In this document: one piece after another, positions 1-41,775 of the stretch
How the letters are laid out: every line of letters begins with the position of its first letter
Position numbering within the stretch: position 1 is the first letter of the stretch
DNA from: a virus
Taxonomy: Duplodnaviria; Heunggongvirae; Uroviricota; Caudoviricetes
Direction: 5' to 3' (one strand)
Virus record (IMG/VR): IMGVR_UViG_2675903658_000008
Span: 1 to 41,775 of that record
Length of the DNA stretch: 41,775 bases
Made by a program: the position numbers and the translations under genes
The notes under the pieces: generated by a model
What the model was told of the DNA's origin: nothing
The model's input: the letters and a program-made list of their open reading frames with translations, nothing else
Database searches by the model: none

Positions 1-1284
1 CTACTTCTTCGCCTCTGCAACCACTTTGCTACCCACGCCGCGGTTATTGTATTCCCACATGCGGTTGTAGTTAGTGTCATTCAGATTGCGCTGTACTTCG
101 TCGTTATCATCAACGCTGCCGGTGTTACCCGCAAATGGACGATTAGAGATCACCGCATCAGCCCACGGTTTGGCTGTGTTAAAACCTTCGTTGATGGCGC
201 TATCACGGATCACTACCTGACCGTTGGTATTGGCATCAACATCCAGCGAGCGGCCCAGTTGCGCCACGCCATCACCGGAAGCATTGAAACGGCTGTTTAC
301 GGCGAGGAAACCGTAGTAAATGTTGGACAGCGTAGCCGGTGCAAACACATACGCTTCTTGCTGGGTACGGGAGTTCACCACGCGGAATTCGGTGTTATCG
401 AACACCACTGCGCCGCGACCAGAAACGATATCCACATCCCCTTCAATATAGCTGTTGGTCACCAGCGTACGTGGCTGACGATTCGTTTCCAGACGGTTCT
501 GCACACCGCTGTTGGTGACAAAGAAGGTGTTCTGACGACCGAGAATGTTGACGTTATTGATCTGCACTTTGTCGCCATCAGTACGCAGTGCCACCGCCGG
601 ATGGTTACCCGCATCTACGCTATCGCCCAGCGTGTTTTCGATGGTCAGGTTTTGCAGTTGCAGGCCATTGTTTTGTGACCAGAAGACCGCAGAGCAGAGA
701 ACACCGATACTGTCGCTGCGTTTACTCTGGCAGCTATCGTACATATACCACGCCGGTTTACCTGGCATATATTTGCCGCGCGGGTTGACGTCGTGACGCC
801 AGTCGGCAGGGCTCATGCCACCATCAAGGGAAAGCCCAATCTTCACATCAATCGGTTTTTCACCCGTACCGTACAGAGTAATTCCACCCGGAGCGGCAGG
901 GACATACACCGTTCCCTGATACTCACCAGGCATCACGGCAATATACTGGCGCTTGTTGGTACGCTTGATAATTGCCGCATCTACCGCCGCCTGAATCGTG
1001 GTATGCGTTACACCTTGAGTACCCGCCGGGCCGACAACAAAGTCAGGTTGCGCAGGCAGGGTAATCGGGGAAGGATTCCACGCTGCCGCACCTGGTGTCA
1101 GGGATGCAAAATAGTGTTGAGCATCGAAATTCTGCGCTTCTTTTGCCGACAGAATCGGGCGCGAAGAGGTACCAGGCGCGGTTTGATCAGAAGGACGTTG
1201 ATCGGGCGGTGTTGAGCTACAGGCGGTCAGCGTCACGCCAAAAGCCAATGCCAGCGCCAGACGGGAAACTGAAAATGTGTTCAC
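1..1284 (-). CDS. ybhC: Host lipoprotein YbhC (acyl-CoA thioesterase / pectinesterase-like), flanks lambda attB
   Basis: 427-aa ORF with signal peptide and lipobox (LTAC); recognised as E. coli YbhC; GTG start at 1284. Confidence 0.85.
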   Translation of the reverse strand: MNTFSVSRLALALAFGVTLTACSSTPPDQRPSDQTAPGTSSRPILSAKEAQNFDAQHYFASLTPGAAAWNPSPITLPAQPDFVVGPAGTQGVTHTTIQAAVDAAIIKRTNKRQYIAVMPGEYQGTVYVPAAPGGITLYGTGEKPIDVKIGLSLDGGMSPADWRHDVNPRGKYMPGKPAWYMYDSCQSKRSDSIGVLCSAVFWSQNNGLQLQNLTIENTLGDSVDAGNHPAVALRTDGDKVQINNVNILGRQNTFFVTNSGVQNRLETNRQPRTLVTNSYIEGDVDIVSGRGAVVFDNTEFRVVNSRTQQEAYVFAPATLSNIYYGFLAVNSRFNASGDGVAQLGRSLDVDANTNGQVVIRDSAINEGFNTAKPWADAVISNRPFAGNTGSVDDNDEVQRNLNDTNYNRMWEYNNRGVGSKVVAEAKK

Positions 1285-1330
1285 AGGTTGCTCCGGGCTA
1301 TGAAATAGAAAAATGAATCCGTTGAAGCCT

Positions 1331-1345
1331 GCTTTTTTATACTAA
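1331..1345. repeat. attL core (GCTTTTTTATACTAA), followed by lambda P'-arm-like sequence
   Basis: Exact 15-bp lambda att core; identical copy at 39955..39969; flanking sequence matches recalled lambda attP P' arm. Confidence 0.85.
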
Positions 1346-1418
1346 GTAGGCATTATAAAAAAGCATTGCTTATCAATTTGTTGCAACGAACAGGTCACTA
1401 TCAGTCAAAATAAAATCA

Positions 1419-2489
1419 TTATTTGATTTCAATTTTGTCCCACTCCCTGCCTCTGTCATCACGATACTGTGATGCCATGGTGTCCGACTTATGCCCGAGA
1501 AGATGTTGAGCAAACTTATCGCTTATCTGCTTCTCATAGAGTCTTGCAGACAAACTGCGCAACTCGTGAAAGGTAGGCGGATCCCCTTCGAAGGAAAGAC
1601 CTGATGCTTTTCGTGCGCGCATAAAATACCTTGATACTGTGCCGGATGAAAGCGGTTCACGACGAGTAGATGCAATTATGGTTTCTCCGCCAAGAATCTC
1701 TTTGCATTTATCAAGTGTTTCCTTCATTGATATCCCGAGAGCATCAACATGCAATGTTGTTGGGATGGCAATTTTTACGCCTGTTTTGCTTTGCTCGACA
1801 TAAAGATATCCATCTACGATATCAGACCACTTCATTTCGCATAAATCACCAACACGCTGCCCGGTAACAACAGCCAGTTCCATTGCAAGTCTAAGCCAAC
1901 ATGGTGATGATTCTGCTGCTTGATAAATTTTCAGGTATTCGTCAGCCGTAAGTCTTGATCTCCTTACCTCTGATTTTGCTGCGCGAGTGGCAGCGACCGG
2001 GTTTATTGTTATATGTCCTTCAGCTATTGCCTCTCGGAATGCATCGCTCAGTGTTGATCTGATTAACTTGGCTGACGCCGCCTTGCCCTCGTCTATGTAT
2101 CCATTGAGCATTGCCGCAATTTCTTTTGTGGTGATGTCTTCAAGTGGAGCATCAGGCAGACCCCTCCTTATTGCTTTAATTTTGCTCATGTAATTTATAA
2201 GTGTCTTCTGCTTGATTCCTCTGCTGGCGAGGATTTTTTCGTAGCGATCAAGCCATGAATGTAACGTAACAGAATTATCACTGTTGATTCTCGCTGTCAG
2301 AGGCTTGTGTTTGTGTCCTGAAAATAACTCAATGTTGGCCTGTATTGCTTCAGTGATTGCTATCCTCCTGTCTCGGCCTAATCCAAACTCTTTACCCGTC
2401 CTTGGGTCCCTGTAGCAGTAATATCCATTGTTTCTTATATAAAGGTTAGGGGGTAAATCCCGGCGCTCATGACTTCGCCTTCTTCCCAT
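1419..2489 (-). CDS. int: Tyrosine integrase, lambda Int
   Basis: 356-aa translation matches recalled lambda Int almost throughout; adjacent to attL. Confidence 0.95.
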   Translation of the reverse strand: MGRRRSHERRDLPPNLYIRNNGYYCYRDPRTGKEFGLGRDRRIAITEAIQANIELFSGHKHKPLTARINSDNSVTLHSWLDRYEKILASRGIKQKTLINYMSKIKAIRRGLPDAPLEDITTKEIAAMLNGYIDEGKAASAKLIRSTLSDAFREAIAEGHITINPVAATRAAKSEVRRSRLTADEYLKIYQAAESSPCWLRLAMELAVVTGQRVGDLCEMKWSDIVDGYLYVEQSKTGVKIAIPTTLHVDALGISMKETLDKCKEILGGETIIASTRREPLSSGTVSRYFMRARKASGLSFEGDPPTFHELRSLSARLYEKQISDKFAQHLLGHKSDTMASQYRDDRGREWDKIEIK

Positions 2490-2685
2490 TTTTGATCCTC
2501 TTCAAAAGGCTACCTGTTACTGGTCGATTTAAGTCAACCTTTACCGCTGATTCGTGGAACAGATACTCTCTTCCATCCTTAACCGGAGGAGGGAATATCC
2601 TGCATTCGCGCACCCATCGACGAACTGTTTCAAGGCTTCTTGGGCGTCGCTGGCGTGCGTTCCACTCCTGAAGTGTCAAGTACAT
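2467..2685 (-). CDS. xis: Excisionase, lambda Xis
   Basis: 72-aa translation matches lambda Xis; overlaps int start as in lambda. Confidence 0.9.
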   Translation of the reverse strand: MYLTLQEWNARQRRPRSLETVRRWVRECRIFPPPVKDGREYLFHESAVKVDLNRPVTGSLLKRIKNGKKAKS

Positions 2686-2717
2686 CGCAAAGTCTCCGCA
2701 ATTACACGCAAGAAAAA

Positions 2718-2745
2718 ACCGCCATCAGGCGGTTTGGTGTTCTTT
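2718..2745 (-). terminator. Rho-independent terminator-like hairpin
   Basis: Minus-strand AAACCGCC-TGAT-GGCGGTTT stem-loop followed by TTTTTC, directly after a small ORF stop. Confidence 0.5.
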
Positions 2746-2893
2746 CAGTTCTTCAATTCGAATATTGGTTACGTCTGCATGTGCTATCTGCGCCCACAGC
2801 ATCCAGTGGTCATAGCAGTCGTTGATGTTCTCTGCTTCGATAACTCTGTTGAATGGTTCTCCATTCCATTCACCTGTGACTCGGAAGTGCATT
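2726..2893 (-). CDS. Small hypothetical protein (55 aa)
   Basis: Own reading of minus strand: ATG at 2893, MHFRVTGEWNGEPF..., stop TGA inside the downstream hairpin; below the ORF-track size cutoff. Confidence 0.4.
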
Positions 2894-2911
2894 TATCATC
2901 TCCATAAAACA

Positions 2912-2962
2912 AAACTCGCCGTAGCGAGTTCAGATAAAAGAAATCCCCGCGAATGCGAGGAT
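2912..2962 (-). terminator. Two tandem terminator-like hairpins
   Basis: AACTCGC-CGTA-GCGAGTT and TCCTCGC-ATTC-GCGGGGA stems, each followed by a T-rich run on the minus strand. Confidence 0.4.
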
Positions 2963-2964
2963 TG

Positions 2965-3249
2965 TTATTCATTGCCGATATTCACCTTTATCGCGAACAC
3001 CTTTACCGGTTTATCGCCGAAGTGGGGATGCGTGATTGTCTTGATTTCATATCCATCATACGGAACATCAATTCTACGGCTGGAATCGTCGCGCTTCGGA
3101 TATCCCTTTGTGATAATCAGGCGGTAATACTCCCGGAACATAATTCGCTTATTCCAGTAGTCATTACACAGGCGATACTCTTCCGTTTTCTCTCCGCGAA
3201 TCATGGCATCGAAGTATTCACCTTTTACGGCAAGTTGCAGGTTAGCCAC
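2965..3249 (-). CDS. DUF3850/ASCH-like domain protein
   Basis: 94 aa; N-terminal pattern L-x-L-x-x-K-x-E-Y-F-D-A-x-x-x-G-E-K-T-x-E-x-R resembles ASCH-like phage proteins. Confidence 0.55.
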   Translation of the reverse strand: MANLQLAVKGEYFDAMIRGEKTEEYRLCNDYWNKRIMFREYYRLIITKGYPKRDDSSRRIDVPYDGYEIKTITHPHFGDKPVKVFAIKVNIGNE

Positions 3250-4027
3250 GGTTAACCTCCTGCGGCGGTTCTGGTAGTGGCATCCAGTGGGTTACTCCAT
3301 GCCATATACCAGTTAAGGTTTCAAACCTTGGCTCTCTGCCTTTCTGTGTCTTGGCATATCCATTCCTTGTATATACGCATTGTCTAACTGCATATCCATT
3401 CCATCCAATAACTGTTTGTCTAATTTCAGGCATTCGCTCACTACAGCTTATCCAACCATCCTGAGTTACCGGAGAGTTGCCCGACAGCTTGTTCAACTTG
3501 TAAGTTTGGCTTACAGGTTCGGCACCATGAAGCATGGCGTCGCTCCGCTCTATGCCATCCAGCGCGATTCGCAGTGCCTGAATTGTGGTAGAGCTATCGT
3601 TTGGGGCTATTCCATATCGCTCGAATACAGCTAAATGGTTGCGCATAATCTCAGGCGTAAGCTCTTTGTAAGCATAAGCAAGAGGCTCTGATGCATTATC
3701 CGGCACAACCGACGCAGGCGCGGCAGCATAAACAGGAATAACGTCCGCTTGCTCTTTATTGCTTTCATCCGTTAAAGCCCAGAATAATTTTCCGGCCGGA
3801 TGTTTGAAAATATAAGCAACTGGTTCTGCTCCCAGTGATGCCAGTGCAATTCGTGCCAGCTCACGCACAACTTCAGGGGGCGCGTGACGGTCATTCAGGT
3901 CATCCCACAGACGTAGCATGTCATTGCTATCAGGGTTAACATCCTCATTAGTTCCGGCCAGCGCACTAATAACCTCATCGGCTGCTTCAATAATTTTCTG
4001 TGCCTGTTCTCTGGTAATAGTGGTCAT
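3242..4027 (-). CDS. Phage protein with C-terminal DUF551-like domain
   Basis: 261 aa; C-terminal W-x-S-x-x-E-R-M-P ... W-M-P-L-P-E-P-P motif typical of DUF551. Confidence 0.55.
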   Translation of the reverse strand: MTTITREQAQKIIEAADEVISALAGTNEDVNPDSNDMLRLWDDLNDRHAPPEVVRELARIALASLGAEPVAYIFKHPAGKLFWALTDESNKEQADVIPVYAAAPASVVPDNASEPLAYAYKELTPEIMRNHLAVFERYGIAPNDSSTTIQALRIALDGIERSDAMLHGAEPVSQTYKLNKLSGNSPVTQDGWISCSERMPEIRQTVIGWNGYAVRQCVYTRNGYAKTQKGREPRFETLTGIWHGVTHWMPLPEPPQEVNRG

Positions 4028-4037
4028 TTGTTATGCC

Positions 4038-4235
4038 TCAATACACGAAATCTGTTTTAAATTCATGGTTACATTCTGGACAGCATGTTTCGTAACCTTT
4101 TATTTCTTCACATGCCTGTTTAGCTCCAGAAAACTCCCAGAAATCAGCATCACAAAGCAGATCGAAATTGTGACCGCATTTTGGGCATTCGGTATCAAGT
4201 GACAGATTCCAGTAAGCAGTGGTGTTTTTATCCAT
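4038..4235 (-). CDS. Small Cys-rich (zinc-ribbon-like) hypothetical protein
   Basis: CPKCGH ... CCPECNH motif pairs; start placed at MDKNTT with AGGAGAG RBS. Confidence 0.5.
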   Translation of the reverse strand: MDKNTTAYWNLSLDTECPKCGHNFDLLCDADFWEFSGAKQACEEIKGYETCCPECNHEFKTDFVY

Positions 4236-4236
4236 A

Positions 4237-4653
4237 TCACTCTCCTTTGATGCGAATGCCAGTAGCGCGGATTGCATCGATGACTTCAGAAACTTTGTAT
4301 GCCATTACCGTTTGGTAATCATCGTGAAAATCTGTTCGATGAAGCATGCTGCTACGTTCCGGGAGCAGTATTTCCCGCGCTTCCAGTTCTGCAATGCGTT
4401 TGCTTTGGGCTTCTCGTTCATCCAACAGCGCCTGCACTACTTCAGGGTTGAAAGCTGCGATATAACGAGCGTTGTTCTCTGCGTTTTTCTGTTCGTCGAA
4501 TCCAGGCCAGTCGACAATATCTCCGTGATGATTATCTCCTGGTGTGTGCACGGCGTACGTGCCGTATTTGCCCGGCGAAATAAATGCGACCCATTCACCC
4601 TGTGTTGCCTGTTTTGCTAACTCACGCAGTGCCTGATAATCAATCTTGCTCAC
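4237..4653 (-). CDS. Ead/Ea22-like family protein
   Basis: 138 aa; ARYIAAFNPEVVQALLDE region typical of Ead/Ea22-like prophage proteins. Confidence 0.6.
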   Translation of the reverse strand: MSKIDYQALRELAKQATQGEWVAFISPGKYGTYAVHTPGDNHHGDIVDWPGFDEQKNAENNARYIAAFNPEVVQALLDEREAQSKRIAELEAREILLPERSSMLHRTDFHDDYQTVMAYKVSEVIDAIRATGIRIKGE

Positions 4654-5087
4654 TGGTTGCCTCCTTTGCGAAGCTGGTCGGCTAACTCATCACATATGTG
4701 CGTCAAAGAGCAAAGTTTGATTGATGGATGTTCGCGCATCATCTCTACTCCCTGCGCCCGCACCTCAGCCAGGAAAGCGTCGGTGGCTGGGATTTCAGTA
4801 ACATCATCTTCCCATTCGCTAAACTCCTCACGACAAAAGTCATTAAATTCCTTCTCTGATTGCTTAAGCGAGGCATTTTCAGCAGCCATCTTCGCGCATT
4901 TAGCCTCAAGGTTATCAATCGTGATTCCAGCAGAACGACACTCCCGCAACGCCGTTTCCAGTTTTGATTCAAGTTCACCGAACTTACGGACAAGATATTC
5001 AGCGTTTGTTTCGTTAACCTTTAAATCTCGGGGGATGCATTTACCTTTCAGAAATCCATCCATCTCAATTAGTGACATTTGTTTCAT
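4650..5087 (-). CDS. Hypothetical coiled-coil protein
   Basis: ORF in early-left operon; start ambiguous (GTG 5105 or ATG 5087); ATGA overlap with upstream small ORF. Confidence 0.5.
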
Positions 5088-5088
5088 T

Positions 5089-5250
5089 TCTTCCCACTCC
5101 GCCACATCGCATTCAGATATTTGTTGTCATTAACAGAACCGAAACTCTTTCTCTTAAGCAATTCCTCTCTCGATGGCATTGGCTTTACGCGTTGGCGAAT
5201 AATCATTTCTGCCGGAAGAATGCTGGGATTGTATGCAAGTCCTCTCATGA
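5089..5250 (-). CDS. Small hypothetical protein (54 aa)
   Basis: Own translation; ATGA start/stop overlaps with both neighbours suggest translational coupling. Confidence 0.35.
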
Positions 5251-5535
5251 TTTACTCTCCATGAACTGGTCAACAGCCATGCTAAGTGACACACCTAAAG
5301 TCTCGATATGCTGCTGAATATCCTGTAGCGTCTGCGCCTGAGATAACAGGATTTCACGGTTGCATAATTCTTTAACCAGATGCTCAAACTTGCTGTAATA
5401 ACCGATACGACTTAGTGTTTCTTTCCCTGCATTCTCGCCTTCTTTGATAATTCCTCTTTCGCTAAGAATCAGATCGTGTTTGGTTCCGGTAATAACGTAT
5501 TTTCCGAGGTCGATGTTTAGCCTCATTGTTTTCAT
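5245..5535 (-). CDS. Hypothetical protein (96 aa)
   Basis: ORF trimmed to internal ATG (MKTMRLNID...) preceded by GGAA RBS just after upstream gene stop. Confidence 0.5.
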
Positions 5536-5545
5536 TGTTAATTCC

Positions 5546-5842
5546 TCAGTCATTACTGATAGCGCCATAGCGTGAGCGGTAATTACGCAGGCGCGGGTCG
5601 ATATATTCAGGGAAGTGGGTATATGTTGCTTTGCGGAACGGTCGGATTGATGTCTGGTAAATTCGCTCGCGTTCTTCTTTCTCTGCAAGCCATATACAAT
5701 GGCGAAATTCCTTTTCCTCTTTCGTTTCCTGCGGTAGCGACATTATCCGGTTGTAGTTTTTCCTGAATTTATCCAGCACCTCCGATACGGAATTGCCGGA
5801 ACAGCGGCGCGCGTCATCCGCACCATACAGAGGCGCTGGCAT
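5546..5842 (-). CDS. Hypothetical protein (98 aa)
   Basis: ORF with AGGAG-like RBS directly downstream of ssb stop. Confidence 0.5.
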   Translation of the reverse strand: MPAPLYGADDARRCSGNSVSEVLDKFRKNYNRIMSLPQETKEEKEFRHCIWLAEKEERERIYQTSIRPFRKATYTHFPEYIDPRLRNYRSRYGAISND

Positions 5843-5855
5843 GATTTTCTCCTGA

Positions 5856-6362
5856 TTAAATTGCGTGAATAGCGTGACGAGGGAAGGGGAGAGTTACTGG
5901 TGCAAAGGGTATATCGTCGTCAAAATCCATCGGAGGTTCGTTGTGTTGTGCTGGTGATGATTGCTGCTGTGGCTTCTGTGATTGCCTGCTGGCTGCTTGT
6001 TGTTTGCTGTCGCCAATGCCGCCAAGCATTTGCATCACGCCATTAATTCCGACATGAACCTCGGTTGTGTAACGGTCTTGTCCTGACTGGTCTTTCCACT
6101 TTCTGGTTCTCAGCATTCCCTCGAAATAAATCTGATCACCTTTTTTCACATACTGCCCCACGACCTCAGCCAGTTTCCCGGATACAGCAACACGATGCCA
6201 TTCAGTCAATTCCTTTTGCTCGCCAGTATTTTTATCTCGCCATTGTTCTGACGTGGCTATTGTCAGGTTAGCGAACGCTGTTCCTGATGGTGAGTATCGA
6301 ACTTCCGGGTCTTGTCCTACCCGACCAATAATGATCACCTTATTTACGCCTCTGCTTGCCAT
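5856..6362 (-). CDS. ssb: Single-stranded DNA-binding protein with 15-aa extension beyond DDDIPF
   Basis: OB-fold region matches E. coli SSB closely; Gly/Gln-rich linker; DDDIPF present but followed by [15 protein letters not shown]. Confidence 0.85.
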
Positions 6363-7070
6363 TTATGCCGCCTGTTTTAGTTCGTTAACTCTGATGTTCA
6401 TTACCTGAACGCATTTAGCCTGCGCATCCTCATTGCCAGCCATTAATTGCCAGTCATGCTGATAACGTTCTATGAGTTTTTTCTTGTCAGTTTCTGTCGA
6501 TGCATAATCGCTGAAGTCTTTCAGGATTTGTTCGCAGTCAACCGATGGAGATTTCTGGTTGGTATTTTCTGGTGATGGTTGATTGCCAGATGCTGGCATT
6601 GCCCATCCCGGCAGCGATGGAGGGGACCAGTAAAATCCTGTTCCATCTTTCAGTTTTGCCCTGTGCCATCCCTGCTTTTTATCGAGAGATGTTTGTGCGA
6701 AACCTTCCTCAAGGTTATACAGATACCGACCGATTCCCCACTGAACGGCAGCGCGCTTCATTGCGCCGGAACGACCACCTTTGACGGCTTCTACCTGCGT
6801 GTTTTCAGCAGCATCCCATTTGGTTACCCATTCGGAATCAATCCTGATTGATATGCCGCATTCAACGCCTCCGTTGTTGGGAATATCGCGGTATTCATTG
6901 CGCCATCCTGCTTTGCCGCAAACATCGTCCAGGCGTTTCATGATTGCCCTGTTCGTGACATAAGCCAGCACCATAGCCCACACCTTGCCATCGCGTGTTT
7001 TACCGCTTTGCTGTATTCGCCATTCGATATCTTCAGGGCTGAATGGCTCATCGAATTTATTCAAATCCAT
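6363..7070 (-). CDS. Rad52/Sak-like single-strand annealing recombinase
   Basis: 235 aa; N-terminal Rad52-like signature including GIGRYLY; GGTG RBS; sits beside ssb. Confidence 0.7.
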   Translation of the reverse strand: MDLNKFDEPFSPEDIEWRIQQSGKTRDGKVWAMVLAYVTNRAIMKRLDDVCGKAGWRNEYRDIPNNGGVECGISIRIDSEWVTKWDAAENTQVEAVKGGRSGAMKRAAVQWGIGRYLYNLEEGFAQTSLDKKQGWHRAKLKDGTGFYWSPPSLPGWAMPASGNQPSPENTNQKSPSVDCEQILKDFSDYASTETDKKKLIERYQHDWQLMAGNEDAQAKCVQVMNIRVNELKQAA

Positions 7071-7078
7071 AATTCACC

Positions 7079-7249
7079 TCAGAATGGACATGGACCAAGG
7101 AAATAACGCTGATTTAATACTTCGGTCTTTGCCGCATTTAAAAAGACGCGAACACCTTCACGATCTCCCTTCTGGCGATACATTAACGCCTGCTGCGTGT
7201 ACAAGCGCCTCTGTAACTTGCTTTCCTTCACTGTGGTTGCAAGTGACAT
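7079..7249 (-). CDS. Small hypothetical protein (56 aa)
   Basis: Own translation MSLATTVKESKLQRRLY...; AAGGAG RBS 6 nt upstream; stop overlaps the recombinase RBS; overlaps an alternative-frame ORF. Confidence 0.3.
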   Translation of the reverse strand: MSLATTVKESKLQRRLYTQQALMYRQKGDREGVRVFLNAAKTEVLNQRYFLGPCPF

Positions 7250-7461
7250 GCATATCTCCTTCGTTACCGATTAATTCTTTCATCTGACGAATGAATTCTT
7301 CGTCTGACCAGTTATCTGTAAAACTCATTTCCTGCGATACCACGGAATGTTGATAGCTGATTTCATCGCTTTATTTGCTTCAAGCCACATTTTGGAATCA
7401 CCAATAAATCTGGCTATTACTGCTTTGTTTTGTGCTGCACGAAGCATCTGGTGATTGATGG

Positions 7462-7596
7462 TTATTTCATTGCGCATAACGCCTCCAGTTGTTTCTTTGC
7501 TGCTCTGATTAATTGTTTAACTCGGCGTGATAATTCAGATTCGAGCGGGTAGAAAGCGGACATGACGCCGCTACCCGCGAGCTGAAAGTGCATCAT
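7462..7596 (-). CDS. CIII-like small protein (putative FtsH inhibitor)
   Basis: 44 aa from ATG with AAGGAG RBS; amphipathic PLESELSRRVKQLIRAAKKQL resembles lambda CIII core (recalled); the longer listed ORF spans a terminator. Confidence 0.5.
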   Translation of the reverse strand: MMHFQLAGSGVMSAFYPLESELSRRVKQLIRAAKKQLEALCAMK

Positions 7597-7660
7597 GGGT
7601 AACTCCTTATATTTGATTGCATAACGAAAACGCCTCTCGTGAAGCGTTATTGGTATGCAT

Positions 7661-7686
7661 ATAAAAAAGCCCTCACACTGGAGGGC
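7661..7686 (-). terminator. Rho-independent terminator upstream of cIII-like gene
   Basis: GCCCTC-CAGTGT-GAGGGC hairpin followed by TTTTTTAT on the minus strand. Confidence 0.55.
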
Positions 7687-7820
7687 AAAGAAGATTTCCA
7701 ATAATCAGAACAAGTCGGCTCCTGTTTAGTTACGAGCGACATTGCTCCGTGTATTCACTCGTTGGAATGAATACACAGTGCAGTGTTTATTCTGTTGTTA
7801 GTGCCAAAAATAAAGGCCGG

Positions 7821-8444
7821 CTATGCGGCCTCGGAAGGAAGTCCAATCATCTTATTCAAATCTTCTACCCGTAAAGCAGGAAGTGCTGTACTTGCTTTAT
7901 CTGCTTCTTTTGGTAGCAATTCTTTGCTTTCAGGCCAAACTTCAATAAGTCGCTTAACTGTTGTTACTGAGTTCAAAGCAGCCCATACATTTGATTCGAT
8001 ATCCTTTTTCAAGGCTTCAAGGTTTTGTTGCAATGCGCAGATTTCATCAAACCTTTTTGTTATTTCGTGTTCTGCGTCAAACATGCATTTATCTTTGGTT
8101 GGAGTAGGGAGCAATATATCTTCGCCGTTGCCGTCTTTCCCATATGAATGCCATCCAACCCTTCTGCCAGATACAGTCAGATAAATTGAAGTAGAAAGAA
8201 CATCGTATGAGTAAAATGAACATCCCATCTTTTCAAGTTCTTCACTTATAGCTACCAACTTGGATGATAACTGATCCACTTCCTCAGTTTTCTTTTTACC
8301 GCCAAACGCAATAACTCTGGCGTCAAGTGCAAGCTGGTTCTTTAACTTTGTTACTTCTTCAAGTTCAGTGAAAACCCCAGACTTAATTAAAGCGTTACGA
8401 GCGATTTCCTCTTTCATTCTCGTAGTTAAGCGGATTGATGACAT
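7821..8444 (-). CDS. Hypothetical protein (207 aa), pL-operon accessory gene
   Basis: AT-rich ORF; start at MSSIRL with GAGAGGAA RBS; no recognisable motif. Confidence 0.6.
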   Translation of the reverse strand: MSSIRLTTRMKEEIARNALIKSGVFTELEEVTKLKNQLALDARVIAFGGKKKTEEVDQLSSKLVAISEELEKMGCSFYSYDVLSTSIYLTVSGRRVGWHSYGKDGNGEDILLPTPTKDKCMFDAEHEITKRFDEICALQQNLEALKKDIESNVWAALNSVTTVKRLIEVWPESKELLPKEADKASTALPALRVEDLNKMIGLPSEAA

Positions 8445-8455
8445 ATTAATTCCTC

Positions 8456-8566
8456 TCAAATAAGTGGTTTGCTGCCTAATTTCATTTTCTGGCGACCAAC
8501 ACAAGTCACACCCATTTCACTGCGTGGCTTGCGGTAGTAAAGATTGTGCCTGTCTTTTAACCACAT
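8456..8566 (-). pseudogene. Remnant of a lambda-type N antiterminator (C-terminal fragment)
   Basis: Open frame encodes ...YYRKPRSEMGVTCVGRQKMKLGSKPLI, resembling recalled lambda N C-terminus; no credible RBS or N-terminal ARM. Confidence 0.4.
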
Positions 8567-8627
8567 CAGGCTCGGTGGTTCTCGTGTACCCCTACAGCGA
8601 GAAAAATAGTAAAATCCTCTCACCCCC

Positions 8628-8990
8628 TTATTTTGTCATGGGGATATCTCCTTCAGTTCTGACCATTCGCCTTAATACTTTCCTTAAGTCGATGTAAAGT
8701 TGAAGGTCTCCATTTGCTTCGGCATCAGCCATTTTTTGCCTGACAAGCAGTAATGTTTCATACGGCTCAATAAGAATATCGTCATGAGTAATTAGGTGAA
8801 GCGTTGCCGCATCAACTATTCCTAGAGCTGCGCCAAGTATCAAAAATTCCCTGCTATTTTTGTCGCATGAGGAGATAAGCGTATTTAGCGCATACCTAAT
8901 ATTCTTTATAGCTGTTGTTAATGCTGCAATTTCTTCGATGGTGTCTTCTTCAATGAGCTTTTTAAGCTCATATTTTTCTTCCTGACCCAT
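8628..8990 (-). CDS. Hypothetical protein (120 aa), immediately downstream of N
   Basis: ATG at 8990 two nt after N stop with GAGG RBS; AT-rich; no recognisable motif. Confidence 0.55.
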   Translation of the reverse strand: MGQEEKYELKKLIEEDTIEEIAALTTAIKNIRYALNTLISSCDKNSREFLILGAALGIVDAATLHLITHDDILIEPYETLLLVRQKMADAEANGDLQLYIDLRKVLRRMVRTEGDIPMTK

Positions 8991-8992
8991 AA

Positions 8993-9301
8993 TTACCTCG
9001 CCGTCAATTGTTTTGATTTCCGGTAGCCTGCTGCGTAAATGGCTACGTTTGGCAGGCAAATACTTCCACTGCATTCGTCGGTATTTTGGTTACGAATGTT
9101 GCCGAGTGATATTGCTTTTTCAGAAAGGCTTAAACGCTTTCTCGTGCCTTTCTGAACAGGTTCCTCACTGTCTGTGCCGAAGATAGAATCAATGATGTTA
9201 CAGATAGCATCACGCTCGATGGCCAGCTTTCTGCGCCGCTCATGACGGCGAGTTTTGGCATTTCCTGCAAATGTTGATTTTCCGTACACGATTACCGTCA
9301 T
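8993..9301 (-). CDS. N-type antitermination protein, P22 gene 24-like
   Basis: Arg-rich motif AKTRRHERRRKLAIER near N-terminus; overall resemblance to recalled P22 gp24; GAGGA RBS; downstream of pL/nutL. Confidence 0.8.
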   Translation of the reverse strand: MTVIVYGKSTFAGNAKTRRHERRRKLAIERDAICNIIDSIFGTDSEEPVQKGTRKRLSLSEKAISLGNIRNQNTDECSGSICLPNVAIYAAGYRKSKQLTAR

Positions 9302-9421
9302 GATGTTTTCCTCATGTGAAATGGCTTTGGTGGTGATGCGCCAGATGCTGATCTTCTGGTTGCTGTCGTTGCAGCTGCAATTCACATCACCGCCAAACCC
9401 ATCTCGTTTGGTATCTGTTTG

Positions 9422-9455
9422 CGCTTTGTCAGCGCCCCATCGAAGTTAAAGAGCA
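9422..9455 (-). promoter_or_regulatory. nutL (boxA plus boxB hairpin)
   Basis: Minus-strand GCTCTTTAA boxA and GCGCT-GACAA-AGCGC boxB hairpin (P22-type) between pL and N. Confidence 0.6.
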
Positions 9456-9492
9456 TGCCAATCTGTTCCGTTTGGCTTCCAGCGTCCTGCTG

Positions 9493-9563
9493 ATGTGTTT
9501 AGTATCACCGCTAGTGGTATTTGTGTCAACACCGCCAGAGATAATTTATCACCGCAGATGGTT
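9493..9563 (-). promoter_or_regulatory. pL promoter with OL1-OL2-OL3 operators
   Basis: Three 17-bp lambda-type operators (TATCACCGCTAGTGGTA, CAACACCGCCAGAGATA, TATCACCGCAGATGGTT); minus-strand TTGACA and GATACT hexamers. Confidence 0.8.
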
Positions 9564-9710
9564 ATCTGTATGTTTTTTATATGGATTTATTTTTTGCAGG
9601 GGTGAATTGTTAGGTAGGTGAGGGATCAGAATTGCACTGTTTAGCAAGTTGTATCTATTAGTTTTCCAATAAATACAAATGGTTATGTGTTGTTGGGAAG
9701 GGGGATCGAG

Positions 9711-9741
9711 AGGCAAAGAAAACCCGGCACTGAGGCCGGGT
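9711..9741 (-). terminator. Rho-independent terminator after the rex-position cassette
   Basis: AACCCGGC-CTCAGT-GCCGGGTT hairpin followed by TTCTTTG on the minus strand, just past the 9748 stop. Confidence 0.5.
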
Positions 9742-9747
9742 TGTGTG

Positions 9748-10119
9748 TTACTTAAGAACGAGTCCGTTTAAGGCATCAAGGATTTTGGAAACATAACTTC
9801 CAAAAATGTAGGCGCAAAATGCGAACACGAAACTGACAACGACCGCAGATGCCTTAATGGTGGTTTTTGCTGAGCTAATGCTTGTCTCAATACCTGACAG
9901 ACGAGAATCAACAGATTTTATATCTGACTTTACCTCAGCGAGATCGCGCTTGATGTATTCAACATCAGACTCTAGCTTTGCAACTCTAGCCTCAAGCATG
10001 TTACCTCCGCCGTTTCCTCCACCATGCCGAGAGTATGCATCATCAGTGGAATAGTGTCCAATTGGGCGAGATATGTTTTGATTTGGACGAAGCTGAGCAA
10101 CCTTGTTATCTAAACTCAT
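9748..10119 (-). CDS. Coiled-coil protein with C-terminal transmembrane anchor (candidate membrane effector, rexB position)
   Basis: ATG overlaps upstream gene stop; Gly-rich N-terminus, heptad-like coiled coil, hydrophobic ASAVVVSFVFAFCAYIFGSYV near C-terminus; internal GGAGG before Met41. Confidence 0.6.
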   Translation of the reverse strand: MSLDNKVAQLRPNQNISRPIGHYSTDDAYSRHGGGNGGGNMLEARVAKLESDVEYIKRDLAEVKSDIKSVDSRLSGIETSISSAKTTIKASAVVVSFVFAFCAYIFGSYVSKILDALNGLVLK

Positions 10120-10543
10120 CGCGAACTGATCCTGTTATCTTCACGTCAAAAAACGAACTTTTTACATCAATTACTTCGCCTTTCTCAGGATTAACCAGTG
10201 ATGCTCTAACTTCGAATATCCCAGGCTTGATAATTTTCACCCTTGGGAAGTTAATTCTCATAGAAGTTGATACGATGGTTTCTCCATCGTTGGCTTCTGC
10301 TACCGTAAAAAACTTATGGTTGGAGTACAGTTTTGTGTCAATTGGTATCGGTATTTCTTGAGCATTGAAAACCTCAATGCCTATGGAATATTTTTTTGTA
10401 GCCTTAAGGCCGATAAAAAAAGCGCCAAATGACAGATCCACTTCATGGGAGTCTTTATCCATTTCATAGATAAGAACTGGAGTTACGGGGTTGCCTTCAT
10501 CCATCGCAATCGGAATGATATAAGAAATACGTTCTTTAATCAT
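10106..10543 (-). CDS. Hypothetical soluble protein (145 aa), rexA position directly after cI
   Basis: Starts 7 nt after cI stop; AT-rich; no recognisable catalytic motif. Confidence 0.65.
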   Translation of the reverse strand: MIKERISYIIPIAMDEGNPVTPVLIYEMDKDSHEVDLSFGAFFIGLKATKKYSIGIEVFNAQEIPIPIDTKLYSNHKFFTVAEANDGETIVSTSMRINFPRVKIIKPGIFEVRASLVNPEKGEVIDVKSSFFDVKITGSVRDEFR

Positions 10544-10550
10544 TTACGTG

Positions 10551-11267
<717 letters not shown>

Positions 11268-11274
11268 TTAAATC

Positions 11275-11340
11275 TATCACCGCAAGGGATAAATATCTAA
11301 CACCGTGCGTGTTGACTATTTTACCTCTAGCGGTGATAAT
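11275..11340. promoter_or_regulatory. OR3-OR2-OR1 operators with divergent pRM and pR
   Basis: TATCACCGCAAGGGATA, TAACACCGTGCGTGTTG, TACCTCTAGCGGTGATA; TTGACT and GATAAT hexamers for pR. Confidence 0.85.
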
Positions 11341-11355
11341 GATTGCATGTACTAA

Positions 11356-11565
<210 letters not shown>

Positions 11566-11572
11566 GTAACAC

Positions 11573-11606
11573 CGCTCTTTATCAATCTGCACCGCCGACA
11601 ACGCGG
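11573..11606 (+). promoter_or_regulatory. nutR (boxA CGCTCTTTA plus boxB hairpin)
   Basis: CGCTCTTTA followed by ACCGC-CGACAA-CGCGGT hairpin, P22-type nutR as recalled. Confidence 0.55.
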
Positions 11607-11671
11607 TAACTAATTAAGCACTCATCTAAAAATGAGTATTAGTGATTATTTACCTATGGAAATAGTAAGAA

Positions 11672-11971
11672 ATGACACAAACAAGTTACAGCAAACTATC
11701 ACAGCGCGACGTTGATCGCGCAGAAACAGATTTACTTATCAACCTGTCAACGCTTACCCAGCGCGGTCTGGCAAAGATGATTGGCTGTCATGAATCGAAG
11801 ATAAGCAGAACGGACTGGAGATTTATTGCTTCGGTCTTGTGTGCTTTCGGAATGGCATCAGACATCAGTCCGATTAGCAGGGCTTTTAAGTATGCGCTTG
11901 ATGGACTCACCAATAAAAAACGCCCGGTGTGCAAGACCGAGCGTTCTGAACAAATCCAGATGGAATTCTGA
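11672..11971 (+). CDS. cII: CII-like transcriptional activator
   Basis: C-terminal NKKRP..TERSEQIQMEF matches lambda CII; N-terminal half divergent. Confidence 0.8.
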   Translation: MTQTSYSKLSQRDVDRAETDLLINLSTLTQRGLAKMIGCHESKISRTDWRFIASVLCAFGMASDISPISRAFKYALDGLTNKKRPVCKTERSEQIQMEF

Positions 11972-12002
11972 GGGAATTACTGGATCAATCCACAGGAGTC
12001 AT

Positions 12003-12164
12003 TATGACAAAACGTCGTAAGAAATACCAGGAAAAAGAAGAGATTCGACACCCTGATTCACCTGAGGGATTAGTGGTAGCCGCAGCAAATAACAGGGCGT
12101 TCGCAGAGCGCCTTGTTGGTGTTTACAGACTAGCCAAAGCAGGAGTGAAACATGGGCGTCGTTA
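12003..12164 (+). CDS. Small basic hypothetical protein (53 aa)
   Basis: Own translation MTKRRKKYQEKEE...; GGAG RBS; overlaps start of the O-like gene. Confidence 0.35.
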
Positions 12165-12982
12165 AGTTAGCTGATTACAGGCCTCAACTGGAGGTCGTGG
12201 AGCATCGCGTGGCAGAACTCGAAGATGGCTACACTCGGACTGCAAACACACTGTTAGAAGCCGCCATGCTTTCTGGACTTACTCTACATCAGTTACTGAT
12301 TGTTATGGCTGTGTGGCGCAAGACATACGGTTACAACAAAAAAATAGATTGGATCGGAAACGAACAGTTCGCTGAACTCACTGGCATGGCACCAACCAAA
12401 TGCTCTACCGCCAAAAACGAGCTTATCAGAATGGGAGTTCTCATTCAGGTGGGGCGTCAAGTTGGTATGAATACAAACATTTCCGAGTGGAAAACGAAAG
12501 TTAACGGATTCGGTAAAACATTTACCAATTCGGTAAAACAAACCTTCACCAAATCGGTAAAAAGCAATTTACCGAATCAGTCAAACACAAAAGACAATAT
12601 ACAAAAGACAATAAATACAAATACCCCCTTACCCCCTAACGGGGGCGGCGATGGGCAGGTTAAACCTGAACGTCGCAAGTCAGAACGAATCGATTACGAA
12701 TCCTTCCTGAACGCCTACAACACCGAAGTCGGTGACAGACTTCCTCATGCTGTTGCGGTCAACGAGAAACGCAAACGCCGCCTGAAGAAAATCATCCCGC
12801 AACTGAAAACGCCAAACGTGGACGGTTTCAGGGCGTATGTCAGGGCGTTTGTGCATCAGGCCAAGCCGTTTTACTTCGGAGACAACGACACTGGCTGGAC
12901 GGCAGATTTTGATTACCTGCTGAGGGAAGATTCGTTAACGGGAGTACGGGAAGGGAAGTTTGCAGACAGGGGGATTGCATGA
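12152..12982 (+). CDS. Replication initiator, O-like
   Basis: N-terminal domain resembles lambda O / P22 gp18; internal iteron array. Confidence 0.8.
12504..12580. repeat. Replication-origin iterons inside the O-like gene
   Basis: Repeated TCGGTAAAA(C/A)A units plus an inverted TACCGAAT copy, followed by an AT-rich stretch. Confidence 0.6.
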
Positions 12983-14355
12983 GACAGGATATCGAAGCGA
13001 GCGTTATCGGTGGCCTGCTGATTGGTGGATTAACACCAACCGCCAGCGACGTTCTGGCAACGCTGGAGCCGGAAGCGTTTTCAATTCCGCTCTACCGGAA
13101 AGCCTTCGAGGTTATCCGCAAGCAGGCGCGAAACAGAAATTTAATCGACGCACTGATGGTTGCCGAGGCGTGCGGAGAGGAGCATTTCACGTCAATCCTG
13201 ATGACCAGCAAAAACTGCCCGAGTGCCGCAAACCTGAAGGGATATGCCGGAATGGTCGCGGATAACTATCACCGCCGTCTGGTGCTGGAAATCATGGATG
13301 AAATGCGTGAACCAATTCAGAGCGGAACCATCGACGCATCGAGTCAGGCGATGGATGAACTTGTAAAACGTCTCTCAGCTATCAGAAAGCCCCGTGACGA
13401 GGTAAAACCTGTACGGTTAGGGGAAATCATTACTGACTACACTGACACGCTTGACAGGCGTCTGAGGAACGGAGAAGAGTCCGATACCCTGAAGACCGGA
13501 ATCGAAGAACTTGATGCCATCACCGGAGGGATGAACGCGGAAGACCTGGTGATAATCGCTGCTCGTCCTGGTATGGGGAAAACCGAACTGGCGCTGAAGA
13601 TTGCCGAAGGCGTTGCAAGCCGCGTTATTCCTGGTTCTGACGTCCGGCGCGGGGTATTGATTTTCTCAATGGAAATGAGCGCATTGCAGATTGCAGAGCG
13701 AAGCATTGCCAACGCCGGGAGGATGTCGGTTAGTGTGCTGCGAAATCCTGCAGCGATGGATGACGAAGGCTGGGCGCGCGTTGCTAACGGCATGAGTCAG
13801 CTTGCAGATTTGGATGTATGGGTAGTCGATGCCTCGCGGTTATCGGTCGAAGAAATACGCTCAATCGCAGAACGGCACAAACAGGAAAATCCAAACCTGT
13901 CACTCATCATGGCGGATTATCTTGGCCTGATTGAGAAGCCGAAAGCAGACCGCAACGACCTCGCAATTGCTCACATCTCCGGAAGCCTGAAGGCGATGGC
14001 GAAAGACCTGAAAACGCCAGTTATCTCCCTGAGTCAGCTTTCGCGCGATGTTGAGAAGCGACCAAACAAACGCCCGACAAACGCAGATTTGCGTGATTCA
14101 GGAAGCATTGAGCAGGACGCAGACTCAATCATCATGCTCTATCGGGAAGCGGTATATGACGAGAACAGTAGCGCCGCGCCATTTGCTGAAATCATCGTGA
14201 CGAAAAACCGTTTTGGCTCGCTTGGTACGGTTTACCAGCGGTTCTGTAACGGACACTTTGTTGCATGTGACCAGGATGAAGCCAGACAGATTTGCACAGC
14301 ATCAAATGCACCTGCTGCGCGTGGCAGACGATATGCACAAGGGGCTGACGTATGA
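12979..14355 (+). CDS. Replicative DNA helicase, DnaB family
   Basis: 458 aa; N-terminal DnaB-like domain, Walker A-like GMGKT in RecA-like core. Confidence 0.9.
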
Positions 14356-14380
14356 CCATCTACATCACTGAGCTAATAAC

Positions 14381-14413
14381 AGGCCTGCTGGTAATCGCAG
14401 GCCTTTTTATTTG
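14381..14413 (+). terminator. Rho-independent terminator after helicase gene
   Basis: AGGCCTGC-loop-GCAGGCCT hairpin followed by TTTTATTTG. Confidence 0.6.
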
Positions 14414-14427
14414 GGGGAGAGTAAATC

Positions 14428-14634
14428 GTGGTTGAGTTAATTTTCTCTGCATTGAGGATTCTCGGTGCTATGTGGATGGTGGTGACGTTCATTGTGGTTG
14501 CCAGCAGTTTTATCCGGTTGGTGGGTGAAGGTAAAGACATGGTGGGTGTGCTTTTCGGTAGCATTCTAATGTGGGTGATTATCGGTGTTGCGCCTGTCGC
14601 TGTAGCAAAAATGGCGTGGCGTTTTGTGAGTTGA
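14428..14634 (+). CDS. Small hydrophobic membrane protein (two predicted TM helices)
   Basis: GTG start with GGGGAGAG RBS; two long hydrophobic stretches. Confidence 0.4.
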   Translation: MVELIFSALRILGAMWMVVTFIVVASSFIRLVGEGKDMVGVLFGSILMWVIIGVAPVAVAKMAWRFVS

Positions 14635-14651
14635 ACTGAGGGTAAGTACCG

Positions 14652-15008
14652 ATGGACGAATCAAGAAAGCAGTTTGAGGAATACGTTGCCAAAAAATTGA
14701 GATTACCATTCGAGATGATAACCGAGGCAAGAAATGGTGATAGGTACTTCGCATTTTCAAGCATGGATATTCGTCACTCCTTAAATGAGTGGTGGACTTT
14801 ATGGCAGGCATCGCGAGCAGCTATTGAACTGGATATCGACTGGCCAGAATCGAATGACGACTTTTGGAAAGATGGTGAAGAAGGTGCTTATGCGATGGGT
14901 TATGAGGATGGGCGTGACAAAACGGTAATTGCAGTAATGAAAGCTATCAGAGCCGCTGGAATTAAAGAGAAGAATTTCGATGAAGCAAACAATCTTCCTC
15001 CGAAGTAA
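14652..15008 (+). CDS. Hypothetical phage protein (118 aa)
   Basis: ORF in nin region; no recognised motif. Confidence 0.5.
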   Translation: MDESRKQFEEYVAKKLRLPFEMITEARNGDRYFAFSSMDIRHSLNEWWTLWQASRAAIELDIDWPESNDDFWKDGEEGAYAMGYEDGRDKTVIAVMKAIRAAGIKEKNFDEANNLPPK

Positions 15009-15390
15009 GCAACAACAGCAAGCTGCAATAAATGCCATCCTCGCAACTCCTCTCGATAAAGACAAACCAGTCACCATCCGCATTACTGACTACAAGCGCA
15101 ACCTTGACCAGAACGCAAAATTTCACGCGATGGTCGCAGATATCGCTAGGCAAGTTCAGTGGCGCGATAAATGGTTAAAACCAGAACAATGGAAGGTTTT
15201 GTTGATCAGCGGTCATGCAGTGGCAACAAAGCAGGAAGCTGATGTTTTGCCCGGGCTTGAAGGCGAATACGTCAACATTCGCGAAAGTAGCGCGCAGATG
15301 AGCGTGAAGCGCATGGCAAGCCTGATTGAGTACACGACAGCATGGGCTATTGGTCAGGGTGTCAGATTTACCGACAGGAGGTACGAATGA
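14980..15390 (+). CDS. ninB: NinB-like recombination protein
   Basis: Pattern R-x-L-D-Q-N-x-K...W...W-K resembles recalled lambda NinB. Confidence 0.7.
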
Positions 15391-15563
15391 GACGACAGCG
15401 ACGAAGTATCACCGACATCATCTGCGAAAACTGCAAATACCTTCCAACGAAGCGCTCCAGAAATAAACGCAAGCCAATCCCAAAAGAATCTGACGTAAAA
15501 ACCTTCAACTACACGGCTCACCTGTGGGATATCCGGTGGCTAAGACATCGTGCGAGGAAATGA
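15387..15563 (+). CDS. NinD-like small Cys-containing protein
   Basis: [20 protein letters not shown]... matches recalled lambda NinD; ATGA overlap with ninB stop. Confidence 0.55.
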
Positions 15564-15565
15564 CG

Positions 15566-16510
15566 ATGACTGCGTATTACAACGAAATAGATCCGTATGC
15601 AGCGCAATGGCTGCGTAACTTAATTGACGCTGGAGAAATTGCCCCCGGTTATGTAGATGAAAGGAGTATTGAAGATGTCACACCAGGTGATTTGCGAGGA
15701 TTTACCCAGCACCACTTTTTTGCAGGAATCGGAGTTTGGAGCTATGCACTTAGAAAAGCAGGATGGCCAGACAACAAGAGTATCTGGACAGGAAGTTGCC
15801 CATGCCAACCTTTCAGCTCGGCAGGCAAAGGAAAAGGGGTTGATGACGAGCGGCACTTATGGCCGGCATTCTTCTGGCTTATTGAAAAATGCAATCCTGG
15901 CATCGTTATTGGCGAACAGGTTGCAAGCGCAGACGGCCTCGCTTGGCTCGACCTTGTACAAACTGACTTGGAAGGTGCGAACTACACCTCTGCAGGTACC
16001 GATATTTGCGCTGCGGGCTTCGGTTCTCCGCACATCAGGCAGCGATTGTATTGGGTGGCCTACTCCAACGACAAATATCAACTTTCAGCCAGAAACGCGC
16101 AGGGGAATTCAGAACCTATCTGGATGCGTGAGACTAGCGGGATGGCAAACTCCTTTAGCGAACGATGCAACAGGTTCAACGCATTGCTACAGCGGAAAAG
16201 ACAAGAGCGGAACCCCAAGAATCTGCTTGAAACTTCCAGGGACGGTGAAGCCATGTACTCATTACCGGTTAACGGCTTCTGGAGAGATGCAGACTGGCTT
16301 TACTGTAGAGATGAAAAATATCGTCCAGTTAGACCCGGCTCATTCCCGATGGTTAATGGCATTGCCAAAAGCTTGGGACGAGGCAAGTCCACACTGGGAG
16401 GAATGGCAAAGCGCAATCAAGATCAGCGAATTATTGGATATGGAAACGCAATCAATGCAGAAGTAGCAACGGCATTCGTGAAAGTTTGTATGGAGGTTGT
16501 TAATGCTTAG
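15566..16510 (+). CDS. DNA cytosine-5 methyltransferase-like protein (orphan)
   Basis: PCQPFSSAG catalytic motif IV, GEQV (ENV-like), RQRLYW (QxRxR-like); FFAGIG weak motif I; no adjacent nuclease. Confidence 0.7.
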   Translation: MTAYYNEIDPYAAQWLRNLIDAGEIAPGYVDERSIEDVTPGDLRGFTQHHFFAGIGVWSYALRKAGWPDNKSIWTGSCPCQPFSSAGKGKGVDDERHLWPAFFWLIEKCNPGIVIGEQVASADGLAWLDLVQTDLEGANYTSAGTDICAAGFGSPHIRQRLYWVAYSNDKYQLSARNAQGNSEPIWMRETSGMANSFSERCNRFNALLQRKRQERNPKNLLETSRDGEAMYSLPVNGFWRDADWLYCRDEKYRPVRPGSFPMVNGIAKSLGRGKSTLGGMAKRNQDQRIIGYGNAINAEVATAFVKVCMEVVNA

Positions 16511-16688
16511 CCTATCCCAATCCCTTCAATACCAGAAAGAAAGCGTCGAGCGAGCTTTAACGTGCGCTAACTGCGGTCAGAAACTGCATGTGCTGGAAGT
16601 TCACGTGTGTGAGCGTTGTATATATGAATGCTTAAATATGGTGGAACATAATGAGAAATATAAGCAACGTAGACGAATTAAGAAATAA
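16497..16688 (+). pseudogene. ninF-like gene with 3' end displaced by HNH insertion
   Basis: First 37 aa match recalled lambda NinF, then diverge; expected C-terminus encoded at 17161..17220. Confidence 0.45.
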
Positions 16689-17157
16689 ATTATCATATGA
16701 TGATGTTTTAGGTGTACTTAGATGGAAAGTGTCTCCTTCTAATAATGTTAAGGTTGGCAGTGTTGCTGGTTACATTAGGAGTGATGGTTATAGGATGTTA
16801 ACTATCGATGGTGTAATTACTTATGCTCACCACGTTATATGGATGATAAATAATGGTGAGATTCCATTAGGGTATAAAATTGATCATATAAATGGAGTAA
16901 GGTCAGATAATAGGCTATCTAATCTTCGATTGGTTACACACCAACAGAATGCACAGAACCAAAAGAGAAAAATAACCAATTCGTCAGGAGTGACTGGAGT
17001 ATATTTCAATAAAGAGAGATGTAAGTGGATTGCGAATATATGCGTAGATGGGCGCACCAAATATCTTGGAATATTTGCTAGCATCATTGACGCTATTGCA
17101 GAAAGGAAGAGGGCAGAAAAAGAACTGGGTTTTCATGAAAACCATGGCAGACCATAA
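16651..17157 (+). CDS. HNH homing endonuclease with AP2-like DNA-binding domain
   Basis: H-x-IDHINGVRSDNRLSNLRLVTHQQNAQN HNH motif; C-terminal AP2-like segment; very AT-rich. Confidence 0.8.
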   Translation: MRNISNVDELRNKLSYDDVLGVLRWKVSPSNNVKVGSVAGYIRSDGYRMLTIDGVITYAHHVIWMINNGEIPLGYKIDHINGVRSDNRLSNLRLVTHQQNAQNQKRKITNSSGVTGVYFNKERCKWIANICVDGRTKYLGIFASIIDAIAERKRAEKELGFHENHGRP

Positions 17158-17210
17158 CTGCGCAGAACTGATGAGCGATCCGAATAGCTCAATGTACGAG
17201 GAAGAAGACG

Positions 17211-17423
17211 ATGAGTGATTACCTGAAATGGTATCTCTGCCACCGCTGGTTAATTAAGTTTGCTGTAAAAGACTGGATGACAGCGGATGCCAACAAGCTT
17301 AAGCAAAGAAAGGACTATTACTACGCCAGAATGAAGGAAAACTACTGCTCAATTCGCACTCGCATATTTATTAAAAAAGACCTTCAGTCAATTCTTCAAT
17401 TGCGAGGGAAGGTAAATGGCTAA
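17211..17423 (+). CDS. Hypothetical protein (70 aa)
   Basis: ORF between ninF fragment and downstream nin genes. Confidence 0.4.
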   Translation: MSDYLKWYLCHRWLIKFAVKDWMTADANKLKQRKDYYYARMKENYCSIRTRIFIKKDLQSILQLRGKVNG

Positions 17424-17706
17424 CCTACGCAAAGAAGCGCGCGGCAGAGAATGCCAGGTACGTATTTACGGCGTATGCAATGGTAATCCTGAAACTACAG
17501 TTCTGGCACATTACCGGATGGCTGGAATTTGCGGAACGGGAATGAAGCCTGACGACCTGATCGGCGCATGGGCTTGTAGCGCGTGTCACGATGAAATCGA
17601 CCGACGCACCCATAATCTCGACAACAAAGACGCCAGACTTTACCACCTCGAAGGCGTGATCAGGACGCAGGCGATACTGCTGAAGGAGGGAAAGATTAAG
17701 CCATGA
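17416..17706 (+). CDS. DUF1364-like Cys/His-rich nin-region protein
   Basis: 96 aa with conserved C/H pattern recalled from lambdoid nin regions. Confidence 0.5.
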   Translation: MANLRKEARGRECQVRIYGVCNGNPETTVLAHYRMAGICGTGMKPDDLIGAWACSACHDEIDRRTHNLDNKDARLYHLEGVIRTQAILLKEGKIKP

Positions 17707-18065
17707 ACGAATATCAGTTTGTGCTTCCATACCCGCCGTCGGTGAATACCTACTGGCGAAGACGAGGAAGCCAATACTACATCAGCGATAAAGGCCAGAA
17801 ATACCGAAAAGACGTTCAGCAAATCATCCGCCAACTTAAGTTAGACATTTTCACCAAATCACGACTCCGCATCAAAGTAATCGCAGACGTTCCAGACTCC
17901 CGCCGCCGCGACCTCGATAACATCCTGAAAGGTTTACTCGACTCCCTTATCCACGCCGGATTTGCGGAAGACGACGAGCAATTCGATGACATTCGCGTAA
18001 TTCGTGGTGTGAAAGTACCAGGCGGACGGCTTGGAATAAAAATCACCGAACTGGAGAACGTATGA
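17703..18065 (+). CDS. rusA: Holliday junction resolvase RusA
   Basis: LPYPPSVN...DRRRRDLDN...GG signature of RusA. Confidence 0.85.
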   Translation: MNEYQFVLPYPPSVNTYWRRRGSQYYISDKGQKYRKDVQQIIRQLKLDIFTKSRLRIKVIADVPDSRRRDLDNILKGLLDSLIHAGFAEDDEQFDDIRVIRGVKVPGGRLGIKITELENV

Positions 18066-18250
18066 ACGCCACAATTCAAACGATACCAGAGCTTCTTATC
18101 CAGACACGAGGCAATCAGACCGAAGTGGCGAGGATGCTTTCCTGCGCAAGAGGAACAGTGCTCAAGTACAACCGAGACAGCAAAGGTGAGCGTCACGTAA
18201 TAGTTAACGGCGTCCTGATGGTCAAACAAGGCAAGAGGGGAAGACGATGA
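18062..18250 (+). CDS. ninH: NinH-like protein
   Basis: TIPELL...GNQTEVARML.C.RGTV.KY matches recalled lambda NinH. Confidence 0.7.
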   Translation: MNATIQTIPELLIQTRGNQTEVARMLSCARGTVLKYNRDSKGERHVIVNGVLMVKQGKRGRR

Positions 18251-18765
18251 GCATAAGAGAACTAAACCTCACCAAAGAGCAGCACGAGTGGCTGAATGGC
18301 TGGCTTGAACTGTGGGGCGCATGGGTTTATTCAGGTCGTCTGGAAAAGCGCATGAGCAGCGTAATAGCGAAGTTCATGGAGAGCGTAGAGCCGGGAAGAG
18401 TTATGACAAGGCCAATGTGTAATGATGATGATGGAATGTTGATTTCTCAGGTCGTCGATTCCGTCATGTGCATTGACAAGAAAGCCTTTGGAATCCTCCT
18501 CAGCTACTACGCTCATGGTTCATCTAAGCGAGCAATTGCATCCTACTATCACGCGACTGCAAAGCCACGCAAGATGTGTGGACGTGGTGGCGAGGGATGG
18601 AGAAAACCTTCACTGGCAACCTGTAGAAACGAAATTGACGACATCCTGAAAGCGTCGTTATTTGTTTTGTACCAACCAATGCAAAATGCTTTCAAAATGC
18701 GTAAACGTGTTGAGAAAGTTAAGCATGTTGCTGTTAAAAGCCTTGACATGCAATTAGCCATTTAG
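18247..18765 (+). CDS. Late-gene antiterminator Q-like protein (non-lambda type)
   Basis: Position after nin genes before lysis cassette; N-terminal EWL..W..WG.W motif; immediately followed by promoter. Confidence 0.65.
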   Translation: MSIRELNLTKEQHEWLNGWLELWGAWVYSGRLEKRMSSVIAKFMESVEPGRVMTRPMCNDDDGMLISQVVDSVMCIDKKAFGILLSYYAHGSSKRAIASYYHATAKPRKMCGRGGEGWRKPSLATCRNEIDDILKASLFVLYQPMQNAFKMRKRVEKVKHVAVKSLDMQLAI

Positions 18766-18772
18766 CCATAAT
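18743..18772 (+). promoter_or_regulatory. Putative late promoter pR'
   Basis: TTGACA at 18743 and CATAAT at 18767 with 18-bp spacer, overlapping end of Q-like gene. Confidence 0.45.
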
Positions 18773-18828
18773 TAGAGGGTAAGCTGCCGTTAGTGACTCT
18801 TAAGTTGCAACGGTGGCTTTTTTTATTT

Positions 18829-18903
18829 GGGTCAGTCGTATAAAGGTCATTACGGAAGGCTGTTAACCTTCTTATCGTGGTTCGAGTCCACGCTGTCCCG
18901 CCA
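18829..18903 (+). tRNA. tRNA-like gene, anticodon GTT (Asn) by hand folding
   Basis: 75 nt; perfect 5-bp anticodon and T stems, TTCGAGT T-loop, CCA end; one mismatch each in acceptor and D stems. Confidence 0.5.
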
Positions 18904-18908
18904 AATAT

Positions 18909-18984
18909 GCTGGTTTAGCTCCAATGGTAGAGCAGTCGCCTTGTAAGCGAATGGGTAGCGGTTCAAGTCCGTTAACCAGCACCA
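18909..18984 (+). tRNA. tRNA-like gene, anticodon TGT (Thr) by hand folding
   Basis: 76 nt; perfect 7-bp acceptor stem, D-arm, TTCAAGT T-loop, CCA end; one G-A mismatch closing anticodon stem. Confidence 0.55.
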
Positions 18985-19071
18985 TAACTGAGCCGTAGCC
19001 ACTGGCTATCCTGAATTCATCAGTGATAGTTATGCTGCGGCCTTCTACACATGACCTTCGTGAAAGCGGGT

Positions 19072-19106
19072 GGCATGAGGTTGCGCTAACAACCTCATGC
19101 CGTTTT
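19072..19106 (+). terminator. tR'-like rho-independent terminator
   Basis: 11-bp stem GCATGAGGTTG/CAACCTCATGC with CGCTAA loop then CGTTTTG; matches recalled lambda 6S RNA terminator. Confidence 0.7.
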
Positions 19107-19226
19107 GCCCGTGCATATCGGTCACGAACAAATCTGATTACTAAACACAGTAGCCTGGATTTGTTCTATCAGTAATCGACCTTATTCCTAATTAAATAGA
19201 GCAAATCCCCTTATTGGGGGTAAGAC

Positions 19227-19550
19227 ATGAAGATGCCAGAAAAACATGACCTGTTAGCCGCCATTCTCGCGGCAAAGGAACAAGGCATCGGGGCAATCCT
19301 TGCGTTTGCAATGGCGTACCTTCGCGGCAGGTATAATGGCGGTGCGTTTACAAAAACAGTAATCGACGCAACGATGTGCGCCATTATCGCCTGGTTCATT
19401 CGTGACCTTCTCGACTTCGCCGGACTAAGTAGCAATCTCGCTTATATAACTAGCGTGTTCATCGGCTACATCGGTACTGACTCGATTGGTTCGCTTATCA
19501 AACGCTTCGCTGCTAAAAAAGCCGGAGTAGAAGATGGTGGAAATCAATAA
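19227..19550 (+). CDS. S: Holin, lambda S (dual-start MKM motif)
   Basis: 107-aa translation matches recalled lambda S. Confidence 0.95.
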
Positions 19551-20010
19551 TCAACGTAAGGCGTTCCTCGATATGCTGGCGTGGTCAGAGGGAACTGATA
19601 ACGGACGTCAGAAAACCAGAAATCATGGTTATGACGTCATTGTAGGCGGAGAGCTATTCACTGATTACTCCGATCACCCTCGCAAACTTGTCACGCTAAA
19701 CCCCAAACTCAAATCAACAGCAGCCGGACGTTACCAGATTCTTTCCCGTTGGTGGGATGCCTATCGTAAGCAGCTTGGCCTGAAAGACTTCTCTCCGAAA
19801 AGCCAGGACGCCGTTGCGCTGCAGCAGATTAAGGAGCGTGGCGCTTTACCGATGATTGATCGCGGTGATATTCGTCAGGCAATCGACCGTTGCAGCAATA
19901 TCTGGGCTTCACTGCCGGGCGCTGGTTATGGTCAGTTCGAGCATAAGGCTGACAGCCTGATTGCAAAATTCAAAGAAGCTGGCGGAACGGTAAGAGAGAT
20001 TGAGGTATGA
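19534..20010 (+). CDS. R: Endolysin, lambda R lytic transglycosylase
   Basis: 158-aa translation matches recalled lambda R. Confidence 0.95.
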
Positions 20011-20474
20011 GCAGAGTAACCGCGATTATCTCCGCTCTGGTTATCTGCATCATCGTCTGCCTGTCATGGGCTGTTAATCATTACCGTGATAATGCCATCG
20101 CCTACAAAGAACAGCGTGATAAAAAAGTCAGTGAGCTGAAGCAGGCGACCGCCACCATTACTGACATTCAGCAGCGCCAGCGCGATGCTGATGCACTCGA
20201 TGCTAAATACACGAAGGAGTTAGCTGATGCGAAAGCTGAAAATGATGCTCTTCGGCGCAAGCTTGATAATGGTGGCAGGGTGCTCGTCAAAGGAAAATGC
20301 CCTGTGCCATCCTCAGACGAAACCTCCAGCGCCTCCGGCATGGGCAATGATGCCACCGTCGAACTCTCTCCAGTTGCTGGACGAAACGTTCTCGATATCC
20401 GGGACGGAATTATCCGCGACCAAACAGCACTGAGAACGCTTCAGGAATACATCAGGACGCAATGCCTTCGATGA
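20007..20474 (+). CDS. Rz: Inner-membrane spanin Rz
   Basis: N-terminal TM and coiled coil matching lambda Rz; C-terminal half divergent. Confidence 0.9.
20227..20433 (+). CDS. Rz1: Outer-membrane lipoprotein spanin Rz1, embedded in Rz
   Basis: +1 frame [11 protein letters not shown]...VAGC lipobox, Pro-rich, as in lambda Rz1. Confidence 0.8.
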
Positions 20475-20647
20475 TAGCGATAATTTTACTCATCATCCTT
20501 CACATCTGGCTCTGTAGACAGGGTGGTGATCACTTCTGGAGTGAATCCAGATTAAATATCTCATTGCTGATGCTTGATATTGAGCATCTGGCGCGCGGTA
20601 AGGGGCTGCGTTGAGATAAGAGCCAGTCATCACAAACACCAGGATTT

Positions 20648-20673
20648 AGCCTCGCATTCGCGGGGCTTTTTTA
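20648..20673 (+). terminator. Terminator-like hairpin after lysis cassette
   Basis: AGCCTCGC-ATT-CGCGGGGCT followed by TTTTTTA. Confidence 0.5.
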
Positions 20674-20821
20674 CATCTGAATTTCACAGCGCATCTCACG
20701 CGCATATTACATCACCCGAGCCTTTCAGAAAGTTGAGCCTGAGAACTGCCGTATATGGTGGCGACCATCTCGGGGCGGCTTTTCTGTGAGACAGGCTCAC
20801 TTTCTAAAAGGTAAAGACGCT

Positions 20822-21340
20822 ATGAATCATCAATTGGCTAATCTCGATTTCCGGGACATGGTGGTTGTTTCTGGTGATCGCGTGATCACAACCTCCCGCA
20901 AGGTAGCAGCTTACTTCGACAAGCAGCATCACCACATCATTCAGAAAATCGAAAAGCTAGACTGTTCGGATGAATTTCTAACCAGCAACTTTTCGCGGGT
21001 TACCTATGAACACAAGGGTAATCAGTATGTTGAATATGAAATTTCCAAAGACGGCGCGATGTACATCATCATGTCGTTTACCGGCAAAAAAGCTGCCGCC
21101 ATCAAAGAGGCGTTTATCAAAGCATTTAATTGGATGCGTGACAGGCTGATGGAGATGGCTCACTCATACCAAAGAGAGCACAACGAGTTAATGCTGGAGT
21201 TCATGAAGGAAAAGGATGTTGCCAGTATGTCAGGACGCTTGCTGAACCGCTGGGGCAGGGTCAAAAAACCGCAACTCATAGCAAGAATCGAAAGGCTTGA
21301 GCAGCAGGCGCAAATATCGATCCCCGGACTGCCAAAGTGA
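20822..21340 (+). CDS. Rha-family phage regulatory protein
   Basis: N-terminal V.SGDRVITTSRKVA.YF.K.H..II.KI..L pattern typical of Rha; start trimmed to MNHQLANL. Confidence 0.65.
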   Translation: MNHQLANLDFRDMVVVSGDRVITTSRKVAAYFDKQHHHIIQKIEKLDCSDEFLTSNFSRVTYEHKGNQYVEYEISKDGAMYIIMSFTGKKAAAIKEAFIKAFNWMRDRLMEMAHSYQREHNELMLEFMKEKDVASMSGRLLNRWGRVKKPQLIARIERLEQQAQISIPGLPK

Positions 21341-21692
21341 CCATTCCAAAGCCCATCTACGGGTGGGCTTGATAATGAAACCGTGATTTACATCCCCACA
21401 ATCCGGGTATGTAAAAGATAGTTCAGGCGAGAACAGATTTAACTAAATCTGTGCACCACCAGTTGCGGCAGTACAGCGAAACAACCCAAGCCAGTAAGTG
21501 GGGAAATAACACTGGCAGCCACTGAAAGATGAACCTCCTGCCTTATGGCAAAAAAGATTCTTTGTAGTGGCGGACTGATGGAAAGACATCGGTTATTGCA
21601 GAGACCATTCAATGAGTGGTCTCGACAATGGCTTATACCCTACACGGGATAACTTAACTGATATCCCTTTTAACGGATAAACGGAGCCAACA

Positions 21693-21935
21693 ATGGCAGA
21701 GATTATTCCCATGACTGAAGAACAGAAATTCCAGTTAGAGATTTACAAGCTGGTCATGAACCAGAACGCAGCTGCAGAGGAAGCATTTCAGTTCATTGGC
21801 ACTGACGAACTGAAGCTTGAGCTATTTAAAATTCACTTCCAGTCAGGCGGCGCTAATTCGGATATCACGACCCGCACAATCGAAGCGGTGCGTAAATCGA
21901 AGGAAGCGTTAGACCTGTTCACTACCGGAGCATAA
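21693..21935 (+). CDS. Hypothetical protein upstream of terminase
   Basis: 80-aa ORF with GGAG RBS. Confidence 0.45.
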   Translation: MAEIIPMTEEQKFQLEIYKLVMNQNAAAEEAFQFIGTDELKLELFKIHFQSGGANSDITTRTIEAVRKSKEALDLFTTGA

Positions 21936-21937
21936 AC

Positions 21938-22378
21938 ATGGCGCGCCCAACAAAGTATCAAGAGGCGTATGCCGAACAGGCACGCAAACTGTGCTTGCTG
22001 GGCTACACCGATGCAGAACTTGCTGATTTCTTTGAAGTCAGTGAGTCAACTATTAACAAGTGGAAGCTTGATTATCCTAAGTTTTCGGAGTCCATAAAAA
22101 AGGGTAAGGCCGTCGCTGATGCAGAAGTTAGTGACCGTCTTTATCAACGCGCTATGGGCTTCGTGGCTCCAGACATCGATATTCGTGTTATTGAAAACAG
22201 AATTGTCGAAACTCCGCTTGAGAAGTATTACCCGCCTGATACAACAGCTGCCATCTTCTGGCTTAAGAACCGACAGAAGGATAAATGGCGCGACAAGGTT
22301 GATCACGAATTAACAGGCAAAGACGGCGGCGCAATCCAGATTGAAACATCACCGATGAGCACTCTATTCGGAAAATGA
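21938..22378 (+). CDS. Terminase small subunit
   Basis: N-terminal HTH-like segment; immediately upstream of and overlapping TerL. Confidence 0.7.
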   Translation: MARPTKYQEAYAEQARKLCLLGYTDAELADFFEVSESTINKWKLDYPKFSESIKKGKAVADAEVSDRLYQRAMGFVAPDIDIRVIENRIVETPLEKYYPPDTTAAIFWLKNRQKDKWRDKVDHELTGKDGGAIQIETSPMSTLFGK

Positions 22379-23790
22379 CCTCGATTAATCCTATCTTTGA
22401 ACCGTTCATTGAGGCGCATCGCTACAAAGTCGCCAAAGGCGGTCGAGGTAGCGGTAAATCATGGGCAATTGCGAGGCTGCTTGTTGAGGCGGCGCGTCGG
22501 CAGCCTGTGCGTATTCTCTGCGCTCGTGAACTGCAAAACAGTATCAGCGATTCGGTAATCCGGTTGCTTGAAGACACCATAGAGCGGGAAGGGTATTCGG
22601 CTGAGTTTGAAATTCAGCGTTCAATGATTCGTCATCTCGGAACGAATGCTGAATTCATGTTCTACGGCATAAAAAACAACCCGACGAAGATTAAATCGCT
22701 CGAAGGTATTGATATCTGCTGGGTGGAAGAAGCGGAAGCGGTAACAAAGGAATCATGGGACATCCTGATACCAACCATCCGCAAGCCGTTTTCCGAAATA
22801 TGGGTGAGCTTTAACCCGAAGAACATCCTCGACGATACCTATCAGCGATTCGTTGTAAATCCTCCCGATGATATTTGCCTGCTGACGGTGAACTACACCG
22901 ACAACCCGCATTTTCCTGAAGTTCTCCGTCTGGAGATGGAAGAGTGTAAACGCAGAAATCCGACACTGTATCGTCACATCTGGCTTGGTGAGCCGGTAAG
23001 CGCAAGTGATATGGCAATCATCAAACGTGAATGGCTTGAAGCTGCTACCGATGCGCACAAGAAACTCGGATGGAAAGCGAAAGGTGCGGTTGTCTCTGCG
23101 CACGACCCGTCAGATACAGGGCCAGATGCTAAAGGTTATGCATCGCGTCACGGTTCGGTAGTTAAGCGCATTGCCGAAGGTCTGCTGATGGACATCAACG
23201 AGGGTGCTGACTGGGCTACTTCGCTGGCGATTGAAGACGGCGCTGACCATTACCTGTGGGATGGTGATGGCGTCGGTGCGGGGCTACGCAGACAGACAAC
23301 GGAAGCGTTCTCCGGCAAGAAAATCACCGCCACGATGTTCAAGGGCAGCGAATCGCCATTCTATGAAGATGCACCATATCAGGCCGGAGCATGGGCCGAT
23401 GAAGTCGTACAGGGCGACAACGTTCGCACTATTGGTGATGTGTTCCGCAATAAGCGAGCGCAATTCTATTACGCGCTGGCTGACAGGCTGTATCTGACAT
23501 ATCGGGCGGTTGTCCACGGTGAGTATGCAGACCCCGACGACATGCTGAGCTTCGACAAAGAAGCGATAGGCGAGAAGATACTGGAGAAGCTGTTTGCAGA
23601 ACTGACGCAGATTCAGCGCAAATTCAATAACAACGGGAAGCTGGAGCTAATGACTAAGGTCGAAATGAAGCAGAAGCTCGGTATTCCATCTCCTAACCTT
23701 GCTGATGCGCTGATGATGTGTATGCATTGCCCGGAGTCGGCTGCGCAACCCGACTATTCCAGTTACTCAATTCCTTGTGGTGTAGGTTGA
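22375..23790 (+). CDS. Terminase large subunit
   Basis: Walker A KGGRGSGKS near N-terminus; 471 aa; nuclease-domain acidic residues. Confidence 0.9.
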   Translation: MTSINPIFEPFIEAHRYKVAKGGRGSGKSWAIARLLVEAARRQPVRILCARELQNSISDSVIRLLEDTIEREGYSAEFEIQRSMIRHLGTNAEFMFYGIKNNPTKIKSLEGIDICWVEEAEAVTKESWDILIPTIRKPFSEIWVSFNPKNILDDTYQRFVVNPPDDICLLTVNYTDNPHFPEVLRLEMEECKRRNPTLYRHIWLGEPVSASDMAIIKREWLEAATDAHKKLGWKAKGAVVSAHDPSDTGPDAKGYASRHGSVVKRIAEGLLMDINEGADWATSLAIEDGADHYLWDGDGVGAGLRRQTTEAFSGKKITATMFKGSESPFYEDAPYQAGAWADEVVQGDNVRTIGDVFRNKRAQFYYALADRLYLTYRAVVHGEYADPDDMLSFDKEAIGEKILEKLFAELTQIQRKFNNNGKLELMTKVEMKQKLGIPSPNLADALMMCMHCPESAAQPDYSSYSIPCGVG

Positions 23791-23791
23791 T

Positions 23792-25990
23792 ATGGCAGAA
23801 AAAAAGATGACTGACTGGCATCGCAAGGTGCTGTGCAACTTTGATAATGCCTGGTCGGCAACGCAGGATATGCGTGAGCAGATTATTGAGGCTCAACGTT
23901 TCGTCCGGGTGTCCGGCGCACAGTGGGAAGGCAGCACAAACGCTGGTTACTCATTTGATGAAGGCAGGTTTGAGCATTACCCGCGCTTTGAACTGAATAA
24001 GATTGCCCGTGAATGTGATCGCATCATTGGCGAGTATCGACAGAATCGCATCAGCGTTAAATTCAGGCCGAAGGACGATAAGGCGTCGGAAGCGTTAGCC
24101 GAAAAGATGAACGGCAAATTCCGCGCTGACTATCAGGAAACATCCGGTGGCGAAGCGTGTGATAACGCATTTGATGATGCTGTAACGGGTGGATTCGGTT
24201 GTTTCCGCATGTGTGCCGATTACGAAGATGAAATGGACCCAAGTAACGATCAGCGACGCATCAGCCTTCTTCCTGTTTACGACCCAGCGACATGCGTCTT
24301 CTTCGATCAGGACAGCAAGCAATATGACCGCTCTGATGCTATGTGGGCTATGGAAATGTTCTCCATGACGCCCAAAGCGTTCGAGGCTGAATACCCTGAT
24401 TCCATCGCGGCAAGCCTTTCTCGTGATGACACTGGCACTCAGTATGACTGGTCAACGCCCGATGCCATCTATGTTGGACGCTACTACGAAGTTCGCATAG
24501 AGAAGGTGAAGCTCACGGCGTGGCGCAACCCTGTTAGCGGAGAAACGGCAATCTATGATGAAGAGCAAATCAAAGATATTGTTGACGAGCTGACCGATGG
24601 CGCATTCGAACTGATTGGCGAGCGGACAGTGAAGAAACGCCGCGTTTATTGCGGCCTTCTGTCTGGCGCTGAATGGCTGGAAGAACCGAAGCGTATTCCG
24701 GGCGAACATATTCCTCTCATCCCGGTATATGGGCGTCGCTCATTTGTTGATAATCAGGAGCGAATCGAAGGCCACGCTGCAAAAGCGATGGATGCACAGC
24801 GTCTTGAGAACCTGATGGTTTCCATGATTGCAGATAACGCTACTCAGGCTGGCGGTGATGGCATTCCTATCGTGGATGTTGATTTCATTCCCGGTCCATT
24901 AATGAATCACTGGGCAGAGAGGAATAAGAAAAGACCAGCAGTTCTTCCCATGACCAGCAAGAAGGACAAAAACGGAACGGTCATTTCAGAGGCTCAGGTT
25001 GCTGGCTGGACGCCTCCGACACAAATGCCTCCAGCTCTTGCCGGGCTATTGCAGTACACCGGAACGGCTATTCAGCAAATTACAGGTGCTTCGCAGCTTG
25101 AGAACATGCCGAGCAACGTCGCCACCGATACCGTTGATAGCATTTTTAACCGGATGGACACGCAGTCCTATATCTACATGGACAACATGGCTAAATCCAT
25201 GCGTCGCGCTGGCGTTGTGTGGCTTTCTATGGCGCGTGAAGTCTATGGCAGCGATACGCCGATGCGTATCGTTAATGAGGACGGCAGCGATGACGTGGCG
25301 CTGATGACTGGTGAAGTGGTTGACCGTCAGACAGGGCAGGTTATCGCGCTTAACGACCTTTCGCAGGGTAACTATGAAGTGACTGTCGATGTCGGTCAGT
25401 CGTTCGCTACTCGCCGTGATGCAACGGTTAAGTCGTTACTTTCCATGCTGGCACTTATCCCGCCAGGAACGCCGAAGCATGACCTTGTATCGTCGATGAT
25501 TCTCGACAATATGGACGGCGAAGGGATGGACGACCTGAAAGAATACAACCGCAATCAGTTGCTTCTGTCTGGCGTTATCAAGCCGAGAACGCCTGAAGAA
25601 CAGCAAATGGTTGAGCAGGCGAAACAACAACAGGCCAGTCAGCCAGATCCGGCTATGGTTGCTGCGCAAGGTCAGCTTCTTGCTGGTCAGGCTGAATTGC
25701 AGAAAGCGCAGAACGAACAAGCAGCCATTCAGGTTAAAGCATTCCAGGCACAGACGGATGCTCAGGTTGCTGCGGCAAATGTTGTGAAAATCCTCGCATC
25801 TGCCGATAGCCAGCAAAAATCTGATATCCGTGAGGCGCTGAAACTGCTCGGACAGTTCCAGCAACAGCAAGGAGATAATGCCCGTGCTGATGCAGAGCTT
25901 GTCCTGAAGAGTCAGGCGCAGGGCCATGCGCAGCGCATGGACATCAACAGCATCCTGCAAAAATCAACTCAGCAACAACCACAGCAGTAA
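23792..25990 (+). CDS. Portal protein, P22 gp1-like
   Basis: 732 aa; multiple blocks matching recalled P22 portal (RRVY..GEHIPL, PEEQQ..QPDPAMV..QG.LL.GQAEL.KAQN, RMDI..ILQ). Confidence 0.9.
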   Translation: MAEKKMTDWHRKVLCNFDNAWSATQDMREQIIEAQRFVRVSGAQWEGSTNAGYSFDEGRFEHYPRFELNKIARECDRIIGEYRQNRISVKFRPKDDKASEALAEKMNGKFRADYQETSGGEACDNAFDDAVTGGFGCFRMCADYEDEMDPSNDQRRISLLPVYDPATCVFFDQDSKQYDRSDAMWAMEMFSMTPKAFEAEYPDSIAASLSRDDTGTQYDWSTPDAIYVGRYYEVRIEKVKLTAWRNPVSGETAIYDEEQIKDIVDELTDGAFELIGERTVKKRRVYCGLLSGAEWLEEPKRIPGEHIPLIPVYGRRSFVDNQERIEGHAAKAMDAQRLENLMVSMIADNATQAGGDGIPIVDVDFIPGPLMNHWAERNKKRPAVLPMTSKKDKNGTVISEAQVAGWTPPTQMPPALAGLLQYTGTAIQQITGASQLENMPSNVATDTVDSIFNRMDTQSYIYMDNMAKSMRRAGVVWLSMAREVYGSDTPMRIVNEDGSDDVALMTGEVVDRQTGQVIALNDLSQGNYEVTVDVGQSFATRRDATVKSLLSMLALIPPGTPKHDLVSSMILDNMDGEGMDDLKEYNRNQLLLSGVIKPRTPEEQQMVEQAKQQQASQPDPAMVAAQGQLLAGQAELQKAQNEQAAIQVKAFQAQTDAQVAAANVVKILASADSQQKSDIREALKLLGQFQQQQGDNARADAELVLKSQAQGHAQRMDINSILQKSTQQQPQQ

Positions 25991-26080
25991 TTAACCCATA
26001 ACGTGCAATGGCTGTCTTTATGAGGCCTGGCACCCTATTGCCTTCCGATGGGCTGAACATCGAGTAAACAGGGGTAAAAA

Positions 26081-26974
26081 ATGGACCAGATGGCAGAAAA
26101 CACACCAGAAGTTGAAATCGAAACCGACGCGTCAGAGCAGATTCCTGATGATGTCGAACTGGCTGAAGAAGTCGAAACAGCAGATGGCAGTGAGTCCTCA
26201 GGAAATGATGCAGAGGAAGCTACTGACACTGATGACGACGAATCAGAACAGGAATTCTACTTTGGTGACGAAAAGCTGGATTCGCCAACCAGCGAAGATG
26301 GAGCTGAGCATGGACTGGTAAAACACTTGCGCAAGACGATTAAAGAGAAAGACCGCGAGCTGAAAGAGCTGATGCGTCAGTCTCAGAAACCCGTCGAGCA
26401 GCAGCCGGTAATCACTCAACCACCGCGAATGCCAAAACTGGACGATGAGGACATCGGTTTCGATGAAGAAATCTACCAGCAACGCATGGCTAAGTGGGCA
26501 GAGGATAACGGCAAATACCAGGAGCAAGTACGAGAGCGGAAACGAGAGGAAGAGGCGCGTACCGCAACGCTTCAGCAGAAAGCAGCCAATTACATGCAGA
26601 GAGTAAAAGCACTGAAAGTGGCTGGCTACCAGGATGCAGAGCAGGCTGTACGCGAAGATGTTCCTGTTCATATTCAGGACATGATCCTTCTTGAGTCAGA
26701 GAAGCCGGAAATCGTTGTTCTGGCGCTCGGTCGCAACGCTGAACTGCGCAAGCAACTGGCAGAAGCTACCAACCCCGTAGCAATTGGTCGTCTGCTGGAA
26801 CGTATCGAATCGAAGGCCAGAATCATGCCAAAAGCAAAAACCACGGCAGCCACAACCCCGACAGTTAAGGGGAGCAACGGCGCAGTAATCAACAACCTCG
26901 ACAAATTGAAAGCCAAGGCGCTGGAAACTGGTGACTGGACGCCGTATTTCGCCGCTAAAAAGGCAAAAAAATAA
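26081..26974 (+). CDS. Scaffolding protein
   Basis: Acidic N-terminus, coiled-coil body, between portal and coat genes. Confidence 0.75.
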   Translation: MDQMAENTPEVEIETDASEQIPDDVELAEEVETADGSESSGNDAEEATDTDDDESEQEFYFGDEKLDSPTSEDGAEHGLVKHLRKTIKEKDRELKELMRQSQKPVEQQPVITQPPRMPKLDDEDIGFDEEIYQQRMAKWAEDNGKYQEQVRERKREEEARTATLQQKAANYMQRVKALKVAGYQDAEQAVREDVPVHIQDMILLESEKPEIVVLALGRNAELRKQLAEATNPVAIGRLLERIESKARIMPKAKTTAATTPTVKGSNGAVINNLDKLKAKALETGDWTPYFAAKKAKK

Positions 26975-26992
26975 CCTATCGGAGCATTAAGC

Positions 26993-28246
26993 ATGGCTAA
27001 CCAATTAGCAAAAGACCTTGAAATCATGTTCGAAAACTACGTTGAAGGCTTTGAGGCCGCCTGCGTAGTTTCCCGTAACGCTAAAAAATTCCGTCCCGGT
27101 GATACAGCAATGCAGCGAGCAGGTGATGTTCTGTATCGTCCGCAGCATTACCACATGAACATTGAGGAAGGCCTCGATCTCAGCAGCAAAACGCCTACAG
27201 CACTGGTTCAGCGCCTTGTTCCTTCTGTGTTCAAGGAGCCGAAAAACATTCTGTACACTCTGGATGCGCGTGAAATGCGTGACCCTGAGCATAAAACTGA
27301 AGCTGGTCGCGCCGCAGGTATGCGCCTTGCTGCACAGATTGACTCTGACCTGATTTCCATGGTTACGCAGCGTGCTACTAACGTGATCACAATGTCTGAC
27401 TCAACCACAGGTACACAGGGCCGTGATTTGTGGAACTGTGCGGCAGGTATTGATGCCACCATGACGGCGATTGGTGTACCGCAGGGTATCAACCGTCGCT
27501 CTTTCTGGAACCCCTTCAACTACAAAGACCTTGCTGGCGAGCTTGGTCACCGTGCCTACGCTCAGGGCGCAACCCTGACAGCATACGAAAAAGCGCAGAT
27601 CCCTCCGGTTGCTTCCTTTGATAGCTACAAGACCGATATTTCTGGTCGATTACCGAAAGGAAGCGCTGAATCCTTGACAGTATCAGGCCAACCTGAACAC
27701 AAGGTTGAAGCGAAAGATTCAAATGGTATGCCAGTTGATAACCGACAGGGGACTATTACGGTATCTGCATCTGGCTTGCAGGTTGGTGATGCGTTCACCA
27801 TTGCCGGTGTGAATTCCGTACACCAGATCACAAAAGATACCACCGGGCAACCGCAGGTATTCCGTGTTCTGGCTGTTAGCGGAACTACCGTAACAATCTC
27901 TCCAAAGATTCTCCCTGTTGAAAATACCGATGTTGCGAGTCGTCCATATGCAAACGTCGATGCCAAACCGGCAGAATCAGCAGCAATCACCATTCTCAAC
28001 AAGAACGCAGCACCTGCTAACCTGTTCTGGGCTGATGGTTCTGTTGAGCTGATGTACGGCAAACTAGCGTTCCCGACTGGTCAGGGTCCACAGGTAATGA
28101 CAGCAACCACCGAGCAGGGCGCTACGCTGATCATGTCTTACGCCTTCGACCACATCAAAGGCGTAACCACTGCTCGTTTCACCACTCTGTACGGTTGCTC
28201 TGTACTTGTTCCTGAATATACGGGCATCGTTATTGCCGGGCAGTAA
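26993..28246 (+). CDS. Major coat protein, P22 gp5-like
   Basis: 417 aa; position and C-terminal NLFWAD motif shared with recalled P22 coat (NVFWAD). Confidence 0.8.
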   Translation: MANQLAKDLEIMFENYVEGFEAACVVSRNAKKFRPGDTAMQRAGDVLYRPQHYHMNIEEGLDLSSKTPTALVQRLVPSVFKEPKNILYTLDAREMRDPEHKTEAGRAAGMRLAAQIDSDLISMVTQRATNVITMSDSTTGTQGRDLWNCAAGIDATMTAIGVPQGINRRSFWNPFNYKDLAGELGHRAYAQGATLTAYEKAQIPPVASFDSYKTDISGRLPKGSAESLTVSGQPEHKVEAKDSNGMPVDNRQGTITVSASGLQVGDAFTIAGVNSVHQITKDTTGQPQVFRVLAVSGTTVTISPKILPVENTDVASRPYANVDAKPAESAAITILNKNAAPANLFWADGSVELMYGKLAFPTGQGPQVMTATTEQGATLIMSYAFDHIKGVTTARFTTLYGCSVLVPEYTGIVIAGQ

Positions 28247-28250
28247 TTTT

Positions 28251-28278
28251 GGTGGGGCTTCGGCCCCATTTTTATTGG
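28251..28278 (+). terminator. Rho-independent terminator after coat gene
   Basis: GGGGCTTCGGCCCC hairpin followed by ATTTTTATT. Confidence 0.6.
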
Positions 28279-28287
28279 GAGAAGACA

Positions 28288-28476
28288 ATGGCACGAACAA
28301 TGCTCTATAAGCCTGGCAACATGATCACCTGTGGTCAGTTTGCTGTCGATTACATCATTGTTGATGACGAAGAAGTTAAATCTCACCTGAAAAAAGGTTG
28401 GGTAAAAACTCCTGAAGAAACCGCAACGAAGCAAAAAGTGGCTAAGGCGGAAGAAGATGGCGAAAACGAAGGGTGA
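28288..28476 (+). CDS. Small hypothetical protein
   Basis: ATG with GGGAGAAG RBS after coat terminator. Confidence 0.45.
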   Translation: MARTMLYKPGNMITCGQFAVDYIIVDDEEVKSHLKKGWVKTPEETATKQKVAKAEEDGENEG

Positions 28477-28918
28477 TCTCGTTCTAAAGGCTTTACGAAA
28501 AGCCGGGCTGTATTCCAATGCCACGTTGACAGATGCCGACCCTCAGGCAATTGAAGATGCCATTAATGACCTTGAAGACATGATGGCAGCATGGCAGGCG
28601 AAAGGTATCGAGCTTGGATATCAGTTTGCGGATACAGAAAACGGCATCATGCCGTTACCTGACGATGATTCAGGTATCCCTGCATGGGCAAATGATGGCG
28701 TCGCTTTGAAGCTCGCTGTGCAAGTGTGCATGGATAACGTCATTCAGCCGTCGGATGCTCTCCTGACCGCTGCTGACAGTGCATATCAGACAATCTGTAT
28801 CGCTTTAACAAAAATACCACCACTTGAGCGGCGAAATGACATGCCTCGCGGTAGTGGTAACAAAAGCGCGTTTACGTGGAATCGGTTTTACATCGAGAAA
28901 GATGATCCGAGTACGTGA
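28457..28918 (+). CDS. Head-completion / DNA stabilisation protein, P22 gp4-like
   Basis: Position and size in P22 gene order; overlapping start. Confidence 0.65.
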   Translation: MAKTKGDLVLKALRKAGLYSNATLTDADPQAIEDAINDLEDMMAAWQAKGIELGYQFADTENGIMPLPDDDSGIPAWANDGVALKLAVQVCMDNVIQPSDALLTAADSAYQTICIALTKIPPLERRNDMPRGSGNKSAFTWNRFYIEKDDPST

Positions 28919-28927
28919 GGTGAATAA

Positions 28928-30346
28928 ATGCCGATTCAGCAACTTCCGCTTATGAAAGGTGTCGGCAAAGACTTTCGAAACGCCGACTATATCGACTATC
29001 TGCCAGTGAATATGTTGGCTACACCCAAAGAAATCCTGAACAGCAGCGGATATCTTCGCTCATTCCCGGGCATTGCCAAACGCTCTGATGTGAACGGTGT
29101 ATCGCGCGGCGTCGAGTACAACATGGCGCAGAGTGCTGTTTATCGCGTGTGTGGTGGCAAGCTCTACAAAGGCGAAAGTGAAGTCGGTGACGTTGCCGGA
29201 AGTGGTCGCGTATCAATGGCACATGGTCGGACATCACAGGCGGTAGGTGTTAACGGGCAACTGGTCGAATACCGCTATGATGGCACGGTTAAAACCGTCT
29301 CAAACTGGCCTACAGATAGCGGATTCACTCAGTATGAGTTAGGTTCGGTTCGTGACATTACGCGCTTGCGCGGGCGTTATGCGTGGTCAAAAGACGGCAC
29401 TGATTCATGGTTTATCACTGACCTTGATGACGAAACACATCCTGACCGTTACAGCGCACAATATCGTGCCGAGTCTCAGCCTGACGGCATCATCGGCATC
29501 GGAACATGGCGAGACTTCATCGTCTGCTTTGGTTCATCGACGATTGAATATTTCTCCCTGACAGGCGCAACTACCGTTGGTGCTGCTTTGTATGTCGCGC
29601 AGCCATCGCTGATGGTGCAGAAAGGTATTGCCGGAACCTACTGTAAAACACCATTCGCTGATTCGTATGCGTTCATCAGCAATCCGGCAACAGGTGCGCC
29701 GTCTGTGTACATCATCGGATCTGGTCAGGTATCACCAATCGCCAGCGCGAGCATTGAGAAAATCCTCCGCTCCTACACTGCTGATGAACTGGCTGATGGC
29801 GTGATGGAGTCTCTGCGATTTGATGCTCATGAGTTGCTGATTATCCACCTTCCGCGTCACGTCCTCGTGTACGACGCATCTTCAAGCGCCAATGGCCCAC
29901 AATGGTGTGTACTGAAAACAGGCTTGTATGACGATGTGTACCGCGCTATCGACTTCATTTACGAAGGAAATCAGATAACGTGCGGCGATAAGCTGGAATC
30001 GGTGACCGGGAAATTGCAGTTCGATATCAGCAGTCAGTATGGGCTTCAACAGGAACACCTGCTGTTTACTCCACTGTTCAAAGCGGATAACGCCAGATGC
30101 TTCGATCTGGAGGTGGAATCATCCACTGGCGTAGCTCAGTACGCCGACCGCCTGTTCCTCTCTGCAACCACTGACGGCATCAATTACGGGCGTGAGCAGA
30201 TGATTGAGCAGAATGAACCGTTCGTTTACGACAAACGCGTTTTGTGGAAGCGAGTAGGGCGCATCAGGAAAAATGTCGGTTTCAAATTGCGCGTTATCAC
30301 GAAGTCACCTGTCACTCTGTCTGGTTGCCAGATAAGGATTGAGTAA
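28928..30346 (+). CDS. Head-completion protein, P22 gp10-like
   Basis: 472 aa; near-colinear with recalled P22 gp10 ([39 protein letters not shown]...). Confidence 0.85.
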
Positions 30347-31194
30347 TGGCGGATTCGAATCTCAATGTGCCGGTAATCATCCAAGCTACGCGGCTTGATA
30401 CATCAGTCCTTCCACGCAATATCTTCTCGCAGTCGTATCTGCTTTACGTTATCGCACAGGACACTGATGTTGGTAACGTGGCTAACAAGGCCAACGAGGC
30501 CGGACAGGGCGCTTATGACGCACAAGTCAGGAACGATGAGCAGGATGTGATTCTCGCTGACCATGAGCAGCGAATTTCTGCTGCGGAAGCAACGCTTGTT
30601 AATCATGAGGAGCGAATCAGCCAGGCAGAATCAACTCTTCAGGAACATGAAACGCGAATCGCTCAGAATGAAAGCGATATTGCGTCTCTTGATACCAGAG
30701 TTCAGTCGCTGGAGTCGCAGGTTTCAGACCATGAAACGCGCATCGATGCCCTGGAGTATGCCACTACTCGCAAGAAGTCAGAGGTTGTTTACTCTGGCGT
30801 ATCTGTAACCATCCCGACAGCGCCGACCAACCTTGTTAGCCTGCTGAAAACGCTCACGCCGTCATCAGGCTCGTTGGCACCATTCTTCGACACCGTTAAC
30901 AACAAGATGGTTGTGTTCAACGAGAACAAAACCTTGTTCTTCAAGCTGTCGATCGTCGGGACGTGGCCCAGCGGAACCGCCAACAGGTCAATGCAGCTAA
31001 CCTTTTCCGGCTCTGTTCCTGACACGTTGGTCAGCAGTCGTAATGCGGCGACAACAACCGACAACATCCTGTTAGCTACGTTCTTCAGCGTGGATAAAGA
31101 CGGCTTTCTTGCCACAAATGGCAGTACGTTAACCATTCAGTCAAATGGGGCGGCGTTTACTGCCACAACCATCAAAATCATTGCGGAGCAGTGA
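30346..31194 (+). CDS. Tail needle protein, P22 gp26-like with extended C-terminal knob
   Basis: N-terminal 60 aa match recalled P22 gp26; heptad coiled coil; divergent C-terminal domain. Confidence 0.8.
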
Positions 31195-31673
31195 TGGAAA
31201 TAAAGCTCATCGATAATCCGGTGAAGCTTGCAGAATTCCTCAACAACCCGGCAAACACGGGAAATATCGTAGACAGTGGAGACAAATACTACATCAAGCC
31301 TGATGCGGTATACCTCGGCATCTACGAAGGACTGATGCTGGTCGGAGTGCATGAAGTGCGTAACTTCTGGCATAGCGTTGTTGAATGCCATGCGGTGTAC
31401 GACCCCGGATTCCGTGGGGAATATGCACTGCAAGGGCATCGATTATTCTGCAAATGGCTTCTCGAAAACTCACCATTCCTTAACAGCATCACTATGGTTC
31501 CTGACACCACGAAATACGGACGGTCAATTATCCGTTTGCTTGGCGCTACCCGTGTTGGTCACCTTGATGATGCTTATACCAGCAATGGAAAGCCTGTAGG
31601 CATCACGATTTATCAGTTACCGCGCTCAAAATACGAGGAGCTAAAGAATGTTAATTTTCCAGATTGCCAATAA
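31191..31673 (+). CDS. Putative virion-associated protein (P22 gene 14 position)
   Basis: Assigned by gene order only. Confidence 0.4.
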
Positions 31674-32322
31674 GCACCTCAGCAAAACTGTTTACTGCAA
31701 AGGTGGCGGTGATGGCGGTTCAAAAGCCCAGGCACGCGCCACTGAAAAGGGCATCGAACTGCAGCGTGAAATGTGGCAAACGAACATGCAGAACCTTGCA
31801 CCGTTTACGCCACTCGCTCAGCAGTACGTATCAGAGTTGCAAAATCTTTCCTCTCTTCAGGGGCAAGGTAAGGCGCTTAACCAGTATTACAACTCTCAGC
31901 AGTATAAAGACCTTGCAGGGCAGGCGCGCTATCAGAGTCTGGCAGCAGCAGAGGCAACTGGTGGATTAGGCTCTACAGCAACAGGAAACCAGTTAGCAGC
32001 AATCGCACCTACACTCGGTCAAAACTGGCTGTCAGGTCAGATGAACAACTACAACAATCTGGCAAATATCGGCCTTGGTGCTCTTACAGGTCAGGCAAAT
32101 GCCGGACAGAACTACGCTAACAACGTCAGCCAATTGTATCAACAGCAGGCGGCAGCATCTGCGGCTAATGCTAACCGACCATCAGGACTGCAATCAGCCT
32201 TGGGAGGTGCCATGAGCGGTGCTGCATCAGGGGCGATGATTGGCTCTGTGGTGCCTGGAATAGGTACAGCTGTTGGCGCTATTGGTGGCGGTATTATCGG
32301 TGGGCTTGGATCATTGTTTTAA
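31648..32322 (+). CDS. Ejection (internal virion) protein, gp7-like
   Basis: Gly/Ala/Gln-rich low-complexity protein in gene-7 position. Confidence 0.6.
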   Translation: MLIFQIANKHLSKTVYCKGGGDGGSKAQARATEKGIELQREMWQTNMQNLAPFTPLAQQYVSELQNLSSLQGQGKALNQYYNSQQYKDLAGQARYQSLAAAEATGGLGSTATGNQLAAIAPTLGQNWLSGQMNNYNNLANIGLGALTGQANAGQNYANNVSQLYQQQAAASAANANRPSGLQSALGGAMSGAASGAMIGSVVPGIGTAVGAIGGGIIGGLGSLF

Positions 32323-32331
32323 GGTGGGAAT

Positions 32332-33633
32332 ATGGCTACTTGGCAACAAGGAATCAACTCAGGCGGCTTTCTTGCTGGTATCGGTGGGCAAAACTCAAAT
32401 GCGCCAAAGGCAAGTGATGTAAGTGAGGCGTTGGCCTATATTCGCCAGAACAACGAAATGGAGCGCTCAGGTCGCAATAACATCGGCCTTCAGGCGTTGC
32501 AGGGTCTTGGTAGTGTCGCTCAAGCATATCAAGCCGCAAAGCAACAGGAAGCGGATGCTGCATTCCAAAAAGAATATGCGGCAGCCATCCAGTCCGGCGA
32601 TCGACAGCAGGTTCGAAATCTGATGACCAAATATCCTGGTCAATTAGAGAAGATTCAGTCTGGTATGAAGTGGGCAGACGAAGACCAGCGCAATTCCATC
32701 GGTACCTTAGCGGCTGGCGCACGCCTTGCGTCATCGTCTCCAGAAGCAATGCAATCATGGCTGCAAAACAACGCCAAGGAACTGACTCGCGTCGGTGTTG
32801 ACCCTAATAACGTTGCTCAGATGTATCAGCAGAATCCTTCAGGATTTGGTGAGTTTGTTGATCACCTTGGAATGGCTGCTCTTGGTCCGATTGATTACTT
32901 CAATGTTCAGGACAAGATGGCTGGTCGTGAGATTGACCGAGGCAGGCTGGCAGAGACAATCCGCAGCAATCAGGCAGGAGAAGCACTAACAGCTCGAGGT
33001 CAGGACATCCAGATACGTGGACAGAACATCAGCGCACAGAATGCTGCTCTTTCCCGAGAAATACAAAGAGCAGAATTACAAGAAAAGGCTCTGGACAGAC
33101 AGATAGCCAGAGAAAGCAATCAGTTAAAGCTTGAAGAGCTAAAACAGAAACAGGCAGATGTTCGGCAAAAGGCTGACATAGCCCGCGCTGACAGGCAGGC
33201 CGCCGCTCAGGGTGCAGTTGATACGTTCAGCACCGCGCTTGATTCTCTCAACGAGATAGAGCAAAGCCCCGGCCTTTCAAAAGCAGTAGGAATTCGCTCA
33301 GCGTTTCCGACAGTTCCTGGCTCTGATGCGGCTAACTTTGAAGCAAGGCTCGACACCTTTAAAGCTCAAACATTCCTTCCTATGGTGCAGTCCCTGAAGG
33401 GTATGGGCGCTCTTTCAGATGCAGAGGGTAAAAAATTATCCGATGCGGTTGGTGCCCTAAGCCCCAAAATGAGTGAAAAGGCTTTTCGTGACTCTATCGG
33501 AAAGATTAGAAATCAGCTTGAAAGCAAGTTGAGCACTGTTAAAAAACAGTTTGATTATCAGGAGCCGGTGCAGAATATGCCAGGGCAACAATCTACTACT
33601 GGCAGTAACTTTTCTTCGCTATGGGGTGATTAA
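32332..33633 (+). CDS. Ejection protein, gp20-like
   Basis: Position and composition; coiled-coil-rich. Confidence 0.6.
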   Translation: MATWQQGINSGGFLAGIGGQNSNAPKASDVSEALAYIRQNNEMERSGRNNIGLQALQGLGSVAQAYQAAKQQEADAAFQKEYAAAIQSGDRQQVRNLMTKYPGQLEKIQSGMKWADEDQRNSIGTLAAGARLASSSPEAMQSWLQNNAKELTRVGVDPNNVAQMYQQNPSGFGEFVDHLGMAALGPIDYFNVQDKMAGREIDRGRLAETIRSNQAGEALTARGQDIQIRGQNISAQNAALSREIQRAELQEKALDRQIARESNQLKLEELKQKQADVRQKADIARADRQAAAQGAVDTFSTALDSLNEIEQSPGLSKAVGIRSAFPTVPGSDAANFEARLDTFKAQTFLPMVQSLKGMGALSDAEGKKLSDAVGALSPKMSEKAFRDSIGKIRNQLESKLSTVKKQFDYQEPVQNMPGQQSTTGSNFSSLWGD

Positions 33634-35630
33634 TGGCTAAAGCATGGAAAGATGTTATCGCCTCTCCACAGTATCAGGCGTTAGCACCAGAACAAAAAGC
33701 GCAGGCTCAGGAGCAATACTTCAATGAAGTCGTTGCCCCGCAAGCCGGAGAAAATGCAGAGCAGGCTAAGCAAGCTTTCTATGCTGCCTATCCATTGCCA
33801 TCTGTGCAGCCAGTGGAGACACAACAACCAGTATCACAGCAACAACCACAGCAAAGTGGATTTATGTCGGATCTTGGTGAAGCCGTGAAAGAAACTGGTC
33901 GCGGACTGGTGCAGGCTGGCGTGAACGTGGCAAACATACCTGCATCAGTTGCCGATGCTGTAACAAGCGCGGCGGCATGGGCTGGCGGTAAACTCGGCAT
34001 TGGCGATGGTACATATCAACCAGCGCCACGAGTAACAACGCAGGGGTTAGAGCAGGACTTTGGCCTTCAGCAAGGCGCGCTCACTCCACAAACGACAGAG
34101 GGAAGGGTATTTGCTGAAGCATTGCCTTACCTCACTCCTGCTGGCGTTGAGAGAGCGGCAGCACAGGCACCAACACTTGCTGGTCGAATTGCTCAGGGGG
34201 CAACTCGCCTTCTAGCAGAAAACGCAGTTGGATCACTTGCTGCAAATAGTGCGAAAGATGATGCGGAAGCACTCGCCACCGATTTAGGCGTTGGCGTTCT
34301 GGCTGGCGGTGCTATTAACGCTGCCGGACGTGGATTAGGTGCTGCTTATCGTGGCGTTCGTGGTGCTATTGCGCCAGAAGCGCAGCAGGCTATCAGATTT
34401 GCAGAGCGTGAAGGAGTTCCTCTGCACACCACAGACCTGTTACAGCCTACTTCCCGCGTCGGAAAAATGGCGCAAACGACAGCAGAAAATATCCCCCTGG
34501 CTGGCACAAGCGGAATGAGAGCAACGCAACAGGAAGCGAGAAGCCAGTTGGTTCAGAGATTTGCTGATAAATTCGGTGAGTATGATCCAGCGGTTGTTAT
34601 TGACAGCCTTAAAGCGAAAACATCAGGAATTCGTCGTGCCGCCGGTAATCGACTGGAGCAGGTTCAGAATGCTATGGCGGGAATAAACATTCAGCCTGCA
34701 AGAGCAATTCAGCAGATTGATACAGAAATATCTAACCTGCAGAAGCTTGGTAAGGTTGCTGATAACGAGACTATTTCAAAACTTCAGTCCTATCGTGATG
34801 AGCTTGTTCGCAATGCTGGTCCTGATGGTCCGGTAAATCTGGATTTGAAGCAATTAAGCGATCTGCGCAGCCAGTTCAGAATGGATGTGAAGGGTGAGCG
34901 ACCAGTGTTACCAAACCGTTCCGATGCTGCCATTCAGCGCGTTTACAAGGCAATGACCGACGATATCAATGGTGCCATTGGTCAGAATCTTGGCAACGAT
35001 ACTCTCCGTAAATATCAGCAGGCCAATGCCGTCTACGCTGACGAAGCGGCGAAACTAAAGAATACCATGCTGAAGAATGTTCTCATGAAAGGCGACCTGA
35101 CGCCGGAAGTTGTCAACAACATGCTATTCAGCAAGAACAAATCGGAAATTAAGACGCTGTATAACTCAGTTGGTCGTGTTGGCAGGGCGCAAATGCGCAA
35201 TGGCATCATTGGAAAGGCGATGGAGAAATCAGGTGGTTCCCCTGATCAGTTCCTTCGACAGCTTAACATCCTGCAAAACCAGACTGGCATCACATTTAAG
35301 GGGCAGGACGCTGCTTATCTGAAAGGATTGAAAAACTACCTGCAATCCACGCAGCAGGCTGCAAAAGCGGCAGTAACAACACCAACAGGGCAGCAAACCA
35401 TCCCGTTCATTATCGGGTATGGGACAGCAATGAACCCGGCGACAACTGGCGCAGCGGTAAGCTACGGACTTCTTACTCGCGCCTATGAGAGCGAACCATT
35501 CAGAAATGCAATGCTCCGAATGGCAAACACACCACGCGGATCGACAGCGTTTGAGAAAGCCATGCAGCAAGCGCAAAAAGCGATTAATGCACTGACGCAG
35601 GGTGCTAAGTCTGATTCGTTGTCAGAATAG
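33633..35630 (+). CDS. Ejection protein, gp16-like
   Basis: 665 aa in gene-16 position. Confidence 0.6.
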   Translation: MAKAWKDVIASPQYQALAPEQKAQAQEQYFNEVVAPQAGENAEQAKQAFYAAYPLPSVQPVETQQPVSQQQPQQSGFMSDLGEAVKETGRGLVQAGVNVANIPASVADAVTSAAAWAGGKLGIGDGTYQPAPRVTTQGLEQDFGLQQGALTPQTTEGRVFAEALPYLTPAGVERAAAQAPTLAGRIAQGATRLLAENAVGSLAANSAKDDAEALATDLGVGVLAGGAINAAGRGLGAAYRGVRGAIAPEAQQAIRFAEREGVPLHTTDLLQPTSRVGKMAQTTAENIPLAGTSGMRATQQEARSQLVQRFADKFGEYDPAVVIDSLKAKTSGIRRAAGNRLEQVQNAMAGINIQPARAIQQIDTEISNLQKLGKVADNETISKLQSYRDELVRNAGPDGPVNLDLKQLSDLRSQFRMDVKGERPVLPNRSDAAIQRVYKAMTDDINGAIGQNLGNDTLRKYQQANAVYADEAAKLKNTMLKNVLMKGDLTPEVVNNMLFSKNKSEIKTLYNSVGRVGRAQMRNGIIGKAMEKSGGSPDQFLRQLNILQNQTGITFKGQDAAYLKGLKNYLQSTQQAAKAAVTTPTGQQTIPFIIGYGTAMNPATTGAAVSYGLLTRAYESEPFRNAMLRMANTPRGSTAFEKAMQQAQKAINALTQGAKSDSLSE

Positions 35631-35720
35631 CCTTTCAAACACCAGGAACGTGCAAAAACCAAATATGTAGAACGCGAGGTTTATCGTATTCCTCTGCATA
35701 GGCGATACCTTTGCTGATTG

Positions 35721-36206
35721 TTATCTGATGTTACTGCTACTGTTGCATGTTACCGCGTTTCCAAATCCTGAATTGCAGTTTGTATATGTGTCAACGCGTG
35801 TTGGGTAAGGTTGAGTTATAACAGGCTGGCGCGCTTTTTGCTCGATCGCTTGCATTGTGTTTACAGCCTGATAATTCAATAAAGCCTGCTGGAATGCTTG
35901 GCTTTGTGCTATTTGTTGGGCTTGTTCTTGGCTTTGTAATTGAACATAAAGATTCTGAAGCTCAAGTCTTGCCTGTGCGTCACTTATCTTGCCTTCATCG
36001 ACACCTTGCCCGAGCATCTTTGCAGCAAGGACATACAGCTTAGGTGTTGGTGCTGATGCCATGCGTGAGTCGTTCTTCACACTGGCATCAAGGCAATTAG
36101 CCATATCGCTAAGCTTTTGATAGCGTTGTTCGCAACTTGCTTGATAGTCACTTACTTTTGCGCACCCAGCCAGCAGAAGCGGGATAATTAACAGTGATTT
36201 TTTCAT
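35721..36206 (-). CDS. Lipoprotein of unknown function (candidate superinfection-exclusion moron)
   Basis: MKKSLLIIPLLLAGC signal peptide with lipobox; AAGGAGAG RBS; Gln-rich coiled coil; P22 sieA position. Confidence 0.65.
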   Translation of the reverse strand: MKKSLLIIPLLLAGCAKVSDYQASCEQRYQKLSDMANCLDASVKNDSRMASAPTPKLYVLAAKMLGQGVDEGKISDAQARLELQNLYVQLQSQEQAQQIAQSQAFQQALLNYQAVNTMQAIEQKARQPVITQPYPTRVDTYTNCNSGFGNAVTCNSSSNIR

Positions 36207-36240
36207 ATAATTAACTCTCCTTAGTTTTGCGCAGGATACC

Positions 36241-36606
36241 ATGAAAAAAGTTAACATTGGAAACGTACCAAAGATGCTCGTTCCGCTCTTTGAGAGCGGT
36301 ACAATTGTGTTTTGTAGAGACTTTCCAGAATGGCAACGCCTGCATCAAAAACTTGGCGTTGACGTGCATGACTCGGACGCCAACGGAGCGTCTCATACAA
36401 TGAGTAGCGAGAATGGTGTTTTGCATGTGATAGGCGTGTTCAATGGCAAACTATCTACTATTGCCCATGAGTGCGCTCACATGGCATTCGATATCTGCTC
36501 AAGGGTAGGTGTTGATGTTGAACCAGGAAGAGCCAACGAGACTTACTGCTACTTAATGAGCAGGCTTGTTGAGTTCTGCGAGCGACATATCAAAAAGCCG
36601 GAGTGA
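36241..36606 (+). CDS. Small HExxH metallopeptidase-like protein (ImmA/IrrE-like motif)
   Basis: TIAHECAHMAF resembles the T-x-A-H-E-x-x-H motif; Glu about 20 aa downstream; divergent from lipoprotein gene. Confidence 0.5.
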   Translation: MKKVNIGNVPKMLVPLFESGTIVFCRDFPEWQRLHQKLGVDVHDSDANGASHTMSSENGVLHVIGVFNGKLSTIAHECAHMAFDICSRVGVDVEPGRANETYCYLMSRLVEFCERHIKKPE

Positions 36607-36619
36607 CCCGGCTTGATTA

Positions 36620-36799
36620 TTACTTTTTGCTGTCTGGAGTTCGCTTATCCAATACCCAGCCATGACCTGGCTTTGTTGTTGGTGGAAGCCTTTCGTTGTC
36701 CTTGACGGTTGCAAAATTGTCTTTCTTACCGCCGCGTGGGCCAACTTCTTGGTATATTCCGCCGTTTTTTCCTGTGTTTTCACCTGGTTTTTTCGCCAT
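36620..36799 (-). CDS. Small Gly/Lys-rich hypothetical protein (59 aa)
   Basis: ATG with GAGGT RBS; TTGACT promoter-like hexamer upstream; highly charged. Confidence 0.45.
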   Translation of the reverse strand: MAKKPGENTGKNGGIYQEVGPRGGKKDNFATVKDNERLPPTTKPGHGWVLDKRTPDSKK

Positions 36800-36880
36800 G
36801 ATATACCTCAACATACACCCGTTATTGGGCGATTAAATATTGATCTCATTTTATAAGTAGTCAATATGGCCCAGGTAAAT

Positions 36881-36915
36881 GCAAAAATTAACCCACCTTC
36901 AGGTGGGTTTTTTGT
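36881..36915. terminator. Bidirectional rho-independent terminator at mnt stop
   Basis: AACCCACC-TTCA-GGTGGGTT hairpin flanked by T-runs on both strands. Confidence 0.55.
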
Positions 36916-37150
36916 ACAAATCCTTCAGCGTATCAAACACCATCTTCTTAACAAGTTCAGACTGCTCATCAGCGATGCGTTCCGCATCGTCTCGATAGCC
37001 TGAAATTTTGGATGGCTTTGATACGGCATCAGTCACTATCTGAACTAATTCTGAATTAAGAGAGCGGCCATTGGATTTGGCTCGCTGTTTTAGTTTTTCC
37101 TTTAATTCGTAAGGTAGCCGCAGATTAAATTGCGGGTCATCTCTTCCCAT
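36899..37150 (-). CDS. mnt: Mnt repressor (ribbon-helix-helix)
   Basis: 83 aa; near-identical to recalled P22 Mnt (RDDP.FN.R.P.E..EKLK.RA..NGRS.NSEL.QIV.DA.SKPS..GYR.DAER.ADEQSELVKKMVFDTLKDLYKK). Confidence 0.85.
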   Translation of the reverse strand: MGRDDPQFNLRLPYELKEKLKQRAKSNGRSLNSELVQIVTDAVSKPSKISGYRDDAERIADEQSELVKKMVFDTLKDLYKKPT

Positions 37151-37213
37151 TCTTGATGCCTCGCTTTTGTGAGTGGATCGGTATCTTATTATCTGCTGGT
37201 TGCATCCTCAATA

Positions 37214-37228
37214 AGACCACAGTGGTCT
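37214..37228. promoter_or_regulatory. Perfect 15-bp palindrome, candidate Mnt operator
   Basis: AGACCAC-A-GTGGTCT in the divergent region between mnt and tailspike. Confidence 0.5.
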
Positions 37229-37296
37229 CTTTGTTTGATTAATAATGCATCACTGTGGCAATGCTGCGGCGATTCCTTGTATCTGGAGCAAATTAA

Positions 37297-39288
37297 ATGA
37301 CAGACATTACAGCCAATGTTGTAGTGAGTATGCCTTCGCAACTCTTCACTATGGCGCGTTCTTTTAAAGCCGTAGCCAATGGCAAAATTTATATCGGTAA
37401 AATTGACACTGACCCGGTAAATCCTGAAAACCAGATTCAGGTTTATATAGAGAACGAAGACGGTTCTCACGTTCCTGTTTCGCAACCAATCATCATTAAT
37501 GCGGCTGGTTACCCGGTATATAACGGACAGATTGCCAAGTTCGTAACTGTGCAAGGCCATTCGATGGCTGTATATGATGCGTATGGTGCGCAGCAGTTCT
37601 ATTTTCCTAATGTGCTGAAGTATGACCCGGATCAGTTAAGGCAGGAGTTAGCAAGTTCAGGTGATGATCTTGGAGATGCATTAATAGCAGTAAAACAACC
37701 ATTCACCTTGTCAATAAGAAGGACGCAGCATCAAAAAAATGCCGAGCACATTAGTGTTAGTGATTTTGGTGCAAAAGGAGACGGCATAACAGATGATACT
37801 GTAGCAATTCAAAATGCTATTAATGCAGTACCAGAAGGGGCTATACTTGGATTTTATGGTGGTGAATTTGTTTTTGATAAGGTTGAATTGCTTAAGCCAA
37901 TAACATTGGTTGGTGATGCAACGTTAATTCACAACGGATTTAGAATAAAATCTAGCAGAATCCGATCACTTTTATCTGGTGTTCAGAAATGCAAGGATTA
38001 CTCCGAGTCTTCAAGAGCATTTTATTGCTATGCAAATGAAGACCAAAGAGATTATGACGATATTCAGATTTTGTTTAATAGATTTGAAGGTTTCTTTTAC
38101 TCTACGGCATTTGTTGCAAAAAACTATTATTTGGAGAATGACCCTAATTCAAGAACTGTCAAAAATACAAAAGTAATAGGGTGTACATCAGTTGCTCCTG
38201 ATTCTGTAAATGCCGGTCATTTTCAACATATAGGCGTTACAAATGCTGAAACATCGCATAACTCAACTTATGGCGGACAAAATGCAACATCATACAACTT
38301 CATTAACCAGAATGGATTTGTAAGGATTATAGGAAATTATGACCATAACAATAGCTATGGTTCATGTGAGCTTGAGAACTCAATGGTGAGTAACTCAGTC
38401 ATATCATGTAATACGTTTTCGTCATATTTATGGGTGGATGATACAAGTAATGTTACTATTTCTGGAAATACCGTTTCATCAAGGATCAAAGTAACATCGC
38501 AAACTGACGATGTTCATAATATAACCATATCAGCAAATACCACAAAACGGATTACTATAGAGCAATTTGGAGAATCTCCGACAGGTCTGGTATATGGTGC
38601 ATTAATTTCCTGTAACACTATTACTGGCGACAGTGATGGAAGTTCAGACATTTTATGTACGTCACTTGTTACAGGTGAAATTTCATCAAATTATTGTCAT
38701 GGAACAGAAAAAAATATATCAATTGTCCGCCTGGATTCTTCTGATATAACTGTTAGAAACAATAAAGGAAACAAAGGATTACTTACAATAAGTAACGATG
38801 GTGGAAGGATAATTGAATATGGAAATGATTCTATGGTTCTGTCTGGAAGCATAGATAGCAGACATATACATAATTTATTACAGCCAGACACCTCGTATTT
38901 AGATCTACCGGGGAAATATCTGCACGGGACTAAATATACTGGCAGTATCCCCCCCGGTTCCACAGGAACTGTATCACTTCAAATACCATCAGGGGCAAGC
39001 CTTGTTTTCAGGGGTGTTTCTATATGGGTTCTAATTAGAGATGTTAGCAATAACAATATATCGTCATTCAGAATTGATGGTTCATATAGAGTTGTTGGTG
39101 GAAGTGTTGGTCTTAGTTTTGCTGATGCTTATTCGAAACTTGGGGTGGATGCAAACTCTATAACAGTGTCAAACAATAACAGCACTTCTGACAATATCAG
39201 CATAGCAATTAAAAACACAGATTCATCAAAAACCCTTCAGGTTACTGTTATGCCGGAGGTTTCAAGCAGGTTAGGTATTGAGGAATAG
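37297..39288 (+). CDS. Tailspike: P22-type head-binding domain fused to beta-helix receptor-binding/depolymerase domain
   Basis: First ~110 aa match recalled P22/HK620 tailspike N-terminus; [13 protein letters not shown] pectate-lyase-like motif; AT-rich Asn/Ser-rich body. Confidence 0.85.
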
Positions 39289-39364
39289 CATCATATATAA
39301 TTATTTTAATGTTAATGCCGTCTTCTTGTTGGCGGCTTATTTGTGAAAATCGAATGAGTTATTT

Positions 39365-39667
39365 ATGATGAATATAGAAGTTGATATAACACCAATTCTT
39401 CACGCACTTTGCGCTGTTGTCGCACAAGTTCTGGTTGGTCTTTTTACTGGAAACTGGGCTTACGGTGCGATAGCCGGTTGTACGTTCTTCATTGCGCGTG
39501 AACACACCCAGGCAGAATATCGCTGGATAGAAAAGTTTGGGCATGGCAAGCGGATTAACATGCCGTGGTGGGGAGGTTTTGATCCACGCGTGTGGGATGT
39601 GGGAAGTCTGTTGGATTTTTCTTTCCCAATTATCGGATGCTTATTGGTATGGATTCTTGCATCGTAG
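39365..39667 (+). CDS. Small membrane protein next to attR (candidate lysogenic-conversion moron)
   Basis: 100 aa, about three hydrophobic segments; AT-rich. Confidence 0.45.
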   Translation: MMNIEVDITPILHALCAVVAQVLVGLFTGNWAYGAIAGCTFFIAREHTQAEYRWIEKFGHGKRINMPWWGGFDPRVWDVGSLLDFSFPIIGCLLVWILAS

Positions 39668-39954
39668 TGAACGCAGGATTACCGATGAGACAAAACTGAG
39701 ACACACAAAGCTTTGCACTGGATTGCAAGGCTTTGTGCTTCTCTGGAGTGCGACATGTTTTTATGACAAAAAATTAGCGCAAGAAGACAAAAAATCACCT
39801 TGCGCTAATGCTCTGTTACAGGTCACTAATACCATCTAAGTGGTTGATTCATAGTGACTGGATATGTTGTGTTTTGTAGCATTATGCAGTCTATTCTTTA
39901 GACTAAAGATATTGTAACACATTGATATTAATGGTTTTTAATGTTTCACGTTCA

Positions 39955-39969
39955 GCTTTTTTATACTAA
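39955..39969. repeat. attR core (GCTTTTTTATACTAA), preceded by lambda P-arm-like sequence
   Basis: Exact copy of the 1331..1345 core; upstream matches recalled lambda attP P arm. Confidence 0.85.
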
Positions 39970-40059
39970 CTTGAGCGAAACGGGAAGGTAAAAAGACAAA
40001 AAGTTGTTTTTAATACCTTTAAGTGATACCAGATGGCATTGCGCCATCTGGCAGAGTGA

Positions 40060-40536
40060 TTAACTAAACATCGCAGTAATCGAGGCACTCGCCAGAGAGT
40101 GAAAATGAACGTTAAACCCGACCATCGCGCCGCTGGCACCTTCATCGACATCAATACGTTCTACATCCAGCGCGTGAACGGTAAAAATGTAGCGATGGGT
40201 TTCGCCTTTCGGCGGCGCTGCGCCATCGTACCCGGTTTTACCAAAGTCGGTACGCGTCTGCAAAACGCCGTCTGGCATAGCTACCAGACCAGAGCCAAAC
40301 CCTTGCGGTAATACGCGGGTATCAGCGGGTAAATTAACAACTACCCAGTGCCACCAGCCGGAGCCGGTTGGCGCATCCGGGTCATAGCAGGTGACAACAA
40401 AACTTTTCGTTCCCACAGGAACATCATCCCACGCCAGATGCGGTGAAATATTATCGCCATCGTAACCCATGCCGTTAAAGACATGACGATGCGGCAGCTT
40501 ATCGCCATCGCGCAGATCGTTACTGATGAGTTTCAT
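40060..40536 (-). CDS. ybhB: Host PEBP-family protein YbhB
   Basis: 158-aa translation recognised as E. coli YbhB. Confidence 0.85.
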   Translation of the reverse strand: MKLISNDLRDGDKLPHRHVFNGMGYDGDNISPHLAWDDVPVGTKSFVVTCYDPDAPTGSGWWHWVVVNLPADTRVLPQGFGSGLVAMPDGVLQTRTDFGKTGYDGAAPPKGETHRYIFTVHALDVERIDVDEGASGAMVGFNVHFHSLASASITAMFS

Positions 40537-40644
40537 TAGAATGCCTCCGGGAAACCTCGGCCTTCAGACCGGGGAGGAAAGGAGGCGGTTTTCCGACTAA
40601 CTGTACTTTGCATAATCACATTTTCCTCTTTAGTATGTGAACAC

Positions 40645-41775
40645 ATGAAACGCGCATATAAATACCGGTTTTACCCGACAACTGAGCAGGCTGAGCTTTT
40701 AGCTCAGACGTTTGGCTGTGTGCGCTTCGTCTACAATTCCATCCTTCGTTGGCGTACCGATGCGTACTACGAGCGAAAAGAAAAGATCGGTTATCTACAG
40801 GCCAACGCTCGCCTTACGGCGCTCAAAAAAGAGCCTGAATACATATGGCTGAATGATGTTTCCTGCGTTCCCCTCCAGCAGTCGTTGCGCCACCAACAAG
40901 CCGCCTTTGCTAACTTCTTTGCCGGACGAGCTGCATATCCGGCTTTCAAAAGCAAACGGCACAAACAGGTGGCTGAGTTCACTGCCAGCGCGTTTAAACA
41001 CCGTGACGGCGAGTTGTATATAGCAAAGAGCAAGTCGCCGCTGGATGTTCGCTGGAGTCGAGAATTACCATCTGCGCCGTCAACCGTTACCATTTCCAGA
41101 GATAGCGCTGGCAGGTACTTTGTTTCCTGCCTGTGTGAGTTTGAACCTGTATCAATGCCTGTTACCGCTAAAACGGTCGGCATTGATGTGGGCTTAAAAG
41201 ATTTATTCGTCACCGATACCGGATTCAAAACCGACAATCCCCGCCACACCGCTAAATATGCGAAGCGATTAACGCTGCTACAGCGACGTTTAAGCAGGAA
41301 GCAAAAAGGCTCAAGAAACCGTATTAAAGCCCGCTTAAAGGTCGCCCGACTCCACGCGAAAATCGCCGATTGCCGGATGGACAATCTGCACAAGTTGTCC
41401 CGCAAACTGATTAACGAAAACCAAGTTGTTTGCGTCGAATCCCTCAAGGTGAAAAACATGATCCGCAACCCGAAGCTGTCTAAAGCAATAGCTGACGCAG
41501 GCTGGAGCGAACTTGTTCGCCAGCTCCAGTACAAAGGCAAATGGGCCGGGCGGTCAGTGGTCGCCATTGACCAGTATTTACCGTCCTCAAAATGCTGTAG
41601 TTGCTGCGGTTTCACCATGCAAAAAATGCCTCTTAATGTTCGTAAATGGCACTGCCCTGAATGCGGCGCAGACCATGATCGCGACATTAACGCGGCACGT
41701 AATATTAAAGCTGCCGGGCTGGCAGTGTTAGCCCACGGAGAGCCTGTAAACCCTGAATCGCAGCACGCGGCTTAG
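40645..41775 (+). CDS. tnpB: IS200/IS605-family TnpB (OrfB) RuvC-like nuclease, no adjacent tnpA
   Basis: 376 aa; N-terminal YRFYPT, central RuvC-like region, C-terminal CxxC..CxxC zinc finger; ORF ends at last base of window. Confidence 0.85.
   Translation: MKRAYKYRFYPTTEQAELLAQTFGCVRFVYNSILRWRTDAYYERKEKIGYLQANARLTALKKEPEYIWLNDVSCVPLQQSLRHQQAAFANFFAGRAAYPAFKSKRHKQVAEFTASAFKHRDGELYIAKSKSPLDVRWSRELPSAPSTVTISRDSAGRYFVSCLCEFEPVSMPVTAKTVGIDVGLKDLFVTDTGFKTDNPRHTAKYAKRLTLLQRRLSRKQKGSRNRIKARLKVARLHAKIADCRMDNLHKLSRKLINENQVVCVESLKVKNMIRNPKLSKAIADAGWSELVRQLQYKGKWAGRSVVAIDQYLPSSKCCSCCGFTMQKMPLNVRKWHCPECGADHDRDINAARNIKAAGLAVLAHGEPVNPESQHAA

Follow-up and report, generated by a model that had tools for sequence, protein, structure and literature searches.

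An intact Nmad5-family gene between N and cIII in a P22-like, lambda-immunity prophage, and the fit of its "nucleotide modification" label

What does the accessory gene carried between the antiterminator gene N and cIII of a lambdoid prophage do for its phage? The pL accessory genes of lambda and P22 are small, dispensable, mosaic cargo that deals with host defences or host nucleases, and the lambda slot between N and cIII holds sieB. The window examined here, a 41,775-nucleotide stretch of viral DNA (IMGVR_UViG_2675903658_000008:1-41775), carries in this slot an open reading frame (ORF) that an initial annotation, made from the sequence alone, had presented as an uncharacterised protein in the place of ral or sieB that could not be matched to any family. 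The prophage combines P22-like structural genes with a lambda-like cI, and its closest counterpart, at 99.9% identity over the window, is a prophage in E. coli FHI_NMBU_03 (NZ_CP019455). In the alignment to this RefSeq record, host DNA occupies the window's left end (approximately positions 1 to 2400), where it encodes an MFS transporter and a DUF4942 fragment; torI, an excisionase-like gene, lies next to the host DNA at the left prophage edge. A tRNA-Thr gene is located at ∼17400 to 17530, just downstream of the Q antiterminator gene.

The ORF at 7821 to 8444 on the minus strand is a real, maintained gene and not a chance ORF, because its product matches a Pfam family over the full length, 79 of 81 close copies are intact, and the median pairwise dN/dS among the close copies is 0.30. 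Translation from the ATG at 8444 yields 207 aa, and the ORF listing also includes an in-frame upstream TTG at 8504 that would yield 227 aa. The coordinates, the AT-rich composition (GC 0.399 and GC3 0.337, against a GC of 0.474 for the whole window) and the good ribosome-binding site (GAGAGGAA, 8450 to 8457, minus strand, with a GAGG core 7 nt 5' of the ATG by inspection of the sequence) are all as originally described. The family assignment is not: the protein belongs squarely to the Nmad5 family (PF18757; 237.4 bits, E = 2.2e-70, cut-off of 27 bits), with residues 4 to 203 covering profile positions 1 to 206 of 206, and to phrog_1965 (E = 1.3e-82 against the PHROG profiles), a family of unknown function. 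The HMM search proposed in the initial annotation thus overturns the family-less reading, and RefSeq already names the same gene in FHI_NMBU_03 (BXO92_RS02045/WP_049084739.1) "Nmad5 family putative nucleotide modification protein." The description of the protein as uncharacterised does hold; no biochemical activity or functional study of Nmad5 was found in the literature searched by Pfam and PHROG identifiers, protein accessions and phage names. The protein had no matches in PADLOC at E ≤ 1, in NCBIfam, or among PDB sequences (phmmer and profile searches). It is, in short, an ordinary-looking member of a named, functionally uncharacterised family with an existing RefSeq annotation.

The placement of the gene in the pL operon is borne out by its surroundings, where the order of elements is promoter, N, ORF120, Nmad5, terminators, cIII, kil, a Rad52-like annealase gene and an SSB gene. 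A pL-like sigma-70 promoter (TTGACA, 17-nt spacer, GATACT; 9529..9501, minus strand) was recognised by a consensus scan and by its position relative to cI and N. The first gene in the operon is N (8993 to 9301, minus strand, 102 aa), which is intact, as judged from the Pfam N_peptide match (positions 1 to 100 of 100, E = 1e-39) and the RefSeq CDS, and its C terminus agrees with those of other N proteins. Between N and Nmad5, and predicted to be co-transcribed with them, lies ORF120 (8628 to 8990, minus strand, 120 aa), identified from the ORF listing, PHROG (phrog_7374) and RefSeq. ORF120 is AT-rich (GC 0.39), has no match in Pfam, PADLOC or NCBIfam, and is missing from most related prophages, in which N abuts Nmad5. 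The spacer that separates ORF120 from the Nmad5 gene measures 183 bp; a search of it for N-like sequence found none, and the sole N-like sequence is the intact N gene, so that the "N-gene remnant" first reported upstream of Nmad5 was an error. No promoter-like site was detected in this spacer by the consensus scan.

A terminator-like hairpin followed by a T-run (7832..7813, minus strand, stem of -10.7 kcal/mol) overlaps the Nmad5 stop codon; it was found by the terminator scan in 78 of 81 related loci and is conserved also in an Stx2a phage. Two more terminator-like hairpins, at 7686..7669 and 7648..7629 on the same strand, were found by the scan between Nmad5 and cIII (7462 to 7596, minus strand; Pfam cIII, E = 3.5e-28; RefSeq CDS), which marks the downstream edge of the accessory slot; a terminator ahead of a cIII-like gene had been correctly noted at the outset. 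Across the interval from the pL-like promoter to the hairpin at 7832..7813, the scan returned no minus-strand terminator-like sites. This hairpin is the first such site downstream of pL, and Nmad5 is therefore predicted to be immediate-early. By contrast with lambda ral, it would thus be encoded ahead of any pL terminator. We infer, from the promoter and terminator consensus scans, that N, ORF120 and Nmad5 would form the immediate-early pL transcript. Farther along, the operon includes the genes for the Rad52-like annealase, SSB and the anti-RecBCD protein Abc2.

Several other features of this region were observed. Three terminator-like elements are packed into ∼200 nt before cIII (7629 to 7832); a long, near-perfect hairpin with a stem of ∼12 to 14 bp lies at 7749 to 7776, between the Nmad5 terminator and the next one; and the 191-nt spacer ahead of cIII folds far better than its shuffled versions (z = -4.8). 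Elsewhere, two ORFs (9748 to 10543, minus strand) are located directly downstream of the lambda-like cI, in the position of lambda rexA and rexB, and are followed by a terminator at 9742..9721. One of these encodes a 145-aa protein that belongs to phrog_5893 and is otherwise unmatched (10106 to 10543), and the other encodes a 123-aa protein of phrog_6136 (9748 to 10119), with a coiled coil (weak XhlA/FlaC-like matches) and a C-terminal hydrophobic segment. The two are candidates for a prophage-expressed exclusion module in place of Rex.

The comparison of the slot across related prophages, which the initial annotation had also proposed, included 80 IMG/VR prophages with an Nmad5 copy at least 94% identical to that in the window. 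N is directly upstream of Nmad5 in 46 of the 80 prophages, and Ral or Nun is encoded between the two in 8 and 6 loci, respectively. On the other side, cIII follows directly in 21 loci; elsewhere, variable cargo is followed by cIII and kil. Among this cargo are a phrog_1376 protein of 340 aa, a DUF2528 protein resembling Ea10, phrog_1636 and phrog_1273, and a Rad52-like or ERF annealase comes after cIII and kil. PADLOC and NCBIfam yielded no matches for the other cargo of the slot. The region between N and cIII is thus a variable accessory slot, as initially suggested, that holds Ral, Nun, the Ea10-like protein and other cargo. The gene is not, however, supported as a substitute for ral: Ral and Nmad5 coexist in the same operon in the 8 loci mentioned above, and the Nmad5 protein is unmatched by the Ral profile in the Pfam search (PF11058; Ral is ∼66 aa). 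More generally, the ral, sieB, ea10 and abc2/gam genes of lambda and P22 occupy the same operon and slot, and Ral, Ea10-like and Abc2 genes adjoin Nmad5 in related prophages, whereas Nmad5 lacks sequence or profile similarity to any of their products. An anti-restriction or counter-defence role for Nmad5 is plausible. A DNA-mimic anti-restriction mechanism of the Ocr/ArdA type was considered and dropped on account of the charge of the protein (pI 5.4, with 33 acidic and 29 basic residues) and the lack of a structural match.

Homology among these prophages starts just 64 to 160 bp upstream of the Nmad5 ATG, and the junctions with the neighbouring genes differ from prophage to prophage. Given these boundaries and the conservation of the stop-codon terminator in 78 of the 81 loci, the mobile unit is therefore the gene plus its terminator. 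A promoter belonging to the cassette itself was rejected, since the spacer contains no promoter-like site and the shared upstream sequence is so short. The gene was found in 211 of 5426 complete E. coli genomes (∼4%), at 93 to 99.8% identity, as well as in phages mEp235 (97.6% identical to the window gene) and HK542 and in Stx1a phages. It is almost certain that the window protein is an intact, selectively maintained Nmad5 member whose gene, together with its terminator, forms a cassette in the N-cIII slot of this P22-like prophage with lambda immunity.

Some copies are altered. In Stx2a-converting phages (Stx2_356; L178, 1330 to 2070), the first ∼34 codons, including the conserved N-terminal helix, are swapped for unrelated sequence, and the remainder, together with the terminator, is still ∼97% identical. 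In E. coli O121 strains (H78 to H80), insertion of an IS3-family element has broken the gene in two. The 340-aa phrog_1376 protein, which is absent from the window, is the product of the gene right after Nmad5 in 10 close prophages (for example, L032:8744-9766 and L131:6807-7832) and is encoded at most 4 genes after it in 3 distant lineages; it has no match in Pfam, PADLOC or NCBIfam and could be a recurrent partner of Nmad5.

The predicted fold resembles no solved structure. The model (pLDDT 85 with 22 sequences; pLDDT 92 and pTM 0.83 with 58 sequences) is that of a soluble alpha/beta protein without a transmembrane or hydrophobic segment, consisting of three helices (residues 8 to 72), a beta hairpin with short strands (86 to 122) and a long helix (127 to 158), followed by a small helical unit (163 to 176), a variable linker (∼181 to 190) and a short helix (194 to 200). 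The structure-based search, likewise among the checks proposed at the outset, returned nothing from the PDB at E < 0.1 with Foldseek, and no similarity of the model to transferase, kinase or glycosylase folds was found. Against BFVD, the top 15 matches were Nmad5 or unnamed phage proteins of ∼200 aa; among the top 8, seven had a TMq of 0.54 to 0.75 and the eighth had 0.49.

Conservation measured over 58 diverse Nmad5 members peaks at residues 161 to 178 (TT.KKLLE.WPEA.ELLP) and 188 to 203 (LPA...LN..IGLP). The family motifs, namely, the R43...G48-G49 loop, G93, T162-x-K-(K/R)-L...W170-P-E, P178 and L196-N197...G201-L-P, are all present in the window protein. The best-conserved block comprises codons 162 to 172 (T-V-K-R-L-I-E-V-W-P-E; 7929 to 7961, minus strand), with the R165 codon at 7950 to 7952, and the conserved C-terminal motif, which follows the variable linker and includes the invariant N197, comprises codons 188 to 203 (LPALRVEDLNKMIGLP; 7836 to 7883, minus strand). 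The polar residues conserved in at least 80% of the members are R5, R43, T162, E172, E175 and N197; the other positions at this level are Gly, Pro, Trp or aliphatic, and none is Cys, His, Ser or Asp. The absence of such motifs, in a fold unmatched in the PDB, hints at a binding module more than at any known type of enzyme. A semi-conserved A-D-H motif at 124 to 126, which is A-E-H in the window protein, could form, with the R/T/E/N set, an unrecognised active or ligand site. Residues 183 to 207 are highly conserved, although their pLDDT was below 50 in the 22-sequence model; in the 58-sequence model, residues 194 to 200 are a helix with a pLDDT of 74 to 79, and in that model this segment probably packs on the protein body. 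The N-K-M-I-G-L-P stretch loosely resembles QLVLGL, the clamp-binding motif of Pol IV; the possibility of a beta-clamp-binding tail is weakened, not disproved, by the helical folding of residues 194 to 200 in the deeper model.

Beyond the lambdoid prophages, the Nmad5 profile retrieved 2,291 representative clusters (50% identity) at E ≤ 1e-3, nearly all of which are stand-alone proteins of ∼200 aa. Neighbourhoods were counted with a crude ORF caller in 80 diverse IMG/VR loci, a sample of 27 lineages at 80% identity that is biased to proteobacterial prophages; in 11 of the 27 lineages (34 loci), Nmad5 is found in the order phrog_6784 (300 aa), DUF2800 PD-(D/E)XK nuclease, Enc34-type SSB, Nmad5, PolA, or, in a variant, just upstream of the DUF2800-SSB-PolA block. 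The block (L089 to L168, e.g., L133:3164-9435 and L142) is often followed by small genes, including an HNH/resolvase-like phrog_93. Like the window protein, the Nmad5 of this module is a stand-alone protein of ∼200 aa and a full-length homologue, with identities of 33 to 43% measured against the search representative P0100; it is embedded in a phage replication module, whereas in the window phage replication is O/P-like, of the lambda type, and the gene is part of the pL operon. The neighbours of Nmad5 in the remaining lineages include lambda P, N, S24 repressors, ERF, YqaJ, AAA_24, VapE, SNF2, a DnaG-type primase and DinI. Among individual phages, the homologue is located in the nin region of SPN3UB, after helicase/primase in eiAU, and in the replication block of the N4-like phage Pollock, where it follows thymidylate synthase; in Dhillonvirus and vB_VchM-138, it is an opposite-strand island in the head and tail modules, respectively. 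Dhillonvirus, Pollock and eiAU are virulent. A narrow-pattern scan of genome contigs for the range of Nmad5 added 7 loci (Xenorhabdus and Limnobaculum). The common thread of these contexts is early replication/recombination operons and moron-like islands, not modification pathways. Separately, a gene for a ParB-like protein (phrog_1033; weak TIGR00180 match) is found 1 to 3 genes after Nmad5 in three distant lineages, L125, L135 and L143. ParB-like domains go with some phage DNA-modification systems, and these lineages may be the ones in which a link between Nmad5 and modification is real.

The Nmad names reportedly originate with Iyer et al. in 2013, and the family name rests on an association with base-modification genes. 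Such an association does exist in Pseudomonas phage M6, where the Nmad5 gene, gp56, is flanked by those for aGPT-Pplase1 and a thymidylate-synthase-like protein. The same arrangement has been reported for SN1_019 of phage SN1. The steps from 5-hmdU in DNA to 5-NedU in M6 have been assigned to gp54, gp51, gp53 and gp52, and gp56 is unmentioned in the paper on this pathway (PMC8989533); furthermore, hypermodification clusters usually adjoin a polymerase gene (PMC5889632). The M6 and SN1 proteins are of the same family as the window protein (∼30% identical over the C-terminal 87 residues) and share its early or replication-region location; they are encoded inside a hypermodification cluster, whereas the window prophage has none of the genes of those clusters. 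Specifically, tblastn with seven modification enzymes from M6 and Pollock (E ≤ 1e-3) identified no homologues of thymidylate synthase/hydroxymethylase, aGPT-Pplase 1 or 2, 5-hmdU kinase, PLP or rSAM enzymes in the window or in ∼167 related loci, and the sole modification-type enzyme annotated in the window prophage is a Dam-like methyltransferase in the nin region. The association behind the name is thus not seen in the window; family membership, which is a matter of homology and not of context, stands. The evidence, drawn from sequence comparison, speaks against applying the "nucleotide modification" label to this gene in its lambdoid context. The "NMAD" domain in a defence system validated by DefensePredictor was examined as a possible Nmad5 and dropped, this domain being Nmad2.

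Genetics within the family is confined to the Dhillonvirus homologue. Two independent Dhillonvirus mutants that escape the Tmn defence carry the nmad5 substitutions K216E (SM_A8) and K296E (SM_S22); reverting the nmad5 mutation restores sensitivity to Tmn, and the mutation alone suffices for escape (Yamashita et al. 2025; PMC11846954). Deletion of nmad5 is viable and confers no escape, the gene could not be cloned and is apparently toxic, and the authors' reading is that Tmn senses a DNA modification (PMC11846954). Because the K-to-E substitutions allow escape and the deletion does not, the mutations point to an interaction that is altered and a function that is changed, not abolished. In SM_A8 (PP920553), the block reads T-D-K-K-L-I-K-A-W-P-E; its second Lys, K216, aligns with R165 in T-V-K-R-L-I-E-V-W-P-E of the window protein. 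This alignment points to a charge reversal on the best-conserved Nmad5 surface that behaves as a change of function. The Dhillonvirus protein belongs to the same Pfam family, is ∼33% identical to the window protein over residues 103 to 203 (the C-terminal half) and shares the TxK(K/R)LxxxWPE and LNxxxGxP motifs. It differs in size, with 254 aa in SM_A8 and 334 aa in SM_S22 against 207 aa in the window and a large insertion in the beta region, as well as in setting, its gene lying among the head genes of a virulent siphovirus, in the opposite orientation, and not in a pL operon.

Taken together, these observations are best explained, with a probability that we place at about 0.4, by Nmad5 being a non-catalytic, dispensable, immediate-early binder that shields early phage DNA metabolism, i.e., a counter-defence or host-takeover accessory. 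Nmad5 would be transcribed from pL and made along with N in the immediate-early transcript, before antitermination. Rather than modifying bases, the soluble alpha/beta protein would act by binding, through a surface formed by the conserved C-terminal T-x-K-(K/R)-L-x-x-x-W-P-E/L-N-x-x-I-G-L-P region; it would contact a conserved part of the DNA replication or recombination apparatus, of the host or the phage, or an immune component, and so keep host interference away from early phage DNA metabolism. The same C-terminal surface would be the site at which charge reversal frees Dhillonvirus from Tmn, a KAP-type NTPase defence.

Each part of this proposal has its own support. Nmad5 is regarded as accessory and dispensable because of its patchy presence in E. 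coli (211 of 5426 genomes), variable junctions, truncated and IS-disrupted copies, opposite-strand islands and the viable Dhillonvirus deletion. The link to replication and recombination comes from the DUF2800-SSB-Nmad5-PolA order in 11 of 27 lineages, the other neighbours, the N4-like and eiAU replication blocks and the operon shared in the window, and the link to defence or a host target comes from the toxicity of Dhillonvirus nmad5, the K216E and K296E escapes and the alignment of the Lys with R165. Binding is preferred to catalysis because there is no conserved Cys, His, Ser or Asp nucleophile and no relative in the PDB by fold or sequence, and a modification enzyme is disfavoured here because partners are lacking in the window and the ∼167 loci and the 5-NedU steps in M6 are assigned to four other proteins. 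Against the proposal, the Tmn data concern a 254-aa paralogue that is ∼30% identical over its C-terminal half and resides in a different genomic setting.

Much of the same evidence can be read differently. Nmad5 might be purely a replication/recombination helper that serves the phage SSB, annealase, exonuclease or polymerase as a mediator or adaptor, for example by loading or coupling these proteins; it would then have no role in immune evasion, and the Tmn effect would be indirect, via altered replication intermediates. The conserved order with DUF2800 nuclease, SSB and PolA, neighbours rich in replication and recombination functions, homologues inside the N4-like and eiAU replication blocks and an operon shared with Rad52-like, SSB and Abc2 genes are what such a helper would leave behind. 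It is nevertheless an unlikely explanation: the gene is dispensable and patchy, in some phages it is found in head or tail modules, well away from the replication genes, and its Dhillonvirus version is toxic when cloned alone; moreover, Nmad5 co-occurs with unrelated replication systems (lambda O/P, PolA and N4-type) and with either Rad52 or ERF annealases, and therefore has no constant single phage partner.

That Nmad5 is a true nucleotide- or DNA-modification factor, acting alone or with host enzymes or the Dam-like methyltransferase of the prophage, appears improbable. The lack of partner enzymes in the window and ∼167 loci, the silence on gp56 in the account of a pathway whose steps from 5-hmdU to 5-NedU are assigned to four other proteins, the dissimilarity to transferase, kinase and glycosylase folds and the unchanged Tmn sensitivity of the nmad5 deletion all count against a factor of this kind, even though the family was named for its association with modification genes, the Tmn authors favour the sensing of a modification, and suggestive neighbours are on record: aGPT-Pplase1 and the thymidylate-synthase-like gene in M6 and SN1, thymidylate synthase in Pollock and the ParB-like gene in three lineages. 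The adjacency of the clusters themselves to polymerase genes means that the association may just reflect the replication module. A role in superinfection exclusion or defence, with a sieB- or rex-like protein expressed by the lysogen and blocking other phages, had been raised by the initial annotation and is very unlikely: PADLOC gave no match, the model is soluble and free of transmembrane segments, the cassette has no conserved promoter of its own (the 64 to 160 bp of shared upstream sequence contain no promoter-like site), and homologues occur in virulent phages, which form no lysogens. What speaks for it is that lambda has sieB in the same slot, that the cassette is moron-like in having its own terminator, and that, in 3 distant lineages, Nmad5 is preceded by a gene for an S24 repressor-like protein in the same orientation.

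The preferred reading, that of a shielding binder, can be extended to the family as a whole, although this generalisation is doubtful. Nmad5 would then be a widespread (∼2,300 clusters) family of immediate-early proteins, not modification factors, that dock a replication/repair component or an immune sensor and thereby shield replication from host immunity, with contact made through the TxK(K/R)LxxxWPE/LNxxIGLP surface and charge changes retargeting the protein, as in the case of Tmn.

What is new here is the corrected anatomy of the locus, the misfit of the label, the recurring association with a replication module and the correspondence of the Tmn-escape residue with R165. As a family, Nmad5 is a sizeable "known unknown," with ∼2,300 clusters and a presence in ∼4% of complete E. 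coli genomes, including those with Stx1 and Stx2 phages. The database name implies base modification, and yet lambdoid phages, like many other temperate ones, carry the gene in early replication/recombination operons with no modification enzyme nearby; should the name mislead, an incorrect clue to function is being propagated by automated annotation. The location of the Tmn-escape residue on the best-conserved block offers a cheap mutational handle (R165E) on a family with genetics in a single phage genus.

Follow-up and report, generated by a model that had tools for sequence, protein, structure and literature searches.

The minus strand of the prophage analysed here carries, at positions 8456 to 8541 of the window (the whole 41,775-nucleotide stretch of DNA under study), a segment that very probably represents a non-functional recombination scar, comprising the final 27 codons of an N antiterminator gene of the phage-21 type (YYRKPRSEMGVTCVGRQKMKLGSKPLI) and their TGA stop codon. 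This scar still supplies the ribosome-binding site (RBS) of the Nmad5-family gene that follows it. It is a case of ordinary phage mosaicism, the exchange of N C-terminal modules being already published (PMC8022706), and provides a base-level example of such an exchange. Furthermore, it accounts for an unannotated gap of 170 bp in 93 complete Escherichia coli genomes and in many Stx-phage records, while the reference phages lambda and P22 are found to carry a phage-21-type N vestige between sieB and orf28/ral.

Identity and extent of the N-derived segment

Translation of the minus strand from position 8566 to 8456 yields MWLKDRHNLYYRKPRSEMGVTCVGRQKMKLGSKPLI followed by a stop codon, exactly as quoted in a first-pass annotation of this DNA, which read the segment as the vestige of a second N gene, of lambda type, and as a recombination scar. 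When compared against the lambda N protein by BLASTP (a single comparison), the last 27 residues aligned with 16/27 identities (59%; e-value: 3e-8), while residues 25-54 of the open reading frame (ORF) matched profile positions 141-170 of the 176 in PHROG 271 (‘anti-termination protein N-like’; e-value: 4.4e-11), so that the alignment to the N family is significant by both routes. At the DNA level, positions 8536-8455 share 98.8% and 97.6% identity with the annotated N 3′ ends of Sf101 and mEp043, respectively (82 bp; e-value: about 1e-37), and positions 8541-8455 share 98.9% identity with the N gene of 611R6. The translated tail (YY...PLI) is identical at 25/27 residues to phi21 N and at 27/27 residues to the N proteins of both 611R6 and Stx2_EH0505; the phage 21 N sequence used as the query matches the annotated N of Escherichia phage 21 at 100% identity. 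On these identities the remnant allele is of the phage-21 type (93-100% to the phi21, Sf101, 611R6 and EH0505 tails) rather than of the lambda type (59%). The lambda N protein has a homologous C-terminal region of the same type but is more distantly related as an allele, and a lambda-like N is thus not the source of the remnant. The first-pass annotation was therefore right in its homology to the lambda N C-terminus, but not in its choice of allele. The C-terminal part of lambda N is the RNA-polymerase-binding region, and the C-terminal region of the remnant is, judging from the alignments, homologous to the RNA-polymerase-contacting end of the lambda/21 N proteins.

In a column-by-column comparison the N homology starts abruptly at about 8541-8536 (‘YYRKP’), and upstream of about 8541 there is no similarity to any of the N alleles compared. 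This places the mosaic junction at 8541-8536 and divides the span originally assigned to the remnant (8456-8566), of which 8456-8541 is derived from N and 8542-8566 is not. The remnant shares with the N genes of phage 21, Sf101, mEp043, 611R6 and Stx2_EH0505 the last 27 residues, 98-99% DNA identity and the joint between the stop codon and the following RBS, but, in comparison to phage 21 N, lacks the Arg-rich, boxB-binding motif of the N family, the central region and a usable start codon with its RBS. As the first-pass annotation had noted, the remnant frame contains no Arg-rich motif and is not preceded by a usable RBS. A complete N gene has its own start codon and RBS, is about 90-110 codons long and is the first gene after nutL, whereas an intact N gene and an hkaQ-like gene lie between nutL and the remnant frame, placing the remnant about 450 bp downstream of the intact N.

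The probability that the N resemblance is merely a chance similarity in a short, basic peptide is negligible. Although only 27-30 residues are involved and neither Pfam nor NCBIfam yields a match, chance is ruled out by the 82-87 bp that are 98-99% identical to annotated N genes (e-value: about 1e-37) and by the PHROG 271 match, and the tail furthermore ends at the same stop/RBS joint as the intact genes. The sharp junction, together with the nearly identical stretch present within the intact N genes of other phages, identifies the segment as a gene remnant, and the proposal of a second N vestige within a recombination scar is upheld.

Structure of the locus and origin of the scar

The window harbors a lambdoid prophage that is 99.9-100% identical over the N region to a prophage in E. 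coli FHI_NMBU_03, with the leftward early operon on the minus strand. A lambda-like cI gene (11264-10551) is first in order, followed by pL and its operators (about 9560-9500), which are 91% identical to those of lambda, and by an intact N gene (8993-9301, minus strand). The latter encodes a P22-type Arg-rich N-terminus joined, from about 9075, to a B-type C-terminus (CSGSICLPNVAIYAAGYRKSKQLTAR), and its product contains the Pfam N_peptide domain (PF25694; e-value: 4.6e-40), covers profile positions 53-157 of PHROG 271, and is identical at 63/70 residues to EH0505 N over residues 1-70 and at 68/100 residues to P22 gp24. On the minus strand at 9075-9099 this N carries a patch (...GNIRNQNTDE) unlike that of EH0505, HK630 and PK8217, all of which have ...GS(L/I)RCKKAEE; this patch is a further small mosaic piece at the C-terminal module boundary of N.

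The hkaQ-like gene (8628-8990, minus strand) begins 3 nt past the N stop codon, in the slot that is held by nun in mEp235. It shares 95% DNA identity with hkaQ of HK630, and its 120 aa product belongs to PHROG 7374 (function unknown; e-value: 7.5e-78) and has no match in Pfam or NCBIfam. Homologues in some genomes are named ‘antitermination N domain protein’ by PGAP, and a literature search on hkaQ yielded nothing useful. Downstream of the remnant, the Nmad5-family gene (7821-8444, minus strand, with its ATG at 8444) encodes a 207 aa protein (PF18757; e-value: 2e-70), and between the 120 aa and 207 aa genes the RefSeq record is without any annotation. This Nmad5 gene is the native downstream neighbor of the phage-21-type N tail, which it follows as part of an intact N in Stx2_EH0505 and as a remnant in mEp235 and locus L104.

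The stretch can be understood by comparison to Stx2_EH0505, an undisrupted relative to which the window is collinear on either flank of a 551-bp block. In this phage an intact N gene (MTVIVYGKSTFAGNAKTRRHERRRK...SLGSLRCKKSKSEEVERKQNRIYYRKPRSEMGVTCVGRQKMKLGSKPLI), with a P22-type N-terminus and an A-type tail, is followed directly by the Nmad5 gene. The window matches Stx2_EH0505 at 9497-9093 (95%) and at 8541-8338 (98.5%), and between the two matches lie 551 bp in the window (about 9092-8542) versus 47 bp in EH0505. The first ~70 codons of the window N are collinear with the Stx2_EH0505 N, the end of which corresponds to the remnant tail, and only about eight codons (VERKQNRI) of the intact EH0505 N are missing. 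The 551 bp in turn match HK630, across the 3′ part of N (CSGSICLPNVAIYAAGYRKSKQLTAR, then the stop codon) and hkaQ (95%) and across a conserved non-coding block, here termed X (98.8%). Where the first-pass annotation envisaged the P22-type N and the 120 aa gene as one inserted unit, the foreign block thus consists of the alternative N C-terminus, hkaQ and X, and is 551 bp in size. The ‘lambda-type pL operon’ into which it placed this insertion is likewise lambda-type in the immunity region only, as the downstream operon (Nmad5, a Rad52-like gene, ssb and an abc2-like gene) is not of the lambda type.

The gp24 proteins of P22 and L share 96% identity across their first 75 residues, carry unrelated C-terminal stretches of 25-35 residues and are functionally interchangeable (PMC8022706). 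The window N and EH0505 N are, by sequence, a comparable pair with alternative C-terminal modules. The published P22/L case differs in that it concerns intact genes, and a displaced tail persisting downstream as a fragment is not mentioned there (PMC8022706).

Lambdoid N genes are modular, with an N-terminal RNA-binding part joined to one of two unrelated C-terminal modules, namely the A-type of lambda and 21 (...YY(S/R)KPRSEMGVTCVGRQK(I/M)KLGSKPLI) or the B-type of P22 and HK620 (...LPNVAIYAAGYRKSKQLTAR). From these comparisons we infer the following order of events. Illegitimate recombination in an ancestral phage would have fused a block with X at its end to an internal site of an A-type N, with the working upstream N keeping, or bringing along, a B-type C-terminus and its own stop codon, so that the A-type tail would have been stranded downstream. 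The X-plus-tail unit would then have spread through homologous recombination on either side, and is now decaying, through the loss of 60 bp between 9-bp repeats in lambda and P22 and of the entire tail in HK630.

The stop codon of the N tail and the Shine-Dalgarno sequence of the Nmad5 gene together occupy 8452-8458 (minus strand). As the first-pass annotation had observed, the two overlap, with TGA at 8458-8456 and GAGAGG at 8457-8452, the latter being located 7 nt before the Nmad5 ATG. The same joint is found after the intact N of Stx2_EH0505, and in 93/127 IMG/VR loci among the matches listed the downstream sequences diverge only after the shared GAGAGG. Since the A-type tail stop overlaps the Shine-Dalgarno sequence of the next gene there is no intergenic room, and a viable crossover therefore had to fall inside N, leaving a piece behind. 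This overlap is the simplest reason for N fragments being so common; it would account for swaps at this site leaving fragments and reveals no new mechanism.

Lambdoid phages classically show gene fragments and sharp breaks in homology where modules meet. The X|N-tail junction resembles other lambdoid mosaic joints in its abrupt homology boundaries, the short repeats at deletion endpoints, the optional opposite-strand genes (sieB and hkaP) and the combination of one conserved unit with many different neighbors. The modular evolution of lambdoid phages is reportedly treated by Susskind and Botstein in 1978 and in the HK97/HK022 and HK620 genome papers. In a literature search covering mainly the more recent phage literature, no description was found of this N-tail remnant or of the lambda/P22 vestige.

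Block X, and the distribution and decay of the remnant

Block X (8542-8626) is conserved and non-coding, is not derived from N, and forms the upstream side of the scar. Positions 8604-8524 are 98.8% identical to lambda (NC_001416, 34453-34373), between orf28 and the start of the opposite-strand sieB (34482), and 97.5% identical to P22 (L002, 1508-1588), between sieB and ral. Positions 8626-8547 are 98.8% identical to HK630 (L003, 1498-1577), immediately upstream of the opposite-strand hkaP. In all three phages X thus adjoins the 5′ end of sieB or hkaP, which lie on the opposite strand. Overall it retains 97.5-99% identity across lambda, P22, HK630 and the window prophage, and lies 20-50 bp upstream of the sieB/hkaP start wherever such a gene is present; the window contains neither gene, leaving X orphaned beside hkaQ. 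In HK630 and Stx1a_10051 hkaP is located between hkaQ and X on the opposite strand, flanked by the imperfect repeats GGGGGTGAAGAGG and AGGGGTAAGAGG. The window harbors a single copy of this repeat, GGGGGTGAGAGG (8616-8627, minus strand), which marks the joint and identifies the window as the hkaP-less version.

Two interpretations of X were rejected. As a diverged piece of N it showed no more than two to three chance identities in tblastn searches against the N alleles and in direct alignment, and because X is without similarity to any N allele, neither 8542-8566 nor the first half of the 55-codon ORF that spans X and the tail is derived from N. As a structured RNA or terminator it yielded no Rfam match, fold z-scores of -0.6 and -0.7 and no terminator-like site. 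Promoter consensus scans of the window, P22 and lambda likewise found nothing at X. By eye, a candidate -10 sequence can be observed at the edge of X (TAAAAT, plus strand, 8610-8615; the P22 and lambda counterpart is TAAACT), and its -35 is poor. Transcription from this site, were it active, would run antisense into hkaQ and N. The sieB promoter was reportedly mapped by Ranade and Poteete in 1993. Two copies of a motif, CTGTAGGGGT, spaced by about 30 bp, closely precede sieB and hkaP in lambda, P22 and HK630 (lambda 34480-34471; HK630 L003 1494-1503 and 1521-1530), and the window keeps one full and one partial copy (8588-8597 and 8621-8629). This motif may represent a regulatory repeat of the sieB/hkaP accessory genes.

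The 172-bp unit of X and tail (at least 80% coverage) is present in 93 of 5426 complete E. coli genomes and is never annotated, while parts of it are found in 1939 genomes of the same set. The whole ORF is carried by 39 phage records, and the exact 35-nt junction by 29 IMG/VR contigs. Upstream, the junction is adjoined by hkaQ alone, by hkaQ and hkaP, or by a P22-type sieB, and downstream by Nmad5, a 157 aa gene or ral, in at least six neighbor combinations. E. coli E9 shares 9121 to 7700 with the window and has a different N 5′ end, while E. coli PK8217 shares 9495-8524 and then runs into ral. The exact junction is absent from the GTDB species-representative genomes, an absence that marks it as strain-level prophage content and nothing more. 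The X|N-tail junction is thus old and shared, with the window being a reassortment of pre-existing pieces. The first-pass annotation regarded the scar as the mark of a splice within this operon; the scar is real, but a junction shared with several different neighbors was not made in this prophage.

A series of deletions is evident among the relatives. In lambda, P22 and PK8217, X is followed by 18 bp of the tail (to 8524) and then by a 60-bp deletion between two direct repeats, the first copy being GCAAGCCAC (8524-8532, minus strand) and the second, a match at 8/9 positions located 60 bp downstream, GCAAACCAC (8464-8472, minus strand). Lambda and P22 retain one hybrid copy of the repeat, GCAATCCAC, ahead of the stop/RBS region and orf28. 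The continuation in lambda, P22 and PK8217 reads ‘...GCAATCCAC TATTT(A/G)AGGTGA..ATATGGAAGAAG’ and leads into orf28. The 3′ end of the intact N gene of Sf101, ‘...GCAAACCACTTATTTGAGGTGAGATATGGAAGAAG’, and the identical orf28 behind it align to this continuation. All three therefore carry the same remnant, shortened by a deletion of 60 bp. Lambda itself therefore contains, between sieB and orf28, a shortened copy of the phage-21-type remnant (34453-34373 and the following ~10 bp). The full vestiges, located between sieB and orf28/ral, extend over 34453-34357 in lambda (NC_001416; L138) and 1508-1610 in P22 (L002). In HK630, X is cut at 8547 and the tail is wholly absent. Partial or complete loss is thus observed in lambda, P22 and PK8217 (60 bp), in HK630 (all) and in a class with a B-type N (54 bp kept), and the fact that well-studied phages are viable with the remnant reduced or missing argues for its dispensability, except for the terminal RBS.

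IMG/VR was scanned with a 38-nt tail core, and the 120 contigs listed, which include many near-identical E. coli prophages, were considered. This core was found in at least about 51 intact N genes. As a remnant, the last 54 bp lie directly on the stop codon of a B-type N in at least 41 copies, while the tail is found behind a nun-like gene and terminator, as in mEp235, in at least about 10 copies, behind a zinc-finger-like gene and terminator in at least seven to eight, behind X in at least four including the window, and in another setting in at least one. In the 54-bp class a P22/HK620-type N (...YRKSKQLTAR) stops at a TGA that is out of frame inside the old 21-type tail, as in L109, L124, L129, L134 and L114 and in the E. 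coli O157/O111 matches H126-H133; this class represents a similar scar, shorter and of independent origin. In mEp235 (L135, 1201-2607) the order is N, nun-like gene, terminator, N-tail remnant and Nmad5, while in Stx1_112808 (L011, about 1300-1625) the remnant is in the nun frame, with a single stop codon between. HK022, unlike these two nun-carrying phages, has no N remnant after nun. A literature search for the coordinates of lambda tL1 gave nothing useful. Among the matches listed, the tail begins 80-95 bp from the stop codon, in a zone of ~15 bp, in four of about five independent-looking junction families, and this zone coincides with the module boundary in intact N genes. Such clustering is not predicted by a purely random scar model.

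Coding potential and function of the tail

An ORF of 55 codons (8456-8623, minus strand) with a GTG start at 8623 is obtained mechanically across X and the N tail, and is judged not to be a gene. The GTG is located 4 nt past the hkaQ stop codon and directly against a G-run, which leaves no spacing for a Shine-Dalgarno sequence, while none of the internal ATG codons is preceded by one. This frame is not the one in which hkaQ is read, and in lambda, P22 and HK630 it is interrupted or missing. The 55 aa product has no match in Pfam or NCBIfam, the C-terminal part of N being represented, among the databases scanned, in PHROGs only. The exact 55 aa sequence is absent from a collection of 15 billion proteins, in which a 36 aa version occurs once, as ‘hypothetical’. 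The possibility, raised in the first-pass annotation, that the frame forms part of a longer expressed gene finds no counterpart in the sequence, since it does not extend beyond about 59 codons and is unannotated in RefSeq (PGAP). For annotation purposes, the 55-codon ORF should not be called a gene.

The persistence of the tail could also be read as the result of selection. It is unlikely that the A-type tail is a selected cis-acting element, serving as a recombination ‘linker’ or as a leader for the next gene (Nmad5, ral or the 157 aa gene). The remnant form does occupy more than half of the tail-core IMG/VR loci among the matches listed, the tail is found behind at least four to five upstream sequences (a B-type N directly, X, nun and terminator, the zinc-finger-like gene and terminator, and that of L120), its junctions cluster 80-95 bp from the stop codon, and the 93/127 loci listed above diverge only after the GAGAGG RBS. 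These counts are, however, inflated by many near-identical E. coli prophages, the N tail and RBS show no unusual RNA fold (z = -0.07) or Rfam match, and lambda and P22 are fully functional without 60 bp of the tail and HK630 without all of it, while the largest remnant class retains 54 bp. Given that these phages and the 54-bp class are without parts or all of the tail, no single stretch beyond the RBS is indispensable.

Translation of the 55-codon ORF, or of its 36-codon ATG version, for example through re-initiation after the hkaQ stop codon, would release a free N C-terminal peptide that could modulate antitermination. The frame is open from the GTG 4 nt after that stop codon and intact in 93 E. 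coli genomes, and the corresponding part of lambda N binds RNA polymerase, but the peptide is very improbable when weighed against the lack of usable Shine-Dalgarno spacing, a first half made up of non-coding X that occurs without the tail in lambda, P22 and HK630, other remnant classes with different or no upstream frames, the missing PGAP annotation and the absence of the exact 55 aa sequence from the protein collection. Furthermore, all differences among the copies consist of deletion or truncation of the frame. Such a peptide would end in ...GRQKMKLGSKPLI. In its broadest form, the idea that the tail is a selected element, whether as a translated frame or RNA leader for the first gene past N or as a free RNA-polymerase-binding peptide tuning antitermination, is quite unlikely; if true, it would explain the persistence of the tail behind at least four to five unrelated upstream sequences, with junctions mostly 80-95 bp from the stop codon. 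Under the preferred reading, that of a non-functional scar, we infer that only the last few bases of the tail, forming the RBS, still matter.

Among ~22 remnant copies no frameshift or nonsense mutation was observed. The ratio of synonymous to non-synonymous changes is 4:2 in 22 remnants versus 17:4 in 51 intact genes, with too few changes to be informative and with copies ascertained through an exact 38-nt match. The remnant is almost undiverged from the intact alleles, which counts against the scar reading, as neutral decay is thus seen only in the form of deletions, not of point mutations.

The Nmad5 protein, a nucleotide-modification-associated domain protein, is encoded by the first gene past the N region of the early-left operon of the window. 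In Dhillonvirus phages a point mutation in nmad5 enables escape from the Tmn defence system (PMC11846954). Past this gene, the minus strand harbors three terminator-like hairpins with T-runs (7813-7832, 7669-7686 and 7629-7648). Positions 7818-7700 are 97.5% identical to the region downstream of ral in lambda, with 100% identical stretches in several other phages, and on this similarity look like another shared boundary block.

Follow-up and report, generated by a model that had tools for sequence, protein, structure and literature searches.

The window, by which we mean the whole stretch of 41,775 nucleotides analysed here, carries on its minus strand a pL operon in which the gene hkaQ directly follows the gene for the antiterminator N. 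From the promoter onwards, the region is composed of the following features:

9501 to 9529, minus strand: pL-type promoter (TTGACA-17-GATACT, 10 of 12 consensus matches), predicted to drive N and hkaQ
9421 to 9456, minus strand: nutL-like region read from the sequence, with a boxA-like element TGCTCTTTAAC and a boxB hairpin GCGCTGACAAAGCGC
8993 to 9301, minus strand: gene for antiterminator N, 102 aa (PF25694, E=4.6e-40; phrog_271), with a P22-type arginine-rich N-terminus and the C-terminus ...CLPNVAIYAAGYRKSKQLTAR
8996 to 8999, minus strand: Shine-Dalgarno (SD) sequence GAGG of hkaQ, formed by the last two sense codons of N (GCG AGG), 5 nt before the ATG
8628 to 8990, minus strand: hkaQ, 120 aa, with its ATG at 8990-8988 and its TAA at 8630-8628
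8524 to 8626, minus strand: spacer homologous to HK620 DNA beyond hkaP and to the lambda/P22 sieB-promoter region
8456 to 8541, minus strand: orphan 3' remnant of a lambda/H-19B-type N gene (...YYRKPRSEMGVTCVGRQKMKLGSKPLI and stop), 99-100% identical to the N 3' ends of Stx phages and H-19B
7821 to 8444, minus strand: Nmad5-family gene (PF18757, E=2.2e-70), a cargo gene that comes next in this transcription unit
7813 to 7832, minus strand: first intrinsic-terminator-like hairpin downstream of pL in the terminator scan, after Nmad5

The gap between the N stop codon and the hkaQ start codon is 2 nt, with the junction reading ...ACG GCG AGG TAA TT ATG GGT. The GC content of hkaQ is 39.1% and that of the window 47.4%; among windows of 363 nt, hkaQ ranks within the lowest 6%. 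The sequence-only reading had described an AT-rich gene of 120 codons straight after N that starts 2 nt past the N stop, has a GAGG ribosome-binding site and contains no recognisable motif. Its ORF is confirmed at 8990..8628 on the minus strand, the junction and ribosome-binding site are both read in the sequence, the composition agrees, and searches of Pfam, NCBIfam and PADLOC gave no significant match. Some database entries give a 148-aa form that starts at 9074 and overlaps N out of frame. This form had no Pfam or NCBIfam match either, and it is unconserved: in other lineages the frame upstream of the 8990 ATG is closed or contains no ATG, and the diverged HkaQ homologues begin at the equivalent of this ATG. 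A frameshift fusion of N and HkaQ was also rejected, as the frame that overlaps N stays open over 33 codons here and over only 9 in Yersinia, and no slippery site is present. A palindrome at 8953-8971 scored as terminator-like on the plus strand, and the same hairpin is possible in the mRNA; because it is missing from other lineages, it is read as a chance by-product of the YELKKL codons.

The boxB hairpin, which we take to be identical to the nutL boxB of P22, fits the P22-type arginine-rich motif of N, and the transcript from the cI side ends ahead of pL, at a terminator-like hairpin (9742-9721). The promoter and terminator scan identified neither a promoter-like nor a terminator-like site between N and hkaQ, and no further promoter-like site from pL to hkaQ. 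The only other minus-strand promoter-like match nearby (8843-8815) lies inside hkaQ, downstream of its start. An Rfam scan of positions 7000-11500 returned nothing relevant. By this arrangement, hkaQ would be co-transcribed with N and silent in the lysogen, and because the first predicted terminator lies beyond it, it would belong to the immediate-early class on the lambda model, as judged by a scan restricted to intrinsic-type hairpins. Co-expression with N had been proposed from the sequence and is consistent with the 2-nt gap, the SD in N and the lack of an intervening site; the accompanying label of first delayed-early product does not hold, since a terminator is predicted only at 7832-7813 and the annotated tL1 of HK620 is also located beyond hkaQ.

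HkaQ matches PHROG 7374 (function unknown) over its full length (E=7.5e-78, residues 1-120 of 120). At the DNA level the gene is ~98% (98.1%) identical to hkaQ of coliphage HK620, with HK629 and HK630 equally close, and the Stx1a-converting phage Stx1a_10051 carries the same gene at equal DNA similarity. The proteins of HK620 (NP_112050), HK629 (gp44) and HK630 (HkaQ) have the same length and 96-97% amino acid identity, and their genes likewise begin 2 nt after N. The window differs from HK620 in that its upstream N has the P22-type arginine-rich N-terminus, and in that the convergent 533-bp hkaP is missing downstream, with the N-remnant and Nmad5 cassette in its place. The gene called "unknown" in the sequence-only reading is thus not new as a gene, having been catalogued as hkaQ since the HK620 genome of 2001; the term fits its function, and hkaQ is an orphan in that respect. 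The homology and structure checks which that reading proposed led to the PHROG 7374/hkaQ identity and matched no characterised protein. Among PDB sequences, neither the single sequence nor a profile turned up more than a marginal match to a designed protein, fold comparison gave no match, and no characterised anti-defence, host-takeover or regulatory protein resembles HkaQ by sequence or fold. No functional study of hkaQ was found in the literature, where the one paper found to mention it used the stretch between hkaP and hkaQ in HK620 as a neutral site for insertion.

The only 100% match is in a prophage of E. coli FHI_NMBU_03 (NZ_CP019455.1, 407505-407867), in which the gene order is as in the window. 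hkaQ is present in 96 of 5,426 complete E. coli genomes, many of them O26, and source names place it also in E. albertii and Salmonella. A form from Citrobacter freundii is 62% identical, and forms of 40-44% identity are found in a Yersinia pekkanenii contig, one IMG/VR contig and the Symbiopectobacterium purcellii chromosome. As a family HkaQ is very small: three E. coli-type clusters at 90% identity (two fragments counted) and a few diverged relatives among 5.8 billion proteins. A HMMER search of 1.84 billion representatives identified one true distant relative (P0008); three other long matches (P0007, P0010, P0011) are repeat proteins that align over short stretches and were discarded as artefacts. 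Scans of metagenomes and genome collections contributed only three further loci. HkaQ is found in P22-like, lambda-like and Stx phages, and it is clearly dispensable to most lambdoid phages.

The junction between N and hkaQ was compared across ~50 loci from four lineages (E. coli/Salmonella, Citrobacter, Yersinia and Symbiopectobacterium), and in all of them the hkaQ homologue is the first gene after N. At every locus where N ends in ...TAR, which comprises the E. coli-type and Citrobacter-type loci, Yersinia L014 and the closely similar IMG/VR locus L056, the gene begins exactly 2 nt past the N stop, with the junction GCG-AGG-TAA (or TAG)-NN-ATG. The N proteins that precede hkaQ feature at least six types of N-terminal arginine-rich motif, including HK620/21-like, P22-like, 933W-like and HK629-like, and those of the ...TAR type share one common C-terminal motif, CLPxVAxYAAG[YFH]RKSxxLTAR. 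The ribosome-binding site GCGAGGT is kept in all four diverged lineages. In the P0013-type contigs (L179), the C-terminus of the working N is lambda-like, and the HkaQ-like start is immediately preceded by CLPQVALYAAGHRKSVNITAR with its stop, a fossil that lies out of frame, while in Symbiopectobacterium only AAAGCGAGGTGAAATATG is left, 37 nt past the stop of a lambda-like N. These two lineages show that hkaQ does not depend on N at the protein level; the N 3' end travels with hkaQ as leader and SD, not as a protein partner. Recombination that split the N 3' end from hkaQ would remove the ribosome-binding site, and the linkage is therefore mechanically explained. With stop and start a few nucleotides apart and the SD within the N ORF, the pair has the structure of translationally coupled genes, which suggests such coupling between N and hkaQ.

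Short conserved "boundary sequences" have been proposed for module exchange among lambdoid phages (Clark et al. 2001, on HK620, and Susskind and Botstein 1978, both as cited in PMC3029335). Like the boundary sequences outlined in that source, the N 3' end behaves as the conserved upstream edge of a cassette, here that of hkaQ; unlike them as outlined there, the N boundary lies within a coding region and also carries the ribosome-binding site of the cargo.

The RefSeq name "antitermination N domain protein", which is widespread for the family, was not supported. Neither the 120-aa nor the 148-aa form matches the N profiles (PF25694, PF26859), and a BLASTP comparison of HkaQ with the N of the window finds nothing at E<=100. 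HkaQ is acidic (pI 4.9, charge -6), N has a pI of 9.95, and the N-terminus of HkaQ (MGQEEKYELKKLIEED) contains no arginine-rich motif. The name seems to have arisen from where the gene lies, or from the 148-aa call that overlaps N; it appears to be wrong for the HkaQ family and should not be propagated.

A scan of IMG/VR for the N C-terminal motif returned at least 119 loci. The occupants of the position after N, with counts among the matches listed, are as follows:

HkaQ: at least 36 loci
An unrelated 74-aa protein, phrog_5305: at least 54 loci
A "MDLNK/MDLSK" protein of 138-150 aa: at least 11 loci
A "MDISC" protein of 97 aa: at least 3 loci
A 198-aa protein, phrog_2539: at least 2 loci
Other genes, each occurring once: at least 5 loci
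No gene: at least 8 loci

None of the occupants among the matches listed has a known function. The phrog_5305, MDLNK, MDISC and phrog_2539 genes, as well as Nmad5 and other genes that follow lambda-type N ends, resemble hkaQ in having an SD in or at the last N codons and a start 2-11 nt past the stop, and in carrying along an N 3' end, often as a fossil. Their sequences are unrelated to HkaQ, and for the MDLNK/MDISC family a kinship was rejected by hhalign (probability 0.1%). The position can also be free of hkaQ in close relatives: in Lambda_ev203, an N with 89% amino acid identity to that of the window is followed directly by a convergent sieB-like gene, and in P22 sieB lies directly next to gene 24 (N). 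In mEp235, an HK022-type Nun begins 2 nt past the N stop. Where N is of the lambda/H-19B type and ends in ...GRQKMKLGSKPLI, its stop codon overlaps an SD (TGAGGTGA) that is followed by any of ~12 different cargo genes, and the "N" before such cargo is often a mere remnant (ORF of 9-38 codons from the first ATG). This remnant-plus-cargo pattern recurs in IMG/VR. That the gene is "inserted" after N, as had been read from the sequence, is in keeping with Lambda_ev203, which does not have hkaQ, and with the other phages that have unrelated genes at the same junction. hkaQ is very probably an N-linked mobile accessory gene, and the first position after N is a swappable slot for which the N 3' end provides both the ribosome-binding site and the recombination joint.

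The region around hkaQ is a mosaic of overlapping blocks with different closest relatives:

9497-9093: 95% identical to Stx2a_3993; nutL and the first ~70 codons of N
9121-8616: 95% identical to HK620; the last ~43 codons of N and hkaQ
8626-8547: 98.8% identical to HK620 locus 4910-4989 (beyond hkaP); spacer
8604-8524: 97.5% identical to P22 and 98.8% to lambda by blastn; sieB-promoter region
8541-7700: 98% identical to mEp235; orphan lambda-type N 3' remnant, then the Nmad5 gene

Within N, the HK620-like block spans 9121-8993. The orphan N remnant, which has an intact equivalent in Stx2a_3993, supplies the junction and SD for the Nmad5 cargo gene, so that the prophage has two N-end-plus-cargo cassettes in tandem. 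The context 3' of hkaQ varies across loci and includes hkaP, Nmad5 and several other unknown genes. In the Yersinia type, the P0013 type and L178, the gene after the HkaQ homologue encodes a true SieB (PF14163) and is convergent, and a GhoS-like gene is next to the homologue in the Citrobacter type. Three lineages have, as the immediate neighbour, a convergent gene of exclusion or moron type (SieB, HkaP or GhoS-like). Because the downstream context varies and the C-terminal tails of HkaQ differ, the right-hand recombination joint is placed at or just inside the hkaQ 3' end.

The AF2 model of HkaQ contains four helices (pLDDT 77.6). The columns that persist at 40% identity fall into two groups: A27-I-x-N-I-R32, where helix 1 ends, and I58-V-D-A-x-T-L-H-L66 with H69, D71, L73, E75 and P76, which span the end of helix 2 and the loop after it. 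This second segment (IVDAATLHLI-HDD-L-EPY) is the most conserved and lies partly in a low-confidence loop, which is the least confident part of both models. Because the Yersinia and Symbiopectobacterium forms have no helices 3-4, the functional core is taken to be the helical hairpin and the loop. HkaQ is a mildly acidic, all-helical and probably soluble protein, and a small helical scaffold with a conserved loop of poor order would fit a protein-binding module. Several specific identities were rejected. HkaQ has no PF14163 match, and its hydrophobic segment, unlike that of the SieB control, lacks the character of a conserved transmembrane helix. It has no arginine-rich motif and appears unrelated to the Nun of mEp235 on reading of the sequences. 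It also has neither the very high negative charge density nor the matching fold of an Ocr/ArdA-type DNA mimic.

Two readings would give HkaQ either a place in the envelope or no role of its own. A small membrane-anchored envelope protein, for example Kil-like or Imm-like, is suggested by residues 49-67 (FLILGAALGIVDAATLHLI), which have a 19-residue Kyte-Doolittle mean of 2.03 and a GxxxG-like spacing. The Hessa-scale sum for this segment is +2.8, however, which is unfavourable for insertion, and AF2 packs the helix in the core at its highest confidence. The distant homologues score 1.5 on the Kyte-Doolittle scale and +4.9 to +8.3 on the Hessa scale, whereas a true SieB segment scores 3.0 and -2.1; as a conserved transmembrane protein, HkaQ is borderline in E. 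coli and fails in its distant homologues, and we regard an envelope role as very improbable. The other reading, that hkaQ is a decaying hitch-hiker retained only by lying between N and selected neighbours, draws on the near-identical E. coli variants, in which pN/pS is 0.67 and compatible with relaxed constraint, on occasional frameshifts (one of 42 IMG/VR loci, the other 41 being intact), and on a C-terminal tail that differs among some alleles from residue ~117 on. Against it, the comparison with the 62%-identical Citrobacter-type homologue gives dN=0.28 and dS=1.69 (dN/dS ~0.17), the motifs are kept at 40% identity across four genera, and the start and SD of hkaQ are kept even where the N 3' end has decayed. 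Decay of this kind is the least probable of the readings considered, and the PHROG match, conservation, intact copies and dN/dS together indicate that hkaQ is more than a chance ORF.

Three further readings take their lead from the position of the gene. HkaQ could be a prophage exclusion or defence factor like Nun or SieB, made in the lysogen and blocking superinfecting phages: in mEp235 the matching place, 2 nt past the stop of N, is taken by Nun; exclusion genes, sieB among them, are found close to N in lambdoid phages; and hkaQ is AT-rich like many morons. Yet a gene of this kind would have to be expressed from the prophage, and pL is repressed in lysogens, with the cI transcript ended by a terminator-like hairpin before pL and no promoter-like site from pL to hkaQ apart from the match inside the gene, past its start; PADLOC gave no match and prophages L055 and P0004 carry frameshifted copies, so that we consider this reading unlikely. 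It is judged unlikely to a similar degree that HkaQ modulates N or early regulation, for example by acting on N stability against Lon, on antitermination or on the choice between lysis and lysogeny. The place directly after N is invariant in four diverged lineages, which implies stoichiometric co-expression, and other small proteins of the pL operon, cIII among them, act in this way. N nevertheless works without HkaQ in Lambda_ev203 (89% amino acid identity) and in P22, whose gene 24 product has the same C-terminal type, HkaQ occurs with both N C-terminal types and at least six arginine-rich-motif types, unrelated proteins occupy the same slot, and the SD inside N already explains the linkage. 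Less probable again is an Esc-like antidote or self-immunity partner of an adjoining convergent exclusion gene, or a counter to SieB-type exclusion by a resident prophage. The convergent SieB genes next to HkaQ in the Yersinia type, the P0013 type and L178 point in this direction, as do the occurrence of HkaP next to HkaQ in 16 of 45 E. coli-type loci and, among the matches listed in IMG/VR, the presence of hkaP next to 11 of 29 HkaQ loci and none of 62 loci with other cargo, though these neighbour counts are not phylogenetically independent. The neighbours are nonetheless three unrelated proteins (SieB; HkaP, phrog_1244; GhoS-like), most E. coli copies, including that of the window, have no such neighbour, and sieB adjoins N in P22 and in lambda-type phages that do not carry hkaQ, such that the adjacency may be positional.

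The reading we tentatively favour, possible but short of an even chance, is that HkaQ acts early in counter-defence or host takeover by binding a protein of the host or of a resident prophage. The sequence-only reading had likewise put forward, as an inference, a role against host defences or host functions. It is favoured because the gene is dispensable and sporadic across virion, immunity and N types, because its expression is apparently only lytic and at the earliest moment, and because the same operon in related phages holds ral, 17 and abc2. Points against it are that no characterised anti-defence or host-takeover protein resembles HkaQ, that Nun, the one characterised occupant of a corresponding slot, is an exclusion factor, that exclusion-type or moron-type genes adjoin HkaQ in three lineages, that pN/pS within E. 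coli is 0.67, and that the family is very small and dispensable to most lambdoid phages. In this scheme, hkaQ would be transcribed from pL on the N RNA, upstream of the first predicted terminator, and translated from the SD formed by the GCG-AGG of N, and the product would appear together with N at the onset of lytic growth. The cassette itself very probably moves between phages by recombination inside N, with the N 3' end as an upstream boundary that carries the ribosome-binding site and with a free downstream boundary. HkaQ itself would neutralise or redirect a host or resident-prophage protein, analogous to Ral, gp17, Abc2 and Gam.

The closest parallels are Ral, gp17 and Abc2 of lambda and P22, which like hkaQ are encoded by small accessory genes of the pL operon and act early against restriction, exclusion or RecBCD; ral and 17 are the counter-defence genes in the P22 annotation of this operon. 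They differ in showing no sequence or profile similarity to HkaQ, and in P22 ral, 17 and abc2 lie beyond sieB, further from N, with none coupled to the N stop, whereas hkaQ abuts N. In position the nearest counterpart is Nun of mEp235, likewise the first gene of the pL operon after N and 2 nt past its stop. Nun (HK022, mEp235) is basic and binds RNA through an arginine-rich motif, with RNA polymerase at nut sites as its target, whereas HkaQ is acidic, has no such motif and exhibits no sequence similarity to it. Nun is the only characterised occupant of the equivalent N-adjacent slot, and it is an exclusion factor, not a counter-defence protein.

A bolder form of the counter-defence reading, which we consider doubtful, is that HkaQ founds a new immediate-early class that disables immunity or exclusion by the host or a resident prophage (e.g. 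SieB-type abortive exclusion) by means of its hairpin and the HDD-L-EPY loop. On a wider view, N 3' ends would then be portable docking sequences for N-coupled cargo (HkaQ, phrog_5305, Nmad5 and others), and the first position of the pL operon an unrecognised hotspot of counter-defence. The new points are modest: a ribosome-binding site embedded in N, N 3' ends that hitch-hike with their cargo, a largely unexplored N-coupled cargo slot and the probable misnaming of the HkaQ family in RefSeq. hkaQ joins the many early accessory genes of temperate coliphages that are uncharacterised. As a candidate it is well placed, being predicted to be made first together with N, present in Stx1a_10051 and easily deleted in HK620, HK629 and HK630, and the occupants of the slot offer a cheap place to look for new counter-defence or host-takeover functions. 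Further down the same operon, the prophage of the window also contains an anti-RecBCD gene, and its immunity region is ~92% identical to the cI-cro-pL region of lambda.

The regulatory modules of the prophage between 9421 and 11,565 are hybrid, combining lambda-type and P22-type elements. The cI and cro genes and the early left promoter pL are approximately 92% identical to those of lambda, and the arginine-rich motif of the working antiterminator N is of the P22 type. The boxB of nutL (GCGCTGACAAAGCGC) is P22-type as well. The joint between the two types of module lies between pL and nutL. Further features of the window discussed here are as follows.

7821-8444, minus strand: gene of the Nmad5 family (PF18757, E=2.2e-70; 'nucleotide modification associated domain 5')
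8456-8541, minus strand: orphan remnant of the 3' end of an N gene of lambda/H-19B type, with the encoded end ...MGVTCVGRQKMKLGSKPLI*
8953-8971, 17 nt into hkaQ: perfect 8-bp palindrome ATGAGCTT-AAA-AAGCTCAT
9748-10543, minus strand: a pair of overlapping genes with no known function, located between cI and pL

The gene pair encodes products of 145 aa (phrog_5893) and 123 aa (phrog_6136), the latter with weak XhlA-like coiled-coil/transmembrane matches. This position is occupied by rexAB in lambda and by hicAB in mEp234/HK106. Only weak PADLOC matches were returned for the two genes, which are a candidate prophage-expressed defence pair.

Many 120-aa members of the family of HkaQ, the product of the first gene after N, are named 'antitermination N domain protein' in RefSeq/PGAP. 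Neither an N-family profile match nor similarity to N could be reproduced for HkaQ, and this name is therefore likely a misnomer. The palindrome inside hkaQ was scored as terminator-like on the plus strand by a terminator scan; the other HkaQ lineages do not share it, and it probably arose by chance from the codons of hkaQ.

The N-proximal early transcription unit also includes the Nmad5-family gene, to which a block of mEp235 exhibits 98% identity. The N remnant lies directly 5' of this gene, which starts 11 nt past the remnant N stop and has its own GAGG. The C-terminus of the remnant differs from that of the working N (8993-9301) of the same prophage. N remnants likewise precede many of the cargo genes, the swappable accessory genes that follow N, in IMG/VR, where the remnant ORFs span 9-38 codons from the first ATG. 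In some phages, the pL operon contains two N-family genes in tandem with cargo genes in between. Two N genes are annotated in mEp213 (L011 875-2632), and in Citrobacter-type contigs (L004 1009-2948; L003) a PF25694 N is followed by an HkaQ homologue and, further on, by a PF26859 N.

In coliphage HK620, the place of sieB is occupied by a further gene.

L001 (HK620) 4394-4888: hkaP, annotated as 'putative superinfection exclusion protein'

HkaP is not homologous to SieB (PF14163): the gene was missed by tblastn with the P22, ev203 and Yersinia SieB queries. Its sole match was phrog_1244, a family of unknown function.

Follow-up and report, generated by a model that had tools for sequence, protein, structure and literature searches.

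The DNA analysed here, referred to as the window, is a stretch of 41,775 nucleotides from a virus of the class Caudoviricetes, and is a prophage of E. coli whose packaging genes are P22-like. On its minus strand, directly downstream of the repressor gene cI, two genes were found in the position held by rexA-rexB in phage lambda; they are designated ORF-A and ORF-B, and their products A and B (Table 1). ORF-A starts after a gap of 7 nt from the cI stop codon, without a terminator in between, and overlaps ORF-B by 14 nt. A weak site resembling a promoter was noted at 10060-10032. The cI protein is identical to lambda cI at 225 of 237 residues. At the DNA level, positions 10555-11579 matched the lambda cI-cro region with 92.8% identity (blastn), and positions 9482-9742 matched lambda 35570-35826, i.e. 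the region from OL/pL to the end of rexB (OL-to-tIMM), with 90.4% identity. Between these two blocks lambda carries 1,404 bp with rexA-rexB and the window carries a cassette of 812 bp. With flanks that share 90-93% identity with lambda, the cassette thus takes the place of rexA-rexB exactly. A sequence-only reading of the locus had reported two overlapping minus-strand genes 7 nt after the cI stop, in the rexA-rexB position, and both the coordinates and the position proved right. It had also let the cassette end in a terminator hairpin before pL. A hairpin with a T-run is indeed present, but it lies inside the lambda-matching block 9482-9742 and is thus part of the lambda-like backbone and not of the cassette. 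The further statement that both genes are AT-rich relative to cI holds for ORF-A (GC content 0.379) but not for ORF-B (0.430), which resembles cI (0.438).

Table 1. Features of the immunity region of the window, listed in the direction of transcription.
Feature	Position	Strand	Remarks
cI repressor, lambda immunity type	10551..11264	(-)	237 aa; HTH_3 and Peptidase_S24; first gene of the operon
Inserted cassette, 812 bp	9743..10554	(-)	Borders set by the loss of lambda homology; blastn breakpoints against lambda and PhiR5_2
ORF-A, 145 aa, variable partner gene, predicted cytoplasmic Ig-like beta-sandwich	10106..10543	(-)	
ORF-B, 123 aa, predicted tail-anchored coiled-coil membrane protein, XhlA-like	9748..10119	(-)	phrog_6136, E=3e-46
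B residues 1-40, variable disordered N-terminus ending in the GGGNGGGN hinge	10000..10119	(-)	pLDDT <50; co-varies with the partner type
Candidate internal RBS and start: GGAGG (10008-10004), 4-nt spacer, in-frame ATG (9999-9997)	9997..10008	(-)	
Inner module boundary of the cassette	10003/10002	(-)	Comparison with L098; sliding-identity mosaic
B residues 42-88, unbroken heptad coiled coil	9856..9996	(-)	Heptad analysis; best-conserved part of the family
B residues 92-110, predicted transmembrane helix	9790..9846	(-)	KD19 2.1
B C-terminal tail, 13 residues	9751-9789	(-)	
Intrinsic terminator of the cI operon, tIMM equivalent	9711..9742	(-)	8-pair stem (6 G-C) and T-run; hairpin 9742..9721 and on
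pL promoter with OL operators, TTGACA-17-GATACT	9529..9501	(-)	Downstream limit of the immunity slot; in the lambda OL/pL homology block

ORF-A and ORF-B are real genes under purifying selection. In comparison with diverged homologues, dN/dS was 0.11 for ORF-A, 0.31-0.34 for the first 40 codons of ORF-B and 0.07-0.19 for the coil and tail of ORF-B. The region was 100% identical in strain FHI_NMBU_03 and approximately 95% identical in EPEC E2348/69, and the cassette was carried by about 14-16 of 5,426 complete E. coli genomes.

Protein A gave no family match in Pfam, NCBIfam or PADLOC; in PHROGs it matched phrog_5893, a family of unknown function. The predicted structure is a confident Ig-like beta-sandwich (pLDDT 85.9). 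Neither a hydrophobic segment nor a signal peptide was detected by hydropathy analysis, and no catalytic signature was found. Protein A, as modelled, is a cytoplasmic binding module and not an enzyme. When 1.84 billion representatives were searched exhaustively with the A profile (HMMER), 19 matches were obtained, none of which was annotated, and a wider profile (A4) reached 81 clusters, all from Enterobacterales and all designated as hypothetical. The fold is generic, and structure comparison revealed no sensor-specific feature beyond a variable binding fold. No sequence similarity was detected to XepA of PBSX or to YomS, and neither of the two was among the top structural matches. A deep kinship between the A-B pair and XepA-XhlA of PBSX was also considered and was rejected, as the gene order is parallel but the sequence link is absent; the likeness is one of analogy only.

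Protein B was modelled (AF2) with disordered residues 1-40 and one helix over residues 41-122, with a pTM of 0.27. Its Gly-rich hinge comprises residues 33-40 and ends in GGGNGGGN. In the heptad region, 13 of the 14 a/d positions are occupied by L, I, V or M, the a/d positions reading LVLVILVIVLIIAI, and the membrane helix, AVVVSFVFAFCAYIFGSYV, reaches a Kyte-Doolittle 19-residue mean of 2.1. It is followed by 13 residues; a signal peptide is absent from B, and hardly any of the protein is predicted to lie outside the cytoplasm. Profile matches of B in the PDB were coiled coils, trimeric ones included (Lpp, designed trimers). The Pfam family XhlA (PF10779) matched residues 42-95 with 21.6 bits, which is under the gathering cut-off of 34.7, and weak XhlA matches were obtained for 25 of 38 members of the B family (E<=0.01; best 8.3e-6), all of them sub-threshold. 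FlaC_arch and other coiled-coil families matched the relatives of B about as often. The profile comparisons suggest that B is XhlA-like in architecture; membership of the XhlA family is not established, and the likeness may reflect coiled-coil composition. Many B homologues carry the NCBI name 'hemolysin XhlA', which rests on this sub-threshold likeness. The Pfam description of XhlA presumably refers to an unrelated large haemolysin of Xenorhabdus, an apparent collision of its name with that of the small PBSX lysis protein. Pfam, NCBIfam and PADLOC otherwise gave only coiled-coil noise for B, and PHROGs only families of unknown function.

The protein analyses bear on two statements of the sequence-only reading. 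Its description of A as lacking a recognisable motif is correct for the sequence but not for the fold, which was predicted with confidence, and its description of B as a Gly-rich N-terminus, a heptad coil and a C-terminal hydrophobic anchor agrees with the hinge, coil and helix delimited here.

Relatives of B were collected from 92 loci, a redundant set drawn largely from one viral-contig collection; the set was de-duplicated and was not corrected for phylogeny. A coupled upstream partner gene of about 90-190 codons, at a gap of -56 to +6 nt, was present in 90 of the 92 loci. With an iterated profile, 46 of the 55 distinct partners could be assigned to a single, highly divergent beta-sandwich superfamily; the others were Zn-ribbon-like (CPICG...CxxCG), members of a 90-aa family or a singleton. 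Among 58 distinct genes directly upstream of the pair, HTH_3 was found in 40, Peptidase_S24 in 22, Phage_CI_repr in 17 and Arc in 3. At least four unrelated kinds of repressor precede the pair: lambda cI, other S24 repressors, short HTH-only repressors and Arc-like repressors. The short HTH-only repressors belong to Rac-type neighbourhoods, adjoining ydaS/ydaT and with recE/recT downstream. A minority of the pairs was located in tail-gene regions and not beside a repressor gene; tail-gene regions are another typical site of morons. A near-identical cassette was found behind a different repressor of 245 aa (L019), which shows that the cassette moves as a unit.

Within the family, the two ends of B behaved differently. 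Clustering gave 17 partner types, and the tails of B fell into at least five unrelated membrane types, three of them common and further ones in L075, L098, P0092 and P0096; four partner clusters occurred with two or more tail types. The adjusted Rand index was 0.95 between partner and B N-terminus clusters, a co-variation that could come from linkage alone since the partner and this end of B are encoded side by side, and 0.05 between partner and tail type. The coil had a median pairwise identity of 63%, compared with 21% among the partners and 12% among the N-termini of B. In DNA mosaics, the switch from one module to the other falls at the hinge. Two Salmonella loci (L010, L064) were 67-92% identical to the window from just 5' of ORF-A through the hinge, and approximately 30% identical over the tail. 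Three loci with other partners (L003, L032, L034) showed the reverse, being unrelated over ORF-A and 78-87% identical from the hinge on. The E. marmotae locus L098 was 98.7% identical from cI to position 10003, inside the hinge, and then unrelated until position 9744. A fast-diverging part proposed to confer specificity, joined to a conserved membrane part, is as expected of a sensor-effector pair, and modularity of this kind resembles the outcome of an arms race.

A candidate internal start codon was observed directly after the hinge. Among 35 unique hinge DNAs, 34 encode Met (ATG) directly behind the hinge and one encodes Val (GTG); L098 is a second case of GTG at this codon. The post-hinge Met/Val codon was more conserved than the adjoining structural residues. 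GGAGG, formed by the hinge codons, stands 4-10 nt before the start codon; in the window, the hinge DNA reads GGC GGA GGT AAC ATG. Shine-Dalgarno (SD)-like words were kept despite amino-acid changes, e.g. GAA GGA GGT and AGA GGG. SD cores were present in 26 of 35 hinge DNAs, compared with 17.5+-2.8 under synonymous resampling, and the mean energy of the anti-SD duplex was -10.7 compared with -9.0+-0.35 kcal/mol; both figures are indicative only, as the hinge sequences lack phylogenetic independence and half of the synonymous resamples of a Gly-rich hinge contain SD-like words in any case. The exchangeable 3' module of L098 begins with GGAGGTGATGAT-GTG, the module boundary lying a short distance 5' of the candidate start. 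In one public gene call (P0075), the gene begins at the post-hinge Met. A putative short B would comprise 83 aa, i.e. the coil and the membrane helix, and would span the entire stretch aligned with XhlA. P0096 was considered as a natural short B and was discarded, its gene being truncated at the contig end. From the conservation of this codon and its upstream context, nested long and short B products are plausible, though we hold this tentatively and at somewhat below even likelihood.

Other lambda-like phages carry different cargo in the same slot. The hicB/hicA genes, encoding the toxin-antitoxin system HicAB, were found on the same backbone in phages mEp234 and HK106, and PhiR5_2, a phage of lambda immunity, encodes a protein of 253 aa in this slot that matched the PADLOC BstA model (E=2.5e-20). 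RexAB and BstA are experimentally established abortive-infection families, and Owen et al. described the slot as a known hotspot of mosaic diversity, citing rexAB as its occupant in lambda (PMC8585504). The suggestion that this slot is known for exclusion or abortive-infection cargo is therefore borne out by RexAB in lambda and by the BstA-like gene in PhiR5_2.

A comparison with PADLOC-DB 2.0 (2023) showed that no model of a known or candidate defence system was matched by either family beyond coiled-coil noise; B gave weak coiled-coil matches with CorA-like (15 bits), LmuB and PbeC models, and A gave none. Neither protein matched RexA or RexB in PADLOC, Pfam or NCBIfam, and DNA homology to lambda ends at the borders of the cassette. 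BstA was likewise not matched in PADLOC, and no toxin or antitoxin domain was found in A or B with Pfam and NCBIfam. The RefSeq accessions of the cassette did not occur in the available portions of the DefensePredictor supplementary tables, and parts 1-2 of its table of tested systems listed no two-gene candidate of the size of the cassette. The accessions were not cited in the searchable literature either, and a recent characterisation may exist. A megablast search of a phage collection with the cassette gave no match, so that a protein-level search was needed to reveal homologues in the Salmonella phages epsilon34 (genes 45 and 44) and g341c (genes 40 and 39), where the pair directly follows the repressor gene (gene 46 in epsilon34). 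The genome paper of epsilon34 from 2008 described genes 45/44 as operon-like downstream of the repressor, 'like rexA and rexB', assigned no function to them and reported that they had no database matches at that time (PMC2629481). The existence of the pair was thus noted in 2008; its fold, family, modularity and possible nested start are apparently new, as far as could be found.

Judged by its position, A-B would be an accessory (moron) operon expressed in the lysogen. Its most likely role is that of a two-part phage-exclusion or abortive-infection system consisting of a Rex-like sensor and a membrane effector, a reading for which we consider the chances evenly balanced. Position and architecture are the grounds on which this reading was reached. 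That the pair follows the logic of Rex with unrelated parts is likewise about equally open to acceptance and to doubt. The sequence-only reading had likewise proposed a sensor with a tail-anchored effector; its anatomy and its argument from the slot were upheld, whereas the AT-richness of B and the assignment of the terminator to the cassette were not.

In the proposed mechanism, A and B would be transcribed together with cI from pRM/pRE, and the transcript would end at the backbone terminator. B is predicted to be a tail-anchored inner-membrane protein, the heptad coil of which runs straight into a single membrane helix. Because coil and helix are continuous, oligomerisation of the coil would be expected to bundle the membrane helices and might thereby form a lesion or channel, similar to a holin or to XhlA. 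A and the matching disordered N-terminal peptide of B would form the specificity part. A might bind this peptide in the long form of B and restrain the coil-driven oligomerisation, a contact suggested by the co-variation of the two. A component of an infecting phage would then engage A and release B, and the assembly of B would lead to loss of the membrane potential or to early lysis, so that the infection is aborted. A short B could tune or antagonise the long form, set the threshold or protect the resident phage; in the case of RexAB, self-protection by an excess of RexB has been proposed (PMC8585504).

It is conceivable, though in our view unlikely, that A serves as an adaptor in the cytoplasm and that B, with its help, prevents the entry of DNA or an early membrane-associated step of incoming phages without killing the host, like SieA of P22 or gp15 of HK97. 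Such non-lethal superinfection exclusion would agree with the predicted location of B in the inner membrane and of its gene in the immunity operon, with a pair that is restricted to prophages and linked to repressors, and with the Rac-type pairs, which sit between the repressor gene and ydaE/recE/recT; we take the same region of the E. coli K-12 Rac map to hold sieB. However, the periplasm is the usual site of DNA-entry blockers, and only about 13 residues of B would face it, while the bulk of B, its variable part and its partner would all be cytoplasmic. The design of a coil leading into a transmembrane helix also suggests assembly-driven membrane damage and not a static block.

A module that serves the prophage itself appears improbable as well, be it an addiction or toxin-antitoxin-like system, with B as the membrane toxin and A as its neutraliser, by which loss of the prophage would be punished, or an XhlA-type factor for lysis or the timing of induction. 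The XhlA-like architecture of B would fit such a role, all the more as xhlA of PBSX stands in the lytic cassette immediately behind xepA, which encodes a beta-sandwich protein, and XhlA has been reported to be essential for PBSX lysis (PMC6834076). The same slot is taken by HicAB in mEp234 and HK106, and a long and a short B, if both are made, would be reminiscent of holin and antiholin. The operon is, however, shut off on induction and is not a late operon, and the same prophage carries its own S-like holin, lysozyme/endolysin and Rz-like spanin genes at 19227-20474, so that B would be dispensable for prophage lysis. A shares neither sequence nor top-ranking structural similarity with XepA/YomS, and 17 partner types are hard to square with a housekeeping role in lysis or addiction. 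Lysogenic conversion directed towards the host environment, with the pair as a haemolysin or virulence factor, is very improbable. It could be suspected from the NCBI name of the B homologues and from the presence of the cassette in EPEC E2348/69, but the name derives from a Pfam match under threshold, B has no signal peptide and nearly no extracytoplasmic part, A is predicted to be cytoplasmic, and the family occurs in Enterobacterales prophages whatever the pathotype.

With the two-part exclusion or abortive-infection system as the preferred reading, a wider proposal can be formulated, which as a whole we regard as rather doubtful. According to it, A-B would represent a hitherto unrecognised, modular prophage immunity family distributed throughout the Enterobacterales, in which a hypervariable recognition cassette (the partner and the N-terminal peptide of B) is recombined at the Gly-hinge onto interchangeable XhlA-like effector genes with their own RBS and start. 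Each locus would then give two forms of B, a long one under regulation and a short one that is free, a holin/antiholin logic repurposed for sensing and aborting infection.

Few sites of a prophage are reliably transcribed in every lysogen; the interval from the repressor gene to pL/N, which has already given RexAB and BstA, is one of them. A-B is a third, unrelated type of cargo in this slot, and a whole family, in which at least 17 putative recognition modules are combined with five or more membrane tails and stand behind four or more types of repressor, in many genera of Enterobacterales. If the pair acts in defence, the natural domain swaps are ready-made chimeras that would separate what is sensed from the means of shutting down the cell, and would allow testing of a coiled-coil tail-anchored protein as a triggered membrane effector. 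If it does not, it would still be a conserved membrane module expressed in lysogens. Experiments would be simple, given that the cassette is present in the well-studied EPEC E2348/69 and that a homologous pair is present in epsilon34.

Among known systems, lambda RexAB shares with A-B the slot, the co-transcription with cI (presumed here from position), the end at the same terminator, the combination of one soluble with one inner-membrane protein (the latter predicted here) and the proposed logic of a sensor acting on a membrane effector. The proteins themselves differ, RexA comprising 279 aa and RexB 144 aa, compared with a 145-aa predicted beta-sandwich and a 123-aa single-pass coiled-coil protein in the window; RexB is a multi-pass ion-channel protein (PMC8585504), and the A-B family is modular with exchangeable parts. 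BstA has the slot in common with A-B through the BstA-like gene of PhiR5_2; it consists of one protein only, found at the places where phage DNA is replicated, and its self-immunity depends on a DNA element, aba (PMC8585504). XhlA of PBSX resembles B in being small and in having a coiled coil that leads to a single membrane helix at the C-terminus (in B, a predicted helix over residues 41-122 with the transmembrane part at 92-110). The PBSX genes, however, form part of a late lysis cassette that also encodes a holin (XhlB) and an amidase (XlyA), whereas B belongs to an immunity operon, and A is not detectably related to XepA or YomS, the A family being confined to Enterobacterales. The pair of epsilon34 is truly homologous, gp45 being 73% identical to A and gp44 sharing the N-terminus and hinge of B; the match of gp44 is, however, limited to B residues 1-65, and the remainder is unlike. 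Two in-frame membrane products, of which the longer carries a regulatory N-terminal extension, are found in SieB-Esc of P22 and lambda and in S107/S105, the holin-antiholin pair of lambda, and SieB is a prophage exclusion function. The candidate internal start of ORF-B would give two in-frame products in the same manner; B has no sequence similarity to these proteins, and it differs from them in that its extension comprises 40 residues and is accompanied by a dedicated partner gene.

On the lambda-immunity backbone, the slot between cI and the terminator held four alternative cargoes across lambda (L095), PhiR5_2 (L096), mEp234 and HK106 (among H35-H41) and the window, namely rexAB, hicB/hicA, a BstA-like protein of 253 aa and the A-B pair. 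A few pairs were located away from the repressor, in the Providencia loci L012 and L013 (3523-4369) and in loci L059-L063. These were found among tail and baseplate genes or after DUF6246 proteins, and one pair of the tail and baseplate region adjoined a divergent Arc gene. Some loci, namely L036-L041, L060-L063 and L075, and L056 and L093, lacked the beta-sandwich partner and had in its place either a Zn-ribbon-like protein (CPICG...CxxCG; about 110-130 aa) or one of 90 aa, each with its own matching N-terminus of B. The 90-aa partner type was situated downstream of an Arc-like repressor.

Exchange was also observed within ORF-B itself. The Escherichia marmotae locus L098 (1856-3324), when compared with positions 10699-9744 of the window, carried the same cI, ORF-A and N-terminal part of ORF-B, with 98.7% identity down to position 10003, but this shared N-terminus was fused to a wholly different coiled coil and membrane tail, whose first codons were GGA GGT GAT GAT GTG. 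Homology between the two sequences resumed at the terminator. A second variation was seen in P0024, a metagenome copy of B, which was identical to ORF-B through residue 85 and then showed a frameshift leading to unrelated sequence in place of the membrane helix, so that the tail is missing in at least one copy. The name 'hemolysin XhlA', which homologues of B carry through Pfam PF10779 and as an NCBI product name, is misleading for this family. The haemolysin tag appears to result from a name collision. The large Xenorhabdus XhlA haemolysin is presumably different from the small PBSX lysis protein.

Several further genes of the window were recorded together with the candidate sites in ORF-B. 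The PCQPFS motif of the nin-region ORF seems characteristic of DNA cytosine-5 methyltransferases. The ORF preceding the two tRNA genes may, judged by its position only, encode a late antiterminator. In the otherwise matching FHI_NMBU_03, one tRNA-Thr was annotated in this region as against two tRNAs in the window, indicating that the late regions differ.

Candidate sites within ORF-B and other genes of the window
Feature	Position	Strand	Location	Remarks
Gene	7821-8504	minus	pL operon	annotated as 'Nmad5 family putative nucleotide modification protein' in the identical E. coli record
Candidate internal RBS and start	9997-10008	minus	within ORF-B	GGAGG within the codons of the Gly hinge, 4 nt 5' of an in-frame ATG
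Weak sigma-70-like site	10032-10060	minus	within ORF-B, 5' of the putative internal start	TGGACA-17-CATACT, 9/12 matches
328-aa ORF	15524-16510	plus	nin region	PCQPFS motif
tRNA-Asn (GTT), tRNA-Thr (TGT)	18829-18984	plus	between ORF 18247-18765 and the holin gene

An in-frame start codon following the hinge was kept throughout the family, as ATG in 34 of the 35 distinct hinge sequences and as GTG in the remaining one. Together with the GGAGG of the hinge, this conservation suggests a nested product of 83 aa, which would comprise only the coiled coil and the membrane helix. In lambda, rexB is served by a separate promoter. The putative sigma-70-like site in the 5' part of ORF-B is reminiscent of this promoter. 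Matches of this kind are expected at this rate by chance.

Follow-up and report, generated by a model that had tools for sequence, protein, structure and literature searches.

The window analysed here, a stretch of 41,775 nucleotides (positions 1 to 41,775 of the Caudoviricetes record IMGVR_UViG_2675903658_000008 in IMG/VR), carries an HNH endonuclease gene placed between two sequences that resemble the beginning and the end of the lambdoid gene ninF. This raises the question whether a single ninF has been split by an inserted element and, if so, whether that element is an intron, an intein or a free-standing homing endonuclease gene, and whether it moves between phages. Our analysis points to a free-standing HNH homing-endonuclease cassette inserted into the ninF coding sequence, a reading that we regard as probable.

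The boundaries of the insert were defined against the uninterrupted ninF of phage vB_EcoP-683R2, and the alignment contains one single gap of 539 bp, with a one-base ambiguity in its placement (Table 1). A preliminary description of the locus had proposed that an insertion of about 550 bp with an HNH gene separates two halves of ninF, and apart from the size this is upheld: the two flanks, when joined, give a 58-aa protein matching phrog_672 from end to end (1-58 of 58, E=2.6e-36), a normal ninF having 58 codons and the interruption falling after codon 39. Further, the possibility that uninterrupted homologues diverge in the same manner without an endonuclease was not borne out, as hundreds of intact ninF homologues lack the HNH gene. 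Two of the earlier coordinates needed adjustment. NinF homology followed by divergence had been described for about 37 residues from 16497, but the homologous start is the ATG at 16503, with GGAGG upstream at 16492-96, and the match comprises 39 codons (Pfam PF05810, E=6.9e-12); TTG 16497 is merely the mechanical start of the ORF in this frame. The NinF C-terminus, earlier given as 17161..17220, does follow the HNH stop, but its end had been put two bases too far and the stop is TGA 17216-18.

The 5' part of ninF, the HNH ORF and the 3' part of ninF lie in three different reading frames. Both CxxC pairs of the zinc-ribbon-like NinF core are retained in the 5' part, whose frame continues after codon 39 through 22 codons of foreign sequence to a stop at 16686-16688, and the resulting truncated NinF ORF overlaps the start of the HNH gene by 38 nt. 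The foreign tail, which is read from the insert, is probably a by-product, because it is not conserved in a second lineage of the element (L112, described below). The 3' part restarts one base past the HNH stop and overlaps ATG 17211 of the downstream gene; in-frame ATGs are available to it at 17144 and 17171, without an obvious Shine-Dalgarno sequence, and its translation is only putative. In RefSeq, the locus is represented by two 'NinF' proteins and one HNH protein that are not linked to one another.

Table 1. Features of the interrupted ninF locus, in coordinates of the window.
Feature	Position	Strand	Basis
ninF 5' part, codons 1-39 (MLSLSQ...HVCERC)	16503..16619	+	Alignment to uninterrupted ninF; Pfam
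Truncated NinF ORF, 61 aa	16503..16688	+	ORF list; 39 NinF residues + 22-residue tail IYECLNMVEHNEKYKQRRRIKK
Flank variant CGTTGT (Arg-Cys) vs CACTGC (His-Cys) in empty sites	16614..16619	+	
Inserted cassette, 539 bp, 35% G+C	16620..17158 (or equally 16619..17157)	.	Single gap vs uninterrupted ninF
Shine-Dalgarno-like GGTGG, 5 nt upstream of HNH ATG	16641..16645	+	Direct sequence reading
HNH_3 endonuclease gene, 168 aa	16651..17157	+	Pfam HNH_3, phrog_99, AF2 model
ninF 3' part, 19 codons CAELMSDPNSSMYEEEDDE + stop	17159..17218	+	Alignment, ORF list

The cassette consists of the 168-codon endonuclease ORF, preceded by a leader of 31 nt that contains a Shine-Dalgarno site, leaving only 31 + 1 non-coding bases. 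Its G+C content of 35%, against 48% in the ninF flanks and 47% in the whole window, agrees with the earlier remark that the endonuclease gene is very AT-rich, and we count it as a mark of foreign origin. The insertion is not perfectly clean, since two to three substitutions are found in the flanks, or alternatively a 542-bp insertion is combined with a 3-bp deletion, so that a simple cut-and-copy does not account for the original event. On the + strand, the search for a promoter or terminator belonging to the cassette gave none, and no sigma-70-like promoter was found in or near the insert; the HNH gene is thus probably expressed from the early-operon transcript, i.e. that of the delayed-early nin operon.

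The protein encoded by the insert matches Pfam HNH_3 (E=1.2e-19, residues 58-102) and phrog_99 (E=2.3e-70), and its AF2 model (pLDDT 90.6) is organised as an N-terminal beta-rich region, an HNH core (D78-H79...N91...N100) and a C-terminal AP2-like module. The catalytic residues D78-H79, N91 and N100 line up with those of I-HmuI, and across 50 homologues D78, N91 and R93 are invariant while H79 and N100 are conserved to at least 90%. Family match and model agree in predicting an HNH catalytic domain of the HNH_3 or I-HmuI-like type with a beta-beta-alpha-metal fold. In a Foldseek search, the top PDB match of the model is I-HmuI (1U3E, E=4.5e-4), with AP2 domains ranking next. Residues 112-160, modelled as three strands and a helix, superpose on AP2/ERF domains with an rmsd of 1.2-2.1 Å, which suggests a separate DNA-binding module of the sort that serves long-site recognition in homing endonucleases. 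The HNH half of the earlier HNH/AP2 label is consequently well founded, and the AP2 half stands at the level of the fold, but the Pfam AP2 match of this protein itself is below threshold (E=0.024); in 18 of 50 relatives the same domain does reach significance. Variable sites among copies of the gene include 13 synonymous and 8 non-synonymous ones, and judged by the resulting dN/dS of about 0.16 the ORF is under purifying selection. Nearly all full-length copies (27/28) are intact; the copy at one locus (L029) is frameshifted, and that of E2348/69 is annotated as a partial pseudogene. A packaging-type HNH protein, similar to HK97 gp74 and encoded next to the terminase, could be ruled out, the gene being located in the nin region and belonging to the HNH_3 family.

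Whether such a gene is carried by an intron is a natural question, and the preliminary description had kept the group I option. A self-splicing group I intron containing the HNH gene, with ninF mRNA restored by splicing, would fit the observations that phage HNH genes of the broad family are often intron-borne, that I-HmuI is the closest structure and that a U (T16619) can be taken as the last base of the 5' flank. We nevertheless consider it hardly credible here, as 31 nt before and 1 nt after the ORF cannot accommodate a core of about 200 nt, and an Rfam search including the group I model returned no match at E<=10 over 16300-17500. Boundaries that restore the ninF frame read G|...A or U|...C, never a 5' U plus a 3' G, and the predicted fold of the RNA does not exceed that of shuffled sequences in stability (z=-1.26). 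Additionally, the 55 synonymous codon differences between the two lineages are spread evenly along the ORF, and therefore no conserved RNA appears to be embedded in it. A group II intron is ruled out by the size and the boundary sequences (the insert begins ATATAT), and an intein by the arrangement of three pieces in three frames with the ninF frame stopped at 16686-88. Because there is neither room nor signal for a group I core, the splice rules are not obeyed and no in-frame intein arrangement is present, the HNH gene is, on the evidence of the sequence, free-standing and not the cargo of a group I intron or an intein.

The insertion point is the same in the window and in all 29 IMG/VR loci that were inspected at the junction, and with four further metagenome loci that hold the same HNH gene at 98-99% identity, the cassette is carried by 33 related loci in total. 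Among 5,426 E. coli genomes, the insert is found in 45 (full-length in 44) and an empty ninF site in 1,259, or about a quarter, giving the cassette a share of about 3% of the ninF-bearing genomes; empty sites are also found in 78 IMG/VR loci. Homologous targets are, in other words, polymorphic for presence or absence of the cassette at one precise site. The cassette was found in 0/219 ninF-bearing phage isolates of the collection, and at an identity of at least 60% this HNH is present in no sequenced phage isolate, the relatives in 3,809 phage records all falling below that value. This rarity and the absence from isolates perhaps count against efficient homing, and could possibly reflect a recent invasion, a cost or the sampling.

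The ninF-associated HNH genes form a discrete cluster with 99% identity and 369 member sequences, plus one 84% relative. GTDB species-representative genomes yielded no further ninF-associated lineage, and JGI metagenomes added just four copies of the known lineage together with distant relatives. The 84%-identical HNH represents the only second lineage located (L112, one 909-bp Logan contig) and occupies the same position of a divergent ninF (..CEKC|ATATATG..), which points to an older association of the HNH gene with the same ninF site; this contig has lost 27 nt of the 3' junction, and what is left of it is read through in the HNH frame. Within the main lineage, pairwise cassette identity averages 99.5% with a minimum of 98.5% (27 loci), while in the same comparison the ninF flanks are 86.6% (5' part) and 95.7% (3' part) identical, and the sequences beyond ninF are mostly unrelated between cassette-bearing loci. 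Filled sites comprise 19 distinct 5' ninF haplotypes, five of which, including that of the window, are also known empty. Being more uniform than its flanks and found in several backgrounds, the cassette seems to have had a history independent of them. At one locus (L007), polymorphisms of the empty-site type are located at -17 and +4 from the insert, and the exchanged tracts must therefore have been very short.

The junction itself carries a linked flank variant. Empty sites read ...GTGTGTGAGCACTGCTGCGCAGAACTG... at the ninF junction, whereas CGTTGT is present in the window and in 29/29 insert-bearing loci inspected there and in 0/78 of the empty IMG/VR sites. In the E. coli genomes (5,426), an empty-site 53-mer with the linked CGTTG and the window-type 3' flank had 0 matches, the CACTG version, which served as positive control, matching 1,259 genomes. 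Empty sites with CGTTG, either as the footprint of precise loss or as a pre-existing resistant allele, were thus looked for in both collections and rejected.

From the combination of these features we infer cleavage of the empty ninF site and endonuclease-driven spread. In such a scheme, a phage or prophage with the filled site would meet a lambdoid genome whose ninF is intact, the endonuclease would nick or cut the empty site around ...GTGTGTGAGCACTGC|TGCGCAGAACTG, and recombinational repair from the filled allele would copy in the cassette together with a few adjacent bases (CGTTGT). Filled alleles would be protected, their site being both interrupted and altered. The split ninF would be a side effect, the products being the 61-aa N-terminal protein with both CxxC pairs and a foreign tail, and an orphaned acidic C-terminal piece; ninF is a non-essential gene of lambdoid phages.

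Two other accounts of the same locus have to be weighed against this homing scheme. The cassette could have entered ninF once, by illegitimate recombination, and have since been moved only by homologous recombination through the conserved flanks, with the HNH protein inactive or otherwise employed, for example in inter-phage competition or defence. Lambdoid nin regions are highly mosaic, and the genes next to the cassette vary among loci; homologous recombination is very active among lambdoid phages and could shift the cassette between backgrounds, flank substitutions accompany the insertion, and the cassette is rare and has decayed copies. We nonetheless find this account improbable, since polymorphisms of the background are found as close as 4-17 bp to the insert and the 5' haplotypes number 19. 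Such short tracts in so many haplotypes would require many recombination events in the immediate vicinity of the cassette, as would be promoted by a local DNA break, and an inactive passenger also fits poorly with the purifying selection, the largely intact copies and the retention of the same site by a diverged lineage.

It could also be that ninF functions in pieces, both fragments being translated, the 3' one by reinitiation after the HNH stop, and jointly providing the NinF function, so that the insertion would be nearly cost-free. The 5' fragment has kept both CxxC pairs, two in-frame ATGs (17144, 17171) are found no more than 11-14 nt from the HNH stop, the overlap of the 3' fragment with the downstream start may preserve translational coupling, and the 3' fragment is free of decay in every copy; a precedent is mobE in nrdA of phage Aeh1 (PMC3045599). 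As an explanation of the locus this is very unlikely, however. No Shine-Dalgarno sequence precedes either ATG, and the one at 17144 results incidentally from the ..ENHG codons, which are conserved in the HNH protein. With at least 98.5% identity, the copies are also of too recent an origin for the absence of decay to be informative, and the deletion in L112 removes part of the 3' junction. More tentatively, and with the odds rather against it, the homing scheme may be joined with this one, such that an actively homing and probably nicking HNH-AP2 enzyme spreads in a super-Mendelian manner among lambdoid and P22-like phages and prophages, CGTTGT is an immunity mutation, and split ninF works as two pieces with reinitiation keeping the downstream coupling. 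If this were true, the locus would offer a tractable system of homing and marker exclusion within the lambda genetic toolbox.

In structure, the closest known system is I-HmuI, the HNH nicking endonuclease from the DNA-polymerase intron of Bacillus phage SPO1. The two share the beta-beta-alpha-metal core with its D-H...N...N residues, a similar size and an elongated build in which an N-terminal beta region is followed by the HNH core and then by a C-terminal module for DNA binding, but I-HmuI is encoded within a group I intron, its C-terminal modules are helical instead of AP2-like, and sequence identity is only about 21%. Phage endonucleases of phrog_99 have the same domain family (HNH_3 + AP2) and length, and the closest sequenced relatives, about 51% identical, are found in Klebsiella siphophages; proteins of this kind are abundant in phages and bear the annotation HNH or homing endonuclease, and their genes are usually placed between others, whereas the ninF HNH has a defined intragenic target. 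In genetic organisation, a parallel is mobE of T4-type phages, a free-standing HNH gene without intron or intein in or beside a conserved gene, which in Aeromonas phage Aeh1 splits nrdA into two separately encoded pieces, termed 'genes in pieces' (PMC3045599, PMC2790892, PMC2988022). The ninF HNH is likewise free-standing and splits a phage gene, but it belongs to another HNH lineage and its hosts are temperate lambdoid or P22-like phages and not virulent T4-like ones. Further, nrdA is essential and its halves have been shown to reassemble, whereas ninF is dispensable and any reassembly of its parts would be putative. In the temperate P22-like phage epsilon34, too, an HNH homing-endonuclease gene is found within an accessory gene; there, gene 31 joins the N-terminus of EaE in frame to a putative HNH homing endonuclease (PMC2629481). 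That case differs in being an in-frame fusion in the early-left operon, as opposed to three frames in the nin region, and in its HNH lineage, which is related to Lactobacillus phage enzymes. In the literature searched on ninF with HNH, lambdoid homing endonucleases and free-standing prophage HNH genes, we found no description of the present element.

To our knowledge, work on free-standing homing endonuclease genes has been confined almost wholly to virulent T4-type phages, and lambda and the relatives of P22 are the phages with the best genetics available. The cassette is a clean and fairly ordinary mobile element of a known kind and does not change any concept. As a compact case with sharp boundaries, a known empty site and a tightly linked candidate immunity change, it could be used, for example, for exploring the spread of these elements between temperate phages and prophages, for explaining some of the mosaic boundaries in the nin region, and for correcting the annotation of the RefSeq 'NinF' and HNH entries.

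A conserved overlapping ORF is present within the cytosine methyltransferase gene that adjoins the ninF locus. A methyltransferase chimera arising by an A-to-B-to-A frameshift did not improve the Pfam DNA_methylase score and was rejected. This overlapping frame looks more novel than the insertion in ninF, and may matter more than the cassette.

The nin region of the window is of the lambdoid/P22-like type, with the gene order NinB, NinE, cytosine methyltransferase, ninF, small ORF, YbcO, RusA, NinH and Q, and with a tRNA-Asn (GTT) and a tRNA-Thr (TGT) directly 3' of the Q antiterminator gene. Within this region, ninF is interrupted by DNA carrying an HNH endonuclease gene (the cassette). The 5' part of ninF comprises 39 codons matching Pfam NinF (E=6.9e-12) as far as ...HVCERC, after which the frame runs through 22 unrelated codons to a stop. 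Joined together, the two halves of ninF encode 58 aa, with a match to phrog_672 over the whole length (E=2.6e-36), and alignment to the uninterrupted ninF of phage vB_EcoP-683R2 gave one 539-bp gap. The G+C content is 35% in the insert and 48% in the flanks. The insertion is genuine and clearly delimited, and the preliminary description, which had proposed an HNH gene inserted into ninF, was correct on this point and overall, with only small details of its coordinates in need of revision.

Coordinates of the split ninF locus and neighbouring features (window positions)
Feature	Position	Length	Remarks
Frame A	15560..16510		cytosine-5 (C5) methyltransferase, just upstream of ninF
Frame B	15675..16466		+1 frame, wholly inside frame A
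ninF start	ATG 16503		GGAGG six bases 5'
Insert	16620..17158 or 16619..17157		gap in alignment with vB_EcoP-683R2 ninF
HNH ribosome-binding site	16641-45		GGTGG
HNH ORF	16651..17157	168 aa	Pfam HNH_3, E=1.2e-19
Stop of interrupted ninF frame	16686-88		
Palindrome	17128..17143	16 bp	GGTTTTCATGAAAACC
ninF 3' part	17159..17218		encodes CAELMSDPNSSMYEEEDDE, then stop; begins one base past HNH stop
Q antiterminator gene	18247..18765		
tRNA-Asn (GTT)	18829..18903		
tRNA-Thr (TGT)	18909..18984		

An intein is ruled out by the reading frames: the HNH ORF and the two parts of ninF each occupy a different one, and the ninF frame runs into a stop. The preliminary description had also raised a group I intron, for which the cassette has no space, since only 31 nt (including the ribosome-binding site) precede the HNH ATG and 1 nt lies beyond the HNH stop, leaving no room for a core. 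A search against Rfam (4,227 families, E<=10) gave zero matches in 16300-17500. Further, group I introns require U|...G boundaries, whereas the alignment permits only two placements, one with G|...A and the other with U|...C. Folding of the insert RNA was no better than that of shuffled controls (z=-1.26), and, compared with a second lineage (84% identical), the window copy has 55 synonymously changed codons that are evenly distributed along the HNH ORF, so that it conceals no conserved RNA. As no promoter-like or terminator-like site belonging to the cassette was found on the + strand, its expression probably depends on the early-operon transcript.

The HNH protein matches phrog_99 'HNH endonuclease' (E=2.3e-70), and the sole solved relative detected by sequence was I-HmuI (1U3E), aligned across the HNH motif. 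Residues D78-H79, N91 and N100 align with the catalytic residues of I-HmuI and are invariant or nearly invariant among 50 homologues. The AlphaFold2 model built from those homologues is confident (pLDDT 90.6), with I-HmuI as its best PDB match (E=4.5e-4). In the model, the C-terminal module consists of three strands and a helix and can be superposed at 1.2-2.1 A on AP2 DNA-binding domains from plants and Plasmodium; the Pfam AP2 match is below threshold for the window protein (E=0.024) and significant in 18 of the 50 relatives. The enzyme resembles I-HmuI, with a DNA-binding module of AP2 type. Phages hold a very large number of family members, with a relative in 3,809 phage records, none of them at least 60% identical and the closest, in Klebsiella siphophages, ~51% identical. 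Of 28 full-length copies, 27 have an intact ORF, and its variable sites (13 synonymous and 8 non-synonymous) give a dN/dS of ~0.16. In one IMG/VR copy (L029:3001-3510), one extra G shifts the frame after codon 84, which reflects either decay of this copy or an error in the assembly. The perfect palindrome at the 3' end of the gene is the same in both lineages and may be a mere consequence of the protein sequence, since it encodes the family-wide GFHENH motif.

The cassette was found in 45 of 5,426 complete E. coli genomes, each time flanked by two 'NinF' annotations, corresponding to ~3% of the ninF-bearing genomes (45/1,693), and additionally in 29 IMG/VR contigs and four metagenome contigs. 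It was absent from all sequenced phage isolates (INPHARED), including the 219 bearing the ninF flanks, which could reflect sampling, or insert-bearing prophages being seldom recovered as plaque-forming phages. The junctions are identical in each locus inspected. Across 27 loci, the mean identity of the cassette is 99.5% (minimum 98.5%), that of the ninF 5' part 86.6% (minimum 72.5%) and that of the 3' part 95.7%, with sequences outside ninF unrelated in most pairs. The gene that comes next after ninF also varies, with at least six different ones across loci. Among filled sites there are 19 different 100-nt 5' haplotypes, five of which, including that of the window, were also seen as empty sites, i.e. 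with uninterrupted ninF. One related locus (L007) has polymorphisms of the empty-site type close to the cassette on both sides, at 17 bp on the left and 4 bp on the right, and the tracts exchanged with the cassette are therefore very short. This pattern of presence and identity is what would be expected of a homing endonuclease gene repeatedly entering a conserved target, and the comparative data strongly suggest that the cassette is mobile.

Directly 5' of the cassette, all filled sites carry GAGCGTTGT, which occurs in none of the 78 empty sites; these mostly have GAGCACTGC, with a few other variants. A 53-mer query combining the empty site with the linked variant, CGTTG, had no match in the 5,426 E. 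coli genomes, and the control 53-mer with CACTG matched 1,505 places in 1,259 of them. The flank change is either always co-converted by its adjacency, or protective of the filled allele, or both. It also shows that the founding event was other than clean cut-and-paste; the event could alternatively be parsed as a 542-bp insertion with loss of one TGC.

The second lineage is known from one short contig (L112:1-600; 909-bp Logan contig SRR25288770_114058), with 84% protein and 81% DNA identity to the window HNH. Its HNH gene interrupts a divergent ninF at the same junction (...IHVCEKC|ATATATG...) and is followed by ybcO, and the link between this HNH lineage and the ninF site is therefore older than the recent, near-clonal spread in E. 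coli prophages. At the 3' junction, 27 nt are deleted, so the HNH frame reads into the ninF remnant, and the ORF overlaps the ybcO start.

The N-terminal NinF product retains both CxxC pairs, carries a foreign tail lacking conservation between the two lineages and is cut off from the last 19 residues of NinF, which are acidic. Two in-frame ATGs, at 17144 and 17171, are in position for a restart past the HNH stop, and reinitiation could occur there; neither has a ribosome-binding site, and the former is a by-product of the conserved ENHG codons. The overlap of the ninF remnant with the ATG of the following gene is retained. In the reference EPEC strain E. coli E2348/69 (L123:1389-2101, NC_011601.1 735687-736399), the same cassette resides in a defective prophage that is decaying, its RusA being broken by an internal stop and its Q only partial. 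The HNH gene there is listed by RefSeq as a partial pseudogene between two separate 'protein NinF' CDS, leaving the halves unlinked; this pseudogene fits the usual cycle of gain and decay.

In its mode of working, the cassette may be likened to the free-standing HNH genes of T4-type phages such as mobE, whose insertion in phage Aeh1 splits nrdA (PMC2790892, PMC3045599, PMC2988022). Among P22-like phages, gene 31 of epsilon34 is an earlier noted case of an HNH gene fused to an accessory gene (PMC2629481). We found no description of the ninF element in the literature.

Upstream of ninF, the methyltransferase gene has two open reading frames. Frame A is 54% identical over its full length to the methylase of phage 65FD. 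For frame B, an ORF of ~265-340 aa, clustering at 90% gave 2,783 homologues and clustering at 50% gave 8,883 representatives, and no Pfam domain was present in any of them; its product features GWxTP repeats and a LNPAHSRWLMGLP motif, and AlphaFold (AF2) gave no confident fold (pLDDT 43). Both frames are open in all 80 IMG/VR loci, which span 39-100% identity to the frame B of the window, with median lengths of 365 aa (A) and 305 aa (B) and a median open run of only 47 codons in the third frame. Nucleotide diversity peaks at the third codon position of frame A at either end of the gene, and at that of frame B in the centre and the KYRPVRPGSFPMVNG segment, and is low at all three positions in the GEQV-to-QRR region. 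Selection switches from A to B and then returns to A from one end of the gene to the other, and the sequence in between is constrained in both frames. The ATG of frame B is kept in 78 of 79 loci and GGAG lies 8-9 nt 5' of it in 76 of 79, both preserved through restricted codon choice in frame A. We found no literature report of this overlap, which probably represents a widespread, long, same-strand overlapping gene pair. Its annotation is inconsistent: RefSeq has frame A only, other gene callers have frame B only, and PHROGs places the two in separate 'DNA methyltransferase' families.

What the first reader, a model, noticed from the sequence alone, without database searches (positions are those of the whole stretch)
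35721..36206. Lipoprotein moron in the P22 sieA position
Minus-strand gene with a textbook signal peptide and lipobox and a strong RBS, between the last ejection-protein gene and the mnt locus. In P22 this slot holds superinfection-exclusion functions; an exclusion or conversion role here is inference.
Basis: partly seen in the sequence, partly recalled or inferred. Interest (0 to 1): 0.5.

Follow-up and report, generated by a model that had tools for sequence, protein, structure and literature searches.

The report
Prophage lipoprotein gene replacing sieA
A P22-like prophage in an E. coli chromosome carries a conserved gene for an uncharacterised outer-membrane lipoprotein exactly where phage P22 keeps its superinfection-exclusion gene sieA, under the same promoter, so it is a good but untested candidate for a new phage-exclusion or host-conversion protein.

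Summary
Window 35721-36206 (minus strand) encodes a 161-aa protein with a canonical lipoprotein signal peptide (MKK/SLLIIPLLLAG/C15, Ala at +2) and an AAGGAG ribosome-binding site. The gene is under strong purifying selection (median dN/dS 0.05).

It sits in the P22 sieA slot to the nucleotide. The 110 nt upstream are 109/110 identical to P22, and the annotated P_sieA 31-mer matches 31/31. Homology stops just after the Shine-Dalgarno. HK620 hkcB uses the same junction, and Sf6 has the slot empty.

In all 85 related loci that could be scored, the gene lies tail-to-tail with the last ejection-protein gene. At least three gp16 types are involved, and sieA is never present.

Published RNA-seq of a 97.5%-identical homologue (LF82 prophage Gally) shows prophage transcription independent of late genes, rising in macrophages.

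The protein belongs to phrog_6067 (function unknown) and has no Pfam, NCBIfam, PADLOC or PDB relative. The model is a four-helix bundle, a long helix, and a C-terminal disulfide hairpin.

"Lipoprotein moron in the sieA position" is supported. Exclusion remains inference (about 0.4). A host-fitness role is the main rival.

The parts
35721..36206 (-). Lipoprotein CDS: 161-aa precursor, 147-aa mature protein, stop codon included. Member of phrog_6067.
   Evidence: phrog_6067, E 9e-110, full length; RefSeq annotates the same CDS in a 99.9%-identical prophage; median dN/dS 0.05
36162..36206 (-). Signal peptide (residues 1-14, MKKSLLIIPLLLAG) plus the lipid-attachment Cys15. The lipobox is LAGC and Ala follows at +2.
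   Evidence: Cys15 is invariant in alignment A1. No Asp at +2 in any of 194 family members that have a lipobox.
35832..36161 (-). Mature residues 16-125: a helical bundle followed by a long Gln-rich helix. Conserved Cys25 and Cys38 are inferred to form a disulfide.
   Evidence: AlphaFold2 model built on alignment A2, pLDDT above 90 for residues 20-120. Invariant columns.
35739..35783 (-). C-terminal beta-hairpin (residues 142-156) holding Cys144 and Cys154. It follows a Pro-rich linker (residues 126-141). This is the variable, exchangeable end of the protein.
   Evidence: strands 142-147 and 151-156, low pLDDT; two C-terminal types; C-x(5-12)-C near the C-terminus in 82/93 close and 98/142 distant members
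36217..36222 (-). Shine-Dalgarno AAGGAG, 10 nt before the ATG. It is the last element shared with P22 sieA and HK620 hkcB.
36241..36271 (-). Sequence identical (31/31) to the element annotated as promoter P_sieA in P22. It lies 35-65 nt upstream of the ATG and overlaps the 5' end of the divergent hkcC-like ORF.
   Evidence: P22 annotation; exact match; PMC10883804: 85 bp upstream of sieA, including the putative PsieA, is enough for exclusion from a single chromosomal copy
36213..36900 (.). Block about 98% identical to the P22 and HK620 immI-left region (hkcC, orf59a, start of mnt). Its left edge is the mosaic junction just upstream of the lipoprotein start codon.
35631..35720 (.). 90-nt spacer between the convergent stop codons of the gp16-type gene and the lipoprotein gene. 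No intrinsic terminator was detected. The first 46 nt or so after the gp16 stop are shared with Sf6.
   Evidence: fold z-score -0.4
33633..35630 (+). Context: last ejection-protein gene (P22 gp16 / Sf6 gp13 type, 665 aa).
36241..36606 (+). Context: divergent hkcC-like ORF (121 aa, phrog_1365, contains HECAH).
36595..36614 (.). Context: bidirectional terminator-like hairpin (HK620 tORF59A, P22 t-mnt). It should insulate the lipoprotein gene from leftward mnt/orf59a transcripts.
36620..36799 (-). Context: orf59a homologue (59 aa, phrog_3202).
36899..37150 (-). Context: mnt repressor gene. No arc or ant gene follows it.
37297..39288 (+). Context: tailspike gene with a P22-type N-terminal head-binding domain.

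Best explanation
This is an accessory (moron-type) gene of a P22-like, Sf6-related prophage integrated at the lambda attachment site of an E. coli chromosome. It occupies the sieA cassette slot. I infer it is transcribed leftward, against the late operon, from the P_sieA promoter that it shares with P22.

The following steps follow from established lipoprotein biology (inferred, not tested here):
- The precursor is exported by Sec.
- It is lipidated at Cys15 and cleaved by signal peptidase II.
- Because residue +2 is Ala rather than Asp, the Lol system moves it to the inner leaflet of the outer membrane.
- Two conserved cysteine pairs (25-38 and 144-154) are oxidised in the periplasm.

The mature protein is a conserved four-helix bundle, a long Gln-rich helix, a Pro-rich linker, and a small exchangeable disulfide-stapled hairpin.

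My preferred mechanism is a hypothesis. From the periplasmic face of the outer membrane, the protein binds an envelope component needed for DNA delivery by short-tailed P22-like phages. That component could be the outer-membrane secondary receptor (OmpA/OmpC for Sf6-type phages) or the incoming ejection-protein conduit (gp7/gp20/gp16). Binding would exclude superinfecting phages. In that case the protein is a functional alternative to the inner-membrane protein SieA, and the variable C-terminal hairpin is the specificity element.

Confidence by part: about 0.85 that it is a prophage-expressed outer-membrane lipoprotein accessory gene, and about 0.4 that its job is superinfection exclusion.
For: Gene and lipoprotein features.

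Exact sieA slot and shared regulatory DNA:
- P22 sieA, HK620 hkcB and this gene all begin immediately after the same AAGGAG.
- Upstream DNA is 109/110 identical to P22, with the P_sieA element 31/31.
- In P22, 85 bp of that upstream DNA drives enough sieA for exclusion from a single copy (PMC10883804).
- sieA always lies between genes 16 and 9 in P22-like prophages, and only 22 of 66 such phages have it.

Conserved placement:
- In 85 of 88 related loci, a large convergent last-ejection-gene ORF lies directly downstream. The gap is under 100 bp in 81 of them, which leaves no room for sieA.
- These loci span at least 3 major and several minor gp16 types, and include Proteus, Providencia and Tatumella prophages.
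- No P22-type sieA or hkcB was found in any of these loci.

Lysogenic-side orientation:
- 40 loci have the gene about 95 nt downstream of mnt on the same strand.
- 17 loci have the P_sieA/hkcC context.

Dispensable for the virion: Sf6 has about 95%-identical ejection genes and an empty slot.

Prophage transcription of the 97.5%-identical homologue GALLYPH_13 in E. coli LF82:
- LB: 70 normalised counts against a prophage median of 15.6.
- log2 fpkm: about 6.1 in LB, about 8 in DMEM, 10.3 in macrophages at 1 h.
- The adjacent gp16-type gene stays at 3.6-4.2.

All three alternative occupants of the slot are envelope proteins. SieA is a multi-pass inner-membrane protein (abstract). HkcB has a hydrophobic N-terminus. 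This gene encodes a lipoprotein.

The C-terminus comes in two exchangeable forms on a near-identical N-terminal domain, as expected for a target-contacting element.

Distant relatives ride as cargo in P4-like satellites and next to TIR/STAND genes.

Sf6-type phages need OmpA or OmpC after LPS binding (abstracts listed: PMC9400499, bioRxiv 10.1101/509141).
Against: - There is no functional test of exclusion for any member of the family.
- Slot occupancy alone does not imply exclusion. Most P22-like phages lack sieA, and the function of HK620 hkcB is unknown.
- Some distant relatives sit in ordinary chromosomal neighbourhoods (uvrC-pgsA, hom-thrC). That points to a general envelope role that a phage may simply have borrowed.
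- Macrophage induction in LF82 is shared by the five rightmost Gally genes and fits a host-adaptation role equally well.
- The LF82 data come from a prophage whose upstream region differs from the window's. They show that the gene is expressed from prophages, not that P_sieA drives it here.
- P_sieA itself is called 'putative', and my consensus scan did not flag it.
- No terminator follows the gene.
Confidence: 0.4

Rival explanations
1. Host-fitness (lysogenic conversion) lipoprotein. The protein changes an envelope property of the lysogen, such as stress tolerance, survival in macrophages or serum, or outer-membrane integrity. This would resemble lambda Bor or plasmid TraT/Iss. Phage exclusion would not be its selected function.
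For: The homologue in the adherent-invasive strain LF82 rises from log2 fpkm about 6.1 (LB) to about 8 (DMEM) and 10.3 (macrophages, 1 h), while late genes are repressed. Distant family members lie in housekeeping chromosomal contexts, so the fold probably has a cellular role. The gene is carried by 186 of 5426 complete E. coli genomes, always on the chromosome. Purifying selection is strong.
Against: There is no similarity to Bor, TraT or any virulence family in Pfam or NCBIfam. Within Enterobacterales it was found only in P22-like prophages and only at the sieA slot, which ties it to phage biology. Macrophage induction is regional (five neighbouring genes), not specific to this gene. No phenotype has been reported.
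Confidence: 0.3
2. Receptor-masking lipoprotein aimed at unrelated phages or colicins, working like Cor or Llp. It would bind a specific outer-membrane protein from the periplasmic side and inactivate it as a receptor for siphophages or myophages, rather than acting on P22-like phages.
For: It has the same general design as Cor and Llp: a small phage-encoded outer-membrane lipoprotein with disulfides. This comparison rests on background knowledge of those proteins; Cor and FhuA are cited in the reference list read. The variable C-terminal hairpin could track different outer-membrane targets. It occurs with many different ejection-protein types, so its target need not be the P22-type conduit.
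Against: The only Cor signal is a signal-peptide-only match (phrog_1119, residues 1-31, E 0.03). There is no fold match. The slot otherwise holds a function specific for P22-like phages (abstract).
Confidence: 0.15
3. Lytic-cycle helper. The protein is made during infection or induction and protects progeny or the infected cell, for example by stopping new virions from ejecting into cell debris, or by modulating envelope breakdown at lysis.
For: P22 sieA, under the same upstream DNA, is reported to be upregulated during prophage induction. T5 Llp has such a dual role (background knowledge, not tested here).
Against: The gene lies outside the lysis cassette and on the strand opposite the late genes. 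It is absent from fully viable Sf6, P22 and HK620. In LF82 it is expressed when late genes are silent.
Confidence: 0.08
4. Chance ORF or decaying remnant with no function.
For: No known domain and no experimental data. Databases annotate it only as a hypothetical protein.
Against: Median dN/dS is 0.05 over 55 alleles. There are 93 clusters at 90% identity in Enterobacterales, and 251 representatives at 50% identity match at E up to 0.001. The lipobox and four cysteines are conserved. A homologue is transcribed.
Confidence: 0.02

Closest known systems
Phage P22 SieA (superinfection exclusion A)
   Same: Same genomic slot to the nucleotide, the same upstream DNA including the annotated P_sieA element and the Shine-Dalgarno, and the same leftward orientation convergent with gene 16. 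Both are envelope proteins of similar size (164 vs 161 aa). The two were never found together in 88 loci.
   Different: SieA is a multi-pass inner-membrane protein with a cytoplasmic FxRYPxEAxxFNK motif. This protein has a cleavable lipoprotein signal, no transmembrane segment, and no detectable similarity to SieA. If it excludes phages, it must act at the outer membrane or in the periplasm, not at the inner membrane.
Phage HK620 HkcB (function unknown)
   Same: A third alternative occupant of the same slot. It begins after the same AAGGAG and has the same hkcC/orf59a neighbours.
   Different: 109 aa with a hydrophobic N-terminus rather than a lipobox. No sequence similarity.
Cor (phi80, N15, HK022) and Llp (T5): outer-membrane lipoproteins that inactivate the FhuA receptor
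   Same: The same kind of molecule: a small phage-encoded lipoprotein predicted to go to the outer membrane. Members of this group expressed from prophages block superinfection from the periplasmic side. The resemblance is drawn from background knowledge plus the references listed.
   Different: No homology. The only PHROG Cor hit covers the signal peptide (E 0.03). This protein is larger and has a helical bundle plus a C-terminal hairpin. Its target is unknown. It is carried by podophages that use LPS plus OmpA/OmpC, not FhuA.
Ltp of Streptococcus thermophilus phage TP-J34
   Same: A prophage lipoprotein that blocks DNA injection by binding a component of the incoming phage's delivery machinery, the tape measure protein (reference listed). 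This is the closest precedent for a lipoprotein that targets the ejection conduit.
   Different: Gram-positive host and a siphophage target. No sequence relationship was detected by any search here.
Lambda Bor and plasmid TraT/Iss lipoproteins
   Same: Lipoproteins encoded by mobile elements and expressed from the resident element, which change host surface properties. The Perceval Bor lipoprotein in the same LF82 dataset is induced in DMEM.
   Different: No Pfam match to the Bor or TraT families at E up to 1. Different size and predicted fold.

Membership tests
Bacterial lipoproteins (Lgt/LspA substrates) | N-terminal signal peptide with a positively charged n-region, a hydrophobic h-region, and a lipobox [LVI][ASTVI][GAS]C | tested here: met
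   MKK / SLLIIPLLLAG / LAGC with Cys15. Cys15 is invariant in A1. A lipobox is present in 84/93 close and 110/142 distant relatives.
Bacterial lipoproteins (Lgt/LspA substrates) | Actual diacylglyceryl modification and globomycin-sensitive cleavage | not testable with these tools
   Needs palmitate labelling, globomycin treatment or mass spectrometry.
Outer-membrane (Lol-sorted) lipoproteins of Enterobacterales | No Asp at position +2 (the inner-membrane retention signal) | tested here: met
   +2 is Ala here. Among family members with a lipobox, +2 is A, T, S, V, L, G, Q, F or M and never D. Localisation itself was not tested.
Moron (autonomously expressed prophage accessory gene) | Present in some and absent from other closely related phages, between conserved flanks | tested here: met
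   Sf6 has an empty slot next to about 95%-identical ejection genes. P22 has sieA and HK620 has hkcB at the same junction.
Moron (autonomously expressed prophage accessory gene) | Own promoter | tested here: inconclusive
   The P22 element annotated as P_sieA matches 31/31 at window 36241-36271. In P22, 85 bp upstream is enough for function. However, the promoter is called 'putative', was not picked up by the consensus scan, and was not mapped in this prophage.
Moron (autonomously expressed prophage accessory gene) | Own terminator | tested here: not met
   No intrinsic terminator in 35631-35720. The fold is no more stable than shuffled sequence.
Moron (autonomously expressed prophage accessory gene) | Transcribed in the lysogen independently of lytic genes | tested here: inconclusive
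   Met for the 97.5%-identical homologue GALLYPH_13 in LF82. It reaches 4.5 times the prophage median in LB and up to log2 fpkm 10.3 in macrophages, with adjacent late genes at 3.6-4.2. That prophage has a different upstream region, and there are no data for this prophage.
SieA family (types A-C) | Multi-pass inner-membrane protein with the conserved FxRYPxEAxxFNK motif and sequence similarity to SieA | tested here: not met
   No BLASTP alignment to P22 SieA at E up to 100. No transmembrane segment in the mature protein. Motif absent (sequence). Family definition.
Cor / Llp receptor-blocking lipoproteins | Sequence or profile homology to Cor (phrog_1119) or Llp | tested here: not met
   phrog_1119 matches residues 1-31 only (the signal peptide), E 0.03. 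No structural match in the viral or PDB libraries.
phrog_6067 (phage protein family of unknown function) | Full-length profile match | tested here: met
   E 9e-110, residues 1-161 against profile positions 1-161 of 161.
Known anti-phage defence systems (PADLOC-DB v2) | Match to any defence-protein profile | tested here: not met
   No hit at E up to 1.
Superinfection-exclusion proteins (functional class) | Expression lowers productive infection by a superinfecting phage at or before DNA entry | not testable with these tools
   Needs plating, potassium-efflux and adsorption assays.

The most novel reading that the evidence does not exclude
The protein founds a new class of superinfection-exclusion factor for short-tailed phages. 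It would be an outer-membrane-anchored periplasmic lipoprotein that substitutes for the inner-membrane protein SieA. Its exchangeable C-terminal disulfide hairpin often ends in an aromatic residue, like a beta-barrel C-terminal signal. That hairpin could dock onto an outer-membrane barrel (OmpA/OmpC) or onto the nascent gp7/gp20/gp16 conduit and stop DNA delivery at the outer-membrane stage. The wider family of about 250 sequence clusters, found in satellites, near defence genes and in chromosomes, would then be an unrecognised envelope-level defence family.
Probability: 0.33. Interest if true: 0.62.

Novelty: new variant of a known kind. Interest (0 to 1): 0.42.

Why it matters
[quoted passage not shown] How its targets, the ejection proteins, cross the envelope is still being worked out.

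This gene is a second, unrelated envelope protein swapped into exactly the same expression slot, but anchored to the other membrane. If it excludes phages, it would give an independent handle on the outer-membrane and periplasmic stage of podophage DNA delivery.

It would also assign a function to a gene present in about 3.4% of complete E. coli genomes and in P22-like prophages of at least ten enterobacterial genera.

If it is instead a host-fitness factor, its strong induction inside macrophages in a Crohn's-disease-associated strain makes it a candidate conversion gene. The authors of that study concluded that the prophage had no morons, because the gene fell just under their cut-off of five times the prophage median expression (70.2 against 78.1).

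Either outcome can be tested with a single-gene clone.

Tried and rejected
1. Known-family searches found nothing informative. I tried Pfam, NCBIfam and PADLOC on the protein, Pfam on 25 family members, and PDB sequence searches with both a single sequence and a profile. The weak GspK, DUF2802 and WTAP hits lie in the Gln-rich helix, and I reject them as compositional.

3. A virion or structural role is rejected. The phrog_2952 'minor tail protein' hit (E 0.009) covers only the coiled region, and the gene is absent from Sf6, P22 and HK620.

4. The longer 178-aa reading (ATG at 36257) is rejected. It has no ribosome-binding site, it would bury the signal peptide, and it is not shared by homologues.

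5. A spanin or lysis role is rejected. The gene is outside the lysis cassette and has no partner gene.

6. A functional pair with the divergent HExxH protein hkcC is rejected as a general rule. Only 17 of 88 loci have that neighbour.

7. A strict link to one ejection-protein type is rejected. At least 3 major gp16 types accompany near-identical lipoprotein alleles.

8. Locus search with the most divergent alignment failed because it had no conserved stretch. A profile search with distant members returned only unnamed metagenome proteins, so the distant branch could not be placed taxonomically.

9. Literature searches found no paper that names or tests this protein. I searched for the accession, the locus tags, the phage names and 'lipoprotein' with P22-like or Lederbergvirus.

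10. SieA types B and C were not searched by sequence. Their absence is inferred from the under-100-bp spacing to the ejection gene and from the ORF census between the lipoprotein gene and the tailspike gene. One Providencia locus (L006) has an unassigned 153-aa protein with a hydrophobic segment in that interval.
Full report
**What is in the sequence**

Window 35721-36206 (minus strand) is an ORF of 161 codons starting at ATG 36206. An in-frame ATG at 36257 would give 178 aa. I reject that start because it lacks a ribosome-binding site, it would bury the signal peptide, and it is not shared by homologues. RefSeq annotates the 486-nt CDS in a 99.9%-identical prophage.

AAGGAG lies at 36217-36222, 10 nt before the ATG.

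The N-terminus is a canonical lipoprotein signal: MKK, then SLLIIPLLLAG, then Cys15, with lipobox LAGC and Ala at +2. The mature 147-aa protein (16.2 kDa, pI 7.8) has no transmembrane segment. It has four further cysteines at positions 25, 38, 144 and 154.

**It is a real, selected gene**

- A word-indexed search found 93 clusters (90% identity), all from Enterobacterales: Escherichia, Citrobacter, Serratia, Klebsiella aerogenes, Cronobacter, Yersinia, Pectobacterium, Morganella, Providencia and Tatumella. None has a Pfam domain.
- In a 30-sequence alignment, Cys15, Cys25, Cys38, Cys154 and much of residues 16-90 are invariant.
- Among 55 distinct alleles from 83 loci, median pairwise dN/dS is 0.05.
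- The gene is in 186 of 5426 complete E. coli genomes, always chromosomal.
- It matches phrog_6067 (function unknown) over its full length, E 9e-110.

**Where the window comes from**

The window is E. coli chromosome. A pectinesterase-family gene (1-1284) and a lambda-type integrase (1419-2489) lie on the left. A PEBP-family gene (40060-40536) and an IS605-type tnpB (40645-41775) lie on the right. From background knowledge, this is the ybhC/ybhB lambda attachment region.

Between these flanks lies a P22-like prophage. Its needle and ejection genes are about 95% identical to Shigella phage Sf6.

**The slot**

The local gene order is as follows:
- gp16-type ejection gene (33633-35630, +)
- lipoprotein gene (-)
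- hkcC-like ORF (36241-36606, +)
- orf59a (36620-36799, -)
- mnt (36899-37150, -)
- tailspike (37297-39288, +)

Megablast against phage genomes matches P22 and HK620 at about 98%, but only from window 36213 rightwards. The lipoprotein gene itself has no near-identical DNA in P22.

The P22 record places sieA at exactly the corresponding position and annotates a promoter, P_sieA, 31-61 nt upstream of it. HK620 has hkcB there.

Aligned in the direction of the gene, the three phages are identical through AAGGAG and diverge immediately afterwards. The upstream 110 nt are 109/110 identical between the window and P22. The annotated P_sieA 31-mer occurs 31/31 at window 36241-36271.

Leavitt et al. (PMC10883804) showed that sieA with 85 bp of this upstream DNA excludes P22 from a single chromosomal copy. 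They also report that sieA always lies between genes 16 and 9, and that only 22 of 66 P22-like phages have it.

Sf6 has nothing between its gp16 homologue and its tailspike. The first 46 nt or so after the gp16 stop are still shared with the window.

So "the P22 sieA position" is correct to the nucleotide. The slot behaves as a cassette site with at least three unrelated occupants.

**Conservation of placement**

I collected 88 loci carrying the gene: 80 IMG/VR contigs, 5 species-representative genomes, and phage and E. coli records.

- In 85 loci, a large convergent ORF (the last ejection gene) lies directly downstream. The gap is under 100 bp in 81 of them.
- At 70% identity these ORFs fall into three major types (39, 24 and 14 loci) plus several singletons.
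- No locus holds a P22-type sieA or hkcB.

The upstream context varies:
- mnt about 95 nt away on the same strand: 40 loci
- the hkcC/P_sieA arrangement seen here: 17 loci
- a divergent PEGA-like lipoprotein gene, as in phage Gally: 11 loci
- an ant-containing arrangement: 9 loci

The gene is always on the strand opposite the late operon. Terminator-like hairpins at 36595-36614 and 36890-36909 match the annotated P22 and HK620 terminators. They should insulate the gene from mnt/orf59a transcripts. No terminator follows the gene itself.

**Expression**

Phage Gally, a prophage of the adherent-invasive E. coli LF82, encodes a 97.5%-identical protein, GALLYPH_13 / LF82_138. The supplementary RNA-seq table of PMC9928086 gives:

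| Condition | GALLYPH_13 |
|---|---|
| LB overnight, normalised counts | 78 and 62 (mean 70.2) |
| LB, log2 fpkm | 6.3 / 6.0 |
| DMEM, log2 fpkm | 7.9-8.2 |
| Macrophages 1 h, log2 fpkm | 10.3 |
| Macrophages 6 h, log2 fpkm | 8.5-8.7 |

The prophage median in LB is 15.6 counts, and the authors' moron cut-off is 78.1. The adjacent gp16-type gene stays at log2 fpkm 3.6-4.2 in every condition.

The authors state that Gally has no morons. The gene missed their threshold narrowly. They do note that the five rightmost Gally genes are induced 6- to 40-fold in macrophages while late genes are repressed.

This shows that the gene is transcribed from a prophage independently of lytic genes. The caveat is that Gally's upstream region differs from the window's.

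**The protein**

With a diverse alignment, AlphaFold2 gives mean pLDDT 80.7, and above 90 for residues 20-120. The predicted elements are:
- helices 18-28, 32-45 and 53-70
- a long helix 76-125, which is Gln-rich in its second half
- a Pro-rich linker of low confidence
- a beta-hairpin at 142-156 holding Cys144 and Cys154

Pfam, NCBIfam, PADLOC and PDB sequence searches are empty or compositional. BLASTP finds no similarity to SieA or HkcB. The only Cor signal is confined to the signal peptide.

**A wider family**

An exhaustive profile search finds 251 representatives (50% identity clusters) at E up to 0.001. They mostly match residues 1-100. Among the 142 distant sequences I examined:
- 110 have a lipobox, and none has Asp at +2
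- 108 keep the Q-x2-C…C core
- 98 keep a C-x(5-12)-C near the C-terminus

Close homologues carry one of two C-terminal forms, …CNSSSNIR or …CQSY, on nearly identical N-terminal domains.

Contexts of distant members are mixed:
- ordinary chromosomal neighbourhoods (uvrC-pgsA, hom-thrC)
- cargo of integrase-AlpA-primase (P4-like) elements, next to a T5orf172 gene
- next to TIR and STAND genes
- next to a giant ParB-domain protein

All are unnamed metagenome sequences.

**Interpretation**

The following are firm:
- It is an accessory gene of P22-like prophages.
- It has a lipoprotein precursor.
- It occupies the sieA slot with the sieA upstream DNA.
- It is dispensable for virion production.
- A homologue is transcribed in lysogens.

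The following are inferred from established lipoprotein biology: Sec export, lipidation, Lol sorting to the outer membrane because +2 is not Asp, and periplasmic disulfides.

The function is a hypothesis. I favour superinfection exclusion at the outer-membrane or periplasmic stage of podophage DNA delivery (about 0.4), for these reasons:
- The slot and its promoter serve exclusion in P22.
- The gene and sieA are mutually exclusive.
- Every known occupant of the slot is an envelope protein.
- Sf6-type phages depend on OmpA/OmpC and on a trans-periplasmic conduit.
- The exchangeable C-terminal hairpin looks like a specificity element.

The main rival (about 0.3) is a host-fitness conversion factor. 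It is supported by macrophage induction and by chromosomal relatives. A Cor/Llp-like block of unrelated phages (about 0.15) and a lytic-cycle helper role (about 0.08) remain possible.

**Verdict**

The gene is annotated only as a hypothetical protein, and I found no paper that discusses it. It is a new, unrelated variant of a known kind of element: a prophage-borne envelope lipoprotein in an exclusion slot. Interest is moderate. It would not surprise a P22 specialist, who knows this region is mosaic, but it is a clean and cheap candidate for a second, mechanistically distinct block to podophage DNA entry.

Noticed in passing
window 36241-36606 (+): The divergent hkcC-like ORF (121 aa, phrog_1365, function unknown) contains an HExxH-type motif (IAHECAHMAF), which suggests a small metalloprotease-like protein. 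Its first 31 nt overlap the P_sieA element on the other strand. The ORF is 99% conserved in P22 but is not annotated in the P22-pbi record.
   Followed up: partly
L002 3447-3866 (phage Gally GALLYPH_14); also 11 of 88 loci: In Gally-type prophages the gene upstream of the lipoprotein gene is a different, divergent gene. It encodes a second lipoprotein (MKRIIGVVAGAILLSGC…) with a weak PEGA-domain match. In LF82 it is even more highly transcribed, at log2 fpkm 9.8-11.0 in DMEM and macrophages.
   Followed up: partly
PMC9928086, S1 Table: The published statement that prophage Gally carries no moron depends on the threshold. GALLYPH_13 averages 70.2 normalised counts against a cut-off of 78.1 in LB. 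It and GALLYPH_14 are far above background in DMEM and in macrophages.
   Followed up: yes
window 1-2489 and 40060-41775: The window is E. coli chromosome with the prophage at the lambda attachment region. A pectinesterase-family gene and a lambda-type integrase (Arm-DNA-bind_1 plus Phage_integrase) lie on the left. A PEBP-family gene lies on the right, followed by an IS605-family OrfB/TnpB gene that runs to the window end.
   Followed up: partly
window 36899-37296: mnt is an orphan here. Only 146 nt separate it from the tailspike start, and there is no arc or ant gene. Other lipoprotein-bearing loci do keep an ant homologue.
   Followed up: no
window 35724-35831 (codons 126-161) across 55 alleles: The last 36 codons accumulate more synonymous differences (summed 10350) than the 110 codons of the helical domain (8960), yet few non-synonymous ones (928). 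This suggests recombination between diverged alleles at the 3' end under strong constraint on the peptide. It matches the two C-terminal types seen in more distant homologues.
   Followed up: partly
L100-L102 (metagenome contigs), L091-L092: Distant family members ride as cargo in integrase-AlpA-primase (P4-like satellite) elements next to a T5orf172/MUG113 gene. In another case one lies directly upstream of a TIR-domain gene and a STAND/WD40 gene. These are neighbourhoods typical of defence islands.
   Followed up: no
L009 4297-4611 and 8 other IMG/VR loci: Nine loci have a 104-aa ORF with a cleavable-looking signal peptide (MKRIAILLILFFSTIVCAKQ…) between the lipoprotein gene and an ant homologue. 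It has no Pfam match. It is another envelope-directed accessory gene in the same region.
   Followed up: no
L006 6519-6980 (Providencia alcalifaciens prophage): A 153-aa ORF with one hydrophobic segment lies just upstream of the lipoprotein homologue. I did not test whether it relates to the type C SieA proteins described for Providencia, Morganella and Proteus (family description).
   Followed up: no
window 37297-39288 vs L001 6798-9503: The nearest E. coli relative (99.9% identical over the lipoprotein region) has a 901-aa tailspike, against 663 aa here. They share only the N-terminal head-binding domain, at 93% identity. The receptor-binding module has been swapped next to an otherwise identical accessory block.
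   Followed up: no

Follow-up and report, generated by a model that had tools for sequence, protein, structure and literature searches.

The locus studied here raises the question of which function is encoded by hkcC, a small open reading frame (ORF) of P22-like phages that an initial annotation had likened to the ImmA/IrrE-type peptidases. The window, which is the whole stretch of DNA analysed (41,775 nucleotides), represents an E. coli prophage or phage of the P22-like (Lederbergvirus) group. The ORF is located at 36241..36606 (+), extends from ATG to TGA, encodes 121 amino acids plus stop, and is 99.2% identical to hkcC of phage HK620 and to the corresponding P22 ORF; it is also present in many Salmonella P22-like phages. 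Its product matches PHROG 1365, labelled as of unknown function, over the full length (residues 1-121, E = 1.7e-39), and the literature assigns hkcC to the "ant moron" or immI region, with its function given as unknown (PMC2629481, PMC4837284). Although few phages have been studied as thoroughly as P22 and HK620, hkcC is still a "hypothetical protein", which is the only database name found among its homologues and the named members of its family. No family of Pfam, NCBIfam or PADLOC was matched at threshold by the hkcC query, 130 members or the family consensus, and the literature search for biochemical or genetic data on family members gave only genome-annotation mentions. Neither the SieA paper nor the P22 deletion study mentions hkcC, and the literature on SprT-like proteins in phages contains only computational annotations of other, larger proteins. 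The ORF was thus previously on record as hypothetical, and no earlier description of an H-E-H-E family, of a mini Glu-zincin architecture or of terminase synteny was found in curated libraries or in the searchable literature. Several P22 GenBank records (AF527608, AB426868; 1501-1866 in locus L003) have no hkcC CDS though the ORF is intact and 99% identical, and older sieA annotations, such as that of UAB_Phi20, overlap the hkcC ORF.

The hkcC gene shows a Shine-Dalgarno AGGA (36233..36236, +), read from the sequence, 4 nt before the ATG, which is kept in P22 and SE1, and its coding sequence differs from the P22 copy in five synonymous codons and one non-synonymous codon. The TIAHECAHMAF segment reported in the initial annotation is indeed encoded by this ORF and corresponds to residues 73-83. 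The codons of H76-E77-C78-A79-H80 are at 36466..36480 (+), within the predicted helix 71-88, and would provide two zinc ligands and the catalytic base. Those of N99-E100-T101 are at 36535..36543 (+); E100 (36538-36540), which is within the sequence A-N-E-T and 20 residues after H80, is the putative third zinc ligand and the first residue of the predicted helix 100-116. Translated in six frames, the window gives two HExxH motifs, which is approximately the chance expectation, and thus the case for the hkcC motif rests on its conservation.

Searched with a profile, 1.84 billion cluster representatives yielded 546 hkcC relatives at E <= 1e-3, nearly all of them stand-alone proteins of 105-140 aa. 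In 18 homologues with 43-78% identity, the HExxH motif and N99-E100-T101 are invariant. A diverse alignment of 130 representatives, which are 22-44% identical to hkcC except for one close homologue at 74%, shows only four invariant columns: H76, E77, H80 and E100. The downstream glutamate, proposed at first as a possible ligand, is therefore as invariant as the HExxH residues; G49, G90 and Y104 are at least 90% conserved in the same alignment. HExxH is present in 170 of the 177 retrieved relatives; of the seven others, P0134 has HKAAH in its place and six appear to be frameshifted or truncated. The 20 residues between the second histidine and the glutamate are also the commonest spacing in the family. 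Since this conservation runs family-wide, a non-coding ORF is ruled out and hkcC is confirmed as a real protein-coding gene, which is also supported by the mainly synonymous differences from P22 and by the confident structure prediction described below. The core domain is not basic: the pI of HkcC is 6.4 and the family median is 6.0. Longer family members have Lys/Arg-rich C-terminal tails, and the long members examined show only low-complexity basic or coiled tails, with no informative fused domain. A subgroup of three proteins of 272-285 aa (P0094, P0180 and P0181) has an N-terminal extension of about 165 aa in which no domain is recognisable. The family occurs in both temperate and strictly lytic phages, the latter belonging to the Autographiviridae and Schitoviridae. 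These data place hkcC in a putative mini zinc-hydrolase family of at least 546 sequence clusters with four invariant residues of catalytic type.

The AlphaFold2 model of HkcC, obtained from the 18-sequence alignment, has a pLDDT of 89.1 and a pTM of 0.83. Its predicted elements are strands 11-13 and 21-25, helix 28-37, strands 49-56 and 59-66, and helices 71-88 and 100-116, which gives the order b-b-a-b-b-a(HExxH)-a(E), and the chain ends five residues after the last helix. Zincins have a sheet plus a backing helix, an active-site helix and then a glutamate helix. The HkcC model shows this layout in minimal form, with a sheet and its backing helix, an active-site helix and a "glutamate helix", so that the conserved HExxH and glutamate sit on a predicted zincin-like fold, and the zincin-like reading of the ORF gains support. 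Three structural features of Glu-zincins are seen in the model: a helical HExxH, a glutamate on the next helix, and an N-terminal sheet with a backing helix and an edge strand. Compared with the sequences of the PDB, the broad family profile matches zinc metalloproteases only, and marginally: myroilysin is first (E = 0.009), followed by BMP1/tolloid and a peptidyl-Lys metalloendopeptidase at E > 0.1. A narrower profile, made from close homologues, matched no PDB sequence, and a Foldseek search of the PDB with the HkcC model gave nothing significant. The resemblance to solved zincins is thus weak but recurrent. Among viral predicted structures, Foldseek gave 26 matches at E <= 1e-3, with TM scores up to 0.83, all of them small phage proteins which are mostly named "uncharacterized", with a few automatically named "SprT-like" or "Metalloprotease". 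A metal-binding protein other than a peptidase, such as a hydrolase of another kind or a zinc-dependent protein with a binding or regulatory role, or else an unexpressed ORF, is an improbable explanation: HExxH is also found in non-peptidase enzymes and 13 members weakly match an aKG-HExxH hydroxylase model, but HExxH and glutamate on a layout of sheet, helix and helix are typical of Glu-zincin peptidases, and the family-wide conservation excludes a non-coding ORF.

Within the metalloproteases, the spacing of HkcC is that of the thermolysin-type Glu-zincins (clan MA(E), M4), in which HExxH is followed by N-E on the next helix after 20 residues. A phmmer alignment to thermolysin-type neutral proteases of the PDB places "GRANET" on "GALNEA" and HExxH on HExxH, but it is non-significant (E = 0.09). 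Thermolysin is a secreted protein of 316 residues with large subdomains at its N and C termini, whereas HkcC has 121 residues and no signal peptide. In size and content the family is like the minigluzincins proabylysin and projannalysin (about 105-110 aa) and the mini-zincin Acel_2062 (PDB 3e11, 114 aa; PMC3890501), homology being demonstrable in neither case; no close structural match of HkcC to the minigluzincin structures 4JIU or 4JIX was found. The best description is that of a new, uncurated family of mini Glu-zincins. If active, HkcC would be among the smallest stand-alone zincins.

The ImmA/IrrE assignment suggested by the initial annotation is not supported. According to that explanation, HkcC would be an anti-repressor peptidase which cleaves Mnt, Arc or C2 as ImmA cleaves ImmR. 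Membership of ImmA/IrrE (M78) finds no support, since the profile comparison of hkcC and five relatives gave no PF06114 match even at E <= 1-10; PF06114 is also absent from the 25 families, of 49, that the 130 members match most often. Viral models named IrrE give TM scores of only 0.26-0.41 with HkcC (Foldseek, E about 0.03-0.07), in contrast to 0.5-0.8 for members of the hkcC family and viral models named SprT-like. ImmA/IrrE (M78, COG2856) and CapP have a paired XRE repressor, unlike hkcC, which has no adjoining repressor of XRE type; its neighbours are the lipoprotein gene, a homologue of orf59a and, on the opposite strand, mnt, which encodes a ribbon-helix-helix regulator and was undetected in some of the 80 hkcC loci surveyed. 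Relatives are also found beside terminase genes and in the Autographiviridae and Schitoviridae, which to our knowledge are strictly lytic and have no lysogeny repressor. We therefore consider an ImmA-like repressor protease to be very unlikely.

The SprT-like family (PF10263) is the only curated family matched repeatedly by members, among the matches listed. An SprT/Spartan-like protease would be associated with DNA and remove proteins attached covalently or tightly to phage DNA so that replication or headful packaging proceeds. Matches to PF10263 occur in 32 of the 130 members (best E = 1e-4), and the hkcC query itself gives none; all are below the gathering score (13-16 bits among the matches listed vs 25.6 bits), are centred on the HExxH helix and show little coverage beyond it. 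The hhalign comparison of the hkcC family profile with E. coli SprT gives a probability of 4.8%, and membership of the SprT-like family is not established. Some structural neighbours are automatically named SprT-like (TM 0.54-0.72), the longer members have the Lys/Arg-rich tails mentioned above, and the family shows strong synteny with terminase genes. Wss1 and Spartan have, moreover, been placed among the minigluzincins (PMC4559962). The third ligand of the SprT-like family (E. coli SprT/YggI, Spartan, Wss1) is a histidine, however, and that of HkcC a glutamate; the SprT-like proteins have a zinc ribbon or a DNA-binding domain, and neither was recognised in HkcC, which shows no C-terminal zinc ribbon and no basic tail and, like the family at its median, has a pI that is not basic. 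An SprT/Spartan-like role for HkcC is accordingly doubtful.

The hkcC gene is downstream of the last ejection-protein gene (33633-35630) and upstream of the tailspike gene (37297-39288) and shows the same orientation as the late genes. The ATG codons of hkcC and of the divergent lipoprotein gene are separated by 34 bp, close to the 35 bp or so given initially. Of the overlapping divergent promoters that had been proposed for this gap, only the leftward one was recovered, by homology with P22, and it is inside hkcC: a homologue of P_sieA (36241..36271, -), as annotated in the P22-pbi record, covers the first 31 nt of the gene and would drive the lipoprotein cassette. This segment is identical in the window, P22 and SE1 and, since the P_sieA sequence is conserved in the window, the putative leftward promoter overlaps the 5' coding end of hkcC. 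In the other direction, the promoter scan found no sigma-70-like promoter for hkcC, and the stretch from the ejection-protein gene to hkcC showed neither a promoter nor a terminator on the plus strand. A perfect TATAAT at 36206-36211 (+) was rejected as the hkcC promoter; it has no -35 or TG element and is outside the conserved hkcC module. This hexamer overlaps the start codon of the lipoprotein gene, 30 bp upstream of hkcC, and may be fortuitous. At the other end of the gene, the terminator scan found a bidirectional hairpin (36595..36614) that overlaps the hkcC stop and corresponds to t_mnt of P22 on the minus strand and to a weaker hkcC terminator on the plus strand; in the P22-pbi record, t_mnt is annotated on the last nucleotides of the hkcC ORF, and its sequence is also conserved in the window. 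Because hkcC has no detected promoter of its own and has late-operon orientation, and because the downstream tailspike gene needs transcription through this region, hkcC is most likely in the late operon, as gene order and established P22 biology suggest, and would probably be transcribed late by the read-through that tailspike expression needs.

Between hkcC and the tailspike gene, the window contains two genes on the minus strand. The first, at 36620-36802 (-), is convergent with hkcC and encodes a homologue of orf59a (60 aa, PHROG 3202) with a weak YjzC-like match (E = 0.0014); it accompanies hkcC in 69 of the 80 viral loci. The second is the mnt repressor gene (36899-37150, -), whose product shows the Pfam Arc and Repressor_Mnt domains, and a strong bidirectional terminator hairpin is located between both genes (36890-36909). 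The gene mnt is present with no arc or ant, and there are 146 bp from the mnt start to the tailspike ATG (36899-37296). Mnt would here control a Pant-like promoter reading straight into the tailspike gene and not into an antirepressor gene.

The lipoprotein gene (35721..36206, -) has its ATG at 36206 and encodes a protein of 161 aa (PHROG 6067), which begins MKKSLLIIPLLLAGC and shows a lipobox. The boundary between both genes looks like a recombination junction of a mosaic (36213..36245): megablast homology to P22-like phages starts at about 36213 of the window, and in the alignment with P22, SE1 and Gally the window is identical to P22 and SE1 from CTCCTTAGTTTTG.GCAGGATACC-ATG onward. These 33 bp hold the Shine-Dalgarno sequences of both genes and are common to "lipoprotein-only" and "hkcC-only" E. 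coli relatives. Phage Gally has the lipoprotein gene and a different ORF in place of hkcC, and SE1 has hkcC and lacks the lipoprotein gene. Among 5,426 complete E. coli genomes, hkcC is present in 131 and the lipoprotein gene in 186, and they are adjacent in 18. In a survey of 80 viral contigs (L018-L097) with an hkcC 98-100% identical to that of the window, hkcC is always between the ejection-protein gene and the tailspike gene (80/80), and the leftward slot contains the lipoprotein gene in 17 contigs, a P22-type SieA in 13, a 122-aa protein in 12, a 51-aa membrane peptide in eight, an 89-aa protein in eight, and other genes or nothing in the rest. At least eight unrelated small genes, mostly encoding membrane or secreted proteins, swap exactly at the start codon, and these cassettes have a common leader with the Shine-Dalgarno AAGGAG and the P_sieA homologue inside hkcC (35721-36271, -). 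The leftward slot thus behaves as a hypervariable cassette site with one promoter and one 5' leader. Since both genes assort independently in E. coli genomes and in viral contigs, the lipoprotein is one interchangeable cassette of the sieA slot and not the partner of hkcC, contrary to what had been tentatively suggested. The lipoprotein shares the slot, the leader and the promoter homologue with SieA and is therefore a candidate for a superinfection-exclusion function.

The neighbourhood also bears on the proposal that HkcC is a Lit-like toxin of defence or abortive infection expressed from the prophage, or forms a superinfection-exclusion pair with the divergent lipoprotein. The Lit protein of prophage e14, an HExxH protease, acts in abortive infection, and hkcC adjoins the sieA slot, which houses exclusion genes. 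However, the two genes assort independently, hkcC shows no promoter of its own, members are found in lytic phages, there is no PADLOC match, and the hhalign comparison of the family with e14 Lit (U49) gives a probability of 4.5%, restricted to the HExxH region. This proposal is highly improbable and, like that of an ImmA-like repressor protease, the roles of Lit-like toxin and of lipoprotein partner are unlikely ones for HkcC. Two tempting annotations of the gene, as an ImmA/IrrE-like protease and as a lipoprotein partner, are thus corrected.

The relatives of hkcC show a different genomic location. A terminase gene is within about 2.6 kb of the family gene in 14 of the 15 informative contexts, and the exception is hkcC itself, which is about 12.5 kb downstream of TerL, still in late-operon orientation. 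The paralogues ST64T orf-129, epsilon34 gp70, L Orf129 and ST104 ORF47, which are 38-40% identical to hkcC, have the lysis genes on one side and the small terminase gene on the other; those of ST64T and epsilon34 precede the small terminase gene, in contrast to hkcC, which is in the ant-moron region. No second family copy of the orf-129 type was found in the window. Phage mEp044 shows the order lysis, family gene, TerS and TerL, Providencia phage Kokobel2 has the family gene upstream of lysis and TerL, with other genes after it, and RSJ2 and Axy09 (Autographiviridae) show TerL, lysis and family gene; in N4-like phages the family gene is in a cluster divergent from TerS and TerL. Metagenomic phages show the family gene in six arrangements: between a TerS-like gene and TerL followed by portal, as overlapping ORFs; between a gene for a 161-aa protein and TerL followed by portal; after HNH and TerL and, at some distance, upstream of portal; two genes upstream of TerL and a P22-type portal; after lysis and ASCH genes and before a Sf6-type TerS and TerL; and after a Tad2-like gene, at some distance upstream of TerL. 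The family thus adjoins terminase genes in several unrelated phage lineages. Among unrelated metagenomic phages, the family ORF and TerL share 17-20 nt in L098 (2197-4512) and L100 (4512-6693), and the L098 ORF shares a further 4 nt with the TerS-like gene that precedes it, an arrangement suggestive of translational coupling to the packaging genes; in L102 (3738-5357) the family gene begins 19 bp after TerL.

This terminase synteny points to a late or packaging-linked role of the family. Accessory genes are known to gather at the boundary between lysis and terminase genes, or pre-terminase region. With this hot spot, and with several of the 15 contexts coming from phages related to each other, the synteny signal is partly non-independent; because hkcC is far from the terminase genes, the argument fits its relatives more than hkcC itself. 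In nearly every other lineage, the family gene is nevertheless beside genes for terminase, portal or lysis, and thus our best guess is a late-acting peptidase that would cut a protein of the host or the phage while virions are produced and DNA is packaged. We give a probability of about 0.6 to the reading of HkcC as a cytoplasmic, late-expressed mini Glu-zincin, probably a peptidase acting on a host or phage protein. In the predicted layout, a small beta-sheet and its backing helix (residues 11-66) are followed by the HExxH helix and by the helix led by E100. A Zn2+ ion would be held by H76, H80 and E100, and E77 would activate a water molecule. An extended peptide substrate may lie along the edge strand (59-66) that directly precedes the active-site helix, and the near-invariant Y104 may help to stabilise the transition state. 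HkcC becomes in this way a testable enzyme with tractable genetics and obvious point mutants (E77Q, H76A and E100A) and, if it is active, its substrate could reveal a new step of late development or of counter-defence.

A packaging-linked or SprT-like role and a counter-defence role are the more specific possibilities for HkcC. In the second case, a counter-defence or host-takeover protease would cleave a bacterial protein of immunity or housekeeping, such as a sensor that responds to late proteins like terminase or portal. The gene is accessory and is found in moron hot spots, the family is present in lytic and temperate phages alike, and one relative adjoins a Tad2-like gene. SE1, ST160 and UAB_Phi20 carry both hkcC and orf-129, which are about 38% identical, as different target specificities would predict. 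All this is circumstantial: no family member is a known anti-defence protein, and the PADLOC and literature searches for one were empty. In addition, most known anti-defence genes are early and not late. A counter-defence role is therefore rather improbable, though less so than an SprT-like one. For the family as a whole, we tentatively consider, at lower odds than the reading of HkcC as a late peptidase, that it represents unrecognised, widespread minimal Glu-zincin peptidases (about 105-125 aa) tied to the DNA-packaging and late module of tailed phages. Possible roles in that module are the clearing of protein obstacles or adducts from DNA ahead of packaging, the processing of a packaging or virion component, and the disarming of host immunity that senses terminase or portal. 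If such a link to packaging is true, the family would provide a new conserved enzyme in a module that had seemed well understood, even for P22.

Some loci of relatives show other neighbours. L010 (622-2637) and L011 (2085-6460) have a common neighbourhood with genes encoding ParB_N-domain proteins and an ABC-like ATPase of about 215 aa, and that of L011 also contains a thioredoxin gene and, directly upstream of the family gene, the Tad2-like gene (PF11195). In L104 (5001-5819), the gene after the family member encodes a protein that resembles an HslV-family peptidase (PHROG 1040).
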